Shown here one piece after another: positions 1 through 64,000 of a DNA stretch of 64,000 bases. The DNA comes from Candidatus Bathyarchaeia archaeon (lineage in GTDB: Archaea; Thermoproteota; Bathyarchaeia; Bathyarchaeales; Bathycorpusculaceae). The stretch lies in contig JBEKOM010000002.1 in the NCBI GenBank assembly GCA_049521795.1, forward strand, positions 160,001 through 224,000, given 5' to 3'. A model generated the notes under the pieces. The model was not told the DNA's origin, did not search any database, and was given only the letters and a program-made list of their open reading frames with translations. The translations under genes were made by a program, and so were the position numbers. Each line of letters starts with the position of its first letter. Position 1 is the stretch's first letter.

Positions 1-47
1 CGAGCCGAAGCAGCTTGTTACCAGTGTCCTCTCGAGGAATCTAACAG

Positions 48-389
48 TTGACGAACAAAGACTTCCACAAACTCTTTCTTCAAGCAGTAGACGGTGCCTT
101 CTCATCGCTTGGTGATTCAGCGAGACAATCAATCTACTTCCACCTTGAAACGAGATTCAGGATGCCACGAGACGAAATTCCAGACCGTCTTGAGGATTTC
201 GAGAATGGACTTGAGAAAATCTTCGGAGCAGGAACCAAGTTCTTAGAAATCTTGATAATGAAAAGACTCTACGAAACGATGGAACCCAAGAGAAGAATCA
301 TGAAATGGAATGACGAGAAGGAGTTCAAATTCATCGACTACGTTAAAGCAACGGAACAGAGCTTTTACAAAAAGAAAAGGAAACCCTAG
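48..389 (+). CDS. Small helical protein of archaeal signalling loci (DUF3227/NitrOD5-like)
   Basis: 113 aa; pattern AVDGAFSSLGDSARQSIYFHLE...FENGLEKIFGAG..LE is shared with the next ORF. Confidence 0.6.
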   Translation: MTNKDFHKLFLQAVDGAFSSLGDSARQSIYFHLETRFRMPRDEIPDRLEDFENGLEKIFGAGTKFLEILIMKRLYETMEPKRRIMKWNDEKEFKFIDYVKATEQSFYKKKRKP

Positions 390-436
390 AATCTCCTCTT
401 TAGACTGAATTTACTACCACTGCAAGACCACAGCGC

Positions 437-459
437 CAATTCATATTCAATTCATATTC
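437..459 (+). repeat. 11-bp tandem direct repeat (CAATTCATATT x2) upstream of a TATA-like element
   Basis: caattcatatt-caattcatatt-c at 437-459; TTTATC at ~475-480; ORF starts at 534. Confidence 0.55.
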
Positions 460-533
460 TCAGTTCACAAACGATTTATCAAGGCTTCATCGTGTCTTAT
501 TCTGAACATACGTTAAGTGAGCGAGGGTGACGT

Positions 534-869
534 TTGCCTCAGGGAAAATTCAACAGAGTCCTATTAGACGCAATTGAGGAAGGCTTGTCCTCGCTCGGAG
601 ATTCGCCGAGAGAGGCGATCTTCTACCATCTCGAGACCTCTTTCCGGCTGAAGAAAGAGAACATTCCGCTAAACTTGGCAGAATTCAGGCAGGCCTTGGA
701 AAGAATATTCGGACCGGGAGCTCCATACCTTGAAAAGATCATCATAAGGTGCCTCTACGAAAGGCTGGAGCTAGGTCTTGAAGAGCCGGGACAGGTAGAC
801 TTCGTAGTCTACGTCAACGATGCGAAGAGGCGAGTCACACGCGAAGAGGAGGTGAAACAGCATGGATAA
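534..869 (+). CDS. Paralog of 48..389 (DUF3227/NitrOD5-like)
   Basis: AIEEGLSSLGDSPREAIFYHLE...FRQALERIFGPGAPYLE; overlaps the receiver gene start. Confidence 0.6.
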   Translation: MPQGKFNRVLLDAIEEGLSSLGDSPREAIFYHLETSFRLKKENIPLNLAEFRQALERIFGPGAPYLEKIIIRCLYERLELGLEEPGQVDFVVYVNDAKRRVTREEEVKQHG

Positions 870-1335
870 AACCGTCAGAATCCTCATTGTCGACGACGAC
901 GAAAACATTAGGAAAGTGCTTCTAGCTATACTCGAGGATAAGGGATACACAGTTGAACCTGCGGGAACGGCCAGGGAGGCAGTAGAGAAAAGCAAGAGAA
1001 AATTCTACAACCTGGCTTTAATCGACATTCGACTTCCAGACATGGAAGGGATAGAGCTTCTCACAAAGATGAGAGACACGACGCCTAAGATGCGAAAGGT
1101 AATAATCACAGGCTATCCGACGCTGCAAAACGCCGTAGACGCGGTAAACAAAGGTGCAGACGCTTACATTGTGAAGCCGTTTGACGTTGAAAAAGTCCTG
1201 GAAACGATTGATCACCAACTGAGGAAACAGCAAGAAGAGAAGAAATACAGCCAAGACAAAGTCGCAGAATTCATAGAGGCAAGAGTCAAGGAAATGGGCA
1301 TGGAAACTGAAGTAGCAGAAAAACAAAGGCGATAA
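862..1335 (+). CDS. Response regulator receiver (REC) domain protein
   Basis: ILIVDDD, phospho-acceptor in LIDIRLPDMEG, ITG, YIVKPF. Confidence 0.92.
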   Translation: MDKTVRILIVDDDENIRKVLLAILEDKGYTVEPAGTAREAVEKSKRKFYNLALIDIRLPDMEGIELLTKMRDTTPKMRKVIITGYPTLQNAVDAVNKGADAYIVKPFDVEKVLETIDHQLRKQQEEKKYSQDKVAEFIEARVKEMGMETEVAEKQRR

Positions 1336-1413
1336 GAGTCGATCCTAAACACTTTCAATCCTTTCTTTGCCTTCATGTCCCAGAGGTTCCCCCTTAATCA
1401 TCAGAAGGTTTTG

Positions 1414-2309
1414 TTAGCTTTTTCCCATGAAATTCTTGCGTAGGAACTTGACATGATGGCCAACTTCGAACCCTATGTTCCGCAACAAAGTGACAGACGG
1501 AACGTTGAGCTCCGACGTGTGTAAGACCGCTGTGTCCATTCCTTTTTCAAAGAGAAAGTTCATTGCCCGAACTGTGAGAGCAGACGCGAGTTTTTTCGAA
1601 CGAAACTCGGGGACCGTTGCTGCTGGACCGAGATAGCCTCGCCTTCCACCGAAGAGCGTATTGTATTTCACGGCGGGCATTGCAACGACGACAGACAGTA
1701 TTCTGTCTTCGAGCGTTGCTAAATGAACCCATTCTTCGTCGAAGGGAGGGGACTCAACCTTGCCCTTCTCAACAAAGCCCTGCTTTAGCCTTTCCCATCC
1801 AAACACCGAGTTCACAGTTTCGACAACCTTTTTTTCCTCCTTAGGTCTCGAGCTGCGAATGGTTACACCCTCTGGGGCGGCGGGAAGCGGCCGAACACAC
1901 TCGAGCTTTGCAATCATCTGGTACAGACCGCCCTCAGGCTTGTATCCCCTCTCTATCCAATCACTGGTCCTTGGACTTCCAGCGTCGACTGACGCGAAAA
2001 CAGTTTCCCCGTGGACGCACTTCTCAACCTGCGATACCAGCGTGTTTTCTACGAGTTTTCGGTCGGGCATCGGTTGAACAACAAGCCACCTGATCTCCTC
2101 GCCCCAAAAGCCGTCGTTGTACGTCACGGAGCCCACAGCCTCACCGTTCTCATCGGCAATCAGAATTTAAACTTCCCTTCTTGAATTCTAACGAGCACAT
2201 CGTCTTCCGTGAGCGGAATGTATTCATATGATCCTTCGTTCATCTCATTCAGAAGTTTGACGAGCGCTGACACATCCTTCTTCACGAAGTCTCGAATTTG
2301 AACAGGCAT
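1414..2309 (-). pseudogene. Tandem GNAT acetyltransferase with a 1-nt frameshift near 2165
   Basis: N-terminal frame MPVQIRDFVKKDVSALVKLLNE...GKFKF* from ATG at 2309 continues in another frame as ILIADENGEAVGSVTYND into ORF 1414..2136, which has TVPEFRSKKLASAL and N.PS..L...GF GNAT motifs. Confidence 0.75.
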
Positions 2310-2441
2310 GGTTTGTCTTGATCAGAGGCGGTTGAAAACGTAATAAACGTTTAGATACCTTTCAATTGAGACTGTCCATAGCTCTTCGAAAAGAGCCGCT
2401 TTGGCAAGATTTAAATTCTCCTCCCTGTCTCTGTGCCCTGA

Positions 2442-2771
2442 GTGATGCCTATGGCGTTTTGCTCGAAGTGTGGCGAAAAAGTACCTGAAGAAGCGTATTT
2501 CTGCCCAAAACGCGGTTTCAGAACCAGAAAAGGCGTTGAGGCCGGCGTTGCTGCCCCTATAGAGGATGTGAGAGAAGCCTTCGCTAAGATGGAAAAGCAA
2601 CTTGAAAAAGCATTCACAACCGCCTCAAAAGAGGTGCAGAAGGCGTTCAAAACCGTAACAGAAAACGTCAAAGAAAAAGGTTTTGCAAGACAAGTTGTTT
2701 GCACAAGCTGCGGAGAAAAGAATCCAAGTGGCGCCAGCTTCTGTTACAAATGCGGCAAAAAGATTGACTGA
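2442..2771 (+). CDS. Double zinc-ribbon domain protein
   Basis: CSKCG...FCPKRG and CTSCG...FCYKCG knuckles flanking a helical linker. Confidence 0.8.
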   Translation: MMPMAFCSKCGEKVPEEAYFCPKRGFRTRKGVEAGVAAPIEDVREAFAKMEKQLEKAFTTASKEVQKAFKTVTENVKEKGFARQVVCTSCGEKNPSGASFCYKCGKKID

Positions 2772-2826
2772 TGATGCTCGAATAGATGATGTCATTGGCA
2801 CAAAATTGAGTCGACAGGTGAAAAGT

Positions 2827-3327
2827 TTGAAATGGGTGACTCGCGAGCACGTACACGTGGACAGAACAGCTTGCCCTTGGCTTATAAAGAATTTCGTTGA
2901 TCCAAAAGCAGAGTTCATTTTTGTTCCCATCGAGAAAATCGAAGAAGTCGCCAAAAAGGAGAAGGCAACTCCTTATGATGCTCCGGGAGTCGAGCTGGGA
3001 CACCACGGAGACAAGTCCAGTTTCGACGCAGTTGTTGAGAAGTACGAAATCAAAGACCCCGTGGTACAGGAACTCGCAAAGATCGTGCGAGCCGCAGACA
3101 CAGGTAAACCTGGCGCACTAGAAGCAGCAGGACTCGACGCTGTAATGACAGGAATCTCGATGGCTGCAAAAGATGATCACGAAGCAATAAACAAGGCCTC
3201 CGTCGTGTACGATGCTCTGTACACCTTCTGCAAACTGAAACTGATAAGTGAAAAGCACAAGGCTGAGATTGAAAAACTGGATAGAAGACAGCGCAGAGAG
3301 TTTCTCAGGAAGAAGCTGCAGAAATAG
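2827..3327 (+). CDS. chrB: Chromate resistance ChrB-domain protein
   Basis: KWVTRE.VHVDRTACPWLI..FVDP.AEF, TPYD.PGVELGHHG..SFD, IVRAAD; TTG start at 2827. Confidence 0.85.
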   Translation: MKWVTREHVHVDRTACPWLIKNFVDPKAEFIFVPIEKIEEVAKKEKATPYDAPGVELGHHGDKSSFDAVVEKYEIKDPVVQELAKIVRAADTGKPGALEAAGLDAVMTGISMAAKDDHEAINKASVVYDALYTFCKLKLISEKHKAEIEKLDRRQRREFLRKKLQK

Positions 3328-3409
3328 GCTAGGAAGGGCGTCCAGACAATTCTCCTTATGACTCTAGTTTTATTAAGCCAGCGTTTTGCATATTCAAGCT
3401 GATGTGTGA

Positions 3410-4687
3410 ATGAACTTTCGTTCCAAGGGTACGAAGGAAATCGTCTTCTTGACTGTCTGTGTCATGGGGCTTCTCGCGATCCTCAGCTCCACTATGTCGA
3501 AGACGCCGGTGCTGCCCTACTTCGCCGGTTACCTTAACACCCCGGGATTCTGGGAGGGATTTGTCTATTCCGCATCGACCATTCCGGGAATACTGATCAG
3601 CCTGCCAGCTGGCTCTCTCTCAGATGTTCTGGGAAGAAGGAAGATGTTACTGATTTCAAGCCTCATCTTTGCTTCAGCCCCCTTCCTGTATCTCCTAGTA
3701 AATCTCTGGTGGCAACTTGCCCTCGTGCGTTTCTACCATGGATTCGCAACCGCAATGTTTGTTCCCGTCGCTGAAGCCCTAGTCACGGAGGCTTATCCCA
3801 CTAGACGCGGAGAACGGATCTCGCTCTTCTCTTCCGCCACGGTCATTGGCAGAAGTATTGCTCCCCTGCTTGGAAGCACGATCCTGGTTGTCACGAACCC
3901 AGGACTTCTTCCCGAGCAGTATTCGAATTTTCATGGTCTCTACCTAGCTGTAGGCGTCGTAGGGGTGACCGTCTTCATCACCTCATTGCCTTTTCTGGGA
4001 AAAAACAAGACTGTTGCTGATGTCAAGAAATCAACAAAGGTAGACCTAGGGAAACTGATCCGCGGATGGAAAGACATTGCCAAAACTCATGGCGTGCTCG
4101 CGGTGAGCTTGGTTGAGGCGGGCCAATACTACACGTATGCTTCCATAGAATCCTTCTTCATTAAGTACATGACGTATGTCGCGTTCATCGATGGATTTTC
4201 GCAGGGTGTGATAATGTTCAGCCTAGTGATTGTTGTCGTGCTTTCTAAGCCTCTCATTGGCAGACTTTCAGACAAGACTGGCAGGCGAACGCCAATCGTT
4301 CTCGGCTGCATAGTCAGCTCCATCCCTGTTATTGCGGTGCCCTTTTTCACGCAGTTCTCCGCCTTGTTGATTCTCGCAATGGCCTATGGTTTAGGATTCT
4401 CAATAGTCACCTCTGCAACTACCGCGTTAGTCAGCGAGCTTGTGCCACTCGAAGCCTGCGGAGGCGCCATGGGATTTATAAGTACCCTCATGGATGTGGG
4501 ACAGACGCTCGGACCGATAATCTGCGGCGTCATACTCAGCACGTTCCTGGGATACTTGGGCATCTTTTTCTCCCTCATGATCGTATTGCTGTCAACCGCC
4601 GCAGCGTTTGCGCTGTTTGGAATTGGCCGTTCAGACTCTGAACCTAAAGTTTGTCAAACAGGCAACGAGAAGAAGGTACTGTCGTGA
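3410..4687 (+). CDS. MFS transporter
   Basis: About 12 hydrophobic segments; motif A twice (GSLSDVLGRR, GRLSDKTGRR). Confidence 0.92.
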   Translation: MNFRSKGTKEIVFLTVCVMGLLAILSSTMSKTPVLPYFAGYLNTPGFWEGFVYSASTIPGILISLPAGSLSDVLGRRKMLLISSLIFASAPFLYLLVNLWWQLALVRFYHGFATAMFVPVAEALVTEAYPTRRGERISLFSSATVIGRSIAPLLGSTILVVTNPGLLPEQYSNFHGLYLAVGVVGVTVFITSLPFLGKNKTVADVKKSTKVDLGKLIRGWKDIAKTHGVLAVSLVEAGQYYTYASIESFFIKYMTYVAFIDGFSQGVIMFSLVIVVVLSKPLIGRLSDKTGRRTPIVLGCIVSSIPVIAVPFFTQFSALLILAMAYGLGFSIVTSATTALVSELVPLEACGGAMGFISTLMDVGQTLGPIICGVILSTFLGYLGIFFSLMIVLLSTAAAFALFGIGRSDSEPKVCQTGNEKKVLS

Positions 4688-5193
4688 TCATCATCAGCCA
4701 GCGTCTCAAAATCGTTCCTGCAAAAAGGCTTGAACACCTGACGTTCAACCTGTTCAACTTTAATTTCTTCAGAAGAAGCGAACGTGGGAGGGCCATGCTC
4801 TTTTTTGGGAACTCAGGACAGCTAGCTATGCTAATCGCTGTCCCCTACATCCTAGGATGCGAGCTTGCCTTTTTCAGAGAGGAGAGATACTTCGTCAAGT
4901 TGAAAAATCAAGTAGTCGGCGTTTTCGTCCTCCGCGAGAGATCTGACGCCTTATACGTGGGAAGCTTGGGCGTAGCACCCGAATACAGAAAACGTGGCAT
5001 AGCCACCTTCATTCTAAGCCACTGCACGCAAGTCGCAAAGAGGCTCGGCAAGAAATGGCTAGAACTCACCGTTTTGAAGACGAACATTCCTGCGAGGCAG
5101 CTTTACGAGAGATTTGGCTTCTCGGATGAAGAGGAAAGGAAATGGTCTTTTGTGATGAGAAAAGGAATACACAACAGCAATGAACTCAGCTAG
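4684..5193 (+). CDS. GNAT family N-acetyltransferase
   Basis: LGVAPEYRKRGIA, N.PARQLYERFGF; GTGA overlap with the MFS stop. Confidence 0.85.
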   Translation: MIIISQRLKIVPAKRLEHLTFNLFNFNFFRRSERGRAMLFFGNSGQLAMLIAVPYILGCELAFFREERYFVKLKNQVVGVFVLRERSDALYVGSLGVAPEYRKRGIATFILSHCTQVAKRLGKKWLELTVLKTNIPARQLYERFGFSDEEERKWSFVMRKGIHNSNELS

Positions 5194-5343
5194 AAAGCAG
5201 TTCGATGCGAAAATCTTAAACACCTTCGGTGTTGGCAAGAAATGAGGCCCTTTTGCCTAGATACACCTTCTTTGATAACCTCGTTTGTTGGTGATTATGT
5301 TCACATCGAACATGACCAACCTGCATGTTCTCCAGATAAATTC

Positions 5344-5423
5344 AACCTTATTGTAGAAAGACCTTAAATAAGTAAACGCTAGATACAGCGTTCGCCTCAG
5401 TTGTGAAACACTAACAACTTGCA
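5344..5423 (+). promoter_or_regulatory. nrd operon promoter: BRE/TATA plus NrdR-box-like operators
   Basis: GAAAG..CTTAAATA at ~5356-5370; palindrome ACGCTAGATACAGCGT at 5376-5391 resembles the NrdR box acaCwAtATaTwGtgt; weaker copies 32 bp away at 5408 and 5344. Confidence 0.6.
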
Positions 5424-5444
5424 GAGCGCATACGTGGTGATGCT

Positions 5445-5891
5445 TTGAAGTGTCCTTACTGTGGGTCTGAAAACCTGAAAACTCTCGAAACGAGGGATTC
5501 GCCTGACAACGCGGTCAGAAGACGCAAGGAGTGTGGAGACTGCGAGAGACGGTTCACGACGTACGAGTACATAGAAACGGTTGAGTTGATAGTGAAGAAG
5601 AGGGACGGCAGGCCGGAGCGCTTTGACCTCAACAAGATCATCAGAGGTCTGCAGAAAGCCTGCGAGAAAAGACCCGTGACGATGGAGCGGATCCACGAGC
5701 TGGCAGAGCAGGTCAGGCAAGATCTGATGGCGCCTGGAAAAGAGGAAGTGAGCTCCGAAGAGATCGGGGATTTGGTCATGAAACATCTGAAGAAACTTGA
5801 CCGAGTAGCCTACATCAGGTTCGCCTCGGTCTACAGAAAGTTCGAGGAACCTGAAGATTTCCAGAGATTGCTCAAAGAGGTAAAAGCATGA
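5445..5891 (+). CDS. nrdR: Transcriptional repressor NrdR
   Basis: MKCPYC...RRRKEC..C..RFTTYE zinc ribbon plus ATP cone ending VAYIRFASVYRKF. Confidence 0.96.
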   Translation: MKCPYCGSENLKTLETRDSPDNAVRRRKECGDCERRFTTYEYIETVELIVKKRDGRPERFDLNKIIRGLQKACEKRPVTMERIHELAEQVRQDLMAPGKEEVSSEEIGDLVMKHLKKLDRVAYIRFASVYRKFEEPEDFQRLLKEVKA

Positions 5892-8020
5892 AGTCTGTGA
5901 GAAAACGTGATGGAAAGTTAGAATCCTTTGACCAAGAACGTATAACAAGCGCGATTTGGAAGGCGGCCAAAGCTGTCGGGGGAAAAGACCGCGAGCTGGC
6001 GAAAATGCTCAGCGGTCAGGTAATGGCTCAGCTGAGCCTTCATTTTGGCGAAGACGGTGTTCCCACGGTGGAGGAGATTCAGGACCTGGTTGAAAAAACG
6101 CTCATAGAGAACGGCCATGCAAGAACGGCGAAAGCCTATATCCTGTACCGAAAACAGCATCAGGACCAAAGAGAACTCGCTGCACTCTTGAGCGATGCAG
6201 ACCTTGTGGACCAATATCTGGAGATAGAGGACTGGCGTGTCCGAGAAAACTCCAACATGAGCTATTCACTGCAGGGTTTGAACAATTATCTCTCATCAAC
6301 TGTCATCGCGAAATACTGGATCAGCAGAATCTACCCTCTGAACATCGCAGACGCTCACTTTTCCGGCGATATGCATATCCACGACCTCGGAGTGCTAGGC
6401 GCGTACTGCGTTGGCTGGGACCTAAGGGAACTGCTAACGTCGGGGTTCGGAGGAGTTTCAGGAAAGATCGAGAGCAAGCCGGCTAACCATTTTAGGACGG
6501 CGCTAGGGCAGATTGTCAACTTTTTCTACACTCTTCAAGGCGAAGCCGCAGGAGCTCAGGCCTTCAGCACGTTCGACACGTATCTCGCGCCGTTCATCCG
6601 TCACGACGGCCTGAATCAGAAAGAGGTTGAACAGGGACTGCAGGAATTCTTCTTCAACATGAACGTGCCCACGCGCGTGGGTTTCCAGACGCCCTTCACA
6701 AACGTTACTTTGGACATGACCGTTCCAGATTACATAAAGAATGAGTCTGTAATAATCGGTGGAAAACAGACTAATGCCGCCTACGGAGATATGCAGGCAG
6801 AAATGGACATGTTCAACGCCGCTTTCGCAGACGTGATGAGCCAGGGCGACTCTAAGGCAAGAGTGTTCACTTTTCCGATACCAACGTACTGTGTCACAAA
6901 GGATTTCGACTGGGAATCCTCCATTGCCCGGAAAATCTTCGAGGTCACGGCCAAGTATGGAGTGCCTTACTTCTCCAATTTCATCAACACCGACATGAAG
7001 CCTGAGGACGTCCGAAGCATGTGTTGCCGACTCAGAATCGACAATCGCGAACTGCGCAATCGGGGCGGCGGTTTCTTCGGCGCAAACCCGTTGACGGGGT
7101 CAATAGGCGTTGTGACCCTGAACCTGCCGAGGATCGGGTACTTGGCGAAGGATGAGGACGAATTCTTTGAACGGCTGGAAGCTCTTATGCAAGTTGCCAA
7201 AGACAGCTTGGAAATAAAAAGGAAGGTCCTGGAGACGTTCACTGAAAACGGATTATACCCGTATTCAAAGCGTTATCTTCAGAGCGTCAAAGCGAAACAC
7301 GGCCGCTACTGGCGAAACCACTTCTCAACCATCGGCATACTAGGCATGAATGAGGCGATTCTGAACCTGTTCGGCGTGAGCATCGTCTCGGGCGACGGAA
7401 CAGACTTTGCGATCAGGACGCTTAAGTTCATGCGCAACAGGCTTCTAGAGTATCAGGATGAAACAGACAACATGTACAATCTTGAGGCCACTCCGGCTGA
7501 GGGAACCAGCTACAGACTGGCAAGGATTGACAGAAAGAGGTACCCCGACATCATTGCTGCTAATCAGAAAAACGTGGTGAACGGCGCAGAACCCTTTTAC
7601 ACCAATTCTTCGCAGTTGCCAGTCGATTTTGAGGGTGACCTGTTTGAAGCGTTGGAGCATCAAGACAGACTGCAGACGCTTTACACTGGCGGCACAGTCT
7701 TCCACATCTTTCTGGGCGAGCGGCTTCCTTCATGGAAGGCCTCGGCGGAACTCATTAAGAAAGCCGCTTGGAGTTCGCATCTGCCTTATTTCACGCTTAC
7801 ACCGACTTTCAGCATATGTCCAAGCCACGGCTACATAAAGGGTGAACACAAGCAATGTCCAACTTGTGGAGCAAAGTGCGAAGTGTACTCAAGAGTTGTT
7901 GGCTACCTAAGGCCTGTGGACCAATGGAACGACGGCAAACAGGCGGAGTTTGCCATACGGAAAACCTTTGACAAGTCTGCAGTCATGACCGCGGTTCCAA
8001 CCCAAGTGATAAGCCAATGA
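5888..8020 (+). CDS. nrdD: Anaerobic (class III) ribonucleoside-triphosphate reductase with N-terminal ATP cone
   Basis: ATP cone VRKRDG; HIHDL; finger-loop SMCCRL; EATPAEG; CPSHG..CPTCG; glycyl-radical motif YSRVVGYLRP. Confidence 0.96.
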   Translation: MKSVRKRDGKLESFDQERITSAIWKAAKAVGGKDRELAKMLSGQVMAQLSLHFGEDGVPTVEEIQDLVEKTLIENGHARTAKAYILYRKQHQDQRELAALLSDADLVDQYLEIEDWRVRENSNMSYSLQGLNNYLSSTVIAKYWISRIYPLNIADAHFSGDMHIHDLGVLGAYCVGWDLRELLTSGFGGVSGKIESKPANHFRTALGQIVNFFYTLQGEAAGAQAFSTFDTYLAPFIRHDGLNQKEVEQGLQEFFFNMNVPTRVGFQTPFTNVTLDMTVPDYIKNESVIIGGKQTNAAYGDMQAEMDMFNAAFADVMSQGDSKARVFTFPIPTYCVTKDFDWESSIARKIFEVTAKYGVPYFSNFINTDMKPEDVRSMCCRLRIDNRELRNRGGGFFGANPLTGSIGVVTLNLPRIGYLAKDEDEFFERLEALMQVAKDSLEIKRKVLETFTENGLYPYSKRYLQSVKAKHGRYWRNHFSTIGILGMNEAILNLFGVSIVSGDGTDFAIRTLKFMRNRLLEYQDETDNMYNLEATPAEGTSYRLARIDRKRYPDIIAANQKNVVNGAEPFYTNSSQLPVDFEGDLFEALEHQDRLQTLYTGGTVFHIFLGERLPSWKASAELIKKAAWSSHLPYFTLTPTFSICPSHGYIKGEHKQCPTCGAKCEVYSRVVGYLRPVDQWNDGKQAEFAIRKTFDKSAVMTAVPTQVISQ

Positions 8021-8694
8021 AGTTCAGTGGAATTCAAAAAACCAGTCTGACGGATTTTCCAGGCAGAATATGCTCTGTGCTCTTCACGCCTGGCTGCAAC
8101 CTGCGCTGCCCCTTCTGCCACAACTGGCGCATAGTGGTCAACCCTCAACCACCCTTTCTCAACGAGGAAACGACCCTGAAAATTCTTGAAGAACGCAAAA
8201 AATACGTTGACGCAGTCGTGGTCACCGGCGGAGAACCGACGATCCACAAGGAGCTGCCCAGGTTCTTGAAGAAGCTGAAAGACAGGGGGTTTGCAGTGAA
8301 ATTGGACACCAACGGATTGGACTCTCACATGCTGGAAGAGTGCTTGCAAAGCGTGGATTACGTAGCGTTGGATGTGAAAACGAGCCTGGAGAAATACATG
8401 CTGCTGGGAGCCAGAGACACGGCTGAACTTGTGCGCGCAATGGACATCTTGAAGATGGGCAAAGTCGAGTACGAGTTCAGAACAACGGTCGTGCCGGGCT
8501 TCTTTGAACCTGCAGACGTGTGCGCCATGAGTGGGCTTGTCAACGGCGCAAGAGCATGGGCCTTGCAGCAGTTCGTGCCAGGAGACACGCTTGACAAGAG
8601 CCTGAATGCACTGAAACCGTACACGCCGGAAGCAATGTCCAAGTATGCTGAAGGCATCAGAAACTATGCTGAGGAAATAATTCTTCGAACCTAG
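8017..8694 (+). CDS. nrdG: Class III RNR activating radical-SAM enzyme
   Basis: GCNLRCPFCHN (CxxxCxxC), TGGEPT, KLDTNG; ATGA overlap with nrdD. Confidence 0.93.
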   Translation: MKFSGIQKTSLTDFPGRICSVLFTPGCNLRCPFCHNWRIVVNPQPPFLNEETTLKILEERKKYVDAVVVTGGEPTIHKELPRFLKKLKDRGFAVKLDTNGLDSHMLEECLQSVDYVALDVKTSLEKYMLLGARDTAELVRAMDILKMGKVEYEFRTTVVPGFFEPADVCAMSGLVNGARAWALQQFVPGDTLDKSLNALKPYTPEAMSKYAEGIRNYAEEIILRT

Positions 8695-8844
8695 TTATCG
8701 AAGGTTTGCCCGGTTCACCATTCGACATAAACGACATTTCCACGAGTGATTTCTTCATGATCACCATTCCATCAGTATCAAGCGTAAGGTTTAAGGGTTA
8801 ACGGGTTGTTTAGGTTTGGAATGTTCTGTAACGAGGCTTAAGCT

Positions 8845-9396
8845 TTGAGTAAGAAAGTCGCCACTCTTGAAGAGCGCAAGGCCGAAGTTTTAATTAAACT
8901 CAGAGGATACAAACTCCACAAGAAACAGAAACGCGAAGATGCTGTTGAATACTTGGTCGATATTCCAAGGGACAAGCAGAAGGCCGTCGTTTGGTGCGTT
9001 CCCGGCGAAACCACAGTGGGCATAAACAGCATAAACCGTCTTGCGAAAGCCATGAAAGACGCAGACGTGGAAAGAGGAATAATAGTCACTGACGGAAGAT
9101 ACACGCACGCCGTCAAGCAGGGCGCCAAGAAGAAGAAGATTGAGCTCCTGCCTAAGACATTCCCCGCTTTCGACCTTTTTCAACACAGGCTTGTTCCGAA
9201 GCATGAAATTCTAAGCGAAGAAGAGAAAGCGGAGCTCCTGTTGAAGTACAGGGTGCAACCGTACCAGCTACCGCAGATAAGCTCATTGGACCCAACCGTC
9301 AAGGCGATAGGAGCCAAGCCTGGCGACATACTGCGGGTAATAAGAAAAAGTCCGACAGCCGGCGAGCACCTAGCGTTCAGATACGTTGTAGAATAA
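8845..9396 (+). CDS. rpoH: RNA polymerase subunit Rpo5/RpoH with an RPB5-like N-terminal domain
   Basis: C-terminal HRLVPKHEIL...QLPQI...DP...GAKPGDILRVIRKSPTAG...RYVV; extra ~110-aa N-terminal domain. Confidence 0.92.
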   Translation: MSKKVATLEERKAEVLIKLRGYKLHKKQKREDAVEYLVDIPRDKQKAVVWCVPGETTVGINSINRLAKAMKDADVERGIIVTDGRYTHAVKQGAKKKKIELLPKTFPAFDLFQHRLVPKHEILSEEEKAELLLKYRVQPYQLPQISSLDPTVKAIGAKPGDILRVIRKSPTAGEHLAFRYVVE

Positions 9397-9511
9397 GCCT
9401 ATTTGGCCATCGTGACCTCTGTTGCCTTCACAACGGCCTCAAATTGCTCCAAGGCGTTCATTTGTAAGCCAGACTTCATGTTACTCCGCCTACAGAGGGA
9501 CCCGCCCTGAG

Positions 9512-9736
9512 CTAGGGCTGGACCTTCCTTTCGCTCGCCAGTTCGCACAGAATCACTAATGCCTCGCCGAACGGTATGTTCAGTCTCGCGGCCAAATCTG
9601 CGGGGAATGTCTCGGGTTTTTCGGGGAGAACCGTATCTCTTGTGTAGGCTTTATGATGCGGGTACATGACTAAGGCGTGGACCGTTTCAACCAATACAGG
9701 CCAGAGTTTCTCCCCTGTGTATCCTTCAAAGTTCAT
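9512..9736 (-). CDS. Hypothetical protein, possible small HTH
   Basis: 74 aa ORF with ATG; ADLAARLNIPFGEALVIL resembles a helix-turn-helix. Confidence 0.55.
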   Translation of the reverse strand: MNFEGYTGEKLWPVLVETVHALVMYPHHKAYTRDTVLPEKPETFPADLAARLNIPFGEALVILCELASERKVQP

Positions 9737-9778
9737 GCTCGGTCAGTGTTCTATATTGTTGAAGGTTGAATATTGAAG

Positions 9779-10337
9779 TTACCCTTGGCCGCTTCGAGCA
9801 TGCACACGTTCATGTTCTAGGATCGCGTATTGCAAAGAGTCTCGCCATTTTCCCCTTGCCCACATGTGCTCTCGCATACGACCTTCGCGCTTCATTCCAA
9901 TCTTCTCCAGAACGTGTGCAGACGCGGTTGTTTGCCGGGTCGCACGTGGCGAATATTCTGTGCAAGTTCAGCTTGTCAAACCCAAAATCGACGAGTGCGT
10001 TTGCCGTCTCAGTGGCGTACCCTTTTCCCCAGAAACAGCGATTGAGGCAATAACCGATCCATCCTTCCCTGTTGTCGAGGTTTGAAACACAGATCGAGCA
10101 GCTGCCGATGAGCTCGTTTTCGTTTCTCACGACTATTGCGAGCGTGTAGTTACGGCGGGGTCTCTCGTTTTGGCCTGCGAGCGCTCGCTGGATAAAGCCT
10201 TTCGTTTCTTCCTCTGTGTTGGGCCCCCAACTCATGTATCGAACGACCTCCGGGTCGGAAGCGTAGCGATGAACGGATTGCCAATCGGCTTCCATCAGAT
10301 CTCGCAACAACAACCGCTCAGTCCTAATAAATTCCAC
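9779..10337 (-). pseudogene. RimJ/RimL-type GNAT acetyltransferase with a 1-nt frameshift near 9930
   Basis: IRTERLLLR, IGYCL...WGKGYATE, TCDPAN; after one extra A the canonical tail TASAHVLEKIGMKREGRMREH...WRDSLQYAIL is in another frame, ending TAA at 9779-9781. Confidence 0.8.
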
Positions 10338-10651
10338 AGTTATGCCCCGCCAGAACTCATCTTTATGCGATTTAGGTCCAACATAAAAGGTTTGTACTAA
10401 AGACTGCGATGCGTACGAAGTTGCACGACGGCGGCTTCATGAACGGCACACAAAAGAGGACCTTCCCGCCTCATCTGCCCAACATGAAGCCCACGTTTCC
10501 GTGAAAGAAACTCGCTCTACTTTGGCTTCTGCCGAGCCTGAAGAATCAAGCTTTCGCTTTTGGAGCTCGTTGTTCTGGTCTTACCGCAAAGTATATCTCT
10601 GCTCAAATGTGATCAGAGCCTTCAAAATCCATCAGGAAAGGTTGAGAACTG

Positions 10652-11380
10652 ATGACTGTCAAGGCAGTGGTCTTCGATTTGGACGGCACGATTGCAAGCT
10701 TCAACTTAGACTACGTCACTGTTAGGGCAGACGTCAGGAGCTATCTCATCAGAATTGGGCTACCGGGCTCAATACTTTCGACTAACGAAAGCATATTTGA
10801 CATGCTGAAGATGACCGAGATTTTCCTGAAAAACAACGGCAAATCCGATAGGCTTGTGGGCAAAGTCAAGAACGACGCCTTGGCCATTGCTGAAAAATAC
10901 GAGCTGGAAGCCGCGAAAACCACCGGCCTGCTTTCAGGCGCTGTTGACACGCTGGAAGCCTTGAAGAAGATGGGCTTGAAAATCGGCCTGTGCACTATTA
11001 ACAGCGAGAAATCGACAAACCACATCCTGAAACGGTTTGGCATATCCAAATTCTTCGATGCGGTCACGCCTAGAAACAAGGTCAAGTACGTCAAACCTAG
11101 CCCCGAGCATTTGAAAGCCACTTTGAAAGCTTTGCATGTCAACCCAAAAGAAGCGATCCTGATTGGAGACGGAACCCGTGACATGCAGTGTGCAAGGGAA
11201 TTGAACGTCATCGCCGTAGGCTTGCCGACCGGCGTGTCGTCTGAAAAAGAGCTGATCGCTTCCGGAGCGAGCTACTTCATCGCTTCAATCAGGGATCTGC
11301 CGAGGCTAGTGGAAACGATAAACAAACCATCAAAGCCAAGAAGAAAGGTTACGTACAAAAATTCTGGAAGCGCGACCTAG
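10652..11380 (+). CDS. HAD-superfamily hydrolase (phosphoglycolate phosphatase-like)
   Basis: VVFDLDGTI, KP.P, IGDGTRD motifs. Confidence 0.88.
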   Translation: MTVKAVVFDLDGTIASFNLDYVTVRADVRSYLIRIGLPGSILSTNESIFDMLKMTEIFLKNNGKSDRLVGKVKNDALAIAEKYELEAAKTTGLLSGAVDTLEALKKMGLKIGLCTINSEKSTNHILKRFGISKFFDAVTPRNKVKYVKPSPEHLKATLKALHVNPKEAILIGDGTRDMQCARELNVIAVGLPTGVSSEKELIASGASYFIASIRDLPRLVETINKPSKPRRKVTYKNSGSAT

Positions 11381-11381
11381 A

Positions 11382-11501
11382 TTAGAAACTAGCTACTCCT
11401 TTTCTCTCACTGAAATCGTACCATTTCCAAATCTCATCGACTGTCCTTTCGGAATATCCGTTCCGCTTCAGCAAGGATCTTAAAGATGAGGGCGGCTTCA
11501 T
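11382..11501 (-). CDS. 39-aa small protein absent from the ORF track
   Basis: MKPPSSLRSLLKRNGYSERTVDEIWKWYDFSERKGVASF*; GGTGG SD-like element upstream; stop abuts the HAD stop. Confidence 0.5.
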   Translation of the reverse strand: MKPPSSLRSLLKRNGYSERTVDEIWKWYDFSERKGVASF

Positions 11502-11720
11502 TCGCTGGGCCACCAAGACAAGTTTGATATTCGTGTTCAAAGGAAATTAAACGTTCTGTATTCTGGATTCTGTTCCTGTAGACTTGTACAACACATATAC
11601 AGGAGCACTTGCGACGCTTTTGTCATCTGATTCTGTCTTCTTTCTGAGGTTCGAAGAACTTATTTAGCCTTATCAGCGCGCTGGGTTGTCCCTAAATTCG
11701 CAAAGAACACGACCCTCAAA

Positions 11721-11755
11721 GCATATACATTTTGCATATACACTTTGCATATACA
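11721..11755. repeat. Three GCATATACA direct repeats with 13-bp period
   Basis: gcatataca-tttt-gcatataca-cttt-gcatataca at 11721, 11734, 11747. Confidence 0.75.
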
Positions 11756-11869
11756 GTTCACGAGCATCATTGAAGACGGTGAGGCTGTTCAGGCTGGATG
11801 CGAACCTGTGCGGGCTGTTCAGGTGCGCACGCACAATGAAGGGACAAGGCAGCGCGCAATTTTCTGGGG

Positions 11870-12409
11870 CTAGATTGAGTGGAATTCTTCCTTGTACAGT
11901 TGATAGGCCGAAAGTATCAGTTTCTCTGCAGCCTTAGCGTCGCCCCATTCTTTGATCTTAACCCACTTCTTTGGTTCAAGCCGCTTGTAGTTCACGAAGA
12001 AGTCTGCGATTTCTGTCTTCAAGTGTTTTCCAACGCCGTCTATGTCCTGGATCTCCTCGAACCTCGGGTCGTTCACCGGCACTCCGAGGATCTTGTCATC
12101 CTGCCCGTTCTCATCTTCTGTGGTGAGGACACCTATGGGGCGGGCGGTGATCACGCAGCCCGTGAAGGTGGGCTTTGTGGTCAGGACAAGAATGTCCAGG
12201 GGTTCTCCGTCTAATGACCATGACCGTGGGATTATGCCGTAATCGCCTAGGTAGTAAAGGGCGGAATACAGCACTCGGTCAAGCTTAAAGAACCCAACTT
12301 CGCAGTCAAACTTGTACTTGTTCGTGCTTCCACTGGGCACTTCAACAACTGCGTAGACCTTGTGCGGAGGATCTGGACCGCAAGGAATGTCCCGCCATAA
12401 ATTGACCAT
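11870..12409 (-). CDS. ppa: Family I soluble inorganic pyrophosphatase, with substitutions at conserved sites
   Basis: VVEVP.GS.NKY, LDRVLY, GDYG, DGEPLD, DE.G.DDKIL, FF..YK.LE. Confidence 0.9.
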   Translation of the reverse strand: MVNLWRDIPCGPDPPHKVYAVVEVPSGSTNKYKFDCEVGFFKLDRVLYSALYYLGDYGIIPRSWSLDGEPLDILVLTTKPTFTGCVITARPIGVLTTEDENGQDDKILGVPVNDPRFEEIQDIDGVGKHLKTEIADFFVNYKRLEPKKWVKIKEWGDAKAAEKLILSAYQLYKEEFHSI

Positions 12410-12832
12410 TTCGACACCCTTCAGTTTCACTTAGCTATTTTCGGTTCACACATTTAAACGTAACATCAGCCGGAACCCAACGGGTTCTGACGAACACGAC
12501 CCTTTCGATCAGCACCTATCGGTTTTCGACATACTACCATTTTCGCAATTGCCTGCATGCATCAGTGTGGCTCTGAATGGTTGCATTGATGCGGCACGAT
12601 GAGCGACAACTTCCCAGAAAGAAGTTGTAACAACTGCTTGACGCATCGTGCTAAGCGCGCCCTAAGAGGGGGCCAAGAATCAGGTACGAGAACCGCGACA
12701 GTTGGGCTTGTCAGAAGTTTCTTTAGAACTGTCTGGCCTTTCTTCTTCTCTGTTCAAAAAACCTTTCCGGCGAGGATATTCTTATCTAGAACCATGCATT
12801 TTAGGAAACCACGCAATTGATTTCAAGAGTGG

Positions 12833-13036
12833 GTGAACGAGATATCCGTAAGAATGTCTGGCAGCTTGAGTGCAGTTACTCTCGCACTCATGGTTCTAGG
12901 CACGTATGTGCTTGTTTTCTCAAGCATTTCGTTGCTGTATAAGGCAGTCATTGTCGTTTACATTTTTGTTATGCTTTTCCTGTTAACATTAGCGTTGCAG
13001 AGCCTAGAGGCCATAGGAAAACCCAGCGCTGAATAG
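12833..13036 (+). CDS. Small two-TM membrane protein
   Basis: 67 aa with two hydrophobic stretches. Confidence 0.5.
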   Translation: MNEISVRMSGSLSAVTLALMVLGTYVLVFSSISLLYKAVIVVYIFVMLFLLTLALQSLEAIGKPSAE

Positions 13037-13169
13037 AAAAGCCGATCACAAAGGCCTTCACTGGCTGTGGAACTCTGGTTAGTGCATCATGCAGTCTTTT
13101 GAACCGTATTCCGTAGCTCAAGCGGTCTCAAGTCCAAGTGCAATCACAAGAAGGCGGCCCGCTGCTTAG

Positions 13170-13571
13170 TTATGCAGGTTTGAAATAGTATCTTGGCCAT
13201 TGAGGCCAAGGCTGCACAGCTACACAGGTTCCGAAGTCTACCGCCAGGTCCATTCCTACTTTTACTTGTTCCAGCGGTACGCTTCTGATCATCCCGGGAA
13301 GTTTCAGACCGTTTTCGAGTTGAACAATACCGATGGCGTACGGGGCCATTGATTGGAACTGCGCTGGAGCGATGTGGATGACCGTGTAGGTTAACAGTTT
13401 TCCCTTCGTCGGAATCTCGGTCCAGTCAAACTCTTTTGAGTAGCAATTGTCGCAGATCGGCCTGGGCGGGAGGTGCACCTTTGCACATTTTCTGCATTTT
13501 CCGCCTAGCAGCTTTCCCTGGTTGATGTTCCTGTAGAACTGTTCTATCGTAAAAGGTGCTTGTTCAACCAC
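13170..13571 (-). CDS. DUF35 (Zn-ribbon + OB-fold) thiolase partner
   Basis: KCRKC...PPR..C..C, GKLLTYTVIH, PYAIGIVQL; directly downstream of a thiolase. Confidence 0.92.
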   Translation of the reverse strand: MVEQAPFTIEQFYRNINQGKLLGGKCRKCAKVHLPPRPICDNCYSKEFDWTEIPTKGKLLTYTVIHIAPAQFQSMAPYAIGIVQLENGLKLPGMIRSVPLEQVKVGMDLAVDFGTCVAVQPWPQWPRYYFKPA

Positions 13572-13573
13572 TT

Positions 13574-14746
13574 CTATGTCCCCCTGTAAACGTGAACCGT
13601 GGCGGTCGCGCCTGAGCCGCCTACGTTGTGCGTGAGCCCTATCTCTGCATCCTGGACTTGGCGTTTGCCGGCGCGTCCTGTCAGCTGCAGGTATACTTCG
13701 TAGGCTTGGCCTGTTCCGGTTGCGCCAACGGGATGCCCTTTGGCCTTTAGACCTCCGCTGGTGTTGATGGGAATTCTTCCCCCGAGCCTTGTCTCGCCGC
13801 TCTCAACCAGTTTTCCGCCTTCACCTACCTTGCAAAACCCCAAGTCCTCGTAGGCTATTATTTCTGCTATGGTGAAACAGTCGTGGACTTCTGCGACGTC
13901 AACGTCTTCCGATTTCACCCCTGCCATTTCACATGCGTTCTTGGCGGCGACCTTTGCCGCTTCAAGTGAAGTCAGGCTCGCCCTCTCGTACAGGCCGATG
14001 GTGTCACTGGCTTGGCCGCTTCCAATGATCTGCACAGGGGTGTCCGTGTATTTCTTGGCCAGTTCAGGTTTGGTAAGAACTAGGCAGCTAGCACCGTCTG
14101 TGATGAGCGAACAATCATACAGTTTAAGTGGCCATGCGACCATGCGTGAGGCGAGAGCGGTCTCAAGCGTTATTTCCTTCTGCATGTGCGCCTTCGGGTT
14201 CAAACTTCCGTGATAGTGATTTTTGACTCCGACCATAGCTAACTGTCGCTCTGTCGTTCCATAAGCATGCATGTGAGCGGTGGCCATCAACGCGTACAGC
14301 CCTGGAAAAGTTATGCCGTGCCACTGCTCGAAGGGATAATCAGAAGCCATGGCAAGATACTCAGTCACTTCCGCCGTCGTCCTATGTGTCATTTTCTCGA
14401 CGCCGCCGACCATGACAACATCGCTCAAGCCTGAGCGCACTGCGCAAATCGCTACCCTGAGAGCTGCACCGGAAGAGGCACAGGCAGCCTCGGTTCTTGT
14501 GGCAGCAACGTGTCCAAGACCGATCCAGTCAGCGATTGTTGCACCCGTGTGACCCTGGTGCTCGTAGGACTCTCCCATATGACCAACAAACAAGGCTTGA
14601 ATGTCCTTCTTGGGGTCCAGCTTTGGACAGTTGTCAAAGGCTTCCTTCGCTGCCTCCGCAAAAATCTCTCTAGCGTACAAACCTTCGAGTTTTCCAAACT
14701 TCGACAAACCAGCAGAGACTATTGAGACAAGAGGTTCCCCTTTCAA
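13574..14746 (-). CDS. Archaeal/SCP2-type thiolase (acetyl-CoA acetyltransferase)
   Basis: RTEAACASS (catalytic Cys), GVEKM, DGA, EVHDCF, SGGLKAKGHPVGATG, HNVGG. Confidence 0.93.
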   Translation of the reverse strand: MKGEPLVSIVSAGLSKFGKLEGLYAREIFAEAAKEAFDNCPKLDPKKDIQALFVGHMGESYEHQGHTGATIADWIGLGHVAATRTEAACASSGAALRVAICAVRSGLSDVVMVGGVEKMTHRTTAEVTEYLAMASDYPFEQWHGITFPGLYALMATAHMHAYGTTERQLAMVGVKNHYHGSLNPKAHMQKEITLETALASRMVAWPLKLYDCSLITDGASCLVLTKPELAKKYTDTPVQIIGSGQASDTIGLYERASLTSLEAAKVAAKNACEMAGVKSEDVDVAEVHDCFTIAEIIAYEDLGFCKVGEGGKLVESGETRLGGRIPINTSGGLKAKGHPVGATGTGQAYEVYLQLTGRAGKRQVQDAEIGLTHNVGGSGATATVHVYRGT

Positions 14747-14900
14747 TTGAGTTTTCCCTCCGAAATGCCACTGCGCGGAGAAAATGAGTTACTGAATAAA
14801 CGACTATTTAAGTTTCGTTGGCTGGTCCTGCAGTTCACACGAAAGAAGAATGGCGGAGATTTTTGAAAAAGGGGTTAAGTTGAGTTTGGATCGGCTCTCA

Positions 14901-15587
14901 TTACTTTGGTCCGAACGTCTTCTTGACCCAGGCTCTTGTCTTTTCCATGTCTTCTCTGAATCGCTTCAGCTCCTCCGGACTTCTCTTCGGAGCAACTGGC
15001 TCCTCAGCTGGCGTTGCGTAAACGTCCAGCAGGTCGCCTTTGGGCTGCTTCGCGATGTTTATGTTGACCTTCAAGCCTATGTTGACTTTTTCCGGGTCAA
15101 CATCTCGCATGGTCATCGGGAGGCACGTGTTTGTTCCGTCGATTCTCACCATTGCTCCAACTAGGGGTTGCAGGTGTGCCATAGAAGGCCATGCAATGGC
15201 CATTATCGTGTGAGCGTGGATTTCCCCTTTCTTCGGAAGCTCAACCCATCTTGTTTCTTCCAGTCTGCATATGGGGTTGAAGCAATGTGCACGTGGGGGA
15301 CAATAGACGAGGCCGCACTTAGGACATTTGGTTCCGTAGAGTTTTCCTTCGAGCAAGCCTATGAAGAACTTCGACACTTTGCCGTAGCTATGGTGGAACA
15401 TGCTCCCATGCGGTCTGTGGACGATCAAGAACTTCTCAGGTTTCAAATCGTTGAGTGTGGGACCGTCGTTCATTTCCACAATTTTCCAGCCTTCAGGCCT
15501 CCAGCCGCCCTTGCGTTCCCACTCTTGCCACCATTTCTCGTCGTACGCTGATTGCTTCATCATCTTTTCTGGTCCAGGTTGCTTCAT
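14901..15587 (-). CDS. DUF35 (Zn-ribbon + OB-fold) protein with N- and C-terminal extensions
   Basis: HSYGKVSKFF.GL.EGKL.GTKCPKCG...PPR.HC....C, followed by an OB-fold. Confidence 0.88.
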   Translation of the reverse strand: MKQPGPEKMMKQSAYDEKWWQEWERKGGWRPEGWKIVEMNDGPTLNDLKPEKFLIVHRPHGSMFHHSYGKVSKFFIGLLEGKLYGTKCPKCGLVYCPPRAHCFNPICRLEETRWVELPKKGEIHAHTIMAIAWPSMAHLQPLVGAMVRIDGTNTCLPMTMRDVDPEKVNIGLKVNINIAKQPKGDLLDVYATPAEEPVAPKRSPEELKRFREDMEKTRAWVKKTFGPK

Positions 15588-15591
15588 TCTT

Positions 15592-16884
15592 CTACACCTC
15601 CAAGACCACGGCTCCTGCTTGACATCCCGTGCCTCCGTGTCCGTGAATGAACGCTTTCTTCGGCTTGCTGAACTGTCTGTTGGGTGCTCCCCACTTCTTA
15701 CCGATCTGGTTGCTCAGCTGCCAGTAACTGTCCACGACTTGGGCAATTGATGTTGAACCAACAGCGTGGCCCTGAGCGGTTAGGGCGCCGCTGAGTTGAC
15801 ATGGAAGCTCCCCTTGGGCCTGAATCACGCCGTCTCTAACCAGCTTCTTTCCTTCGCCCCGCTTGCAGAAGTCGAAGTCTTCAAGCCCTGCGAGAACGAC
15901 GCCTGCGTACGGGTCGAAGATTTCAACGAAGCTGATTTCTTTTCGCGGATTCTTGATTCCAGCGTCCTTGTAGGCCATTCTCGCGGACACTCTTAATGAG
16001 CCGAAATTCAACAGATCAGGGTACGGTGATAGCGGCTTAGGAATCTCTTTAGGCCACACCTTTTCATCCTGCGGGTACAAGCCCTTCCAAGCCGGGTTGT
16101 CCGGACGGTCTCCAGCCCTCATCGTGTCAGAGCCGAAGCCTACACCGCTTATCCAGACAGGGTTGTCGGTTAGCTTCTTTGTCATCGCTTCATTTGCCAA
16201 GAGCAAGGCTGAGGCGCCTTCACTTGTCATCGCACATTCATACGTCCTGTAAGGCCAACAGATCAATCGAGACTTGTACACGTCTTCGACGGTTATCCTG
16301 CCGAAGCCATGCTGAGCTGGCCACTGAGCATACGGATTTTCAAGCGAGTTGTTGTGGCACATAGCTGAAACTTCAGCCAAGTCTTCCTCTTTGTCTCCGT
16401 ACACGTGCATTCGACGGGCCTCCATCGTCGCATAGAAAGCGTTGTAGGTGAAACCTGAAACAAAGTCCCAGTCGGTGTCTCCAGCAATGGCTATGGCTTC
16501 GTTTACTTTCTGGATGGGCATCTCGTTCATTTTTTCCCATCCAACCACGAGGACAGCTGGGAACATGCCTGAACGTATCCACAGAGCTGCGTTCACTACT
16601 GCGTCGATCGGCGTTGCACCGCCTCCTTCAACACGGTACGAAGGCACTCCTGACAGGCCCAAGTAGTCGTTTATTATCCATTGCATGCACTGCTGCTGCT
16701 CCAGGATGTCGCTGAAATAGGAGTAGCAACAAGCGTAGCCTTTCCTGAGAAAGTCTCCAAGCTCAAGTTCTGGAACGTCATCAAGTATCATCTTGACGGC
16801 TTCAGCGCACATTTCTTCCTGCAAGGTGTGTCTGGGGTTGTCAAACCTTGAAATGCTTCCGGCGACTATTCCGACTTTCTTCAA
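15592..16884 (-). CDS. Thiolase-superfamily protein lacking the catalytic Cys
   Basis: Thiolase scaffold (GWEKM, NPYAQ, SEGASA, GHAVGST) but RVEGGGAT replaces RxEAACAS and EIFDPY replaces EVHDCF. Confidence 0.85.
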   Translation of the reverse strand: MKKVGIVAGSISRFDNPRHTLQEEMCAEAVKMILDDVPELELGDFLRKGYACCYSYFSDILEQQQCMQWIINDYLGLSGVPSYRVEGGGATPIDAVVNAALWIRSGMFPAVLVVGWEKMNEMPIQKVNEAIAIAGDTDWDFVSGFTYNAFYATMEARRMHVYGDKEEDLAEVSAMCHNNSLENPYAQWPAQHGFGRITVEDVYKSRLICWPYRTYECAMTSEGASALLLANEAMTKKLTDNPVWISGVGFGSDTMRAGDRPDNPAWKGLYPQDEKVWPKEIPKPLSPYPDLLNFGSLRVSARMAYKDAGIKNPRKEISFVEIFDPYAGVVLAGLEDFDFCKRGEGKKLVRDGVIQAQGELPCQLSGALTAQGHAVGSTSIAQVVDSYWQLSNQIGKKWGAPNRQFSKPKKAFIHGHGGTGCQAGAVVLEV

Positions 16885-17030
16885 CCTTCCACCTCAAGCT
16901 TAAAAGAGATAGTTAGTGGATTTCATCGACTATAAGATTTTTGCGGAGGCTCCAAGCACCAACTGACGTCAGTTGCGGATCGAAAGCCTTTGGACAATCC
17001 TTTTATAATTTTCACATCACCCTTACTGAC

Positions 17031-18143
17031 ATGCACGTACTACGACTGTCCCCAACATTGCCAGAACACGAGTACGCAACCGAAGAACTGATAGATACTT
17101 TTCCATGTAGCCTACCTGAAGGCGTCAGGCAGAACATTCTCAACTTGGGAGTTTCAAGGCGATCGTTCATTGAACGAGTGTCTATAGGTTCAAAATCGGA
17201 AAAAGTCCTCAGCGAAGCTGGTCTCGTTGACTTATGCGTTGATGCATGTAGAAGCGTAATCAAAAAGACTGGGATCCCCATCAAAAACATAGGCTACTTC
17301 GTTGCGGCTTATGATGTGAACCCGATCCTAAGCCCGGGTCTCAGCCAACTGTTGGTCAGGAAAATCGGTTTCGACCCGTTCATCAAGCATGTTAACGCTC
17401 AGGGAATCGCCAGCACAGCCTTTCCCAAAGCCTTGCAATTGGCAGAAGACCATCTGGCAACACATCGCAAAGATAACGTTTTGGTCTGCGTCTCCGGAGT
17501 CAGCTCATACTGGTTCCAGAACCAGGTACGTGGCATGAAAGGCGTCACAGAAATAAGCCGAATCAACGAGTTCAAAGACGACCGGAAACGGCAGATGGAA
17601 CTGCGGAAGTGGATTGCAACGATGGAGTATTTTCTTTTCGGAGATGGAGCAGCCGCTGCCATCGTATCAAATGAAGGGGAAGGCCTGACCGTTAAGAAGA
17701 CAGTTGAAGTGACAAACGTAGGAGAAGAAGACTATCTGGCAGGCTACGCTAGACTCGCAAGCTTGCCGGAACCTTTCAAATTCGGCTTCCACTCACACCT
17801 GGACAAGGAGATTCCAAGACTTGGAGTCAAGTACACAGGTGTGGCTCTGAAGAAACTGCTTGGAAAGAACGCTGAAAACACTATCAGGATCTCTAAAAAG
17901 TGGGCAGTTCACACAGGTAGCCAAAAGATACTTGACGCTTTGGCTGAGCACCACGGACTCGAACATGAGAAACTGGAGGAATCGCGTGAAGTACTCAGAA
18001 TGCACGGCAACCTATCTGGTGCAAGCTTGCCGTTCATCCTTGAAAGAATAGTCTCAACGCGTAAGCCTTCGAAAGGTGACATCGTTCTGATGCTAGGCTA
18101 CGGATGGGGATTCTCAGCCGCTGCCTCTCTGCTAGAAGCTTAA
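17031..18143 (+). CDS. Type III PKS (chalcone synthase)/FabH-like condensing enzyme, Cys replaced by Ser
   Basis: LFGDGAAA, WAVHTGS..IL, SREVLR.HGNLSGAS, LGYGWGFS; nucleophile position reads QGIASTA (AGC 17412-17414); TTTTATAA ~23 nt before the ATG suggests a leaderless transcript. Confidence 0.85.
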   Translation: MHVLRLSPTLPEHEYATEELIDTFPCSLPEGVRQNILNLGVSRRSFIERVSIGSKSEKVLSEAGLVDLCVDACRSVIKKTGIPIKNIGYFVAAYDVNPILSPGLSQLLVRKIGFDPFIKHVNAQGIASTAFPKALQLAEDHLATHRKDNVLVCVSGVSSYWFQNQVRGMKGVTEISRINEFKDDRKRQMELRKWIATMEYFLFGDGAAAAIVSNEGEGLTVKKTVEVTNVGEEDYLAGYARLASLPEPFKFGFHSHLDKEIPRLGVKYTGVALKKLLGKNAENTIRISKKWAVHTGSQKILDALAEHHGLEHEKLEESREVLRMHGNLSGASLPFILERIVSTRKPSKGDIVLMLGYGWGFSAAASLLEA

Positions 18144-18198
18144 GAACTGCCGATTCAGTATGCGCCGAAAGGGAGCTTCCGAACAGTGATCCCTTTGA

Positions 18199-18470
18199 TC
18201 ATCTCTTTTTGCCATGACCCTTCTCTTTCAAGCTTTTGCTACGACTGGCCTTGGCCACGATAGATTCAATAAACAATGTCTTAGCCTCTGTGTAGGCTTC
18301 ACGATTAAGCCTGTACTTTGCAGCCAATTCCTTCTTCAGCCTATGATACTCTCCGGCCGCCTGTGGATGCGCTCGCAAGAAGTCTCTGAAGAGCAAGTGG
18401 CGCCTCCAAAAATCGCTGTCGTACTCAACCATTAGTATATGACGAAACCTTAAGCCTTCGAAGAAATACG
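18199..18470 (-). pseudogene. GrpB/UPF0157 family gene, 3' fragment
   Basis: MVE..SDFWRRHLLFRDFLRAHP....EY..LKKELA.......AYTEAKT.FI is the C-terminal GrpB signature; no matching N-terminus is adjacent. Confidence 0.8.
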
Positions 18471-18857
18471 ACCCTGCCCAAAGCTTCTTTAGGCAAACAG
18501 AACCCAAACCATATCCCCCCCACCCATTTTAGGAACAAGGCTAGGAGATAAGGCTGGTATCCCTAGTCTTGCAGTAATAGGGTGGTATGACTTTAAGGGT
18601 TACGTGCAAGGATACTCGTTAATTGCTGTTATTGTCCGATAATCGGTCAAAAAACCTGATTAATGAAGGTCGAAAAAGCAACATCGTTTAGGGACTAAGT
18701 TTATAAGCTTCGAGCCTCAAGACTTACGATTTGAGGAAAGACTGATTAGACGCATGAACCGTGCTCCGTGCTCGCAAGAGCCTTGAGCCACGTTCTAGGG
18801 TCGAAAGGTCTTTCCGCTTTCTCTAAGTTTTCCGCTCGTAGTCCTCTCTGAGTCGTG

Positions 18858-19019
18858 CTATAGCCTTTTGGCTAAGAATGAAACAACAAACGCCAGAGCA
18901 AAAAAACTTCCTATGGCTTCAAAAAATATACATTGTAAAAGATTTGCCGTTTCAAAGCCTATGAAAGCTACTATCACACAAATAAGAAAGCACAGTCCAA
19001 CTATCTCGTACGCTTTCAT
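18858..19019 (-). CDS. 53-aa two-TM membrane protein absent from the ORF track
   Basis: MKAYEIVGLCFLICVIVAFIGFETANLLQCIFFEAIGSFFALAFVVSFLAKRL*; co-oriented with island genes. Confidence 0.45.
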   Translation of the reverse strand: MKAYEIVGLCFLICVIVAFIGFETANLLQCIFFEAIGSFFALAFVVSFLAKRL

Positions 19020-19085
19020 TAATTGTCATCTCTTTTTTCTCATATTCTTCTTTCAACTTGACTAAGGCTTTCTGTACGGCATGGC

Positions 19086-19856
19086 TTAGGCTTTTGGTTG
19101 ATTATCCTTTTGAACCCTTTTCAATGGTGGTCTCATAGGCAAAAACACTAAAGCAAAGGTTAGAAACATCACCGCTATGATAGTGTAGTACAAAGGTCCA
19201 AATAGAATTCCAAAAGTTGCAAAGGTGTCTGTTGGCAATAGTTTAGAATTCTTCGCAATGTTCGCCATTGAAACGAAAATAGACATTAACAAAGAAACAA
19301 ACGTACCAATTGCAATAAACGATAGTGCATATTTCCTTAAATCCATATACTCCAGAGATTTCATGCTTTCGACAGCTTCATCAGGTTTCTCAAGTATCCT
19401 TTGATATAGGACGTTTTGCTGGTCCATTATTGATGACAGCAATTGAGCGAAAACGATTCCAACAAAGCCCAAAAGAATCCCGTCCACATTAATCATGATG
19501 CGTAGCAAGTCATCCGCATTCGAGATAGGCACGTAGTCAGGGAATGACCTAGTGACTAGAAACAATATGCCGAAAATCAAAACCGCGAAAACCAGAAAAC
19601 TACCGAGAAACTCGCCAACCAATTTAACCTTTCCACGGCGGTCTACAGGTTTTACTTGAATTGTAAAGCTACTTGATAATCCAACGCTTTCATCAAAGGT
19701 TTTTTCTATCCTTCTACCCGCTTCGCTCAGATTCTTTCCGCACTTAGGGCATGTTGTATCTGTTGGCTTGATTTGTTCACCACAACTTTGACAGTAATAT
19801 TTTGTCTCTACCTTCTTTTCACTCATTTTTGATTCTCCGATATTGCTATCTCCCAT
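19086..19856 (-). CDS. Zinc-ribbon + multi-TM membrane protein (start may be 19826)
   Basis: CQSCG...CPKCG followed by about four hydrophobic helices. Confidence 0.7.
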   Translation of the reverse strand: MGDSNIGESKMSEKKVETKYYCQSCGEQIKPTDTTCPKCGKNLSEAGRRIEKTFDESVGLSSSFTIQVKPVDRRGKVKLVGEFLGSFLVFAVLIFGILFLVTRSFPDYVPISNADDLLRIMINVDGILLGFVGIVFAQLLSSIMDQQNVLYQRILEKPDEAVESMKSLEYMDLRKYALSFIAIGTFVSLLMSIFVSMANIAKNSKLLPTDTFATFGILFGPLYYTIIAVMFLTFALVFLPMRPPLKRVQKDNQPKA

Positions 19857-20081
19857 CTATCTTATTCCAGCGAGTTTCTGTCCATAAATCAATAGGGCTA
19901 ATCCGAATATTATGGAGACAATTCCGAAAGGCAAGGACACGATGCCTAAGTTTGGGAATCCGTAAATTTGAAGCAGAGTCGGAAAAGTTATGATGCCTAA
20001 ACCTAGCAGAGCCAAAATGCCACCAATAAAAGCAATGACCACACCCTTCAAAATTTCCGCAAATCCCATTCTTCTCACCAA
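19857..20081 (-). CDS. Small two-TM membrane protein
   Basis: 74 aa, two Gly-rich hydrophobic helices; abuts the downstream ORF. Confidence 0.6.
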   Translation of the reverse strand: MVRRMGFAEILKGVVIAFIGGILALLGLGIITFPTLLQIYGFPNLGIVSLPFGIVSIIFGLALLIYGQKLAGIR

Positions 20082-20105
20082 CTCATCTTTTTTGTTAACT
20101 ACTAA

Positions 20106-20783
20106 TCAATACAAGGGCTTGACATAAATCACCATGTAATGCGACTGCACTTTGAAAGGTCTGATTTCTATATTGAAAACTGTTATCGTGTTGCCAACAA
20201 CTGCATCGAATTTCTGGCCCTGAGAAGAGAACCATACTTCTAGCCAGCCATCAATTTCCATTGGACTAACCATTCCATCATATGCAAAGTAGTATTGGTG
20301 CGTCTCATTGGTTAATCCACTACTAATGTTGACTGCTACATCATTATTCAAAGTGATGTTTACTTTTGTGTAATGCAAAGAAGCCATGTAGTTCTGAACG
20401 GTAGGCTTGACTAAAAATACAATGTAGCTTGAGATATAGTCTGATGTGACCTTAGATATATCAATCTCAATTCCGCAATATCTGTATACATCTCCAATGT
20501 GTGGCGTGTATATTTCGTACGGTTCAATAAATGTCGAGGCCTCAAAATAACTGCCAATCGAATATTCAAAAGTATATTCTGTGTCTCCAAAGTCGAGTGT
20601 AGTCGTATGGTTCGTCCCGCTGGTTCCGTCCCTAAGCGTTAGACTTGTGCAAGGAGCATTGTAAGAAGAACCAGAAGAACTAGGGTTTTGAACAAAGGAG
20701 ATTATTGTCGGAGCATAATAGAGCAAAAGACCTATTATAACGACAACTATGGCCAAACCAACAAGCTTTCTGATTTTGGACAT
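20106..20783 (-). CDS. Membrane-anchored/secreted hypothetical protein with an internal duplication
   Basis: N-terminal TM, Ser-rich linker, two similar beta-rich halves each ending in V.V/LKP. Confidence 0.7.
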   Translation of the reverse strand: MSKIRKLVGLAIVVVIIGLLLYYAPTIISFVQNPSSSGSSYNAPCTSLTLRDGTSGTNHTTTLDFGDTEYTFEYSIGSYFEASTFIEPYEIYTPHIGDVYRYCGIEIDISKVTSDYISSYIVFLVKPTVQNYMASLHYTKVNITLNNDVAVNISSGLTNETHQYYFAYDGMVSPMEIDGWLEVWFSSQGQKFDAVVGNTITVFNIEIRPFKVQSHYMVIYVKPLY

Positions 20784-21181
20784 GGCTACTCTAATATAAC
20801 CTAAGATTTCCCGTTGATAATAGGCTTTTTGTTAGTGCTTTCTGTCTCGTTCCACGTTCTCAAACCTAGAATCCTTTTTTTAATCCATTGATTAATTAAT
20901 TGGCTTTCCCGTACGGTTGTTTCAGAATAAACGAAACTAATAGTTTTTTTATATGTAAATGGGGTTCTGTAAACTTATCGGTTGGTAATCTTTGGTTCGG
21001 TTCTGATTCGGGTTCGGGAGTTTCCGCAAGCTGATTCAGTCGGGAGTTGAACCTCAATTTTTCCAAAGCGAATCCACAATGCGTTTCCGAATTTTCTCAA
21101 ACGAGGCCTCTGTTACTTCTTCAGTTGACATGTCTGTTTGGTGAAGCTTACCACTAACTGGATATGGGCCTCATCATTTCC

Positions 21182-22033
21182 TTAAAAAATGATTCTTAAC
21201 CAATTAGGTTTGGGAGTCTTCAAGAACTTTCTAATTGATTGTCTAAGTGTGTCCTCGACAAACCACACTTTTTCATGTGATAGATCATACTTTGAACCGT
21301 GTACGATTTTGCTTCTCAGATCGTAAGATTTCCTAGTCATCTTAAACAATCGTTGTCGCTCTTTTTTGTCCTTAGTAAGCAGAACAGATAGTCTGTGGGC
21401 AAGTCTATAGCTAAGTTCGGCTGTTCCATCTTGCAGATATAGGGCTTCCAAAGCAATCATGTAGTCTATAATTTTGTCCTCTAATTTGATCCTTTCATAA
21501 CTATCAGTAAACCTACTCAATGCTATGCCTAAAGGACTAGAGGATTCCTTCTTCTCCCATGCAGTGTTCATAAATTCTTCCCGAAAATTCCTTAAATCTA
21601 AGAGAGATGAGCTAGGCAGGAAATACAGTCTTTCCTCATTTCTAGAAGGTCTGATTGATGAAAAATGTGTTGCGATATGCTTTCCTCTCCAAACATCAAA
21701 AACGATCCTAATGCATCCTTCCTTGAAAAGCCGTAAAACGAGCATTACTTTTGCTATTTCTTCATCAACAATATTGCTGACTCTTATCATAGCTTCTCTG
21801 GAATCCTCCACTTCATAATGATAGTCCACCCAATACCTGCCCTCTCCAAGATCAATAGCCACTTCAAACGCTTCGTTAATTGAAGGAATTTTGGGTTTTG
21901 GACTTAGTAAGAAAGTTCGAAGCCTTTCCTTAGGAATCTTGCCAATCTTGAGGGTTCTATTCTCAAAACTCAGATCAAGCTCATCTATATCAGAATTGAA
22001 CCTATCAAGGAGCGCAAAATACTGGAACAACAT
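21182..22033 (-). CDS. ApeA-like HEPN domain protein (predicted RNase)
   Basis: IALSRF...IDYMIALEALY...ELSYRL..R....L...YDLRSKIVHG with an intact RxxxxH; GGGG SD-like element before ATG 22033. Confidence 0.82.
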   Translation of the reverse strand: MLFQYFALLDRFNSDIDELDLSFENRTLKIGKIPKERLRTFLLSPKPKIPSINEAFEVAIDLGEGRYWVDYHYEVEDSREAMIRVSNIVDEEIAKVMLVLRLFKEGCIRIVFDVWRGKHIATHFSSIRPSRNEERLYFLPSSSLLDLRNFREEFMNTAWEKKESSSPLGIALSRFTDSYERIKLEDKIIDYMIALEALYLQDGTAELSYRLAHRLSVLLTKDKKERQRLFKMTRKSYDLRSKIVHGSKYDLSHEKVWFVEDTLRQSIRKFLKTPKPNWLRIIF

Positions 22034-22143
22034 ACCCCTACTATGATTTCGCTCACAGTTATTTCTTTTCAATTGTGGTTCTGGTGCATCTTAGGGTGAT
22101 CGTTCTTCGTGGTGCAAGTCGGGTGATAATGCCACTTTCCGAG

Positions 22144-22632
22144 TCAATGCATCAATTCATGTTCATGGACAACGGTGTCAAAATCCTGCTTATGCTTGAT
22201 TCTTGTGATGCTTCCTTGAATATATGAGCCAAAGTTTTTACCGATAGGAACAAAGTGCACTTTTCCCACTAAGGATTTCATTGGCAGAGCTTTATTCCAC
22301 ACATCAATACTTTTTTTATTCAAAAAGACTCCCTGCTCCCAATCCAAAAACTCTGGATGCGTAATTTTCTTCGATTCCTCAGGAGTAAGTGACCTGAAAC
22401 CCGAAGACAAAATACATTCTCCAAGAAAGCAATATTCTCCGACCAAATAGTAAAGAACAAAATCTCCAGCCCCCAAATGAGCAACGTTTCGTGCCTTCTT
22501 TCCTTCTTCTGTGAACTCTTTAAGTCCCCAGAAATAATCCTCCTTCATGCGATGATCATAGATTTCCTTTCCAGTTAGACTATATCTGCTATTTTTGTCG
22601 TCTTTTACCTTAAAAATCCAGCAATTTGACAA
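22144..22632 (-). CDS. EVE (PUA-like) domain protein
   Basis: N-terminal WIF, FWGL, GDFVLYY, C-terminal F.....FGSYIQG....I...DF. Confidence 0.75.
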   Translation of the reverse strand: MSNCWIFKVKDDKNSRYSLTGKEIYDHRMKEDYFWGLKEFTEEGKKARNVAHLGAGDFVLYYLVGEYCFLGECILSSGFRSLTPEESKKITHPEFLDWEQGVFLNKKSIDVWNKALPMKSLVGKVHFVPIGKNFGSYIQGSITRIKHKQDFDTVVHEHELMH

Positions 22633-22825
22633 CTCAATCTTCCTCTCAATTATCTCACAAGAACCTTTGGATTTTTAAAGCTATATGATTTTCTTTTGGT
22701 GAAAGCTGAGTTGCCTTATCAATGGAGATATACGAAGTATAAGAAGAGGCAATCTCAAAGAAGATCAACAGGGACTTTCCGCTAAAAACGGGCCCCTAAG
22801 CGATTTTTCTTTTGTGAGCGCGCGC

Positions 22826-23094
22826 GCTTCGGGAATCGAGTCTTCATACTCTGGAACATGCTCGTAACCTATGGTTTCAAGCGGCCCAATGCAGTCTTGA
22901 GCATCAGAAAGAAGGCGTATACCAACCATAATGTCAATGATCGGCTTAGCTCCCAAGTCTGGAACAGCCGTGCTTCCAACATGCTCAACGGCAACGACCT
23001 TCTTTGCGATCACGCTCAGAATTTTTGCCTTCTCCCTTTCAAATACTAGCGGCCAGTTTGGGTCATAGTCCACCACTTTGACAGGGGCTTCCAC
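22826..23094 (-). pseudogene. GrpB/UPF0157 family gene, 5' fragment
   Basis: VVDYDPNWP..FE.E....VEHVGSTAVP.LGAKPIIDI.VG...GYE; similarity ends after EDSIPE. Confidence 0.85.
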
Positions 23095-23320
23095 GTTGTT
23101 TCTCCCTTAGCCTTCTGCGCTTTGCTCTCGCGCATGATCTCTTCATCGTTGTCAGATAAAGACCTATTGAGCCACTTAGCCTCGATTCACACTTCAAGGC
23201 TACGCAGTGAGAGCATTGATTAGTGAATTTCTCATTTTCAAACCGATAAGAAAATATCTTTTTAGGCGTAATAGTGATATGTTACTTTCAAGCAATGCAT
23301 CGCTTCAGCGAGGGCATGAG

Positions 23321-25009
23321 ATGACGACGTTTGATGACAAGACAATTAACGAAGTAAGAAAAGAACGGCAACGCTGGGAGCAGACAACACTGCTAAGCTG
23401 GAAAAAGCAATGTAAAGAGAGGAAAACCGAGTTTCGGAACACCTCCAATACGCTAATAAAAGGCTTGTACACGCCAGAAGACATCAAATCAATGGATTAC
23501 ATGCACGATCTGGGCTTTCCTGGCGAGTACCCGTTCCTTCGAGGCGTACATGCAACCATGTACCGCGGTCGATTGTGGACGATGCGGCAGTTTTCAGGAT
23601 TCGGCACGGCAGCACAGACGAACCGACGTTTCAAGTATCTTCTTAAAGAAGGCGAAACTGGTTTGAGCATCGCTTTTGATTATCCAACGATAATGGGCTA
23701 CGATTCAGACCATCCGATGGGGCAGGGCGAGGTCGGGATATGTGGAGTGGCCATCACTTCGTTGAAGGACATGGAAGTTTTGCTCGGTGGAATTCCTCTT
23801 GACAAAGTCACAACGTCGATGACGATAAACGGGCCTGCAGGTATGCTGCTGGCCATGTACGTTGCGGTAGGCGACCAGCAGGGTGTGCCCAGAGAAAGGC
23901 TCGGTGGAACCACGCAGAACGATAACTTGAAGGAGTATTTCGCTCAGAAACTCTGTATCTATCCGCCGAAGCCCGCGCTTAAACTGACAACGGACATAAT
24001 CGAGTACTGCGCGAGACACTTGCCGAAGTGGAACCCCGTAAGCATAAGCGGCTACCACATCAGAGAAGCCGGCGCAAACGCTGTGCAAGAGTTAGCTTTT
24101 ACGATTTATGATGGAATAGCCTATGTTGAATCCACGATGCAAAGAGGTCTTAAGGTCGACGATTTTGCCCATAGACTATCATTCTTTTTTGCGTCCCACA
24201 ACGATTTCTTCGAGGAAGTAGCCAAGTTCAGGGCTGCCAGAAGAATTTGGGCAAAGTTGATGAAAGAGCGGTTCCACGCCAGGAATCCAAGGTCCATGTG
24301 GATGCGAATGCATGTCCAAACCTCGGGTTGCACACTTACAGCACAGCAGCCGTTGAACAACATCACACGGACCACGATTCAAGCATTGGCCGCCGTTTTG
24401 GGCGGAACGCAGTCGTTGCACACGAACTCGTTTGATGAAGCCTTGGCGCTTCCGAGCGAAGTAGCCGTGAGAGTTGCACTGAGAACACAGCAGATAATTG
24501 CTCACGAGAGCTACGCGCCCAACACCATAGACCCCTTGGCAGGCTCGTACTACTTAGAAGCTTTAACCAACGAAATGGAAGAAAAGGCGATGGACTACAT
24601 ACGGAAGGTGGACGAAATGGGAGGAGCCATCGTAGCCATAGAGAAAGGGTTCTTCCAGAAAGAAATTTCCGACAGCGCTTACAAGTACCAGAGAGAAATA
24701 GACGAAATGAAACGCATAATAGTCGGCATAAACGACTTCACCATCGAAAAGGAAGAAATTCCGATAGAGCTTTTGAGGGTAGATCCTAAAGTCGAGAAGG
24801 AACAAGTTCTCAGTCTCAAAAAGCTAAGGCGGAAGAGAGATAAGAGAAAAGTTGAAGAAACCCTCGGAAAACTCCGTCGATGCACAGAAAAAGATGAGAA
24901 CCTCATGCCCGTAATAATAGAGGCAGTAAAATCCTATGCAACGATTGGCGAGATCTGCGAAGTGTTACGTCAGGTTTACGGAGAATATAAAGAGTTGATC
25001 ATAATCTAA
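23321..25009 (+). CDS. B12-dependent acyl-CoA mutase, substrate-binding subunit (isobutyryl-CoA mutase-like)
   Basis: [54 protein letters not shown]; no fused B12 domain. Confidence 0.92.
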
Positions 25010-25022
25010 AGAGGGAAACAAC

Positions 25023-25430
25023 ATGCGAAAAGACAGAAAAATCAGAGTATTAATTGCGAAGCCAGGTCTGGACAGTCACGACAGAGGGGCAAAGGTAGTT
25101 GCCAGGGCCCTAAGAGACGCCGGAATGGAAGTCATCTACACGGGCCTAAGACAAACCCCTGAACAGATAGTCGAAACCGCCCTTCAGGAGGACGTTGACG
25201 TCATAGGCTTAAGCATCCTTTCAGGAGCCCACAAGACCCTTTTCCCGAGAATAATGAGGCTTCTCAGACAACAAGACCTCACAGACGTGATGATCTTCGC
25301 CGGAGGCATAATCCCCGAGGAAGACGTGGTTAAAATGAAAAAGCTGGGAATAAAAGAGATCTTCGGGCCTGGAACCACGACAGAAACGATAATACGCTAC
25401 GTTTTGGACAACCTTCCAAGAAGAAGCTAA
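25023..25430 (+). CDS. Acyl-CoA mutase cobalamin-binding subunit
   Basis: [11 protein letters not shown] (DxHxxG), [19 protein letters not shown]. Confidence 0.94.
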
Positions 25431-25451
25431 GAGTCAAGATGTGCGAGTGCA

Positions 25452-26411
25452 TTGACGAAAACGGAAGAATTGGCCAAAGGTGTTCTTGCTGGGAACCGCA
25501 GGAGCGTTGCGAGGGCGATAACCACTATCGAAAACAACGACCCTGAAGCTCAGGAACTGGTTGCCAGAATCTACGGCCACACGGGAAAAGCTCACGTAAT
25601 CGGTTTAACCGGCGCTGGCGGCGCTGGAAAGAGCACTCTTATTGAAAAGATCGTCAAGGAATACAGGCGACGTGGCAGAACAGTGGGTGTTGTCGCCGTG
25701 GACCCTACGAGCCCCTTCACGGGCGGGGCCTTCTTGGGCGACAGGATTCGCATGCAAGAACTCTGCACTGACAAGGGCGTTTTCATACGTAGCATGGCAA
25801 CCCGGAACTATGCAGGAGGAATAGCAAGGGCGACGAAAGACGCTGTGAAAGTCCTTGACGCCGCTGGAAAAGACGTGGTCATAGTCGAGACTGTCGGTGC
25901 AGGTCAATCTGAAGTCGAGATCATTAAGGTTGCACACACAATAGTCGTCGTTCACGCCCCAGGGCTCGGAGATGAGATACAGGCGATAAAAGCCGGCGTG
26001 ATGGAGATAGCCGACATTTTCGTCGTAAACAAAGCTGACCGCGAGAACGCAAATAAAGCTGTAATTGATATCCAGTCAAACTTACAGATGAACAACAAGG
26101 AAATTCCGTGGAAACCGCCTGTTCTGAAAACGATAGCCTTAACTGGCGAGGGTATTCTGAAGCTGGTCGACAAGATTGAAGAACACAGATGTTTCCTTGA
26201 GGGCGACCTTGAATGCAGAAAGGTCTCATTAAGAACGAAGGCCGAGGCGGAACTCATTGACGCCATCAGAGAAAGAGTGACAGGTTCTCTGATAGAAGAG
26301 TTAAAGAAGGAAGGAAAGTTTGACGCACTCGTCCACGAAATCATGGAAAAGAAGACAGACCCGACGTCTGCGGCTGAAAAACTCTTGAAGAGGGCTGTCC
26401 ACGGTGCCTAA
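25452..26411 (+). CDS. meaB: Mutase-associated GTPase chaperone MeaB/ArgK
   Basis: GAGGAGKST, DPTSPFTGGAFLGDRIRM, ETVGAGQSE, NKAD. Confidence 0.95.
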   Translation: MTKTEELAKGVLAGNRRSVARAITTIENNDPEAQELVARIYGHTGKAHVIGLTGAGGAGKSTLIEKIVKEYRRRGRTVGVVAVDPTSPFTGGAFLGDRIRMQELCTDKGVFIRSMATRNYAGGIARATKDAVKVLDAAGKDVVIVETVGAGQSEVEIIKVAHTIVVVHAPGLGDEIQAIKAGVMEIADIFVVNKADRENANKAVIDIQSNLQMNNKEIPWKPPVLKTIALTGEGILKLVDKIEEHRCFLEGDLECRKVSLRTKAEAELIDAIRERVTGSLIEELKKEGKFDALVHEIMEKKTDPTSAAEKLLKRAVHGA

Positions 26412-26934
26412 GCTTGAAAAAGGAATGGTTCAAGTTTACACAGGAAACGGAAAAGGAAAGACTACGGCAGCTTTTGGACTTGCGCTCAGAGCTATAGGGA
26501 GAGGACTGAGAGTCTGCATGATCCAGTTCATCAAAGGAGGCTTCGACTACGGAGAGCTGTACGTAATAGACAGGCTTCCGGGCCTCAAGCTGAAAGCCTA
26601 CGGCAGAGGCAAATTCGTGGACGGAAAGAAGCCTGACAAGATGGACATGGATCTAGCGGAGGAAGCCTTAAGGACGGCTGAAAAAGCCCTCAAGGAGGGC
26701 GAATGCGACATAGTCATACTAGACGAAGTCAACGTGGCTCTAAGCCTTAAGCTGATAAAGACCGAGAGTGTCCTAGACCTGATCAGGAAGAAACCTGCAC
26801 AAGTCGAGCTGGTGTTGACTGGACGGGACGCACCAAGCGAAATCGTGGAAGCAGCCGATCTAGTCACAGAAATGGTAGAAGTCAAGCACCCGTTCAGCAG
26901 GGGTTTTCGTGCTCGAAAGGGAATCGAGTACTAG
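26404..26934 (+). CDS. cobO: Cob(I)alamin adenosyltransferase, CobO/BtuR type
   Basis: VYTGNGKGKTTAAFG, QFIKG, ILDE, LTGR, KHPF..G..A..GIEY. Confidence 0.93.
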   Translation: MPKLEKGMVQVYTGNGKGKTTAAFGLALRAIGRGLRVCMIQFIKGGFDYGELYVIDRLPGLKLKAYGRGKFVDGKKPDKMDMDLAEEALRTAEKALKEGECDIVILDEVNVALSLKLIKTESVLDLIRKKPAQVELVLTGRDAPSEIVEAADLVTEMVEVKHPFSRGFRARKGIEY

Positions 26935-26967
26935 GCGCCCAAGAAAGCAGTGGAGGAGTTGACCGGC

Positions 26968-27663
26968 CTACTTCTCTTCTTTCAACGCGAGAGGGTATAT
27001 TTCCTTAGCTACGTAATCCAGGTATGGCTCCTTCTCTGCCAAATTGAATACAGTCACGGATGCGTCTCGAGTTATGCCCACAACATATCCATGCTCCCTT
27101 GACCTTGCAACTACGTACCACAGGTCACCGTGCTTGCCGTAGTCCTCGAAAAGAGAAGTGTTTGTGAGGTCCGGCCCGTACAAAGACAGTTTGTCGATGT
27201 TTGGAATATCCACGTTGTCAAAGAATGTTATTTTGGTGTCCTCGGGATTCTTTAAGTGAAACTCTTTCAACGTTTCAGGAGAGATTCTGGCCTCTAGTAC
27301 CCCGCCTGTTTTTTCAAACAGTACTTCACTAAGCTTGTTTGCTATAAAATTGGCAACACGCTTCTTCTCCACTATGGTCAAAAACGTCGTACCTTCACGT
27401 TCAGTGAAGCTAAACATTGCTTCAACTGTTCGAGGGGTAGGCAAGATCTTGCCCCTGTGGAAAACCTGAGTGACAAAGTCGTGAGAATAGATGCCTCTCA
27501 ACATGTTTCCCTTAGGAAGAAGACTAGTGACCTCGGTTATGAGCTCAAGTTTGTAGTCTCCCTCTTCATAAGCCTCTTCCGTGCGGTAGCCCTCAAGTCT
27601 TGAAGCGATATCCGCCACGGCAAGAGACTCAGTCAGTTTGAAAACCTTACCAGCAACAACCAT
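26968..27663 (-). CDS. Hypothetical alpha/beta protein divergent from the SMC-like operon
   Basis: 231 aa ORF with ATG and host-like composition; no motif recognised. Confidence 0.7.
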   Translation of the reverse strand: MVVAGKVFKLTESLAVADIASRLEGYRTEEAYEEGDYKLELITEVTSLLPKGNMLRGIYSHDFVTQVFHRGKILPTPRTVEAMFSFTEREGTTFLTIVEKKRVANFIANKLSEVLFEKTGGVLEARISPETLKEFHLKNPEDTKITFFDNVDIPNIDKLSLYGPDLTNTSLFEDYGKHGDLWYVVARSREHGYVVGITRDASVTVFNLAEKEPYLDYVAKEIYPLALKEEK

Positions 27664-28056
27664 TCTTAAACCCCAGACCCTTAGTCTAGAAGGTTCTGCT
27701 TATGAAACTTTACGCTTCCAAACCAAGAATGAAGATTGCGATCCTTGAGTCCACCTGGGTCTCACTGAGCATTTGTCGTAGTGCCAATGGAGCTCTGTTC
27801 GTTCTTAACGTAGGGTATCGGCGAACGCCATGAACAACCATGCTCCCACCTCCATTGCACACGCGCTACGCAAACACCAAATCAAATATGAAAAGTGATC
27901 TGGGATGAATGTGAAAGTGTTTTGGACATCGATGGTATCGAAATCCTCGGAAAAGCCGAATGCGTGGACTAATCTATTTGTTGCAAAACTGTACTAATTG
28001 TTTTAATAAGGGAATTTTCACCTTTATTATCTACCACACACCTGGAAAAATCATCA

Positions 28057-30021
28057 ATGCTGATTCAAGAGGTGATCCTCGAGAACTTCATGAGTTACGA
28101 GTACGGCAGAGTGCCGTTTAAACCAGGCGTGAATGTTGTCTGTGGACCAAACGGTTCAGGAAAGTCGTCTCTTCTTCTGGCCATTTCCGTGGCTCTAGGG
28201 CAGTCGTACACTGAACGCTCTAGGAAACTGAGCGACCTCATACGTTGGGGCAAAGACCAAGCCCGGGTGACCTTGGTTCTAGATAACACTAGGAGAGGAA
28301 AGAACAGGCCAGTGCCAAGATTTAACAAAGACCAGATTTTTCTCACACGCGTCCTGAGGCGTGACGGAACGTACTGGTTCTCTCTTGAAAACCATGCCGT
28401 CAATAAGAACGACGTTGAAAGACTCTTGGGAAGGTTGGGCGTTGACCCGGACAACATACTCATCATAATGCATCAGAACATGGTTGAACAGTTTACTGTG
28501 CTTTCTACTCAGGAGAAACTGCGAATTGTAGAAGCGGCAGTTGGACTTGAGCCCTATCGTGAAAATGTTTTGCAAGCACAGAAAAAGCTGACTCGAATAC
28601 TAAGTCAGGAAGAGTCTATGAGCAAACTCTTGGAGTCGGCTGAGCAGACATTGAATTACTGGAGAGGGCAATACGATAGGTATCAAGAGAAAAAGCAGTT
28701 ACAGTCGAAAAGAAGGTTCTTAGAAAGAGAGCTAGCGTGGGCCGAAGTTGCAAGAAGGGAAGAAACGGTAAGGCAGCTGGAGGTTGATAGTAGAAAGCAA
28801 CAAGGCATTCTTGACCAGATCGAAGAACAGACAGGGTCGGCAAAGGGTCAGCTGCAGACTCAGGAATATGAGCGTGTGAAGCTGAAGGACGACTGGAGAC
28901 AACTTTTTGACGAACGCCTGAGCTTCGAACGTCAGAAGGCTGGAAACTCGTCGACAGTTCCGCTGTATGAACAACTCTTGAAAGAAACAGCAGCGCTGGA
29001 GATGCTAAGTCAAAACCCTGACAAGGATGCACCTCTTGAAACTGGGCAGGTTTCGAGGAAGACAGTGCAGATCAAACTCCTCAGGAGTGAAGATCTCAAA
29101 GAGTTGATACAGAACTCGAAAGAACACGCCTCAAAATTTGACGCGGAAATAGAAAGAAATGAGATGAAAACGAGGAACTGGGAAGAAGCCACCGAAAAGG
29201 TGAATACTCAAATCTTGAACCTTCGCATCGAATTGGCGCTTCTGCTTTACCGAACAGAAAATGCCACAGTCAACGTGAAAGAACTCGAAAGTTCCCTGCG
29301 TGAGGCGAAAACTCGTCTGGATGAGACAGTGAAGAAGGCTGAGCAGGTCGGAGCCAGAATTGCAGTAATAGAGGAAGTTGGTAAGATCCTCGACGAAATG
29401 CGCGTCACAGAAGGACACTTGGCTGCACTTTCAGATGTCTCAGAAGACATTGAGCGCATGTACGAGTCCTATTCAAAACTCTATCTTGAACTGAAAGAGA
29501 AAGCCCAGCTCGTTGCTGAAAACCGTGAAAAAACACTTGAAGAAGTGAGGACGAGAATGCAGTCTTGGCGAACAGTCATCGGAAACCTTCTGGATCGCGT
29601 CAACTTGGAGTACCAGAAAACCTTAACGCAAGCTCAAGCCGTAGGAGAGGTTAGACTCGCAAACGGCCATGACATAGAGACGGCAGGACTCGAAATTCTC
29701 GTGGGGTTCAAAGGCGGAAAACCAGTCCCTCTTGACGCTTACACGCAGAGCGGTGGAGAAAGAACAACCGCAACGATGAGCTTTCTGCTAGCCCTGCAGC
29801 AACACGTCCGTTCCCCATTTCGCGCCGTCGACGAATACGACATCCACATGGACCCGAAAAACCGTGAACTCGTCGCTCAGATGCTCGTCTCAAGAGTTAA
29901 CGATTCAAACGCACAGTACATCGTGATAACTCCAAGCCAAGTAACGTTTGCAAAAGAAGGAACAAACATAATCACTGTTCAAAACATCGAAGGCAAATCG
30001 ATAATCAGAGAAGTGACGTAA
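28057..30021 (+). CDS. Short SMC-family ATPase with Smc5/6-type motifs (coalescin/Sph/arcadin-4-like)
   Basis: Walker A GPNGSGKSS, Q-loop MHQ, long coiled coil, signature QSGGE, SPFRAVDEYDIHMD, QYIVITP; 654 aa with no recognisable hinge. Confidence 0.9.
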   Translation: MLIQEVILENFMSYEYGRVPFKPGVNVVCGPNGSGKSSLLLAISVALGQSYTERSRKLSDLIRWGKDQARVTLVLDNTRRGKNRPVPRFNKDQIFLTRVLRRDGTYWFSLENHAVNKNDVERLLGRLGVDPDNILIIMHQNMVEQFTVLSTQEKLRIVEAAVGLEPYRENVLQAQKKLTRILSQEESMSKLLESAEQTLNYWRGQYDRYQEKKQLQSKRRFLERELAWAEVARREETVRQLEVDSRKQQGILDQIEEQTGSAKGQLQTQEYERVKLKDDWRQLFDERLSFERQKAGNSSTVPLYEQLLKETAALEMLSQNPDKDAPLETGQVSRKTVQIKLLRSEDLKELIQNSKEHASKFDAEIERNEMKTRNWEEATEKVNTQILNLRIELALLLYRTENATVNVKELESSLREAKTRLDETVKKAEQVGARIAVIEEVGKILDEMRVTEGHLAALSDVSEDIERMYESYSKLYLELKEKAQLVAENREKTLEEVRTRMQSWRTVIGNLLDRVNLEYQKTLTQAQAVGEVRLANGHDIETAGLEILVGFKGGKPVPLDAYTQSGGERTTATMSFLLALQQHVRSPFRAVDEYDIHMDPKNRELVAQMLVSRVNDSNAQYIVITPSQVTFAKEGTNIITVQNIEGKSIIREVT

Positions 30022-30848
30022 TGCAGTCCAGAAAAGCACATGAGAAGCTCGGCAGAGAGAAGCTTCAACGCATCATCGACACCTGCAGGTCCGTCGAAGA
30101 ACGGTCGCTTGACCCGTTCTTGATAGACCTCAAAGAGAACATAAGTACGGTCAGAGAACACTTTCCAGAATGGAAGATCCCAGAAGACCTTTGCCTCGAC
30201 GCTGAAACCATACACCACCTCGCCTCCGTAGTGAAACTTCAAAGCGAGTGGGTCAAACATCGGTCAACCTCACTCTACACAGACCCCTTTGTCTTGGAAG
30301 AAAAACTCAGACGATTAGACAAGGAGGAGATCGTTAGAACCTTTATCAAAGCTTGGCATCCCCTGGTTGAGTGGGAGCAGATATCAATTCACAGCCTAGC
30401 CGAAGCCGTCAGGTACTGGAACAGCTTGGTGCCACTCAGAGAGAGGTGGAAGGAAACCCCCCCGACCGAAGTCGGGTCAGGCTCCGCAACGCGCGAAGAA
30501 CTTGTTCGCGAAAGGATACTGCGAGACAAAGCCTTCTCCGAGGAACTTGAGAACTTCTGGCTTCAACTGAAGAACCTCATTGCCCAGAAGGGTCAGAACG
30601 GAAAGATAAGATACTGGGACTTCATCGGCGCAGAATCCTACGAGGAAACCGTAAACAGAGCTTTCATGACAAGCTTCCTCGTCACATATGGCTATGCCAC
30701 GTTGGAAATTCACCCGTTAGAAGAAGAAATGTACGTTGTACCCTACGAAAAAGCGTTGGTCAAGACGGGAAAGGAACAGCTGGTGTCAATACCCATCTCA
30801 GTTTCAGTGAGTGACTGGCAGAGGTGGAGGCGGGGAGAGCTGAAGTGA
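30021..30848 (+). CDS. Kleisin (ScpA/Nse4)-like protein
   Basis: N-terminal LDPFLIDL...A..V.L.S helical domain and C-terminal winged-helix-like RAFMTSFLVTYGYATLE; TAATG-coupled to the SMC gene. Confidence 0.6.
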   Translation: MQSRKAHEKLGREKLQRIIDTCRSVEERSLDPFLIDLKENISTVREHFPEWKIPEDLCLDAETIHHLASVVKLQSEWVKHRSTSLYTDPFVLEEKLRRLDKEEIVRTFIKAWHPLVEWEQISIHSLAEAVRYWNSLVPLRERWKETPPTEVGSGSATREELVRERILRDKAFSEELENFWLQLKNLIAQKGQNGKIRYWDFIGAESYEETVNRAFMTSFLVTYGYATLEIHPLEEEMYVVPYEKALVKTGKEQLVSIPISVSVSDWQRWRRGELK

Positions 30849-31411
30849 GCAAGAGAAAAGCAACGTACGCCAGCAAACTGAAAAGAGCAACTCACATGCT
30901 CTTCTTCAAACGACACGCAAAACCTGGTGTTAAGGGCTGGGAACTCCGTAAAGCGTTGGGCGCTGATTATCCAAAAGTGTTGAAGATTATGGATGACTAC
31001 TTGAAGGGCCTTGACCTCGAAGTTAAGACAGTGTTCGAAGAAGGAAAGCAAGTTGAAAAGCCGAGTGTCGAACAGCTTGACAAGGCCAGATTTTACGTAG
31101 CGCTGCGTGGGGAATTGGTGCCTAAAGAAGCAAAGATGATAGGGTGGCGGATAGACGACTTTGCAGGACTGGCAGTCGCCATTGCTTATATATTATCAAA
31201 GAAGGGAAAGGTTCCGAGAGATGAGGTTGAAAAACTGCTGCGAGAAAAGATTCCAGGATGGAAAGTGGGCCTCAATGTTGACAGGTACATCAGGTATGGT
31301 TATCTTACGGAAGATGAGAACGGACAGCTTTACTTGGACTGGAGAACCCGCGCAGAAGTCGACCAAAAAGCTTTGATTGATCTTCTTCTTGGAGTTGAAA
31401 CAAAAGCCTAG
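30845..31411 (+). CDS. KITE (ScpB/Nse1/Nse3-MAGE)-like tandem winged-helix protein
   Basis: Two WH-like units; GLAVAIAYILSKKGKV...YIRYGYL...LDWRTRAE resembles MAGE/Nse WH-B; GTGA overlap with the upstream stop. Confidence 0.55.
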   Translation: MSKRKATYASKLKRATHMLFFKRHAKPGVKGWELRKALGADYPKVLKIMDDYLKGLDLEVKTVFEEGKQVEKPSVEQLDKARFYVALRGELVPKEAKMIGWRIDDFAGLAVAIAYILSKKGKVPRDEVEKLLREKIPGWKVGLNVDRYIRYGYLTEDENGQLYLDWRTRAEVDQKALIDLLLGVETKA

Positions 31412-31628
31412 GAGCTTCACGCACTTGGTCTATTTTCTTATCTTGTGGTAGATGAAGGCTATTGCATCGATTACGACCAAGGCTGCAAGCGCTAACAGCG
31501 GACTGCCCAGAAACTGGGATGCGAACGACTGATCTGCGGCTCTGACTGTGCCGATGAGAGTAGAAAGAAGTACTGATGCGTATAGACATGTTTTCAATAG
31601 TCGCCCCACAGTTTCTGCATCTCCTGGG

Positions 31629-32066
31629 CTAAGTTATGCTGACGTTCTGTATGTCGAAGTAGCGTTTTGCCAAGAACCGTAACCTCTCAGCGTTTCTGCC
31701 GTTTTTTCCTATGGCGACGCCTTTGTCCTTCGGGTTGACGGCGACAACGGCTATTGTCTTGCCGTCTGGTCTTTCGGTTATGCGGATTTCTTGGACGGTT
31801 GCCGGTTTCAAAGCGTTCTTGATGAATTGAGCGGGTTCTTCCGCGTACTCGATTATCTCGTGTTTCTTCCCCGTCATTCTTTCTAAAGTGTGGATGTTTC
31901 TTCCGCCTCTGCCTATCGCGACGCCTACCTGGCCCTCGTTGACGACGTAGAGCACGCGGGCTTGTTCTTCGTCGATTATGCAGTCTTTGACGCTGGCGTT
32001 GGTTATGCTTTCAAACAGTGCGATGTATCGCATCTCGTTGCTGGTGAACTTTATCCCTGTTGTCAT
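31629..32066 (-). CDS. nusA: Archaeal NusA
   Basis: YIALFESIT...KDC; KH motifs AIGRGGRNI and AIGKNGRN; follows rpl30e. Confidence 0.95.
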   Translation of the reverse strand: MTTGIKFTSNEMRYIALFESITNASVKDCIIDEEQARVLYVVNEGQVGVAIGRGGRNIHTLERMTGKKHEIIEYAEEPAQFIKNALKPATVQEIRITERPDGKTIAVVAVNPKDKGVAIGKNGRNAERLRFLAKRYFDIQNVSIT

Positions 32067-32398
32067 TCGTTTCCTCCGCCGGACTCCTCAGGCTCAGCGG
32101 TCTCCGTTAACTTGAGGATTTCTGAATCACCTGGCTCTCTTATACTTAACGCTGAAACCGTGAAGGGCTTGCCGCACGCAGCGGCCAGATCCATCGATGA
32201 CCCTTTGTAGAGGACTAATGGAACCTTTGAGAGGTTGCTGTAGTATTCAACGTCCTCGCGGACCTTCTTAGGAGCGTTTGACGCGAGAATTATGAGCTTT
32301 GCTCTTCCTGTTTGAGCGCTTTGCACTGCGGAGCTGGCTCCAATCGACACTTTGCCAGTTTTCACGGCTGCTGAAATTGCTTTGTTTACGTCTATCAC
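32063..32398 (-). CDS. rpl30e: 50S ribosomal protein L30e
   Basis: AVKTGKV.IG, AKLIILASN.P, L...CGKPF.VSAL.I..PGDS.I. Confidence 0.96.
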   Translation of the reverse strand: MIDVNKAISAAVKTGKVSIGASSAVQSAQTGRAKLIILASNAPKKVREDVEYYSNLSKVPLVLYKGSSMDLAAACGKPFTVSALSIREPGDSEILKLTETAEPEESGGGNE

Positions 32399-35300
32399 TT
32401 CTTCTCACTCTTCTTCTCGATCGTTGACATGAACAATTCTACGAGTCCCGTGCCGATCGGTATCGACTGTCCGACTATTACGTTTTCGGTCACTCCTGCC
32501 AAGGGGTCGCTTTCACCCTTGACTGCCGCTTCAACGATGTTCGGGACCGTTATCTCAAAGGCTGCTCTGGCCAGAACGCTTGATTTCTTGCCGCTGATGC
32601 CGTGCCTTCCTATCTGCTGCACTTCACCCGTGGAGGTCATCATGTCTGCGACGAGCATGACGTGACGCGTGTCCACGTCCAACCCTTGTTCTTCCAGGAC
32701 GCCCTTAGCCTCGTTCACCAAGGCGTTTCTAGCAGCCTCAATGCCTATCGTTTTCGCTATTTCGTGAACGTTGTTGGTTGTTGTCCTTGAACTGTCAACG
32801 CCTGGGATTTCTAGGACCTTGGGCAGGTTTGAACCGTCTGTGTTTATGACCCATTCTCCATGCTCTTCGGTGACGAGCACGCGCTTTATGCCAGGGACTC
32901 CTTTGATGTGAAACACAGTGACTTTTCCAAGCATTTTCCTTATCGCTTCGACTTTTTTCGGCTGTACGTGTATGGTGTTGCCCTTTGTCTTTATGGTGCA
33001 GTTCGGAATTTGCAGTTTGTCCTTTAACTCCTGCATTGTCACTTCCCGGTCTTCCATCATAGTTTTGTCGGGTTCAATGATTATCTCTTCGTGCAATGGG
33101 TCTATGTAGACTGCTTCTGCAAGGTTCTCCATGGTTGTGTACACGATTTCGCGTGCAATCTTAACCGCGGCTTCCCTGCTTTTTCTGTTCTCTTCTGCCA
33201 AGTAAATCTTCATGATCGGAGTGGACGGGATTCTCCTCGCATCCACGATCTCGATCAGTCGAGGCAGGCCGAGGGTCACGTTTTGTTCCCTGACGCCTGC
33301 GTAGTGGAAGGTCCTAAGCGTCATCTGCGTGCCAGGTTCGCCGATGGATTGAGCCGCAACGATGCCTACTGCCTCGCCGGGTTCCATCAGGGCGTGTTTG
33401 TAGTGCTCGACGGTCGTGTTAACCGCTTTCTCGACGCCCGTCTTGGTCAGCCCTGCCTTTGCTGAGGTTTGCTTGAGCTGGTCTACAAGGATCGGTGTGA
33501 GTCGTCCTTGAACTTCGTCCAGTTTTTCTTTGATGAATTCGGCGGACGCTGGTCTGCCCTTCTCCTTAGCAATTCTTATTTGGTCAACCAACCGGCTAAC
33601 GTTCACTGCCTTTCCATGGTCGCTCTTGGCCGGGTCGACGCCGTCTTCGCCGTATTGGAACTGGATTATGTCTCCAGCCGAGTTTCTCACCGTGCTGTCG
33701 TACTCCAACCGTATGTGCTCAAGCGCGTTGATTAGTCTTCTCTGCATGTAGCCGCTCTGCTGTGTTCTGACGGCTGTGTCGACGAGGCCTTCTCGGCCGC
33801 CCATAGCGTGGAAGAAGAACTCTATCACGTCAAGCCCTTTCTGATACGAGCTGTACACGAATCCTCTGGCTTTCGGCCGTTGGTCTCCCGATTTGAAGTG
33901 GGGAAGAGCTCGGTCCACGTACCCACGGAGTATTCTCTTCCCACGGACTGATTGTTGTCCCACGCAGGCGCTTATCTGGCCGATGTTCAGGCTTGAGCCT
34001 CTGGCGCCGGTTCGCGTCATGATTATTCCAGAGTTCTCCAGAGTGAAGTCTTCGTCAGCTATCTTGCCTGATTCATCTCTTGCCTTTGCCAGCTCGTTCA
34101 TGACGTATATTTCGAAAGATTCTTCCAACGTTTGGCCTGGAAGCCTTGGCAACGTGCCCTTACGATAGCTTTCAATGAGGTCCTCTATCTTCTTCTCGAT
34201 TCTCTCCATAGTTTTTTCTATTCTGTCTTCAGCCTTGGGAGACAAGACCAGCTCGTTGTACGAGTAAGTGAAGCCTCGCATGGTTATGAAGAGCTTCAGC
34301 ATCCTTGTGATCTTGTTGAGGAACTCCCGCCCCGCCTGACTGCCATAATCCTTGATTATCCTGTGAAGAAGGCTTTCAGACTGTTCGGCACCTATGGAAC
34401 GTCTGTCAATCACGCCGCTTACAAGCTCGCCGTTCTTCACGACAACGTAAGCGTCATATTTGCATTCTTCTTCTAGACACTTCACGCATCCTTGACAGAT
34501 GTTAGCCTTCAAAACGTAGTTCATGTCCTTCGGTAGGAACAGACTGAAGATCTGCTTTCCCGTCCACAATGGTTGCGGCTGTTTGACCACTGGCAGAGGC
34601 ACTTGGCCCTCGTATTTGGCTGCCAAGAGCAGCTTGTTTACTTCGCTTCTTGTCAAGTAGTTTGCTTTTCTAGTGAACAGGTAGGCTGACGTTATGAAGT
34701 CTCTGATGGCCCCTATTATTGGACCTCCAAACCTAGGCGAAAGGATCTGGTCCTGAACCTGCATAAGCAGGAGAGCTTCGGTTCGAGCCTCTTCGCTTTG
34801 AGGAATATGCAGGTTCATCTCGTCGCCGTCGAAGTCTGCGTTGTACGGTGGACAAACGCACAGGTGCAGGCGGAACGTTTTGTATGGCAGAACGCGGACG
34901 TAGTGCGCCATGATCGACATGCGGTGAAGTGAGGGTTGACGATTGAAGATGGCAATGTCTCCGTTCTTCAAGTGCCTCTCCACGATGAAACCCAGTTCGA
35001 TGGCTTCAGCGATCTTTTCTCTGTCAACCACGAATTCGAGTCTTATGCGCTTGCCGTCGGGCCTGATGATGTAAAGGGCTCCGGGGTAGCCTTCAGGTCC
35101 GTTTTTCACGAGGGTTCGCATCTCTTCAATGTTCCATTCTGTGACTTTTTCGGGCACTGAGAGGCGCATCGCAATTTCAAGCGGAACGCCTACCTCGTTT
35201 ATGTCGATGTTCGGGTCAGGCGAAACAACGGTGCGCGCTGAGAAGTCTACCCTTTTTCCAGAAAGGTTGCTTCGGAATCTTCCCTCCTTTCCCTTCAGTC

Positions 35301-36213
35301 TTTGCGAGAGTGTCTTGAGGGCTCTGCCAGAGCGGTGTCGGGCCGGGGGAATTCCTGAAGCCTCGTTGTTGAAGTAGGTCGTCACATGGTACTGAAGGAG
35401 TTCTGACAAGTCTTGAATTATGAGCGTAGGCGCTCCTGCGTCCATGTTTTCTTTGAGCCTCTGATTAATTCGAATTATGTCCACGAGCTTGTGAGTCAAA
35501 TCGTCCTCTGAACGAATGCCCGATTCCAAAGTTATTGATGGGCGAACATAGACGGGTGGTACAGGAAGAACCTGCAGAACCATCCATTCGGGGCGAGCCG
35601 TTTTCGGGTTGAACCCCAACAGTTCAAGGTCCTCGTTAGTGATGCGTTCCAGTCTTTCTCGGACCATGCTGGGCGTCAACGGTTCTGAACCGCTTTCAGG
35701 GATCTGTTCGCTGAACTTTGTTGGCTTCTCAAAAGTGATCTTGTACTGCACCGCTGCACATTGAGGACACTGCCTTCTCTTCGTTTCCTGCATGATCGAT
35801 TTATAAACTTCGTCCGGAACCAGACCCAAGAGTTGGCGCGTCTTCTCCACCTTTGCCTTGGCCCTCTCAATGACGTCGTCTGGAAGCATTATGCGTCCGC
35901 AGTTTCGACAAGTCGCCCTCAGGAGGTCGTATATGATCTTCGTGAACTCAATGTGCACTATGGGAACTGCTAGTTCGATGTGACCGAAATGCCCTGGGCA
36001 GCGAATTGCCGTGTTGCCGCAGGTCTTGCACCTCTGTCTTGGTTCAAGGGTTCCAAGCCTCCCGTCCATCAGGCCTGAGGAGATTGGAGCGCCGTCTTCA
36101 TCGTAAGTGTCTGGTGTCTGAATTTCCACTACTGAATTCTTGCGCACGTCCTGTGGCGAGAACATGCCGAAGTTTATTTCATTCACAACTTTGCGGACAA
36201 TTTCCTCGCTCAT
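32395..36213 (-). CDS. rpoA1: RNA polymerase largest subunit, unsplit Rpo1 (A' and A'' in one ORF)
   Basis: CPGHFGHI, NADFDGD, GGREGLVDTA, then A''-type AAQSIGEPGTQMTLRTFH and ARAAFE in a single 1272-aa ORF. Confidence 0.97.
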   Translation of the reverse strand: MSEEIVRKVVNEINFGMFSPQDVRKNSVVEIQTPDTYDEDGAPISSGLMDGRLGTLEPRQRCKTCGNTAIRCPGHFGHIELAVPIVHIEFTKIIYDLLRATCRNCGRIMLPDDVIERAKAKVEKTRQLLGLVPDEVYKSIMQETKRRQCPQCAAVQYKITFEKPTKFSEQIPESGSEPLTPSMVRERLERITNEDLELLGFNPKTARPEWMVLQVLPVPPVYVRPSITLESGIRSEDDLTHKLVDIIRINQRLKENMDAGAPTLIIQDLSELLQYHVTTYFNNEASGIPPARHRSGRALKTLSQRLKGKEGRFRSNLSGKRVDFSARTVVSPDPNIDINEVGVPLEIAMRLSVPEKVTEWNIEEMRTLVKNGPEGYPGALYIIRPDGKRIRLEFVVDREKIAEAIELGFIVERHLKNGDIAIFNRQPSLHRMSIMAHYVRVLPYKTFRLHLCVCPPYNADFDGDEMNLHIPQSEEARTEALLLMQVQDQILSPRFGGPIIGAIRDFITSAYLFTRKANYLTRSEVNKLLLAAKYEGQVPLPVVKQPQPLWTGKQIFSLFLPKDMNYVLKANICQGCVKCLEEECKYDAYVVVKNGELVSGVIDRRSIGAEQSESLLHRIIKDYGSQAGREFLNKITRMLKLFITMRGFTYSYNELVLSPKAEDRIEKTMERIEKKIEDLIESYRKGTLPRLPGQTLEESFEIYVMNELAKARDESGKIADEDFTLENSGIIMTRTGARGSSLNIGQISACVGQQSVRGKRILRGYVDRALPHFKSGDQRPKARGFVYSSYQKGLDVIEFFFHAMGGREGLVDTAVRTQQSGYMQRRLINALEHIRLEYDSTVRNSAGDIIQFQYGEDGVDPAKSDHGKAVNVSRLVDQIRIAKEKGRPASAEFIKEKLDEVQGRLTPILVDQLKQTSAKAGLTKTGVEKAVNTTVEHYKHALMEPGEAVGIVAAQSIGEPGTQMTLRTFHYAGVREQNVTLGLPRLIEIVDARRIPSTPIMKIYLAEENRKSREAAVKIAREIVYTTMENLAEAVYIDPLHEEIIIEPDKTMMEDREVTMQELKDKLQIPNCTIKTKGNTIHVQPKKVEAIRKMLGKVTVFHIKGVPGIKRVLVTEEHGEWVINTDGSNLPKVLEIPGVDSSRTTTNNVHEIAKTIGIEAARNALVNEAKGVLEEQGLDVDTRHVMLVADMMTSTGEVQQIGRHGISGKKSSVLARAAFEITVPNIVEAAVKGESDPLAGVTENVIVGQSIPIGTGLVELFMSTIEKKSEKK

Positions 36214-36214
36214 C

Positions 36215-39200
36215 TTATGCCCTCTCCTTAAGCGTTAATCTTGGCGAGATGCACAGGCTCATCAGTTCTTGCAGCAGAAGCTTGAACGCATAGGAAACTA
36301 TAACGGGAGAGATTCTGGCCTTGTCCTCGCAGAGCTTGCAAACGTATTTTCTTTGCTTCATGTCATAGTAGGCTATGTGTCCACACGTCTCGCAGATGTA
36401 GAGCGTGTACTTGTCAGATTCTTCGAGCAGTCTGTCTCTTAGGAGCATAGCGGCTCCATGGCCAATCAGACAGTCGCGCTCCATTTCACCGAACCTGAGG
36501 CCGCCTCCTCTGGCTCTTCCCTCAGTCGGCTGCCTCGTCAGCATCTGAACTTGTCCACGGGCTCTGGCGTGAATCTTGTCCGCCACCATGTGATGCAGCT
36601 TCTGATAGTGCACAACGCCGACGTAGATGTCGGCGACGAATTTCTGACCTGTCACACCGCTGTAGAAGACTTCACTGCCGGTGCTGCTGAAGCCCAGCTT
36701 GATCATGGCAGACCTCAGCGCGTCGGGCCCTTCGTTTGAGAAGGGCGTTCCATCAGTAGGCCGTCCGCGTGCAGAGGCAACTTTTCCGGCTATTGATTCG
36801 ATGAACTGGCCAACGGTCATCCTTGACGGGATAGCGTGCGGGTTGATTATCAAGTCTGGAACGATGCCGTCTTCCGTGAAAGGCATATCTTCCTGAGGAA
36901 CGATCAGGCCGATGACGCCTTTTTGTCCGTGGCGCGAAGCGAATTTGTCGCCTAGTTCTGGGATGCGTTGGTCGCGGACTCTGACTTTTACAAGCTTGCT
37001 TCCTTCTCCAGACGCTGTGATGAAGATTGCGTCGACGACGCCTGTTTCTGATGGGCGCATGTCCACTGAGGTGTCGCGCATAGAAGGCCCTTTGACTTCA
37101 AATTCTTTGTATTCTTCAAGGAACCTTGGCGGACTGATTCTGCCGATGAGGACGTCTCCGCCTGCAACGGCCGACTCTAGGCCTATTATTCCGTCTGGTT
37201 CAAGCAGTCTGTAGTACTGTTCTCCTCTGTATCCGCGTGTTCCTGCTTCGGGTAGGGTGAATTTGTCTTTCAGTCCGCCCAAGTATTGGCGACACTCAGC
37301 CTCGTAGATTCGGAAGAAGGTTGAGCGTCCTAGGCCTCTTTCTATCGAAGCCTTGTTGAAAACAAGGGCGTCTTCCATGTTGTAACCCTCAAAAGATAGC
37401 ACCGCGACTACGTAGTTTTGACCTGATGGGCGCAGCTTGTAGCCCATTGTGTCCATCAGTGCGGTTTCAGCAAGCGGGGCCTGTGGGTAGTGCAAGATGT
37501 GTGATCTTGAGTCTACGCGTTGCTGGAAGTTTGTCGAGTAGATTCCTAGAGCTTGTTTGGCCATTGCGGCTTGATACGAGTTGCGGGGTGACTGGTTGTG
37601 CTCTGCGTAAGGTATTGTTGACGCGCAGATTCCTAGAATGGTGTACGTGGCAATTTCTAAGTGCGTGTGGTCGCGGCTCAATTCTTCGGGGCTTAAGGCG
37701 ATATAAGCGTTCTCCTCTTCTTCAGCGTCCAAGTATTCTATGATTCCGTTCTTTACGAGTTCTTCCCAGGACCAGACTCCCGTGGCGATCTTCTCAATCT
37801 GTTCAGGCTGAAGCTTTGGCACACCGTTTTCAACGATTATAAGAGGGCGTCTGACTCTGCCCTCGTCGCAGTTTACGTAGACTTCTTCCCTCTCTCCCTG
37901 GGCCTTCGAGAAGTAGGCTATGTTGACTTCGGTGGAAACCTCTCCTCTTCTCCTTCTTTCCCTGAAGTCTTGGGCCAGGCGATCTGGAGAGTTGCAGTAT
38001 CCTATTGTGTTGCCGTCTACGAAAACCTTTGTTCCAGAAAGCTTCAACGTGTCGTTGGCCTCAAGAATCGGTGTTACGCCGCTGGCGAACAAAAGCTGTC
38101 TCATCTTTTCCGGGTTCACGCCCACAGAGATGCAGGCAGACAGGGCCAAGTTCTTCACCAGTCCGCAGTTTGAGCCCTCTGGTGTTTCGTTTGGGCAAAG
38201 GCGGCCCCAGTGGGTTGCGTGTAAGTCCCTTGCTTCGAAGTTGGGTTGGCTTCTGCTGAGAGGCGATTGGAGGCGTCGCAGGTGACTTAGTGTTGAAATG
38301 TGGTTTGTTCTGTCGAGAAGCTGGGTTATGCCAACTCTGCCTCTTCCCCAGTTTCCGGTTGCAAGCGCATGTTGAAACCTTTCAGCTATTATGCCCGGCC
38401 TCACGGCTGCTGAAACGGTTATTATCGGCCCCTTCACACCGATTCTTTCAAGTTGATATTTTATGTCGCGGGTGAGATTTCTAAACGCTACTCTGAAAAG
38501 GTCTGCAAGCAGAGGACCTGCCAGTCTCAACCGCTTATTCTTGAAGTGGTCTTTGTCATCTTGCTTCCTCCTTCCAAGCTGCATTTCTATTGCCCTGCAG
38601 GCCATCTCGCCTAAGAACAGGGCCTTGTCCTTCCTCTTCTGTTCCGTTCTGCCTATGTGTGGAAGGAAGTTCTTGTCCACCGCAGTTTCGGCTTTCTGCA
38701 CACGGTACTCTTCTACCTGTCCATGAGCAACACGGTTGCCAATGAACAGAATGGCGTCTTTTGCTGTGTCGACTCCGATGGCTTTTTCGAAGGACGCCTC
38801 GAGTGCGGTTTGGATTTCGTTGTCCAGAGAGATTGCCTCGGCAATTTCCTTGTCAGATTCAAGTCCTAAGGCACGCATCAGGACGACAAAAGGAACTTCG
38901 GAAGGAACGCCTGGCATTGAAACGTACAATGCACCGTCAGACTTGATCTTCAACTCGATTCTTGCCCTGAACCCCACAGTTGTCGAAAATATCTTTGACT
39001 GATAGACCGGCGTTGCTCCTTTCTCGTCAACGTCGACTATTATGCGGTTGGGAGCCAGGTCTTCCATAGCCACTACGACGCGCTCTGAACCGTTCACAAC
39101 GAAGTAGCCGCCCGGGTCATCAGGATCTTCTCCACATGAAATCAGTTCCTCTCTTGAGAGTTGTGAGAGGAAACACAGCTTTGACTTTAGCATTACAGGG

Positions 39201-39586
39201 ATGTTCCCGATGTAGACGAGCTCAGTGTCCTGTTCTCTGCCGTCTATGACAGGCGTCATTTCGAGGGCTACGGGCGCCGCGTAGGTCAGGTTTCGAAGTC
39301 TAGCCTCCAAGGGGTTTATTTCGTGTTTTGTACCATCGACTTCAGTCGCATACGGTCCGGTTATTCTGGTCTGTGGGTCTATTATCCAGATCTGACCCAG
39401 CTTGACCTTGTAGGGGCTTTCAGGCACTTCTATGGGGATTTCGCCGACTTCGTCTATGACTTCCTGCAATCCGCGGTCGATGAACTCGTTGAAGGAGTCT
39501 AAATGCTGTCGAACCAATCCCTTGTCTTTAAAAAAGGCGTTCAACAATAGATGCGTGTCTTCTTTTGATATTTCAGTCAATTTCAA
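36215..39586 (-). CDS. rpoB: RNA polymerase subunit Rpo2/B, unsplit
   Basis: GGYFVVNGSER, ETPEG, GDKFASRHGQKG, GGLRFGEMERD, C-terminal Zn finger. Confidence 0.97.
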   Translation of the reverse strand: MKLTEISKEDTHLLLNAFFKDKGLVRQHLDSFNEFIDRGLQEVIDEVGEIPIEVPESPYKVKLGQIWIIDPQTRITGPYATEVDGTKHEINPLEARLRNLTYAAPVALEMTPVIDGREQDTELVYIGNIPVMLKSKLCFLSQLSREELISCGEDPDDPGGYFVVNGSERVVVAMEDLAPNRIIVDVDEKGATPVYQSKIFSTTVGFRARIELKIKSDGALYVSMPGVPSEVPFVVLMRALGLESDKEIAEAISLDNEIQTALEASFEKAIGVDTAKDAILFIGNRVAHGQVEEYRVQKAETAVDKNFLPHIGRTEQKRKDKALFLGEMACRAIEMQLGRRKQDDKDHFKNKRLRLAGPLLADLFRVAFRNLTRDIKYQLERIGVKGPIITVSAAVRPGIIAERFQHALATGNWGRGRVGITQLLDRTNHISTLSHLRRLQSPLSRSQPNFEARDLHATHWGRLCPNETPEGSNCGLVKNLALSACISVGVNPEKMRQLLFASGVTPILEANDTLKLSGTKVFVDGNTIGYCNSPDRLAQDFRERRRRGEVSTEVNIAYFSKAQGEREEVYVNCDEGRVRRPLIIVENGVPKLQPEQIEKIATGVWSWEELVKNGIIEYLDAEEEENAYIALSPEELSRDHTHLEIATYTILGICASTIPYAEHNQSPRNSYQAAMAKQALGIYSTNFQQRVDSRSHILHYPQAPLAETALMDTMGYKLRPSGQNYVVAVLSFEGYNMEDALVFNKASIERGLGRSTFFRIYEAECRQYLGGLKDKFTLPEAGTRGYRGEQYYRLLEPDGIIGLESAVAGGDVLIGRISPPRFLEEYKEFEVKGPSMRDTSVDMRPSETGVVDAIFITASGEGSKLVKVRVRDQRIPELGDKFASRHGQKGVIGLIVPQEDMPFTEDGIVPDLIINPHAIPSRMTVGQFIESIAGKVASARGRPTDGTPFSNEGPDALRSAMIKLGFSSTGSEVFYSGVTGQKFVADIYVGVVHYQKLHHMVADKIHARARGQVQMLTRQPTEGRARGGGLRFGEMERDCLIGHGAAMLLRDRLLEESDKYTLYICETCGHIAYYDMKQRKYVCKLCEDKARISPVIVSYAFKLLLQELMSLCISPRLTLKERA

Positions 39587-39991
39587 TCATCCCCCGCAAC
39601 CTTAGGTTTAGACGTGTGCTAGCGAAACTTCTTGGTGCGGGTTTCTTCAAATTTTGAATTTCCTCCGTTCGTTGGGTCATTCCAACTCGAAAAATGGTCA
39701 CCAATGTTAAAGAGCTAGAAAACGTAAACTGCACAGCTTTCTAATAAACTTTTTCATGTTCAAAATTCTTTTCGCTCGCCCTCATTGTTCCAGGCGATCT
39801 CTGAGTACTCGAAGGCCATCGAGCAGCCGAATGGAAAAGAGGGACTAGGCGGAAACTCATGGAAACTGTCCTCGGCTCATCCTTGGAAAAGGATGTTGAC
39901 TACCGAGGTGCCAGTCCGAACAAGTGGACTGCACGTTGGCAGTGGCTCGGGAAATAATTAATAAGAAAGTTACTGTAGTTCTGGAAGAGGT

Positions 39992-40101
39992 GCAGGGGTA
40001 GCAGAGCATGGCCAATCCCGCGTAAAGTAGGGGCTTTATGCGCGGGACTCAAGATCCCGTCCCGAAGGGGTACGTGAGTTCAAATCTCACCCCCTGCACC
40101 A
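39992..40101 (+). tRNA. trnL: tRNA-Leu(CAA) with a 22-nt D-loop intron (40016-40037) and encoded CCA
   Basis: Acceptor stem GCAGGGG/CCCCTGC+ACCA; anticodon arm CGGGA-CT CAA GA-TCCCG; long variable arm; T arm GTGAG-TTCAAAT-CTCAC; removing 40016-40037 restores a normal D arm. Confidence 0.9.
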
Positions 40102-40655
40102 TGTCTTTTCTGACGGCAAAAGATTTCTTGAGCGATTGTATTTCTGTTGGGCGCGTTCGCAGATATGTTTATTAAGACTTGCGATACACTAAGCAGAATC
40201 TTGGGGTTAGTAGATTATGGCAAAGAAATCTAGAAAGAACTCAGATGGAAAAGATGAAAGCTCTGTTGTATTGGTTATCGAAGACTTTCTCTCTTATGAA
40301 AACCTGGTTCACAAGAGACTAACTTAAGAGTTTGGCCTTTCAACATCCTCTTGAAACTCACTTGAAGAAGAAAGCGTGAAAGGCGAAATCGAGGCATGGT
40401 CGTGTGGAACTGAAGAAAATTCAAACGTCCAGAATGTTGAAACAATCCTCCGTAGTTGTGATGGCCAAGCGTTGCTACCGTCGAGTAGACCTTTCCACTG
40501 ACGATTGATCATATTCGGGGAAAGGCCGCAAGACCATTCTTGAAAGTCCTTTTCTGGTGCCTGTGAATCAAAACGGAAAATTCTGCTTTCCAGCCAAATG
40601 CATATATCTTTCCATACGCCTAGAAACCTTCACACTTCGTGTCCAAGGCGGAACC

Positions 40656-41564
40656 ATGACTGTTGCCGACAACATACTCAAACTAAAAGCAGAGAAGAGC
40701 GCCTTGATTTTGGCTCACAATTATCAGAGACCTGAGATCCAGGACATCGCAGATTACGTCGGTGACAGCATAGAGCTGAGCAGAAGGGCCATGGAGGAGA
40801 AAGAGGCAAAGATCCTAGTTTTTTCTGCCGTCGACTTTATGGCAGAGTCTGCGGCAATATTGAACCCCAAAAAGAAGGTGTTGCTGCCTGTGCTTGGTGC
40901 ACGTTGTCCTATGGCGCAGATGCTTACGGTCGAAGAAATCAAACGTTCCAAATCGCAGCATCCAAAGGCGCCGGTGGTTCTTTACGTCAACACGCTCGCC
41001 GCCGCCAAAGCAGAGTGCGACATATGCTGCACTTCGGCCAACGCTGTGGAAGTAGTGTCCTCCTTAAACGCTGACACGGTGCTCTTTGGACCCGACCGCA
41101 ACCTCGCAGAGTACGTTCAGAGAAGGACTGGGAAGACAGTGATCCCAATCCCAGAATGGGGCTTCTGCCCAACGCACTTGCTATTTCAGCCCGAAGACGT
41201 TCAGATACTCAGAGCGCAACATCCGGAAGCTGCAGTTATGGTCCATCCAGAATGCACTTTTGAAATGCAGAAAGAAGGCGACTTCGTCGGAAGCACATCA
41301 CAAATGTGCAGATATGCAAGAGAAAGCAAGGCCAGAACGTTCATTGTAGGAACTGAAGAAGGAGTTCTGCATCGACTTAGGAAAGACAATCCAACGAAGA
41401 AGTTTTTCTTAGCCTATGACGGTGCTCTTTGTCCAAACATGAAGCTGAACACCCTTGAAAGAATTTATGCCTCGCTCAAAGAAGAGAAACATGTGGTAAC
41501 CGTTCCAGAATCGATTGCAAAGCACGCGAGAAAAGCCTTACAAAAGATGTTTGAGCTGAATTAG
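40656..41564 (+). CDS. nadA: Quinolinate synthase
   Basis: ILAHNYQ, GDS.EL, FMAE, CPMA, YVNT, CTS.NA, PDRNL, HPEC, GST, CPNMK. Confidence 0.95.
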   Translation: MTVADNILKLKAEKSALILAHNYQRPEIQDIADYVGDSIELSRRAMEEKEAKILVFSAVDFMAESAAILNPKKKVLLPVLGARCPMAQMLTVEEIKRSKSQHPKAPVVLYVNTLAAAKAECDICCTSANAVEVVSSLNADTVLFGPDRNLAEYVQRRTGKTVIPIPEWGFCPTHLLFQPEDVQILRAQHPEAAVMVHPECTFEMQKEGDFVGSTSQMCRYARESKARTFIVGTEEGVLHRLRKDNPTKKFFLAYDGALCPNMKLNTLERIYASLKEEKHVVTVPESIAKHARKALQKMFELN

Positions 41565-41633
41565 ACCCACATCTCACGGCACGTTACCGATTGCTGATCA
41601 CGTGAGCGCTCAAGAAAGCAAAGGTGAGAAAAT

Positions 41634-42083
41634 CTGAAAATAACAGGTGAAGAGAAGGAACTTGAAGCCGCCATAGTCGATGCTGTGAAGCTGCATGGGC
41701 ACTTGGGCCCCTTTCTGGTTGTCGGGGTCAGAATGGGAGGCGTTGCAAAGAGAGTCTTTAACCAAGATGCTGAGAACAGTGTCAGGTTTCAAGTAACGGC
41801 GAAGGTTCCGTTAGTCATTCCCTTTTCATGCACTATCGACGGAATACAGGCTGCAACCCGCTGCACGCTCGGCAACCAGAGACTCAGGATAGAAAACACT
41901 CAGAAGCAGATATTTGCGAGTTTCACGGCTGAAAACTCTGATCATCAAGTGCGAATATCTGTCAACCCGAGAGTGATCACAGAGCTGATGAGAAAAATGT
42001 CAGCGGGCATTGGTAATGACGAACTTGCCGGAGAAATCGCTGCTATGCCAGAGAGACAGCTCTTCACGATCGAGAAAGAATGA
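41634..42083 (+). CDS. FmdE-family (formylmethanofuran dehydrogenase subunit E-like) protein
   Basis: LHGHLGP.LV.G.RMG, SC.IDGIQ..T.CTLGN; the frame extends to a CTG at 41634 after AGGTGA. Confidence 0.82.
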   Translation: MKITGEEKELEAAIVDAVKLHGHLGPFLVVGVRMGGVAKRVFNQDAENSVRFQVTAKVPLVIPFSCTIDGIQAATRCTLGNQRLRIENTQKQIFASFTAENSDHQVRISVNPRVITELMRKMSAGIGNDELAGEIAAMPERQLFTIEKE

Positions 42084-42093
42084 GCAATTCCGG

Positions 42094-42564
42094 CTGTTCG
42101 AGGTTGGTGAGGTTACGACGAGCTTCAAGGATTTAGAAACAGCCAAGAGAGGACTCAGTGAAAGGCACTTAACGCTCTGTGTCGTGAAGGAAGGACACGT
42201 CATTTTTGAAGCAAGGACCCACGGAGTCTTGGGTTTGGTGGAAGCCGTGGAGGAGTTTAAAGACAGGCTTGATGGTGCTTCAGTTGCAGATCGAGTTGTC
42301 GGAAAGGCAATCGCACTGCTGTGTGTCTATGTCAACGTCAGAGCTGTCTACGCGGCAACTATCAGCAAGGCTGCGAAGGCACTGCTTGAAGGAAACTCGG
42401 TTTACCTTGAATGTGACAGCCTTGTCGAAAACATTCTTGGTGCAGACAAGTCGAAGACTTGTCCGTTCGAGCAGCTGGTAGACAGGATTGCAGATCCAGG
42501 TGATGCGTACAGGAAGCTGAAGAACGCGTGCGGTTCAGCAACGCGCTTCAATCCACACGGATGA
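42094..42564 (+). CDS. DUF1893 (TM1506-like) protein; start uncertain
   Basis: ADRVVGKAIALL, VYA..IS..A..LL, CPFEQLV. Confidence 0.78.
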   Translation: MFEVGEVTTSFKDLETAKRGLSERHLTLCVVKEGHVIFEARTHGVLGLVEAVEEFKDRLDGASVADRVVGKAIALLCVYVNVRAVYAATISKAAKALLEGNSVYLECDSLVENILGADKSKTCPFEQLVDRIADPGDAYRKLKNACGSATRFNPHG

Positions 42565-42570
42565 AAATGC

Positions 42571-42993
42571 ATGAGCGGTGAACACGAACGACTTATATCA
42601 AAGGAAGAAGAAGAACTGAAGCGTATAAGGGAAAAGAAACTGGCTGAGTTCAAGGCGAGAAAGAAAATGGGCAACGAACCTGTTCATGTGACTGACGCGG
42701 ATTTCGAAGAGACGGTTAAGAAGCACTCGCTGGCGTTGATTGACTTCTGGGCTCCTTGGTGTGGTCCATGCTTGGCCCTGACACCGGTGATTGAGGAGTT
42801 GAACAAGGACTACGCTGGAAGGGTGTTCGTCGGGAAGCTTAACGTCGATGAGAACCCGCAGACTGCTGAATGTTTCCAAGTCTTCAGCATACCGACCTTG
42901 CTGATAATGAAAAGCGGACGAGAAGTCGATAGAATCGTAGGATGTGTTCCGAAGAAGCACATCGAAGCTGCATTAGGAAAACACCTCGGATAG
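42571..42993 (+). CDS. trxA: Thioredoxin
   Basis: IDFWAPWCGPC, KLNVDEN, SIPTL. Confidence 0.94.
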   Translation: MSGEHERLISKEEEELKRIREKKLAEFKARKKMGNEPVHVTDADFEETVKKHSLALIDFWAPWCGPCLALTPVIEELNKDYAGRVFVGKLNVDENPQTAECFQVFSIPTLLIMKSGREVDRIVGCVPKKHIEAALGKHLG

Positions 42994-43207
42994 GTAAAAC
43001 ATGGACATACTTGAACGGAGATTACTAGGAGCGCTCTTGCTCCTTCTAGGCGTTTCTTTCTTGGCCATCGCCGTCCACACGGGACAAATCGAAGTTGTAA
43101 GGAGACTCTTGACAAGAGGATTCCCTTAGGCTGCTTGAACGTAAACATTCTTAAGGCAATCAGAAGCATACCTTAATATCGTCACCTTCGCTGTGCGAGT
43201 GGTCAGA

Positions 43208-43774
43208 ATGAGCCCACCGACGATAAAGAGCAGGGACGTCGAAAAAGAGGCGGTTCAGGAAGCAGCTAGGTTCATGCTCATCGCTGCACGGACAGCTCCC
43301 AAGACTGCTGGGGTTGACGACGTTCTAACGTCGATCGTTTACGGGCATGAAAAGGATCTCATCGCAGACAAGATGGAAGAGATCGGCGTAGAACGAGGAT
43401 TGAAAGGCTTCAAGCGGGACGCTGGGAACGTGAGGGATTCTGAGGCCGTGGTCCTTATCGGTGTCAGAGGAAGCAAGAGTGCCGGCTTGAACTGCGGAGG
43501 TTGCGGCTTTGAGAACTGCAAAGAATTCGATAAACGGGAGCGAAGACTTGGCAGAGACTTCCTTGGCCCTATGTGCATCTTTAAGGCCTTAGATCTCGGG
43601 ATAGCCACGGGCTCTGCCGTTAAAACTGCTAGCACCTTGAACGTGGACAACCGCATCATGTACCGCGTGGGTACGGCGGCTGCGAAACTGAGGATGCTGC
43701 CGGAAGCATCTGTTATCATGGGCGTCCCAGTTTCAGCTCATGGCAAGAGTATCTATTTTGACCGATCCACGTAG
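43208..43774 (+). CDS. DUF2148 ferredoxin-like domain protein
   Basis: AARTAPK..G.D, RDAGNV, NCGGCGF..C, DLGIA.GSA, VDNRIMY, KSIYFDR. Confidence 0.85.
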   Translation: MSPPTIKSRDVEKEAVQEAARFMLIAARTAPKTAGVDDVLTSIVYGHEKDLIADKMEEIGVERGLKGFKRDAGNVRDSEAVVLIGVRGSKSAGLNCGGCGFENCKEFDKRERRLGRDFLGPMCIFKALDLGIATGSAVKTASTLNVDNRIMYRVGTAAAKLRMLPEASVIMGVPVSAHGKSIYFDRST

Positions 43775-43785
43775 TTTTTCTGGCT

Positions 43786-44388
43786 TTAGCCCTTCATCTT
43801 CTCGAGCATCTTCTCGAAAGTCCAGCGGATGCTTGACTTTAGCTCCTTTAGACGGTCTGAGTCGAAGTTTCTGATCACTATCTCGCGTATCACGTCGCCC
43901 TCTCGCGCGATGTCGAAGCACAGAATCTTGTCAGCGGCCAGTTGACCAGATCTTGCAAGCTCGCTGTCCCGCTCCTGCATTTTCAGCAGAACTCTTTGGA
44001 CGAAGAACTGGTTGAAAGGCGGTGTATTGACGCTGAAGTCCTTGTCTTCGGCAGGCACAACGTGCAGAGAATTATCATCGACATAGAAGTCTGCGAGCAC
44101 CTCTCCGTTGACGGACTTCAGCGTGTTGACGTTTTCAGGCTCCACTTCGGCCTCAAAGGCGCCGTGCTCAGCCCCCACGGTTTCCTCCTTCTCTTCCGTT
44201 AAGGTTCTGGCGGCATCGGGCTTCGGCTCTATTTCCACGCGTCTGAATCCTTTTTCCAACAGTATCGAATTTACGGTGTCAAGCATGGTTTTGAACTCTT
44301 TGAGCTCCGCTTCCAGTTCTTGAAGTCTCGTTTCAATTCTTTTCTTGAAATCGATAAGCCTCTTTACGTTTTCAGAATCTTGGGACAT
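43786..44388 (-). CDS. Hypothetical protein with an N-terminal coiled coil
   Basis: 200 aa ORF; heptad-rich N-terminus followed by a globular domain. Confidence 0.7.
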   Translation of the reverse strand: MSQDSENVKRLIDFKKRIETRLQELEAELKEFKTMLDTVNSILLEKGFRRVEIEPKPDAARTLTEEKEETVGAEHGAFEAEVEPENVNTLKSVNGEVLADFYVDDNSLHVVPAEDKDFSVNTPPFNQFFVQRVLLKMQERDSELARSGQLAADKILCFDIAREGDVIREIVIRNFDSDRLKELKSSIRWTFEKMLEKMKG

Positions 44389-44446
44389 CTGCCTTCACAA
44401 GGATCATTGTGCAGGTTATCCCTTATCAAGGCTTTGAAGCTTGAAT

Positions 44447-44944
44447 TCAGGCCACTGCTGCCTCTTCGCAACTGCTCACTCTTACTCTTCGGCAAGAAAG
44501 GGGTGGAAAAGGCTCAACTCTGACCTTCAGTTCACTTTGAAGGAACTTCTCGAATTCTTGAAACACCTGACTGTCAGTGTTGTTCAATCTCACGCAGAGG
44601 TCCTTGCCCTTTGTCACTTGGCTCAAGTCATAGAGGGCTACGTTCTTTGATACAGCTGGGTTTTCGCAGATTGTTCTCACCAATTCTTCAGAGGGAGTCT
44701 GTGAGAACAGCCAGGCGGTGTAGGAGGCTTCAACAACGCGGTAGGACGTTCCTTCTCTGACCACGCATTTCTTATCAAGTGCTATTCTCCTGAAGGAAGA
44801 GGGATGCACGTCTCTAGCCCATAGAAAATTGTGATAGTTATCCTCCAATTCAACCCAGTCTTCGCCCTCAGAAGTTTTCCAGCCGAGACTTATGCAAAAA
44901 AGTTTGAACTTGCGGAGTATTTCCCAAACTCTAGAGATCACCAT
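44447..44944 (-). CDS. Hypothetical protein
   Basis: 165 aa ORF with ATG, co-oriented with 43786..44388. Confidence 0.65.
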   Translation of the reverse strand: MVISRVWEILRKFKLFCISLGWKTSEGEDWVELEDNYHNFLWARDVHPSSFRRIALDKKCVVREGTSYRVVEASYTAWLFSQTPSEELVRTICENPAVSKNVALYDLSQVTKGKDLCVRLNNTDSQVFQEFEKFLQSELKVRVEPFPPLSCRRVRVSSCEEAAVA

Positions 44945-45214
44945 ACTTTGCTGACCCGCCTCTGGAAGAACAATCTAGAACAATCTTTATTCCACCTACC
45001 ACAAATTTAAGCTTTTTGCCCCAGCTGTTCGCACAGGTGAGCCTGTATTGCACGTATTTCCGAATATTTGTAGCTTGATAGCCTTCGCCGCCCACAGGTG
45101 TACGGCAAACGTTCCGTGAAATTGACTAAGAAGAGTCTGAAAAACTACAATTATCAGACGGCAAACGATAAATTCAAACGTGATCACTTGAATATTGAAA
45201 GGAGCAGCCTGACA

Positions 45215-45715
45215 TTGAGGCGCAAGAGCCCTGCTTTATTCTTGGATGCTAAGGACTTGGAAATCTTGAAGGCTTTGCAGGAGGATTCTAGGCAGACTTA
45301 CACTGCCATAGGTAAACGCGTGGGAATAGCCCACTCCACAGTTTATGACAGAGTGAGAAGAATGGAGGTGCAGAAAGTGATAAAGAATTACACGGCGCTG
45401 GTTGACCTTGAGAAGGCTGGGGTGAAGAAGATCATGGCGATCATGACTGTTTACACCGACCCTAAAGAGACAGAGAGAGTTGCGGAGAAACTGGCAGAGT
45501 CGCCTGAGGTCCTTGAGGTTTACACGTCGCTTTCAGATGAGCTGCTGATTATGGCAAAGGTTTTGGCTGCAAGTCAAGAGGGTCTTCACGCTTTCGTAGC
45601 CAATTCAGTTGCGCCCTTGAGGGGCGTCTTGAGAATTCGCACAGCAATCGTCACTAGGAAACTGAAGGAAACTCATTTCCTTGTCAACGATTGTTTGGAA
45701 GGGTCACGCTTATAA
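45215..45715 (+). CDS. Lrp/AsnC family transcriptional regulator
   Basis: LDAKDLEILKALQEDSR...IGKRVG...TV..RVRRME HTH plus RAM domain; AGGAG before TTG 45215. Confidence 0.92.
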   Translation: MRRKSPALFLDAKDLEILKALQEDSRQTYTAIGKRVGIAHSTVYDRVRRMEVQKVIKNYTALVDLEKAGVKKIMAIMTVYTDPKETERVAEKLAESPEVLEVYTSLSDELLIMAKVLAASQEGLHAFVANSVAPLRGVLRIRTAIVTRKLKETHFLVNDCLEGSRL

Positions 45716-45748
45716 ACAGAAACACATGATATAGGTGAAAGAAGGAGA

Positions 45749-46093
45749 ATGAGTTCAGAAACGAGTTCAAAGATTCTCAGAGTTGTGCCGAGGGAGAAGG
45801 CGTTCTATTTCTTCACTTCTATTGGAAACTACACTGGCACAAGTGCCGCGTCCTTGAAGGAATTCATGGAAAAGGTCAATGAGGTGAACGCCAAATCATT
45901 GGAGTTTCATCTTTACCGAGCGGACTTTGAAAAGTGGATAGCTGAGGTTTTGGAGGATGCTTGGTTGGCTGGAGAGGTTAGAAGGCTGCAGAAGTCCGGT
46001 CTGACCGGCGAACCCCTGAGGAACCAGCTGTACCTGACTGTTTCGAGACGGTTCAAGAGATTAACTTCTCCGGGAAGCCCTGTTCAATTCTAG
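45749..46093 (+). CDS. DUF5752-like protein
   Basis: AFYFFTSIG.YTG..A.SL.EF......SLEFHL.R.DFEKWI. Confidence 0.7.
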   Translation: MSSETSSKILRVVPREKAFYFFTSIGNYTGTSAASLKEFMEKVNEVNAKSLEFHLYRADFEKWIAEVLEDAWLAGEVRRLQKSGLTGEPLRNQLYLTVSRRFKRLTSPGSPVQF

Positions 46094-47004
46094 AATCGGT
46101 TGCCCCGAGGGTCTTCAACTTTCTCGGAAACCGGCACGATCATAAGTGCGGTGTTTGTGCTATCGTTCTTCCTGTAGTCGGGTATAAGATAGTTTCCGGC
46201 GCTGACTGGGTCGTACACCAGGCGGGCCCAGCCGAATTCTGATGGAAAAGGCCACAGTTTGCCCACTGCCGCGCTCACAGTGTTATTCTCGTCTATCAGA
46301 TGTTGAAGGAGGAGACTTGCTGCATAGTCGTTGTCGGAAGTGCTAACCCAATTGTCCCAGCTTATTATCACCCTTGCCCCCTTTGCCTCAAAGGCTTGGG
46401 CTGTCTTAAGGTACCCTTGCTGCAGCCCGTTGCAACTCATCAACACGATCACGGTGTCTTGGAATGTTCCGCTCATGACCTTCTCGATGAATGTTGGGGT
46501 TATCCCAAAATAGAGAGTTGGGTCTCCGGTTATGTTGACAAGTGTGAGGCTGCCGTCTGGGTACTGGTCGTAGCTTATCGAACCATACTTGTCGGTCGTG
46601 GACATGGCGATGTACTTTGAATTTAAGTCTAGAGCTGAATGGGCTCTCCACAGTATCAGTTTGTAGCCCGCCGATGCTAATTTGCTGTACTCCTCCACCG
46701 TTGCGTTGTCCGAGTAGTAGTCGACGATGGAAAACCGTTTGTAAAGTAACTCGCTTGCCGATTCTATGAAAGTCTGATTCTCGTCGCGAATCAAATCGTC
46801 TAGCTTGGAGCTGCCCAACTGATCTATAATTGCCGCTTTGGCTTCGGCTGGTTGAGAAAGAGAGGCTGAGTAGAAGTAGATGGCTGGTATCAAAATGACC
46901 ATTAAGGCAACCGCTGCATAAATTGGTTTTCTGCTATGCTTAGAGACTCTTGTTTGCTGCTCGGTCCTTTTCACAAGCTGGGGCACCCAAAGTAGCCATA
47001 CCAA
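46090..47004 (-). CDS. Membrane-anchored extracellular alpha/beta protein
   Basis: N-terminal TM; ILWRAHS and IVLMSCNG suggest a His/Cys caspase-hemoglobinase-like fold. Confidence 0.65.
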   Translation of the reverse strand: MVWLLWVPQLVKRTEQQTRVSKHSRKPIYAAVALMVILIPAIYFYSASLSQPAEAKAAIIDQLGSSKLDDLIRDENQTFIESASELLYKRFSIVDYYSDNATVEEYSKLASAGYKLILWRAHSALDLNSKYIAMSTTDKYGSISYDQYPDGSLTLVNITGDPTLYFGITPTFIEKVMSGTFQDTVIVLMSCNGLQQGYLKTAQAFEAKGARVIISWDNWVSTSDNDYAASLLLQHLIDENNTVSAAVGKLWPFPSEFGWARLVYDPVSAGNYLIPDYRKNDSTNTALMIVPVSEKVEDPRGNRF

Positions 47005-47029
47005 CAGTTAAAATACAGAAGGGGGATGG

Positions 47030-47568
47030 TTATTTCCTTTTTCTTTTGACCACGATCAGAGCCGCAGCGAAGGCACAGAGCAGAGTTGAGTAAGCTAAGG
47101 CCTGAACGAGTGACGTATGGTTCGCAAGTGAGACTGAGTAGTCTCCTACTGGAACTGGCACGACTGTGACTTTGGCGCTGCTCGAGTAGGCAGTGTTGTT
47201 GTTAGCGTCGGTGACCTTTAGGTACACGAAGTACATGCTGGTTGACGTTGCGGGGAAGGTCCAGCTGGCTGATGTTGCGCCCGACAATGGTGCTCCGTCT
47301 ACGTACCACTCGTACGAGTAGGCGCGGGTGAGTAGGGTTCGATGCCCCCGGTACGCTTGATGCGAATAACACTGATCCTCACGCGGCCACTGTGGAATCT
47401 AGGGGACTTATGGTAACTGATGGCGGTGGCGGGGCAATGCTGAAGACAGCGATCAAGGTGTGGTTCGTTTCATCAGGACTGGGATTGGGTTGACCGTTGA
47501 GCTCACGTTGGTGCTGTAGAGTTCCCAGTGGTCAAGTACGTAGCCCGAGTTGGGCAATGCTGTGACCT
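47030..47568 (-). pseudogene. Degraded C-terminal part of a surface protein (Ig-like repeats + PVGx-TM-basic tail)
   Basis: QVTALPNSGYVLDHWEL...NHTLIAVF, SVTISP, YSYEWYVDG..SGATSASWTF...VPVGDYS-TM-KRKRK, broken by frameshifts and a stop; no start codon. Confidence 0.7.
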
Positions 47569-47747
47569 GGCGCGCCCAAATGATATCGTGGCAAGGAAGG
47601 TGGCTCAAAAAGGATGCGTCAACGGGACGTTTTGTGTCTAGGAGCAGTTCTTTTTGCGGGTCTCCAGTCTGGAAGCTCAGATTTCATGAGGTTTTTAAGT
47701 AAAAGCTTCGGACGAAGAAAGAAGAGGCAGTAGTCTGCGCAACCACG

Positions 47748-48479
47748 TCAGCGTTGGTCCTCGGGTTCGATCACGGGTTGAAGCTCTGCCTTTCTCCTTA
47801 AAGATTTAGGTGGCCTCTTGTGCGTGCTCAGGTAGACGACGGATGATGCTACTGCAAGAACGAGGATTTCACTGGCGATCACTGTTTCTTGGAAGCCTGC
47901 GTCTGTCCATGCTGGCGGCGGTCCTTGACCGGTTATCAAGCCGTTGACGTCGACGTGGGCAGCATCATTGCCTTGTCCATTCTTGACCAGACTTACACTC
48001 TCACCTTGAAATGGCGCGTGTATTTCTAGAGTTGTGGTTCCCACGTGAATAATCGTGAAGTTCATCCAAAATATGACTCCAGTTCCGCTTATCTGCGTGC
48101 CGTGAGATTGGAAGAGGCAACCGAAAAGTGTCGTTCCGTTTTGATTGTCCATGTAGTTCATTACGAAGTAGGTCGGAGATACATCTTTCAGGAAGGGACC
48201 CTCAATAACACCGTAAGATGGCCCCCCGCCGGTTGGCGCAGTACCATTGGGAACGCCGGTTGTGACTTGGGCTATGTAAGGGTCCCATGACACGGCGATT
48301 ACCCATTCTCCAACAGATGGCACATTTTTCAGGGTTGCAGTAAGCAAGACCGTCTGGCCAACTTGGTCTACGTTGTAAACTGCATCTATGCTCAGCACGG
48401 TGGTCGGTGGGATCGTGTAGACGTATGCAAGAACAACCACGACGACCACCAACAGCAATGCTAATGCCTTCCTTTTCAA
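47748..48479 (-). CDS. Cohesin-like domain protein with N- and C-terminal TM segments
   Basis: VGQTV....KNV...W...VSWDP...IEGPFL...SGTGVIFWMNFTI...GTTTL. Confidence 0.65.
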   Translation of the reverse strand: MKRKALALLLVVVVVVLAYVYTIPPTTVLSIDAVYNVDQVGQTVLLTATLKNVPSVGEWVIAVSWDPYIAQVTTGVPNGTAPTGGGPSYGVIEGPFLKDVSPTYFVMNYMDNQNGTTLFGCLFQSHGTQISGTGVIFWMNFTIIHVGTTTLEIHAPFQGESVSLVKNGQGNDAAHVDVNGLITGQGPPPAWTDAGFQETVIASEILVLAVASSVVYLSTHKRPPKSLRRKAELQPVIEPEDQR

Positions 48480-48629
48480 ACCCTTTCACCTTGGCCTCCT
48501 ATAGTGCGCTTTTGTATATTTTAACTTGTTGTTTCAGAAGACAGTTAGGGCATAGTGCTTCCTAGAGCTTGCGTTTTTAAGACAGAGAAAAAAGGATGGG
48601 GCTTCCTTAAGCCTGCACGATTGTCCAAT

Positions 48630-49673
48630 CTATGTTTGTCTTCTCTTGCGGAGTCCAACAGCGATCAGCGTTGCGATCATTAGCAGCGGAATAGCCATTA
48701 GTACAGGAAACTCTGGTATCGTTCCCACTATCTGCACCGTTTTAGTGCTTAACCCTGTTGTGAAGTAGAGATAAGTGTTCGTACTGTCCTCTGCTACTAT
48801 TGGTGTTACCGGTGTTCCGTTAACCGTTACGTTCCAATGATCTGCTGCTTCGTTTGCGAGCGCCACGAGGTTCTTTGGAATTGTCACGTTGACGTAAGCA
48901 GTTGTTCCGCCGTTTGATGCAGCTGTAAGGTTGAAGTTAAGCGTCCAGTTTGCGATGTACGTCATGGAGCTTGGTACCACTGTAGCGTTGCTCACTGTTA
49001 TGACGTTGTAGTTTGTGCCGCTCTTGACGACGACGCTGGTCACCGATTCCGGGGGTCCGTAGATCACGATTTGACCGTCAGCCGTTGCCATCGTTATTGG
49101 TAGTCCATTAACGTCGCCTACTACTACGCCTGATATCGCTAGGCCTGTTTGATACTTCATGTTCGTCGGTGGAATGGCGGTTACGTTAAAAGTGAGCGTC
49201 GCTAGTGCCGTCTCTCCGTTACCGTAGTTGGCCGTTGTAACGTTGATCGGAGCGTAACCTCCGGATATTGCTGAACCGGTATCTTGGAACGTCTGTGCGT
49301 AGGTTGCGGTGCCGGCAGTGTTGTTGATTTTCAAATTGATGGACCAGATGTTGCTCCATTGATCCGACGGCGTCACGTTGTGGAATAGGATCTCAGTCAT
49401 CTTTGTGCACGTTAGAAAAGTTGTGTTCCAAGTAAGCGTGAACTGCGGTCCCATGAAGGCTGTGATGTTAGCAATGCTGACGCTCACGTTGAACAGTGTT
49501 CCGACCGTCGCGCCGGTTAGAATGGTCTGCGGTGGGTCAACAAGAACCGTTGGTGAGCTGCTGCTAGCTGAGCATTTTGGGAAAGTGGAAGCGGAGTAAA
49601 GTATTGCTGAGATTATTAGCATGCTCATGAATACCCAGTGAAAGCCCTTCGACTTCAAATTCTTAGGAGTCAT
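48630..49673 (-). CDS. Cohesin-domain surface protein with a PEF-CTERM sorting signal
   Basis: Signal peptide; VGTLFNVSVSIANI...QFTLTWN...LATLTFNV...GDVNG; C-terminal IPEFP-TM-RKRR. Confidence 0.8.
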   Translation of the reverse strand: MTPKNLKSKGFHWVFMSMLIISAILYSASTFPKCSASSSSPTVLVDPPQTILTGATVGTLFNVSVSIANITAFMGPQFTLTWNTTFLTCTKMTEILFHNVTPSDQWSNIWSINLKINNTAGTATYAQTFQDTGSAISGGYAPINVTTANYGNGETALATLTFNVTAIPPTNMKYQTGLAISGVVVGDVNGLPITMATADGQIVIYGPPESVTSVVVKSGTNYNVITVSNATVVPSSMTYIANWTLNFNLTAASNGGTTAYVNVTIPKNLVALANEAADHWNVTVNGTPVTPIVAEDSTNTYLYFTTGLSTKTVQIVGTIPEFPVLMAIPLLMIATLIAVGLRKRRQT

Positions 49674-49828
49674 TTTTAAACACACCTTTTTTATGATTTC
49701 TCAGTATGGAGTATTTAACATTTATTGTTCAAGAACTCTTCAGTCTCTCAATATGAGGATCTTCAACAGGGACAAATTCATCGACGACGCGTATGCGCGG
49801 CTGAGGAACGAAAAAAGGTGTGTTTAAA

Positions 49829-51091
49829 CTAGACTTTTCTGGTCTTTCGTCTAAACCTTATCACGTAGAACGCAAGCGCAAGCGCCCATACTACTGGTAT
49901 CACGACCGCAACTACAAGTCCAAACGATGGCAGCGGCGCAGGTGCGGGGTTTATTGTTATTGGTGTCGTTTGTCCCGCAGTGTTGCCGGCGAGGTCTGTT
50001 ACTTCCAGCGTCACGTTGTACGTTCCAGGTTGCCTGTACTCGTGGGTTACCGTGGCGGCTGTTGCGTTCGTGCCGTCCCCGAAGTCCCAGAAGTAGGCTG
50101 AGATGTTTGAGAGATGCGCGTGGCTTCCAGAGGCGCTAAAGTTGAATTTCCATTTGTAGCTTCCGAAGACAAATTCGAGGGCATCTCCAGATGCTGACGG
50201 AGAAACAGCCATGTCGATTGTTGGGGAAGTCTGATCTGCGATAAAGGTTGTTATGTTTGAGGAAGCCATCTGACCAGCCGTATTGTTTGCGAATACTTCA
50301 AGATTATGTTGTCCCTCTGAAACCTGAATAAGGTTGTTCGTAAATGTCACGTTTGCCTGGTCGTCTATACTGTAACCGATCCACGATGTGTTTCCGGTGA
50401 TTCTAAGTGTTAAATTCACAGGGATCGTGCTGTAACCACCGTTTTGGGGCGAAATAATCTCAATGAGCGGACGGACGTTCCCCACCGTTACCGAGCCTTT
50501 GGTGCTAGTCGCGGATAGCGGCATTCCGTTTATATCGCCAACTCTGATACTATCGGCCACAAAATCTATTGTAGACCTCCCATCTCCAGCTCCCTTAAAT
50601 TCTATTATTGCCACTACATACATGCCTGGCCCTATGGGTGCGTAGCCGCCTTCCAATGCCCTGTCCCTGTCTTGGAACGTTTGGGCATAAGACGCGAAGC
50701 CAGCTGTGTTGTTGTATCCCAGCTGTATACTCCAGATGTTATCCCATTCAGACTGAGGCGTTACAGAGTGAAACAGAGATTCCCATATTTTATCTGCGGT
50801 CATAATCGTTGAATTCCATTCAATGACGAACTGTAAACCCTCAACTCCCACAGAGGAGGGAATATTGATCATGATGGTGACGTTGAATTTATCTCCGACC
50901 GCTACACTTTGCGATTCGGGGGTTATCGACAACACAACGTCACTTGCGGCGTTTGACCTTGGGATACTGATGAAAAAAAAGGGCGCCATGATTAGAATTA
51001 GCAGCAGAGGACTCAAGAGTATGCTGAGTTGTCTCAGATTTAACACCTTGAAACAAGAAGAGGGGAGGGAAACATTTAAGTTTATCGACAT
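49829..51091 (-). CDS. Cohesin + Ig-like + PKD domain membrane-anchored protein
   Basis: VGDKFNVTI...GLQFVIEWN...VAIIEFK; PKD motif YFWDFGDG...HEY..PGTYNVTLEVTD; C-terminal TM + RRK. Confidence 0.82.
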   Translation of the reverse strand: MSINLNVSLPSSCFKVLNLRQLSILLSPLLLILIMAPFFFISIPRSNAASDVVLSITPESQSVAVGDKFNVTIMINIPSSVGVEGLQFVIEWNSTIMTADKIWESLFHSVTPQSEWDNIWSIQLGYNNTAGFASYAQTFQDRDRALEGGYAPIGPGMYVVAIIEFKGAGDGRSTIDFVADSIRVGDINGMPLSATSTKGSVTVGNVRPLIEIISPQNGGYSTIPVNLTLRITGNTSWIGYSIDDQANVTFTNNLIQVSEGQHNLEVFANNTAGQMASSNITTFIADQTSPTIDMAVSPSASGDALEFVFGSYKWKFNFSASGSHAHLSNISAYFWDFGDGTNATAATVTHEYRQPGTYNVTLEVTDLAGNTAGQTTPITINPAPAPLPSFGLVVAVVIPVVWALALAFYVIRFRRKTRKV

Positions 51092-51158
51092 TGCATCAAA
51101 GCGTTATATTATCTGTCTCGGAGAAGGTTCTGGAACTCAATTCTACTAGGAGGCGCAG

Positions 51159-52163
51159 TCAGCTGCCTAGACCAAAGTTGTTGGCCAGTATTATCGCGTC
51201 AAGGATGTTCACGGCGCCGTCACCGTTGAGGTCAGCTTTAGGATTCCAGTTTGAGCTGCTAGGCGTGGCGAGGAAGGCGTTTGCCAGCAGGATCGCATCC
51301 AAGATGTTAACGACGCCGTCACCGTTGATGTCTCCAACTGTGATCCTATGGAACGTCGCATTGCTTGTGACCAGCGTGCTAGGGTAGTAGATATTGTGGT
51401 AGATATTGTAGTAGGTGCTAGCGTAAACAATGTAGTTTCCATAAGGCACTCCGGAAGAAGGCAATTTGAAGGAAAAGTTGTAGGTCCCGCCTGAGCTAAG
51501 TTCAAATGGGATATTGCTTGTTGCCGTGCCGATTGTGACTGTTGCATTTAGTTCTGGACAGTATGGGTAGCCACCGTTTCTCGGAAAATCAGAGAATAAA
51601 CTAGCGTATAATGTGATATTTCCGCGGGTCGATGTTGGAATCATAGTGACCTGAAACGTTAAGCTTTGCGTTGAGTTTGGCGGTAACACATAGTACAGAG
51701 GCGATTGAAAACCGAGTGAAACCGAGTTTGCATCGTAGATCGTGACACCATATTGGACAGGGTGGGCGAGTGCATCGTCAAAATTCGTCCATTCAGCATG
51801 TAGATAAACGGATTCTCCTGCTTGGAAGCTATATTTCGGAACTCCGTTCGAGTCGCAGGGGTAGAATTCAGTGAAGTTGACAAGCCAGTTTTGTGAGGCG
51901 CTCGAGTCTGTTGGCAGGGCCCGCAAGATAAACGGGCTCCCTGAAGGGTTTCTCACCTCGACTCCCACTACTGCGTCCGAGACATAAAGCGAGGAGAGAT
52001 AATAATACAAGCTTCCGCCAACGTACACAGGATCGGATAAGCCGTAAGCATGCTTGTCGGTAGTGACCGTTAGCGTCAACGTGCTTTGGGCAAAGGAAGG
52101 GCTGGCAGCGAAAAACAGAACGAGCGTGGCAATCAACAGTGCCGGTATGACTTTTGGAATCAT
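51159..52163 (-). CDS. Secreted protein with a C-terminal type I dockerin
   Basis: Signal peptide; duplicated Ca-binding repeats GDINGDGVVNILDAILLANAF and ADLNGDGAVNILDAIILANNF. Confidence 0.85.
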   Translation of the reverse strand: MIPKVIPALLIATLVLFFAASPSFAQSTLTLTVTTDKHAYGLSDPVYVGGSLYYYLSSLYVSDAVVGVEVRNPSGSPFILRALPTDSSASQNWLVNFTEFYPCDSNGVPKYSFQAGESVYLHAEWTNFDDALAHPVQYGVTIYDANSVSLGFQSPLYYVLPPNSTQSLTFQVTMIPTSTRGNITLYASLFSDFPRNGGYPYCPELNATVTIGTATSNIPFELSSGGTYNFSFKLPSSGVPYGNYIVYASTYYNIYHNIYYPSTLVTSNATFHRITVGDINGDGVVNILDAILLANAFLATPSSSNWNPKADLNGDGAVNILDAIILANNFGLGS

Positions 52164-52956
52164 CAGTCTTTCCTCATACTCTAGTGTTGCAACCTTGCGA
52201 ATAAATGCGTTATGGAGTCTTATTCTACAAAAGGTGAATTAGGCGAAACAGACTTCTGTTAGTTTCTGTAGCGAAGTTTCAAAGTCGTTTGGGCAACGGC
52301 GTTAGCTGGTAAATTCAATCCCTGCACTTCATGTTGGGAAAGGCAGTCTGCTGTCCAGCCAGAACGTCATTGGGCACTTTTTCCGAAGTTCTTTCGAATC
52401 TTATTGCGTCAGCGGGTTTGTTATTAGTTTCTGTTGTCGCTTGTGAAAGCGTTAGCGCGCGCCTAAAGTCCAAGCAACGCACGACTTGAATAGAATTGAA
52501 AAACAATGCGGAAGAGTCCCCACATCCTCAGGACACACCGCTTTTCACAGCCTAGGGTCCAGTGCTGCATGACTCAAGAGAACCCTCAGCTACTGTCTCT
52601 CATGCATGCGCGTTCCGAAATTGGTTTTCGAAGTGTCTTATGCTTCCAGATTTTGTTAGTTTGCGCATGGTGAGGGCGTCTTGAGCGGTGAGTAGTGCGC
52701 GCAGCAGTCCCTCAATAGCCGATGATCAGCATATTGTTCCTCACGACATATTACACAATTGAAGCACGCCTTTTCTACCAAAATGACTTAGGACACGATG
52801 ACAGCATTGGCAAGCTATGCAAGATAGAGGAATATTCCATAACGAACTAATAGGGCGCAGATTGATGTCTTAACATGAGAAGACGAAGTCCATCAATCCA
52901 TGGAAGAGAGCTTGAAACGCTAGGGCTGGCACTTACGCTGCCAAGAAGGAAAAGAC

Positions 52957-54285
52957 ATGCGGGGGAGAATGGAGAAGACGCACACAACGTTTTTCTTAGC
53001 TCTCGCGCTGTCGATTGTTCTGATTTCCTCGCTGTTTCCAAGCCTAGCGCACGGTTCTGCCGATTCAGAGACTGGCGCAGTCATTGATCTCTACACTGAA
53101 AAAACGCCCTTCAACGGCATGGGCGCAAACAAGTTCAGTGACGCTTTTGAGCCTCAAGAACTGGTAGTTCTCCATGCACTTGTAACGTACAACGATTATC
53201 CTGTGCAACAGAAAGACGTAGCGTTCCAAGTCGATGGTCCACCAAATCCTTTCCAAAACATCACATTTATTGGCTCAGGACGAACTGACGGGATAGGCAC
53301 AACAACATTCTCATTCAGAATCCCTTGGCCCTCTGAAAATGCCGAGAGCATAGTCTTTGGCGAGTGGACTGCTATAGCGGTTGTTAGCATCGCAGATCAA
53401 AATGCAGTGGATACTTTGACCTTTCGGGTCGGCTGGATAATCCGAATAACAGAGATTGCAACTCTGAACTCTTTGCTGGAGCCTCAATCAGTGTTCACGC
53501 GAGAGAACCCGATAGTGTTCAACCTTACTGTAGAAAACATCGCGATGACGGCAAAATCTGCGACGATAACGATCGATGTCCAAGACTCGGCGCAAAATCC
53601 AATAATCCACATACAAATGGATGACATGCTTTTTCAGCCTGGACTAAGTAACGTACAAGCACGTTCGCAGGTTCCGATTTCTGCATACGGTGGTCTCGCA
53701 AATGTTTCAGCGGCTCCTTTTACGGCGCCCCCGGAAAGCGGAGGACGACTTTACAGTCCAGCCGTGTACACGACATTTCAGATCACCGTAACAGACATCG
53801 CTATAACAAACATCAAGTTGTCTAACACTACGGTCTTCATCGGCGATACTCTCGGAATAGATGTCACCGTTGTCAACCAGGGCAACGAATCGGCAACATT
53901 CGATCTCAGCACTTATTACAATTCATCCCTGATTGAAACACTACATGGTGTTGAGCTGGCCCCTTTCGCACAAGACACGTTCGCTTTCGTCTGGAACACG
54001 AGCTTCGTAAACCCTGGTTTCTACCAGATAAGTGCCTATGCACCTCTTCCAGGAGACCCCACGCCTCTGGACAATTATTACGTTGATGGAATAGTGGAAG
54101 TCAAGACTGGGGTAACTCCGCCATATTTCCCAGCGCTTGGCTGGCTGGTTTTCTGGATAATAGTTGTGCTAGCAGTTGTTGCAGGCCTGATTATGCTGTT
54201 CCTCATCTTAGGTTTGGACAAGGTTCGCAGAAGAAGAAAACGCCCACGTCCGACCTATGCCGTGATCGTTCACCCTCACATATAG
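52957..54285 (+). CDS. Membrane-anchored surface protein with a CARDB domain
   Basis: Signal peptide; IDLYT...VTYNDYPVQQKDVAFQ domain; CARDB DIAIT...VVNQGN...WNT; C-terminal TM + RRRRKR. Confidence 0.82.
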   Translation: MRGRMEKTHTTFFLALALSIVLISSLFPSLAHGSADSETGAVIDLYTEKTPFNGMGANKFSDAFEPQELVVLHALVTYNDYPVQQKDVAFQVDGPPNPFQNITFIGSGRTDGIGTTTFSFRIPWPSENAESIVFGEWTAIAVVSIADQNAVDTLTFRVGWIIRITEIATLNSLLEPQSVFTRENPIVFNLTVENIAMTAKSATITIDVQDSAQNPIIHIQMDDMLFQPGLSNVQARSQVPISAYGGLANVSAAPFTAPPESGGRLYSPAVYTTFQITVTDIAITNIKLSNTTVFIGDTLGIDVTVVNQGNESATFDLSTYYNSSLIETLHGVELAPFAQDTFAFVWNTSFVNPGFYQISAYAPLPGDPTPLDNYYVDGIVEVKTGVTPPYFPALGWLVFWIIVVLAVVAGLIMLFLILGLDKVRRRRKRPRPTYAVIVHPHI

Positions 54286-54996
54286 ATGGTTTACTCGGAA
54301 AGAAACCAAACTGAAAGACACCTATGGTCTCCATAGGCCGCTCTTAACTAGTGGGATGAAATCCCAGAGACTGAAAAGTCAAAAATTTTATGGCGGACCC
54401 TCTTCGAATATGCTTTGGAATGTGAAGAAGTTTCTCCGTGGACGATTGGACTAGACCACGCGAGCGCACTCGGAATCGTTATGGTTTGAGGCGACTCAGC
54501 CGAAAAAGAACTGGCCTCCGGATTGCTGCGGGGGATACTAGCCGCCAACGGGCACAGAGTTTGTGCGCGCGCTGATTTATCCTGTGTTGAAGCTTTCTTT
54601 TGGGACTTCGTTCGAACGCAGGGATGGAACTGAGTAAGGCTGACGGGCTGATCTCTGGGTCGTAAACAGGTCTGTTGCACTGGGCCTGACAACAAACGGT
54701 AAGCCATTCGGTTTCTTTTTAGGCTCCGCTCAGTCCTTCAGCCATCGGAATTATGTTTCGAATCAAAATTAGTCTTCCACTAATGTCCGCAACGTGATTA
54801 AGCGAGACCTGCTTGTGTTGGGCTTGAACAACTGCGTTAAGGGTTGTTGCAGATTTACGTCTAGTTGGTTTTGAAAGAGTTGCGGAATACGCTTGCACCG
54901 CCATAATCTTAAGGTTTATGCTTCGTGCCGTTGGTTCATTGAAACAAAGAAAAAGTGGGGGGGAGCGCGCGCGTTCGTCCACTTGGAAATCTGTTC

Positions 54997-56997
54997 TTAC
55001 GCTGGGTTTATGTAGATGGGCGTGGGGTCGTATGGCAACCAGCCCAATTGGTATGTCGGGTTTGTATTGAAGTATCCGCTTATCACTTCTCCGCCAAAGT
55101 ATGGATAGTTGCTTAGCACTGCGCAGTCTATTTCGCTGTTTCCTGCGACTGCAAATTTGGGTATCTGGAAGGTTAGTGATACGGTGAAGTTCTTGTACTG
55201 GCACCAGACGGTTCCACCGAACGGTTCCATCGTAGAGTTTGCGCTGATCGGGGTTGTGAACTGTAACTGCGCGTCGACCGTGCCGTATGGGACGCGAACT
55301 TCGTCGAAGGCGGTGATTACTACTGTTACGTTGCTCAAGTCCATTGTTTTGCCCGTGAGCTCGTCCAAGTACACCGCGTCGGTTTGCTGTAGGTGTGTGC
55401 CGTACGTGACGTTGACGGTTACGTATCCGGCGTGATTGTAGTTCGTGAAGTCTGTTGTCTGTTTGAATATGCGAGCTAGGTAGTCGTAGTGGAACTGCAG
55501 GGTGTCGTTCACGACGACGCAGGCGATGTCGACTGTGCCTATGATGGTCCACACTCCGAACCACTGTTGTGGGTCGTCGCATGGCCATGGCAGTGTGAAG
55601 ACTGTGTATGCTGTCCCATTTACGTTTGACGTGGCGTAGATTATTGCCCATGTCTGGTTGTTCGGTGCTATTATCTGGAAGGCTACGTCTTTCTGTTGTT
55701 CAGGGTAGCCGTTGTACGTTACGTTTGCGTAGAGGCTAACAGGCTTCTGCGGCCAGAACATGTCGCTCGGCTGGTATAGTCCCTGTCCACCGTATGGTGC
55801 GGGCCAGCCTGTGAAGATGTCGATGACGCGGCCATTGGTGATCGCTAAACTACTTTTCATGATGTACGTGCCTGAAACTGGAGGCAGAATCTGTGGCATG
55901 ACGGCTGCGGTGGTGTTGGCTACGATCGTGTCAAAAAGTGTGAGAGGACATGTTAAGTCGGGCGCTGGGACTGTGTTTGGGGGCAGGGTCGCGTTGAACT
56001 CGATTATCGCTAGTACTCCTGTGCCGCTTGGGAACGGCTCGTGCCACGTGCCGTTGGCGTCTGGCTCAACAACGTCTCCAATTGTTACGTAGTCTTGGTT
56101 GATTGTGGTGTTGAAGCCGAAGACGTGGTTGAGGAACGTTGTGCCCTGGTTTGGCGCGGCTCCGAATGGTGGCAACCATGGTCCTTCAAAAGTGTTCAAC
56201 ACTTGTAGCAGCGTGCTGTTGTAGCCCAGGCTGAACTGGAACCCGACTGCTTTGAAGGAAGCGTCTAGGTTGTTCACGCTCACGCTTACGTTGAAGATTT
56301 CACCTACGCTGTGTGCAGTGTAACTGCTCGCTGAGAAGTAGGGTGGTGTTATGGCGAAGGTGTTCTCGTACTTCCCGTCCACGTTCGTGTGTGCGATCGG
56401 GAGGCCGTTGAGGTCACCTAGTATGTCGTTGCTTATGTGAAGGTTGCTGCTGAGGCTGGGCACCGTGGAGTTTGGTGCCTGAAGCACGATGAAGGTGAAT
56501 GCGGCAACTCCGTGCTTTCCTTCTGGCCATGAGTAGCTGGGTATGCCGACTGCGCTGCCGGTGGTCGTTATGTTTGCTGGGTCGTATCCATCTGCTTGTG
56601 CTAGGCCGCCGTCTACCCACGTGACGCCGTAGGTTGCGGTTCCTGCAGTGTTGCTGAAGGTTTTCTTGATGACGTTAATGTTGCTCGGATTGTCATCGGG
56701 CGCCGTTATGAGCGTGTCGTGGAAGAAGACCTCGGTCATGCTGGTGCAATTCAAAAGGTTGTGGTCCCAAGTAAGCGTGAACTGTATGCCTGCGAGCATC
56801 GTTATGTTTGCAACTGAAACGTTTAATTGGAACGATGTACCAACCGGCGCGGTAGGAAGGTTGGTGTTTTGAGGGTCAACGAACAGGAGTGCTGGTGGCT
56901 GTGCTTTTGCTACGTTTACCGTGAAGACTGCTGCGAAGCCGAGAAGTGTTGTTACAATCATCAGTGTGGAGATAACTTTCGCTAAAGTATTCTTCAT
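54997..56997 (-). CDS. Secreted scaffoldin-like protein with two cohesin-like domains and no membrane anchor
   Basis: Signal peptide; VGTSFQLNVSVANI..LAGIQFTLTWD and VGEIFNVSVSVNNL...GFQFSLGYN...SGTGVLAIIEFN; then an IDIFT...VTYNGYPEQQKDVAFQ domain. Confidence 0.8.
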   Translation of the reverse strand: MKNTLAKVISTLMIVTTLLGFAAVFTVNVAKAQPPALLFVDPQNTNLPTAPVGTSFQLNVSVANITMLAGIQFTLTWDHNLLNCTSMTEVFFHDTLITAPDDNPSNINVIKKTFSNTAGTATYGVTWVDGGLAQADGYDPANITTTGSAVGIPSYSWPEGKHGVAAFTFIVLQAPNSTVPSLSSNLHISNDILGDLNGLPIAHTNVDGKYENTFAITPPYFSASSYTAHSVGEIFNVSVSVNNLDASFKAVGFQFSLGYNSTLLQVLNTFEGPWLPPFGAAPNQGTTFLNHVFGFNTTINQDYVTIGDVVEPDANGTWHEPFPSGTGVLAIIEFNATLPPNTVPAPDLTCPLTLFDTIVANTTAAVMPQILPPVSGTYIMKSSLAITNGRVIDIFTGWPAPYGGQGLYQPSDMFWPQKPVSLYANVTYNGYPEQQKDVAFQIIAPNNQTWAIIYATSNVNGTAYTVFTLPWPCDDPQQWFGVWTIIGTVDIACVVVNDTLQFHYDYLARIFKQTTDFTNYNHAGYVTVNVTYGTHLQQTDAVYLDELTGKTMDLSNVTVVITAFDEVRVPYGTVDAQLQFTTPISANSTMEPFGGTVWCQYKNFTVSLTFQIPKFAVAGNSEIDCAVLSNYPYFGGEVISGYFNTNPTYQLGWLPYDPTPIYINPA

Positions 56998-57303
56998 TCT
57001 TTTCTCCCTTCTCCTTTTGTTCTACGTATAGTGTCTCTGCTCTGCCCATTTAAAGATTCTGGAATTATCTTCTAGCACGCAAGAAAAACCGACTGGTAAA
57101 GAATTGACGGGTTGGGAAAACGTTCTGCAGAGTTACATCTGTTTCATTTGAAAAGTTCGAGATTCTCCGTTCGGAAAGTTCAAAAATAAAAGGAGGATTT
57201 TCGAGTGTATTCTGCTTTTTACGGTTTACATGCTTGCTGAACTTGTTCGTAGGCGCGAGCGGTCTCAGCGTAGGGTTTCCTCAAGTCTTAAAACAAGTTT
57301 TGA

Positions 57304-57352
57304 AACAAAAAAGGGGGGAATGAGATTTTTTCAGTTCTTTTGAGTCTTTTTG
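57304..57352 (-). terminator. Probable archaeal oligo-T terminator after the SBP gene
   Basis: Minus strand reads TTCCCCCCTTTTTTGTTT downstream of the stop; similar C-run/T-run tracts follow other minus-strand genes (~54950, ~48590, ~14870). Confidence 0.45.
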
Positions 57353-60100
57353 CTATGGGCCGAGAGTTGTGTAAACCAGCTTCGCATTGAAGTGGTTTCC
57401 CAGTAGGATGGCGTCCAGGATGTTTACTGTGTTGTCGCCGTTGAGGTCCGCGTCGGGGTTGAAGCTGGGTTGTCCTTTGCTTAGACCGAAGCTGTTTCCT
57501 AGCTTTATGGCGTCCAAGATGTCAACTGTCGCGTCACCGTTGATGTCGCCGACCAGTACGAAGTACTTGCCGCTCGACGTTGTCGTGTATGCAGTTGTGG
57601 TGCCACCATAGTTGACTGTGTCGTTGACTCCAGCGCCTTGGTTCTGTGCCGTAGCTCCTGGCCCAACTGCTGCGTAGCCGCCTGGTTGCCACGTCACGTT
57701 GGCTGGCAACGTGATTAGGACTCCATCCTCGTACCAACCCACCGGCACGTCGTACGCTGAATTCGGACCAGTTAGAACGAAGTTGTTGGTTGGGTACTCA
57801 AGGCTTAGAGAGTTGACTGGAATCGCCGATCCGAGGGTGTTGCTCGTGTTGTATCTTTGCAGCGCGATTTCTATGAGTACGCCTGCGGGGCCTGCAATGT
57901 CGTTCCTTGTGAAGTGAACGGTGAAGTTCATTACTGCGGGCAGACCGCCTCCGTACATTTGGTTCATTTTGCCTCTATAGATGTAGACCTGCGAGTAGAA
58001 GGTGCCAGTTGATATGATGCTGTCCTGTACGTCGAGGCTGATTGATGTGTAGGTTGTTGGCGCTTTCTTGTATAAGTCTTGGTAGTAGAAGCCTGGGTAC
58101 AGCTCGTTCACGTAGTAGCCATTAACCCAGTCTCGTTCCCAGTGGCGGCCTGTCGGCTGTACGGTCGGCAGACTTATCGCCTGTTGCATGTATTCGTACT
58201 GCAGCTCGTAGAGCAGAGAGATTCTTGCCGGTGATGCCGGCGTGTTGCCCAAATTCTCTTCAGCGAGTATGTTGTCGTCGACGGTCGTGTTCAGGTATGC
58301 CTGCCATGCGGTGAAGGCTCCCCACGAAGCCATGAACGGGTTCGCGAAGTCGTCGGCGTCTGAGAAGTCTGCGAGCCATCCTATGTTGAAGAACGGCAGG
58401 TTTGACCCTTCAGCGTCGGCGAGGTAGATCGGCCAGTCTTCACTTGCGACGGTGCACACGTAGTGCGTGTTGTGCTTGGCGTTTATGTCGTTGAAGGTGT
58501 TAGCGATCGCCTGAACCGCGATCCTTCTCTGGTCGTTTCCAGTGTTGTAAAGAATGGACATCTGGAAGCCGGTTATGCCTGCGGCCGTCAGGTTTCCGTA
58601 GACGTAGTCTTCGTTTATGTCCCACGCTGTCTGGTTTGAAGCGTAGGCGCTTGTCGGTGTTAACCCTATGGCCCACCAAGAGGTCGGGTGGATCGCTTCG
58701 CCGTACCATGCTCCGCTTATGTAGGCTGATATGTTCAACGCTTGACAGAACGCCCATCTCACGTTAAGGTCGCTGAACAGCGCTGGGTCAGGAAGGTTGG
58801 AGCTTCCGTTGCTGAAGCTGACCAACGGTATCCACTTAGACGAAGCCGCTATGTTGAAGGTGAAGAATATGGCGTCCGTCTCGAGCGTTGGAATGTTGTA
58901 GTACAGGTGTAGACCAGCGATTGGCAGGTAAGCGTTGCTGCCTTGCAAGAGGTCGTACATGTTTGCCCTGTTGACCACCGCCATGTCGAAGTCTCCAGCG
59001 AGGAACTCCATCTTCCTCGTTGGCCAAGTGTTCACGCCTGTCTCGATCACTGTTGTCGGAGCGCTGGCACTTGATCCCAACGAAGCCACGTAGGGTCCTG
59101 GCCACGGGTGAGATACGCAGTCAGCGAACGCGTCGATCCTCCATTCGTTGGTCGATTGTGTCCAGTACGTGAACTTGTACGGGCCGGTTCCGCACATCGC
59201 GGGTTCGGCGTTCGAGTTCGCGTACTGCGACGCTGCGGTGTGTTCGTCGAGTGGTGTGAAAACGTTGTCTGGTCTTCTCCGGAAGTTTTCACTCCAGCCT
59301 GCGGTGAACGTGCCGTCCCAGCATCCGTGGAAGATGCTCCACTGCTTTGGAGGCACGGCCGACCAGGTCTGAGCGAAGATGTCGTACATTCCGATGGCTG
59401 CGTACTGGAAGAAGAATTGCACGTACGCTCCGCTTGCGTTGCTAACATCTTTCACATAGTTCTGTATGAGTCCAGCGACTAGTGTTTCGTTTGTTCCCAA
59501 CGTGTGGCCGTCTCCACCCTTGGCGTATTTGGACCAGCTGCCGAGGCCGAAGGCTGGACCGAAGAACATCCACTCTGGGCTGTTGCTCGAGTCCTGCACG
59601 ACCATTCTCTGGAAGAGGTAGACAACGTCTGCAGCCGTTATGTGCTCCCCGGTGATCAAGGTGCCGTTGGGCGCCAGCCAGGGCTGGAACACGAGGTTCG
59701 TGTTTATTTTGAAAACCCAATTGCTGCTGCCGTCCGGGAAGTTCGTGACTTCTGGCATAGAGCCTATGCCGGGTACGTCGGTTGTTGCGCCTAGCGAGGC
59801 AACGTAGGTGCTGACGTTCACGGAGTTACCCGTGAGCAGTGGTTTGTGTGCGGTGTCGTTTGCGACATTGCTGCCTTCGCTGCCGAACTCTAGCAGTGTG
59901 TCGTAGACGTTCATTATCAGTTCGCCGCTCGCGGTGTCGTACGCCTGCGTTGGGTCGACGTTTTTAGGTTGACCTATCGTTCCAAAGTACATTGTGTCAG
60001 TTTTCAACGGTGGTTGAGATGAGAAAGCCGGAAGAACTGCAAAGATGCTCGTTACCATCAAACAAGTTATGATGCATGCTAATAGTTTCATGTTTTTCAT
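57353..60100 (-). CDS. ABC transporter family 5 (oligo/dipeptide) substrate-binding protein with a C-terminal dockerin
   Basis: VDPTQAYDTAS..LI.NVYDTL, ITAADVVY, GTGPYK, FLAGDFD, GWLADFSDADDF; ends in GDINGDATVDILDAI...ADLNGDNTVNILDAI with no C-terminal TM. Confidence 0.9.
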   Translation of the reverse strand: MKNMKLLACIITCLMVTSIFAVLPAFSSQPPLKTDTMYFGTIGQPKNVDPTQAYDTASGELIMNVYDTLLEFGSEGSNVANDTAHKPLLTGNSVNVSTYVASLGATTDVPGIGSMPEVTNFPDGSSNWVFKINTNLVFQPWLAPNGTLITGEHITAADVVYLFQRMVVQDSSNSPEWMFFGPAFGLGSWSKYAKGGDGHTLGTNETLVAGLIQNYVKDVSNASGAYVQFFFQYAAIGMYDIFAQTWSAVPPKQWSIFHGCWDGTFTAGWSENFRRRPDNVFTPLDEHTAASQYANSNAEPAMCGTGPYKFTYWTQSTNEWRIDAFADCVSHPWPGPYVASLGSSASAPTTVIETGVNTWPTRKMEFLAGDFDMAVVNRANMYDLLQGSNAYLPIAGLHLYYNIPTLETDAIFFTFNIAASSKWIPLVSFSNGSSNLPDPALFSDLNVRWAFCQALNISAYISGAWYGEAIHPTSWWAIGLTPTSAYASNQTAWDINEDYVYGNLTAAGITGFQMSILYNTGNDQRRIAVQAIANTFNDINAKHNTHYVCTVASEDWPIYLADAEGSNLPFFNIGWLADFSDADDFANPFMASWGAFTAWQAYLNTTVDDNILAEENLGNTPASPARISLLYELQYEYMQQAISLPTVQPTGRHWERDWVNGYYVNELYPGFYYQDLYKKAPTTYTSISLDVQDSIISTGTFYSQVYIYRGKMNQMYGGGLPAVMNFTVHFTRNDIAGPAGVLIEIALQRYNTSNTLGSAIPVNSLSLEYPTNNFVLTGPNSAYDVPVGWYEDGVLITLPANVTWQPGGYAAVGPGATAQNQGAGVNDTVNYGGTTTAYTTTSSGKYFVLVGDINGDATVDILDAIKLGNSFGLSKGQPSFNPDADLNGDNTVNILDAILLGNHFNAKLVYTTLGP

Positions 60101-60522
60101 TTGTATCCCTTCTTATCTCCTATTCTCCTTTATTTCAGCGAACATAGATAAGCCAAGCCTCGTATTTAGGATTTACGGAAAAATGTTCTATAGGCTCACT
60201 CATGAATGAGAACGCCTTTAGCGCGTCGGTGGGTTCGAGCCGGCGTTTAGAAAGCCCAAGTCCCCAAGTCTAGATCAAGCTAGCCGACAGTCCCTTTCTG
60301 TTAGCGTTGGAGCAATTGTTGATGGTGCAGTTTGGGGCTTTAGCTCAGCTGCGTTTGACGGCGAAAGATGGTGGCAAGATGGGTTTTTGGAGAATCTCGA
60401 CATTTTCCTCATTGGTGGATGCTCAAGCTTGAGCCTAGATAATGGACTGCTATTGCTTCCTCGCGTTGTGTCGGGCATTTTCGGGCGGGCCGAGCAGTCG
60501 TCATCGGTGCGTGTGGTCCGCT

Positions 60523-62619
60523 CTAATAGACGTGTCTCCTTCTTGTTTGGTACGCATATCTTAATGTCGATGCCGCGTAGACAACACCGAAGGACAATAA
60601 GAAGAACAGGGCGACGTTCGAGAGGAGCCCAGTCCACAGTATCGTCGGTGTGCTCGTCTCAGGGACAGACAGTACTGAGACGGTTAGTTCAAAGTTCTGC
60701 ATTGTCACTGTATTCGGAATCGGAAGTGCTATCATTTCAAACGGATAGCCGATGTTTCTCATAGTTACGATCGTCGGTACTCCATGCTGGATCACTTCCG
60801 TGTTTGCAATCTGCACGTACGATGCGTAAGATGAGAAGAGTAGAAATGCCGTCAAAAGAACAACCCAGACCCATTCTGCCGACCTCATGCCGTAGACAAT
60901 CTCATAGTACAACTTCAACAAGGCCGCTCTAGCCTTTGAGCGTTTAAGAGCAACTACGACAGCCAATATGACGATGACCGTTGTGGTTCCTATCAAAACC
61001 AGCGACATGGTGAGCGCGCGACTTTGGATCGCGGCTAGAAATCGCATAACTGATAGTGCCCCAACCTTGATGTGCGCTTCAAGGTCATCAGTCTTGATCC
61101 AATGGAGCGTGGCAGTCGATGTCGAGTTATCGTATTCTGTGTAAATCCAACCGCCTTCGAAGAACGTAAGCGGGTACGAGGACAGCATGGTGCTGGATTC
61201 TACCCTGGCAGCATCGCTTATGTTGGGGTCCGTTCCCCAGCGTTGTGCGTAGGTCATGCTGGACTGCGCAGGATTCCTGAAGGCTTCCTGGTCTGAGTCT
61301 CCGGGAGCAGTTAAATTTGCCCTTACACCCAAATCTGCTGCCGCATTCAGCACAATCTGATCGAGTTCTAACCCGTTACCATCTGGAAAAGTCTCTGAAA
61401 CCTGCAGGTCGCCCGTGCCGATGCTGTCCAGATTGATTACTGCGCTGATGCTTTGCATCTCAGGCTTGTGTTGCTTGATGTAGTTTATCGAGCCGACATA
61501 GCCAAGTTCCTCGCCTGTAAACGCTATAAAAATCAATGACTGTTGAGGAGTGTACGCGCCGTTCTTTGCAGCGTCTGTGAAGACCCGAGCCAACTCGATC
61601 ACGCCTGCTGTACCAGCGCCGTTGTCGCAGAAGCCTGGACTCATGACAGTGTCGTAGTGTCCCGAGACGATGATGGCTCTTTCCGGATTAACCGTGCCTT
61701 TTAACTCTCCTATAACGTTGTAGTTTGTTCCATTGTCGATAATCGCTGGGATGTTGACGGTTGCAGACAGGTTCCCGGTGGCTGCCATTGCTTGAATCAT
61801 CAGCCCGTCTTGATAGCTGACCCACGCTGTTGGGGTGTTTGCACCAACACCGATATCCGCCCTGGCCCCTTCCATCGGTTCAAGAATCGGCGGTGCCGAA
61901 CTCATCCAACTGTACCAGTATGTGTATATGACCGCAAGTGGCGGTTGCGAACTCAATTTCGCGAGAAACGTTCTGCGATACGCGTCATACCAGTTGACCT
62001 CTCTGCCGACCAACACGATTTTGCCAGTCGTGTCAATTCCATTCCATTGGAGGCGGAATATTGAGGTCGAGATGTCGCCGCCTTCAAAATCCCCAAATCC
62101 CAAGCCAGAAGGCAAGGGTAAGACAACGAGGTTACCAGATACTCCACCTTCAGGGGTTGGACAGCTGTATTGCACAGGTTCGAATGATCTGATTGCTATT
62201 TGACTCTCCGTATCGTTCGGGCTGCCCTGTTGGTCGACAACAAGAGTTGGGCTACTCGGCAGATACCAATTTGTAAATTGGAACGATTCTAGCTGTGTTT
62301 CAAGGCCGAGACTTTGAAACTGGTCCTTTATCCAGTTCGCCGTTGCATTGGCCCCTGGAGAGCCTGCAGAACGAAACGAGTAGCCAGAAACGTTGTGGTC
62401 TAGCGCAATTCTTTCAAGTTCTAGGTCATAATTGTAGGCGTTTGTTCCGTTCACCTCCGACACAACGCTTGACTCCTGCGCGGTCAAATCTGAAGACTGG
62501 ATGTTCGAGGAGACTGCACGCTCACCTAGACACATCGCCAACAACGCGATTAGTAAAAGAATTGTAGCGAGCTCAGCCTTCCTTGACATTGCTTCAAAGT
62601 ACTGATTTGACTCCAACAT
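60523..62619 (-). CDS. M28 family aminopeptidase-like protein with PA-like insert and C-terminal TM helices
   Basis: NVIGELKG, SGHYD, DNGAG, TGEELG..GS, INLDSIG; signal peptide and three C-terminal hydrophobic segments. Confidence 0.85.
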   Translation of the reverse strand: MLESNQYFEAMSRKAELATILLLIALLAMCLGERAVSSNIQSSDLTAQESSVVSEVNGTNAYNYDLELERIALDHNVSGYSFRSAGSPGANATANWIKDQFQSLGLETQLESFQFTNWYLPSSPTLVVDQQGSPNDTESQIAIRSFEPVQYSCPTPEGGVSGNLVVLPLPSGLGFGDFEGGDISTSIFRLQWNGIDTTGKIVLVGREVNWYDAYRRTFLAKLSSQPPLAVIYTYWYSWMSSAPPILEPMEGARADIGVGANTPTAWVSYQDGLMIQAMAATGNLSATVNIPAIIDNGTNYNVIGELKGTVNPERAIIVSGHYDTVMSPGFCDNGAGTAGVIELARVFTDAAKNGAYTPQQSLIFIAFTGEELGYVGSINYIKQHKPEMQSISAVINLDSIGTGDLQVSETFPDGNGLELDQIVLNAAADLGVRANLTAPGDSDQEAFRNPAQSSMTYAQRWGTDPNISDAARVESSTMLSSYPLTFFEGGWIYTEYDNSTSTATLHWIKTDDLEAHIKVGALSVMRFLAAIQSRALTMSLVLIGTTTVIVILAVVVALKRSKARAALLKLYYEIVYGMRSAEWVWVVLLTAFLLFSSYASYVQIANTEVIQHGVPTIVTMRNIGYPFEMIALPIPNTVTMQNFELTVSVLSVPETSTPTILWTGLLSNVALFFLLSFGVVYAASTLRYAYQTRRRHVY

Positions 62620-62746
62620 TTATGTTTAACGATAGAACCTGTTGAATATGCAGTTTAAGCCTAAGAGCCTAGAAAATAGACTGCTACTGCTCTTTATGCC
62701 CTCATTATAGCATTCTAGGGCAGACAAGCCGCGCTGGTCAGAAGCG

Positions 62747-63037
62747 TCATGCAAAAGCTCCGAAACCAACAGATATCCCGAACATCGAAGCCCCAATAAC
62801 CATCAAAGCCTTGGCGCGTAAACTTACAGGGGAGTGAAAAAAGGCCAACAGTGCTCCACCGAAGAAAAGCACGGCGCCTTCAACAAAGCAGAGGTCCGAG
62901 ATTATCCTGGGAACCGACTTCTCTGAGAAGTATCCGACCGGGAAAAAAACGTAGAAAAACCCGCCGATGACCGCGTTCGCTGCTAAAAGAACTGCGAGTG
63001 CAAGCAGAATCCTTTCAACAATGAATCGCTGAACCAA
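62747..63037 (-). CDS. Small three-TM membrane protein
   Basis: 96 aa, three hydrophobic helices, co-oriented with flanking genes. Confidence 0.6.
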   Translation of the reverse strand: MVQRFIVERILLALAVLLAANAVIGGFFYVFFPVGYFSEKSVPRIISDLCFVEGAVLFFGGALLAFFHSPVSLRAKALMVIGASMFGISVGFGAFA

Positions 63038-63070
63038 ACCGCGTCTTCCACAGAAGCATTTTTGAAGCGT

Positions 63071-64000
63071 TCACTTGTTGAATAGATGACACGCAACCAT
63101 GTGGCCGTTTCCAACGTCCAAAAGCTGCGGTTCTTGCATCTTGCACACCTGCATGGCGCTGGTGCATCTGGGATGAAACCTGCAGCCGGCCGGAGGGTTC
63201 ACCGGGCTCGGAACCTCGCCGCTCAGAATGATCCTTTTCCTCTTCAAAGTAGGGTCGGGTACAGGAATGGCAGAGAACAAAGCTACAGAATAGGGGTGAA
63301 GCGGCCTAGCGTAGAGTTCAGGCGTTTGAGCAAGTTCCACTATCTTTCCAAGATACATTACAGCCACCCTTTCAGCTATACATTCGACGACACTTAGGTC
63401 GTGACTAATGTAGACGTAGGTCAGGTCAAAATCCTTTCGCAGCTCTTGAAAGAGATTCAGGAGCTGAGCGCGCACTGAAACGTCGACCGAAGACGTAGGC
63501 TCGTCCAGAAAAACAAGTTTAGGCGTGGTGATCAAGGCCCTGGCTATGGCTATCCTCTGCCTCTGACCGCCGCTGAACTCGTGCGGATACCTGTATATGT
63601 GCCTCTCTCCCAATCCCACTCTTTGCAGCATCTCGCTAACTCTTTTAAGGCCGGCGGTTCCCTTGGCGATGCCTTGAACAGCGAGGGGCTCCAGCAGAAC
63701 GTCTTTAACAAGCATTCTCGGGTTCAAAGAACGTGTTGGATCCTGGTAGACAAGCTGCATTCTCCTCCTCGCTTCTCTCAGCTTGCGGCCCCTGAAGTCA
63801 GCGATATCCCACTGTCTTCTCAAGGTCCTAAGCTCGGAAGATTGTTTCTTCTCCCTCTGCAGCGTCCTTATCCTTTCCTTGACTTCGTCAGGCACGTCAA
63901 AGAATATGTTTCCCGCGTCTGGGTTTAGGAGTCTCAGAGTGGTCTTTGCAAGGGTGGTTTTTCCACAGCCTGATTCTCCTACTAGGCCAAACGTTTCTCC
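63071..64000 (-). CDS. oppF: Oligopeptide/dipeptide ABC transporter ATPase (OppF/AppF), 5' end outside the window
   Basis: GESGCGKTT at the window edge in the same frame, YQDP..SLNPR, FSGGQRQR, LDEPTS, HPYS, GEVPSP.NPP.GCRFHPRC. Confidence 0.93.
   Translation of the reverse strand, partial: GETFGLVGESGCGKTTLAKTTLRLLNPDAGNIFFDVPDEVKERIRTLQREKKQSSELRTLRRQWDIADFRGRKLREARRRMQLVYQDPTRSLNPRMLVKDVLLEPLAVQGIAKGTAGLKRVSEMLQRVGLGERHIYRYPHEFSGGQRQRIAIARALITTPKLVFLDEPTSSVDVSVRAQLLNLFQELRKDFDLTYVYISHDLSVVECIAERVAVMYLGKIVELAQTPELYARPLHPYSVALFSAIPVPDPTLKRKRIILSGEVPSPVNPPAGCRFHPRCTSAMQVCKMQEPQLLDVGNGHMVACHLFNK

Follow-up and report, generated by a model that had tools for sequence, protein, structure and literature searches.

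Among the shared RNA polymerase subunits, Rpb5 is the only one with an N-terminal half regarded as having been added in eukaryotes. Passages of a 2018 review (PMC6690254) describe this half as a jaw that contacts downstream DNA, with TPSA as the reported DNA-contact motif, and state that archaeal RpoH is devoid of it; the same half is presented there and in passages of a 2026 paper (PMC13257274) as a target of regulators, TFIIB, HBx and RSC among them. The locus considered here raises the question of whether such a jaw also exists in archaea and, if so, where it came from. It encodes an Rpo5 (RpoH) of 183 amino acids, against 77-84 for the solved archaeal Rpo5 chains, and a sequence-only reading of the DNA had proposed that the additional residues form a jaw like that of eukaryotic Rpb5, a domain it considered to be usually described as absent from archaeal Rpo5, which the 2018 passages bear out (PMC6690254). 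No description of an archaeal two-domain Rpo5 was found in the literature searched, supplements and subscription journals lying outside its scope, and the long form goes unmentioned in the Rpo5 passages of the 2026 paper on small archaeal subunits, which treats Rpo6 and Rpo8 (PMC13257274). If true, a jaw-bearing archaeal Rpo5 would move the origin of the module into the archaea and reveal the enzyme family that was its source. It would also provide a simpler system for approaching the role of the jaw in promoter opening and in the handling of downstream DNA. Annotations are to be read with caution in this respect, long-form genes being named plain "subunit H".

The window, that is the whole stretch of DNA analysed, comprises 64,000 nt of the Bathyarchaeia contig JBEKOM010000002.1 (assembly GCA_049521795.1; positions 160,001-224,000, forward strand). 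The open reading frame proved to be as the sequence-only reading had described it. Its coordinates are collected in Table 1, along with those of its domains, its upstream elements and the rpo1 and rpo2 genes.

Table 1. Coordinates of the long rpo5 gene, its parts and related features (positions in the window)
Feature	Position	Strand	Remarks
Conserved block with TATA-like TTTAAG (8790-8795)	8782..8830	+	13 upstream regions aligned; likely promoter and leader start
Shine-Dalgarno-like GAGG	8833..8836	+	8 nt 5' of TTG; read directly from the sequence
rpo5/rpoH gene	8845..9396	+	183 aa, TTG start, stop included; sole PF01191 match of the genome
N-terminal domain, residues 6-108	8860..9168	+	Dead Mrr-type PD-(D/E)XK fold, jaw-like
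W50-C51-V52, strand beta-3	8992..9000	+	Site of (Q/E)-x-K in active Mrr domains; MAFFT alignment
Hinge, residues 100-112, ELLPKTFPAFDLF	9142..9180	+	Joins the two domains
C-terminal assembly domain RNA_pol_Rpb5_C / RpoH, residues 110-181	9172..9387	+	Pfam, NCBIfam
rpo1	32395-36213	-	Unsplit, 1272 aa, Rpb1 domains 1-5 in one frame, directly after rpo2
rpo2	36215-39586	-	1123 aa; without rpoH upstream

The start of the gene and its upstream region are conserved. The rpo5 start codon is TTG in 12 of 13 aligned upstream regions and GTG in the other, and a GAGG or GGG run occupies the same place in most of them. Farther 5', AA.GTTTA.GG and the positions that follow it are invariant across the 13 regions, and the sequence still farther 5' is unconserved. 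Judging from this conservation, the block is likely to be an archaeal promoter of the TATA/BRE type together with the leader. The block, about 50 nt long, is kept at 13 loci encoding proteins of 61-95% identity; it reaches well beyond TTTAAG, and its conservation exceeds the needs of a promoter alone. A search of Rfam over positions 8600-9500 returned no match, and a scan for sigma-70 promoters and terminators gave nothing, the sigma-70 model not being applicable to archaea. On the other side of the gene, a convergent 74-aa ORF (9512-9736, minus strand) is without Pfam match at E ≤ 1e-5.

This gene is the only place in the whole assembly (98.75% complete) that encodes an Rpb5_C domain. A canonical short rpoH elsewhere in the genome, which the sequence-only reading had pointed to as a possible true subunit, was searched for throughout the assembly and none was found, which leaves the long form as the only candidate for the subunit. 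The usual archaeal gene order is rpoH-rpoB-rpoA, with rpoH directly upstream of rpo2-rpo1, an arrangement that is typical and not strictly defining. Here rpo5 is separated from rpo2/rpo1 by 23 kb and lies on the opposite strand; it sits 3' of nrdD and nrdG, on the same strand as these, and is followed by genes for a GNAT acetyltransferase, a HAD hydrolase and a pyrophosphatase. For the only sequence pair free of saturation, dN/dS amounts to 0.063 for the N-domain and 0.122 for the C-domain, and it ranges from 0.03 to 0.11 for the N-domain in the other pairs with estimable dS. The N-terminal part is therefore excluded as an untranslated leader, since it is under purifying selection like the C-domain.

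The C-terminal part is readily assigned. PF01191 matches residues 110-181 (E 6.3e-28; 96.8 bits for a cut-off of 23.5), the NCBIfam RpoH equivalog NF007129 matches residues 109-183 (103.7 bits for a cut-off of 83), and HRLVPKH, noticed earlier as the HxLVPxH motif leading the assembly domain, indeed opens the Rpb5_C match. Residues 14-102 are covered by two overlapping Pfam models of the restriction-endonuclease clan, both above cut-off: NA-iREase1 (PF22722), the best-scoring model for this domain with 40.5 bits (cut-off 27), and Mrr_cat (PF04471), with 37.3 bits (cut-off 21). Both of them match 25/25 relatives. RNA_pol_Rpb5_N (PF03871; gathering score 27 bits) is unmatched by the 183-aa protein even at E ≤ 10 and matched by a single one of the 25 relatives (E 0.042). 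Mrr_cat and PF03871 were the two models against which the sequence-only reading had wished the domain to be compared; the former was recovered and the latter was not. PF03871 was nevertheless set aside as a misleading test of membership: its scope is eukaryotic residues ~4-94 alone, and Rpb5 proteins of eukaryotes also match Mrr_cat and NA-iREase1 (P0242 1.7e-13, P0244 1.8e-5, P0232 3.3e-4). The eukaryotic jaw is therefore a diverged Mrr-type domain as well. For this reason, asking whether the archaeal domain clusters with Mrr-type nucleases or with the N-terminal domain of Rpb5, as had been proposed, is an ill-posed test. Pfam and structure place the domain nearer Mrr, and sequence profiles and collinearity point towards common ancestry with Rpb5.

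In the MAFFT alignment with catalytic Mrr domains, the aspartate of the Mrr D-G-G-I-D strand corresponds to E35 of Rpo5, its relatives having S, G, A, K or T at this place, and the Mrr strand-3 Q-C-K corresponds to W50-C51-V52, with a conservation of W50 of at least 90%. The catalytic lysine is absent from every RNAP-linked form shown in the alignment, archaeal or eukaryotic. Because the catalytic aspartate and the (Q/E)xK lysine are replaced, the Rpo5 N-domain should not be able to cleave DNA. A role as an active nuclease or in defence was rejected, the catalytic residues being missing. The TPSA loop of Rpb5 aligns with Y86-T87-H88-A89-V90-K91, of which T, A and K are conserved in at least 90% of the sequences, (Y/F)T..A being general to Mrr domains; a conserved basic run (AKKKK) follows the YTHAVK loop directly. 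In the hinge, 24 sequences have E100, L101, P103, P107, F109 and F112 without exception. The same genome also carries a stand-alone 124-aa ORF (L094:455-829; contig C4, 104754-105128) with a weak match to the Rpo5 N-domain profile (E 4.4e-5); it consists of a small Mrr-like domain with no obvious (Q/E)xK and adjoins a P-loop kinase-like gene.

The two-domain form is not peculiar to one genome. Relatives number 1473 in the protein database at E ≤ 0.001, and the best 120 of these 1473 are all 176-199 aa long and all carry PF01191, PF22722 and PF04471. At least 200 stretches of species-representative genomes encode a relative. Among 80 retained loci, 76 are labelled Bathyarchaeota, Bathyarchaeia or Bathyarchaeales, with identities of 47-95%, and 78 of the 81 loci examined in a motif scan have the gene with its long N-terminal frame. 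When 301 genomes belonging to this GTDB phylum were searched with the full-length profile, two-domain matches were obtained in 16/16 genomes of the same family and in 18/18 others of the same order (34/34). The long form is found in 0/9 genomes of the other orders of the class Bathyarchaeia: in eight of them the match is limited to profile positions 102-178, within open frames of 85-123 aa, and the ninth has no match. A profile of the N-domain only gave no match across these nine genomes (94-100% complete), its positive control being the window's own genome (E 3e-49). In the other classes of the phylum, none among the matches listed reaches before profile position 83, and the best E value per genome ranges from 1.6e-33 to 6e-7, compared with 4e-47 or better for two-domain genes. 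Within Bathyarchaeia, the long Rpo5 is thus standard for a single order and does not extend to the class in general. Some departures from the single intact copy were encountered: the related genome G013 has a second, partial copy (C11:326498-326848; profile positions 39-155, 146-aa frame), G053 has two full-length copies on contigs C48 and C58, and the C-terminus of locus L065 is frameshifted.

Beyond this order, an exhaustive search of 1.84 billion representatives with the N-domain-only profile retrieved 230 proteins at E ≤ 0.001, of which 150 were classified. They include 24 full-length proteins of 170-200 aa associating the N-domain with an RpoH C-domain, 41 classical catalytic Mrr-like domains and three eukaryote-type Rpb5 proteins (P0232, E 3.9e-5; P0242; P0244). 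In the tree presented below, one of the 24 fused forms, P0122, clusters with the Bathyarchaeia rows. The remote two-domain protein P0187 shares 83% identity along its full length with a subunit H labelled Promethearchaeota (Asgard) at NCBI, and no relative of it was found in viral contigs. A protein atlas search returned only Bathyarchaeota and Nucleocytoviricota clusters, P0187 and P0141 not being placed. Several other arrangements came to light in these sequences. Metagenomic proteins of 180-280 aa (P0159, P0163, P0170, P0173, P0175, P0181, P0185, P0209, P0214, P0215, P0218, P0247, P0259 and P0158) carry a dead nuclease domain similar to that of Rpo5 followed by a Cys-rich, zinc-ribbon-like tail in place of the RpoH domain, and the N-terminus of P0158 additionally gives a weak match to a TFIIB-type zinc ribbon. 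In P0193 (481 aa), P0219 (436 aa) and the eukaryote-type P0242 (456 aa), Rpb5_C is preceded by two or three jaw-like domains in tandem, and P0250 (561 aa) has a chaperonin fragment inside; these four forms could be real or could be artefacts of assembly.

The sequence of the N-domain is itself informative as to its kinship with Rpb5. An N-domain-only profile built from 25 Bathyarchaeia sequences was compared with 177,635 PDB sequences and found seven Rpb5 entries with E values of 7e-6 to 1.2e-3 (Drosophila 7e-6, mammals ~5e-4, Arabidopsis 1.2e-3), the next matches having E values of 0.066 or worse. Positions 21-88 of this profile align with Rpb5 residues 51-117. A continuous HMMER alignment spans both domains and the hinge, from query residues 27-182 to residues 47-205 of Arabidopsis NRPB5A. 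The short similarities first noted by eye fall into place in these alignments: HMMER aligns TVGINSIN with the K(V/I)GIKTIK of Rpb5 and MKDADVERGIIVTDGRYTHAVKQ with its eukaryotic counterpart segment, and MAFFT aligns LRGY with DRGY. These matches go beyond chance.

HMM cross-searches were carried out in a small database with Z set to 1000 and significance set at E ≤ 1e-3; the eukaryote set of the jaw HMM consisted of 14 metazoans (joined by P0244 when the search was run again), and the Mrr set came from among the matches of the Bathyarchaeia profile. The metazoan jaw HMM gave a median of 17.1 bits on Bathyarchaeia N-domains (19/25 significant), 10.3 bits on the other fused forms (6/24 significant) and 4.2 bits on catalytic Mrr domains (0/41 significant). 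The Mrr HMM gave 54.2 bits on Bathyarchaeia N-domains, 34.8 on the other fused forms and 13.2 on eukaryotic jaws. By these reciprocal scores, the archaeal N-domain is intermediate: it lies closer to Mrr than the eukaryotic jaw does, and closer to the jaw than the Mrr domains do.

Structural comparison gives a different weight to the two likenesses depending on whether the whole chain or the N-domain alone is considered. The full-length AlphaFold2 model, built on a 24-sequence alignment, is a confident two-domain structure (pLDDT 89.4). In a Foldseek search of the PDB, its best 35 matches are all Rpb5 chains, from eukaryotes or from ASFV, many over ~200 columns and with E values down to 1.8e-15. 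On eukaryotic Rpb5, superposition of the whole model gives a TM score (TMq) of up to 0.78; the orientation of the two domains in the model may be owed partly to the training of AlphaFold on Rpb5. Archaeal Rpo5 chains are matched by the C-domain only (TMq 0.38-0.39, 48-61% identity). Modelled alone, the N-domain reaches a pLDDT of 93.1 and follows the order alpha-beta-beta-beta-alpha-beta-alpha-beta. In a Foldseek search with this model, EndoMS (1e-4) comes slightly ahead of Pol II Rpb5 (3.9e-4; rmsd 2.3, 27% identity). VIA-align gives Z scores of 10.4 for AF1548, 10.3 for NucS, 9.2 for AspBHI and 8.4-8.5 for VC1899, Can2 and MspJI, compared with 8.1 for plant Rpb5, 7.3 for ASFV Rpb5 and 6.4 for plant NRPE5. 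As modelled on its own, the N-domain is structurally nearer to generic Mrr-type nucleases than to Rpb5.

A maximum-likelihood tree was calculated from 66 N-domains and 107 columns (8 eukaryote-type, 13 Bathyarchaeia, 24 other fused forms and 21 Mrr), for which the eukaryote, Bathyarchaeia and Mrr sets were thinned to alternate members and P0244 was added. All 21 rows of catalytic Mrr lie on one side of a branch supported at 100/100. In the free tree, whose bootstrap had not fully settled and which has long branches for three rows, the eukaryotic jaws group as a clade (99/90) that is sister to P0187 and P0245 (97/88). This Asgard-sister position is not upheld by the AU test, which did not reject a topology with the jaws held with the Mrr rows, outside all archaeal forms (p 0.525). 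The tree, which is unrooted and made of three groups, shows only that jaws and archaeal domains fall outside the sampled catalytic Mrr; for the same reason, one fusion and two fusions are inseparable by it.

The gene encodes the single Rpo5 of its genome, a conserved two-domain protein whose dead Mrr-type N-domain has a specific sequence likeness to the Rpb5 jaw. The two-domain Rpb5 architecture, which the sequence-only reading had offered as one of two possibilities for this lineage, is real, conserved there and that of the sole Rpo5 of the genome. It is probable, in our opinion, that the protein is a long Rpo5 with its N-domain disposed like a jaw at the cleft and that ancestry shared with Rpb5 is the likelier source of the resemblance. 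Homology shows the C-terminal 75 residues to be an ordinary assembly domain anchoring Rpo5 on Rpo1, the largest subunit. The N-terminal 105 residues form an Mrr-type fold that, according to the alignment, has lost the catalytic aspartate and the (Q/E)xK lysine. This domain is predicted to be present in the polymerase, at the lower end of the DNA cleft, and to touch downstream duplex DNA as a lower jaw, by comparison with Pol I, II and III, the Y-T-x-A-x-K loop aligned with TPSA and the AKKKK run being candidates for the contacting residues.

Shared ancestry is favoured because sequence profiles and collinearity point that way. One ancient archaeal fusion of a dead Mrr domain to RpoH would then be the ancestor of both jaws. 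It would have survived in a single order of Bathyarchaeia as well as in some Asgard archaea, other lineages having lost it or never had it. On balance we lean towards such a single event in archaea as the origin of both the N-domain and the eukaryotic jaw. We would give about even chances to the fuller scenario in which the Rpb5 lower jaw was archaeal before eukaryotes arose and persists in this order and in some Asgard archaea, the eukaryotes having inherited it and diverged fast and the Bathyarchaeia representing a slowly evolving intermediate.

The alternative already raised by the sequence-only reading, on which sequence and structure evidence are split, is that of convergence: a dead Mrr-type domain would have been fused to RpoH independently in Bathyarchaeia, perhaps in other archaea, and in the eukaryotic stem, and the archaeal protein would still bear a jaw. 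Mrr-type domains are abundant and mobile, many of them having been retrieved by the N-domain search, and both Pfam and structure put the domain nearer to Mrr than to Rpb5; against it, both groups join the domain to one and the same partner, in one order and across an aligned hinge, and both have lost the same catalytic lysine. The patchy distribution of the long form (0/9 in other orders, none detected in other classes among the matches listed) fits separate fusions, but with the jaw HMM the archaeal RpoH-linked domains score above the catalytic Mrr domains. As for the tree, the AU test allows jaws outside all archaeal forms, yet neither group is nested within the sampled Mrr clade. We consider convergence unlikely, while regarding it as the main competitor to shared ancestry.

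That archaea acquired the long form from a eukaryotic or giant-virus source, Nucleocytoviricota encoding two-domain Rpb5 homologues, appears very improbable. It is suggested by the atlas clusters of similar size and domain content, which are mostly viral, and by the presence of ASFV Rpb5 among the fold matches, but the C-domain is closest to archaeal Rpo5 (59-61% identity; Thermococcus E 1.4e-24, compared with ~3e-20 to 1e-9 for eukaryotic and viral chains). The N-domain is moreover less derived than the eukaryotic one, being closer to Mrr and without the ~20-residue insertion, the gene is a sole copy conserved throughout the order, and a scan of viral contigs gave no relative of P0187. Finally, it is hardly credible that the gene call is an artefact, with the true RpoH beginning downstream and the first 105 codons representing an untranslated leader or a separate gene run on, as the TTG start and the typical RpoH length of 75-85 aa might suggest, given that no stop or start lies near residues 105-110 (the sole internal Met is M70), the N-part has a dN/dS of 0.03-0.11, the TTG and GAGG are conserved, the N-domain fold is confident (pLDDT 93) and the same frame occurs in 78/81 loci scanned.

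The protein can be compared with five known systems. With canonical archaeal Rpo5 (77-84 aa; 4qiw_H, 8cro_H, 7ok0_H, 2waq_H), it shares a C-domain that is 48-61% identical (61% with the Thermococcus chains) and superposes with an rmsd of 1.5-1.9 over 74-75 residues; unlike these subunits, it has ~105 extra N-terminal residues forming a full domain, and its gene is not located upstream of rpo2/rpo1 as canonical archaeal rpoH is. The Mrr-type nucleases (PF04471; AF1548 1y88_A; NucS/EndoMS 2vld and 5gkj; AspBHI, MspJI) display the same core fold as the N-domain (Z 8.4-10.4 over 96-101 residues) and have in common with it (R/K)GY after helix 1, VG(I/V) after strand 3 and (Y/F)T..A. In contrast to these enzymes, Rpo5 has other residues in place of the catalytic D and the (Q/E)xK lysine, and the partner of the domain is an RNA polymerase subunit instead of a DNA-recognition or ATPase module. 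NA-iREase1 (PF22722), the NACHT-associated inactive restriction endonuclease, is an inactivated Mrr-like domain just as the Rpo5 N-domain is, but the latter has no NACHT or other NTPase partner: Rpb5_C is the only other domain of the protein, and the neighbours of the gene are NrdD, NrdG, GNAT and HAD.

The remaining two systems are two-domain subunits. The Rpb5 homologues of NCLDV (ASFV 8q3b_E), of ~180-205 aa, match the fold over the full length (E 8e-14, TMq 0.71) with 17-18% identity for ASFV Rpb5, and the similarity of their C-domain is far lower (E 1e-9). Eukaryotic Rpb5 (RPABC1/POLR2E of Pol I, II and III; 8uhd_E, 5flm_E, 7eu0_E, 1dzf) has the same order of two domains joined by a short hinge, the N-domain being a PD-(D/E)XK fold without catalytic residues and the C-domain Rpb5_C, and the whole Bathyarchaeia chain superposes on it with 21-32% identity. 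The Bathyarchaeia protein differs from the ~210 aa of Rpb5 by its length of 183 aa, its shorter hinge and the lack of the ~20-residue insertion found in eukaryotes between helix 1 and the sheet. The TPSA motif of Rpb5 reads YTHAVK in this protein, and the archaeal N-domain is much nearer to Mrr_cat than the eukaryotic jaw is.
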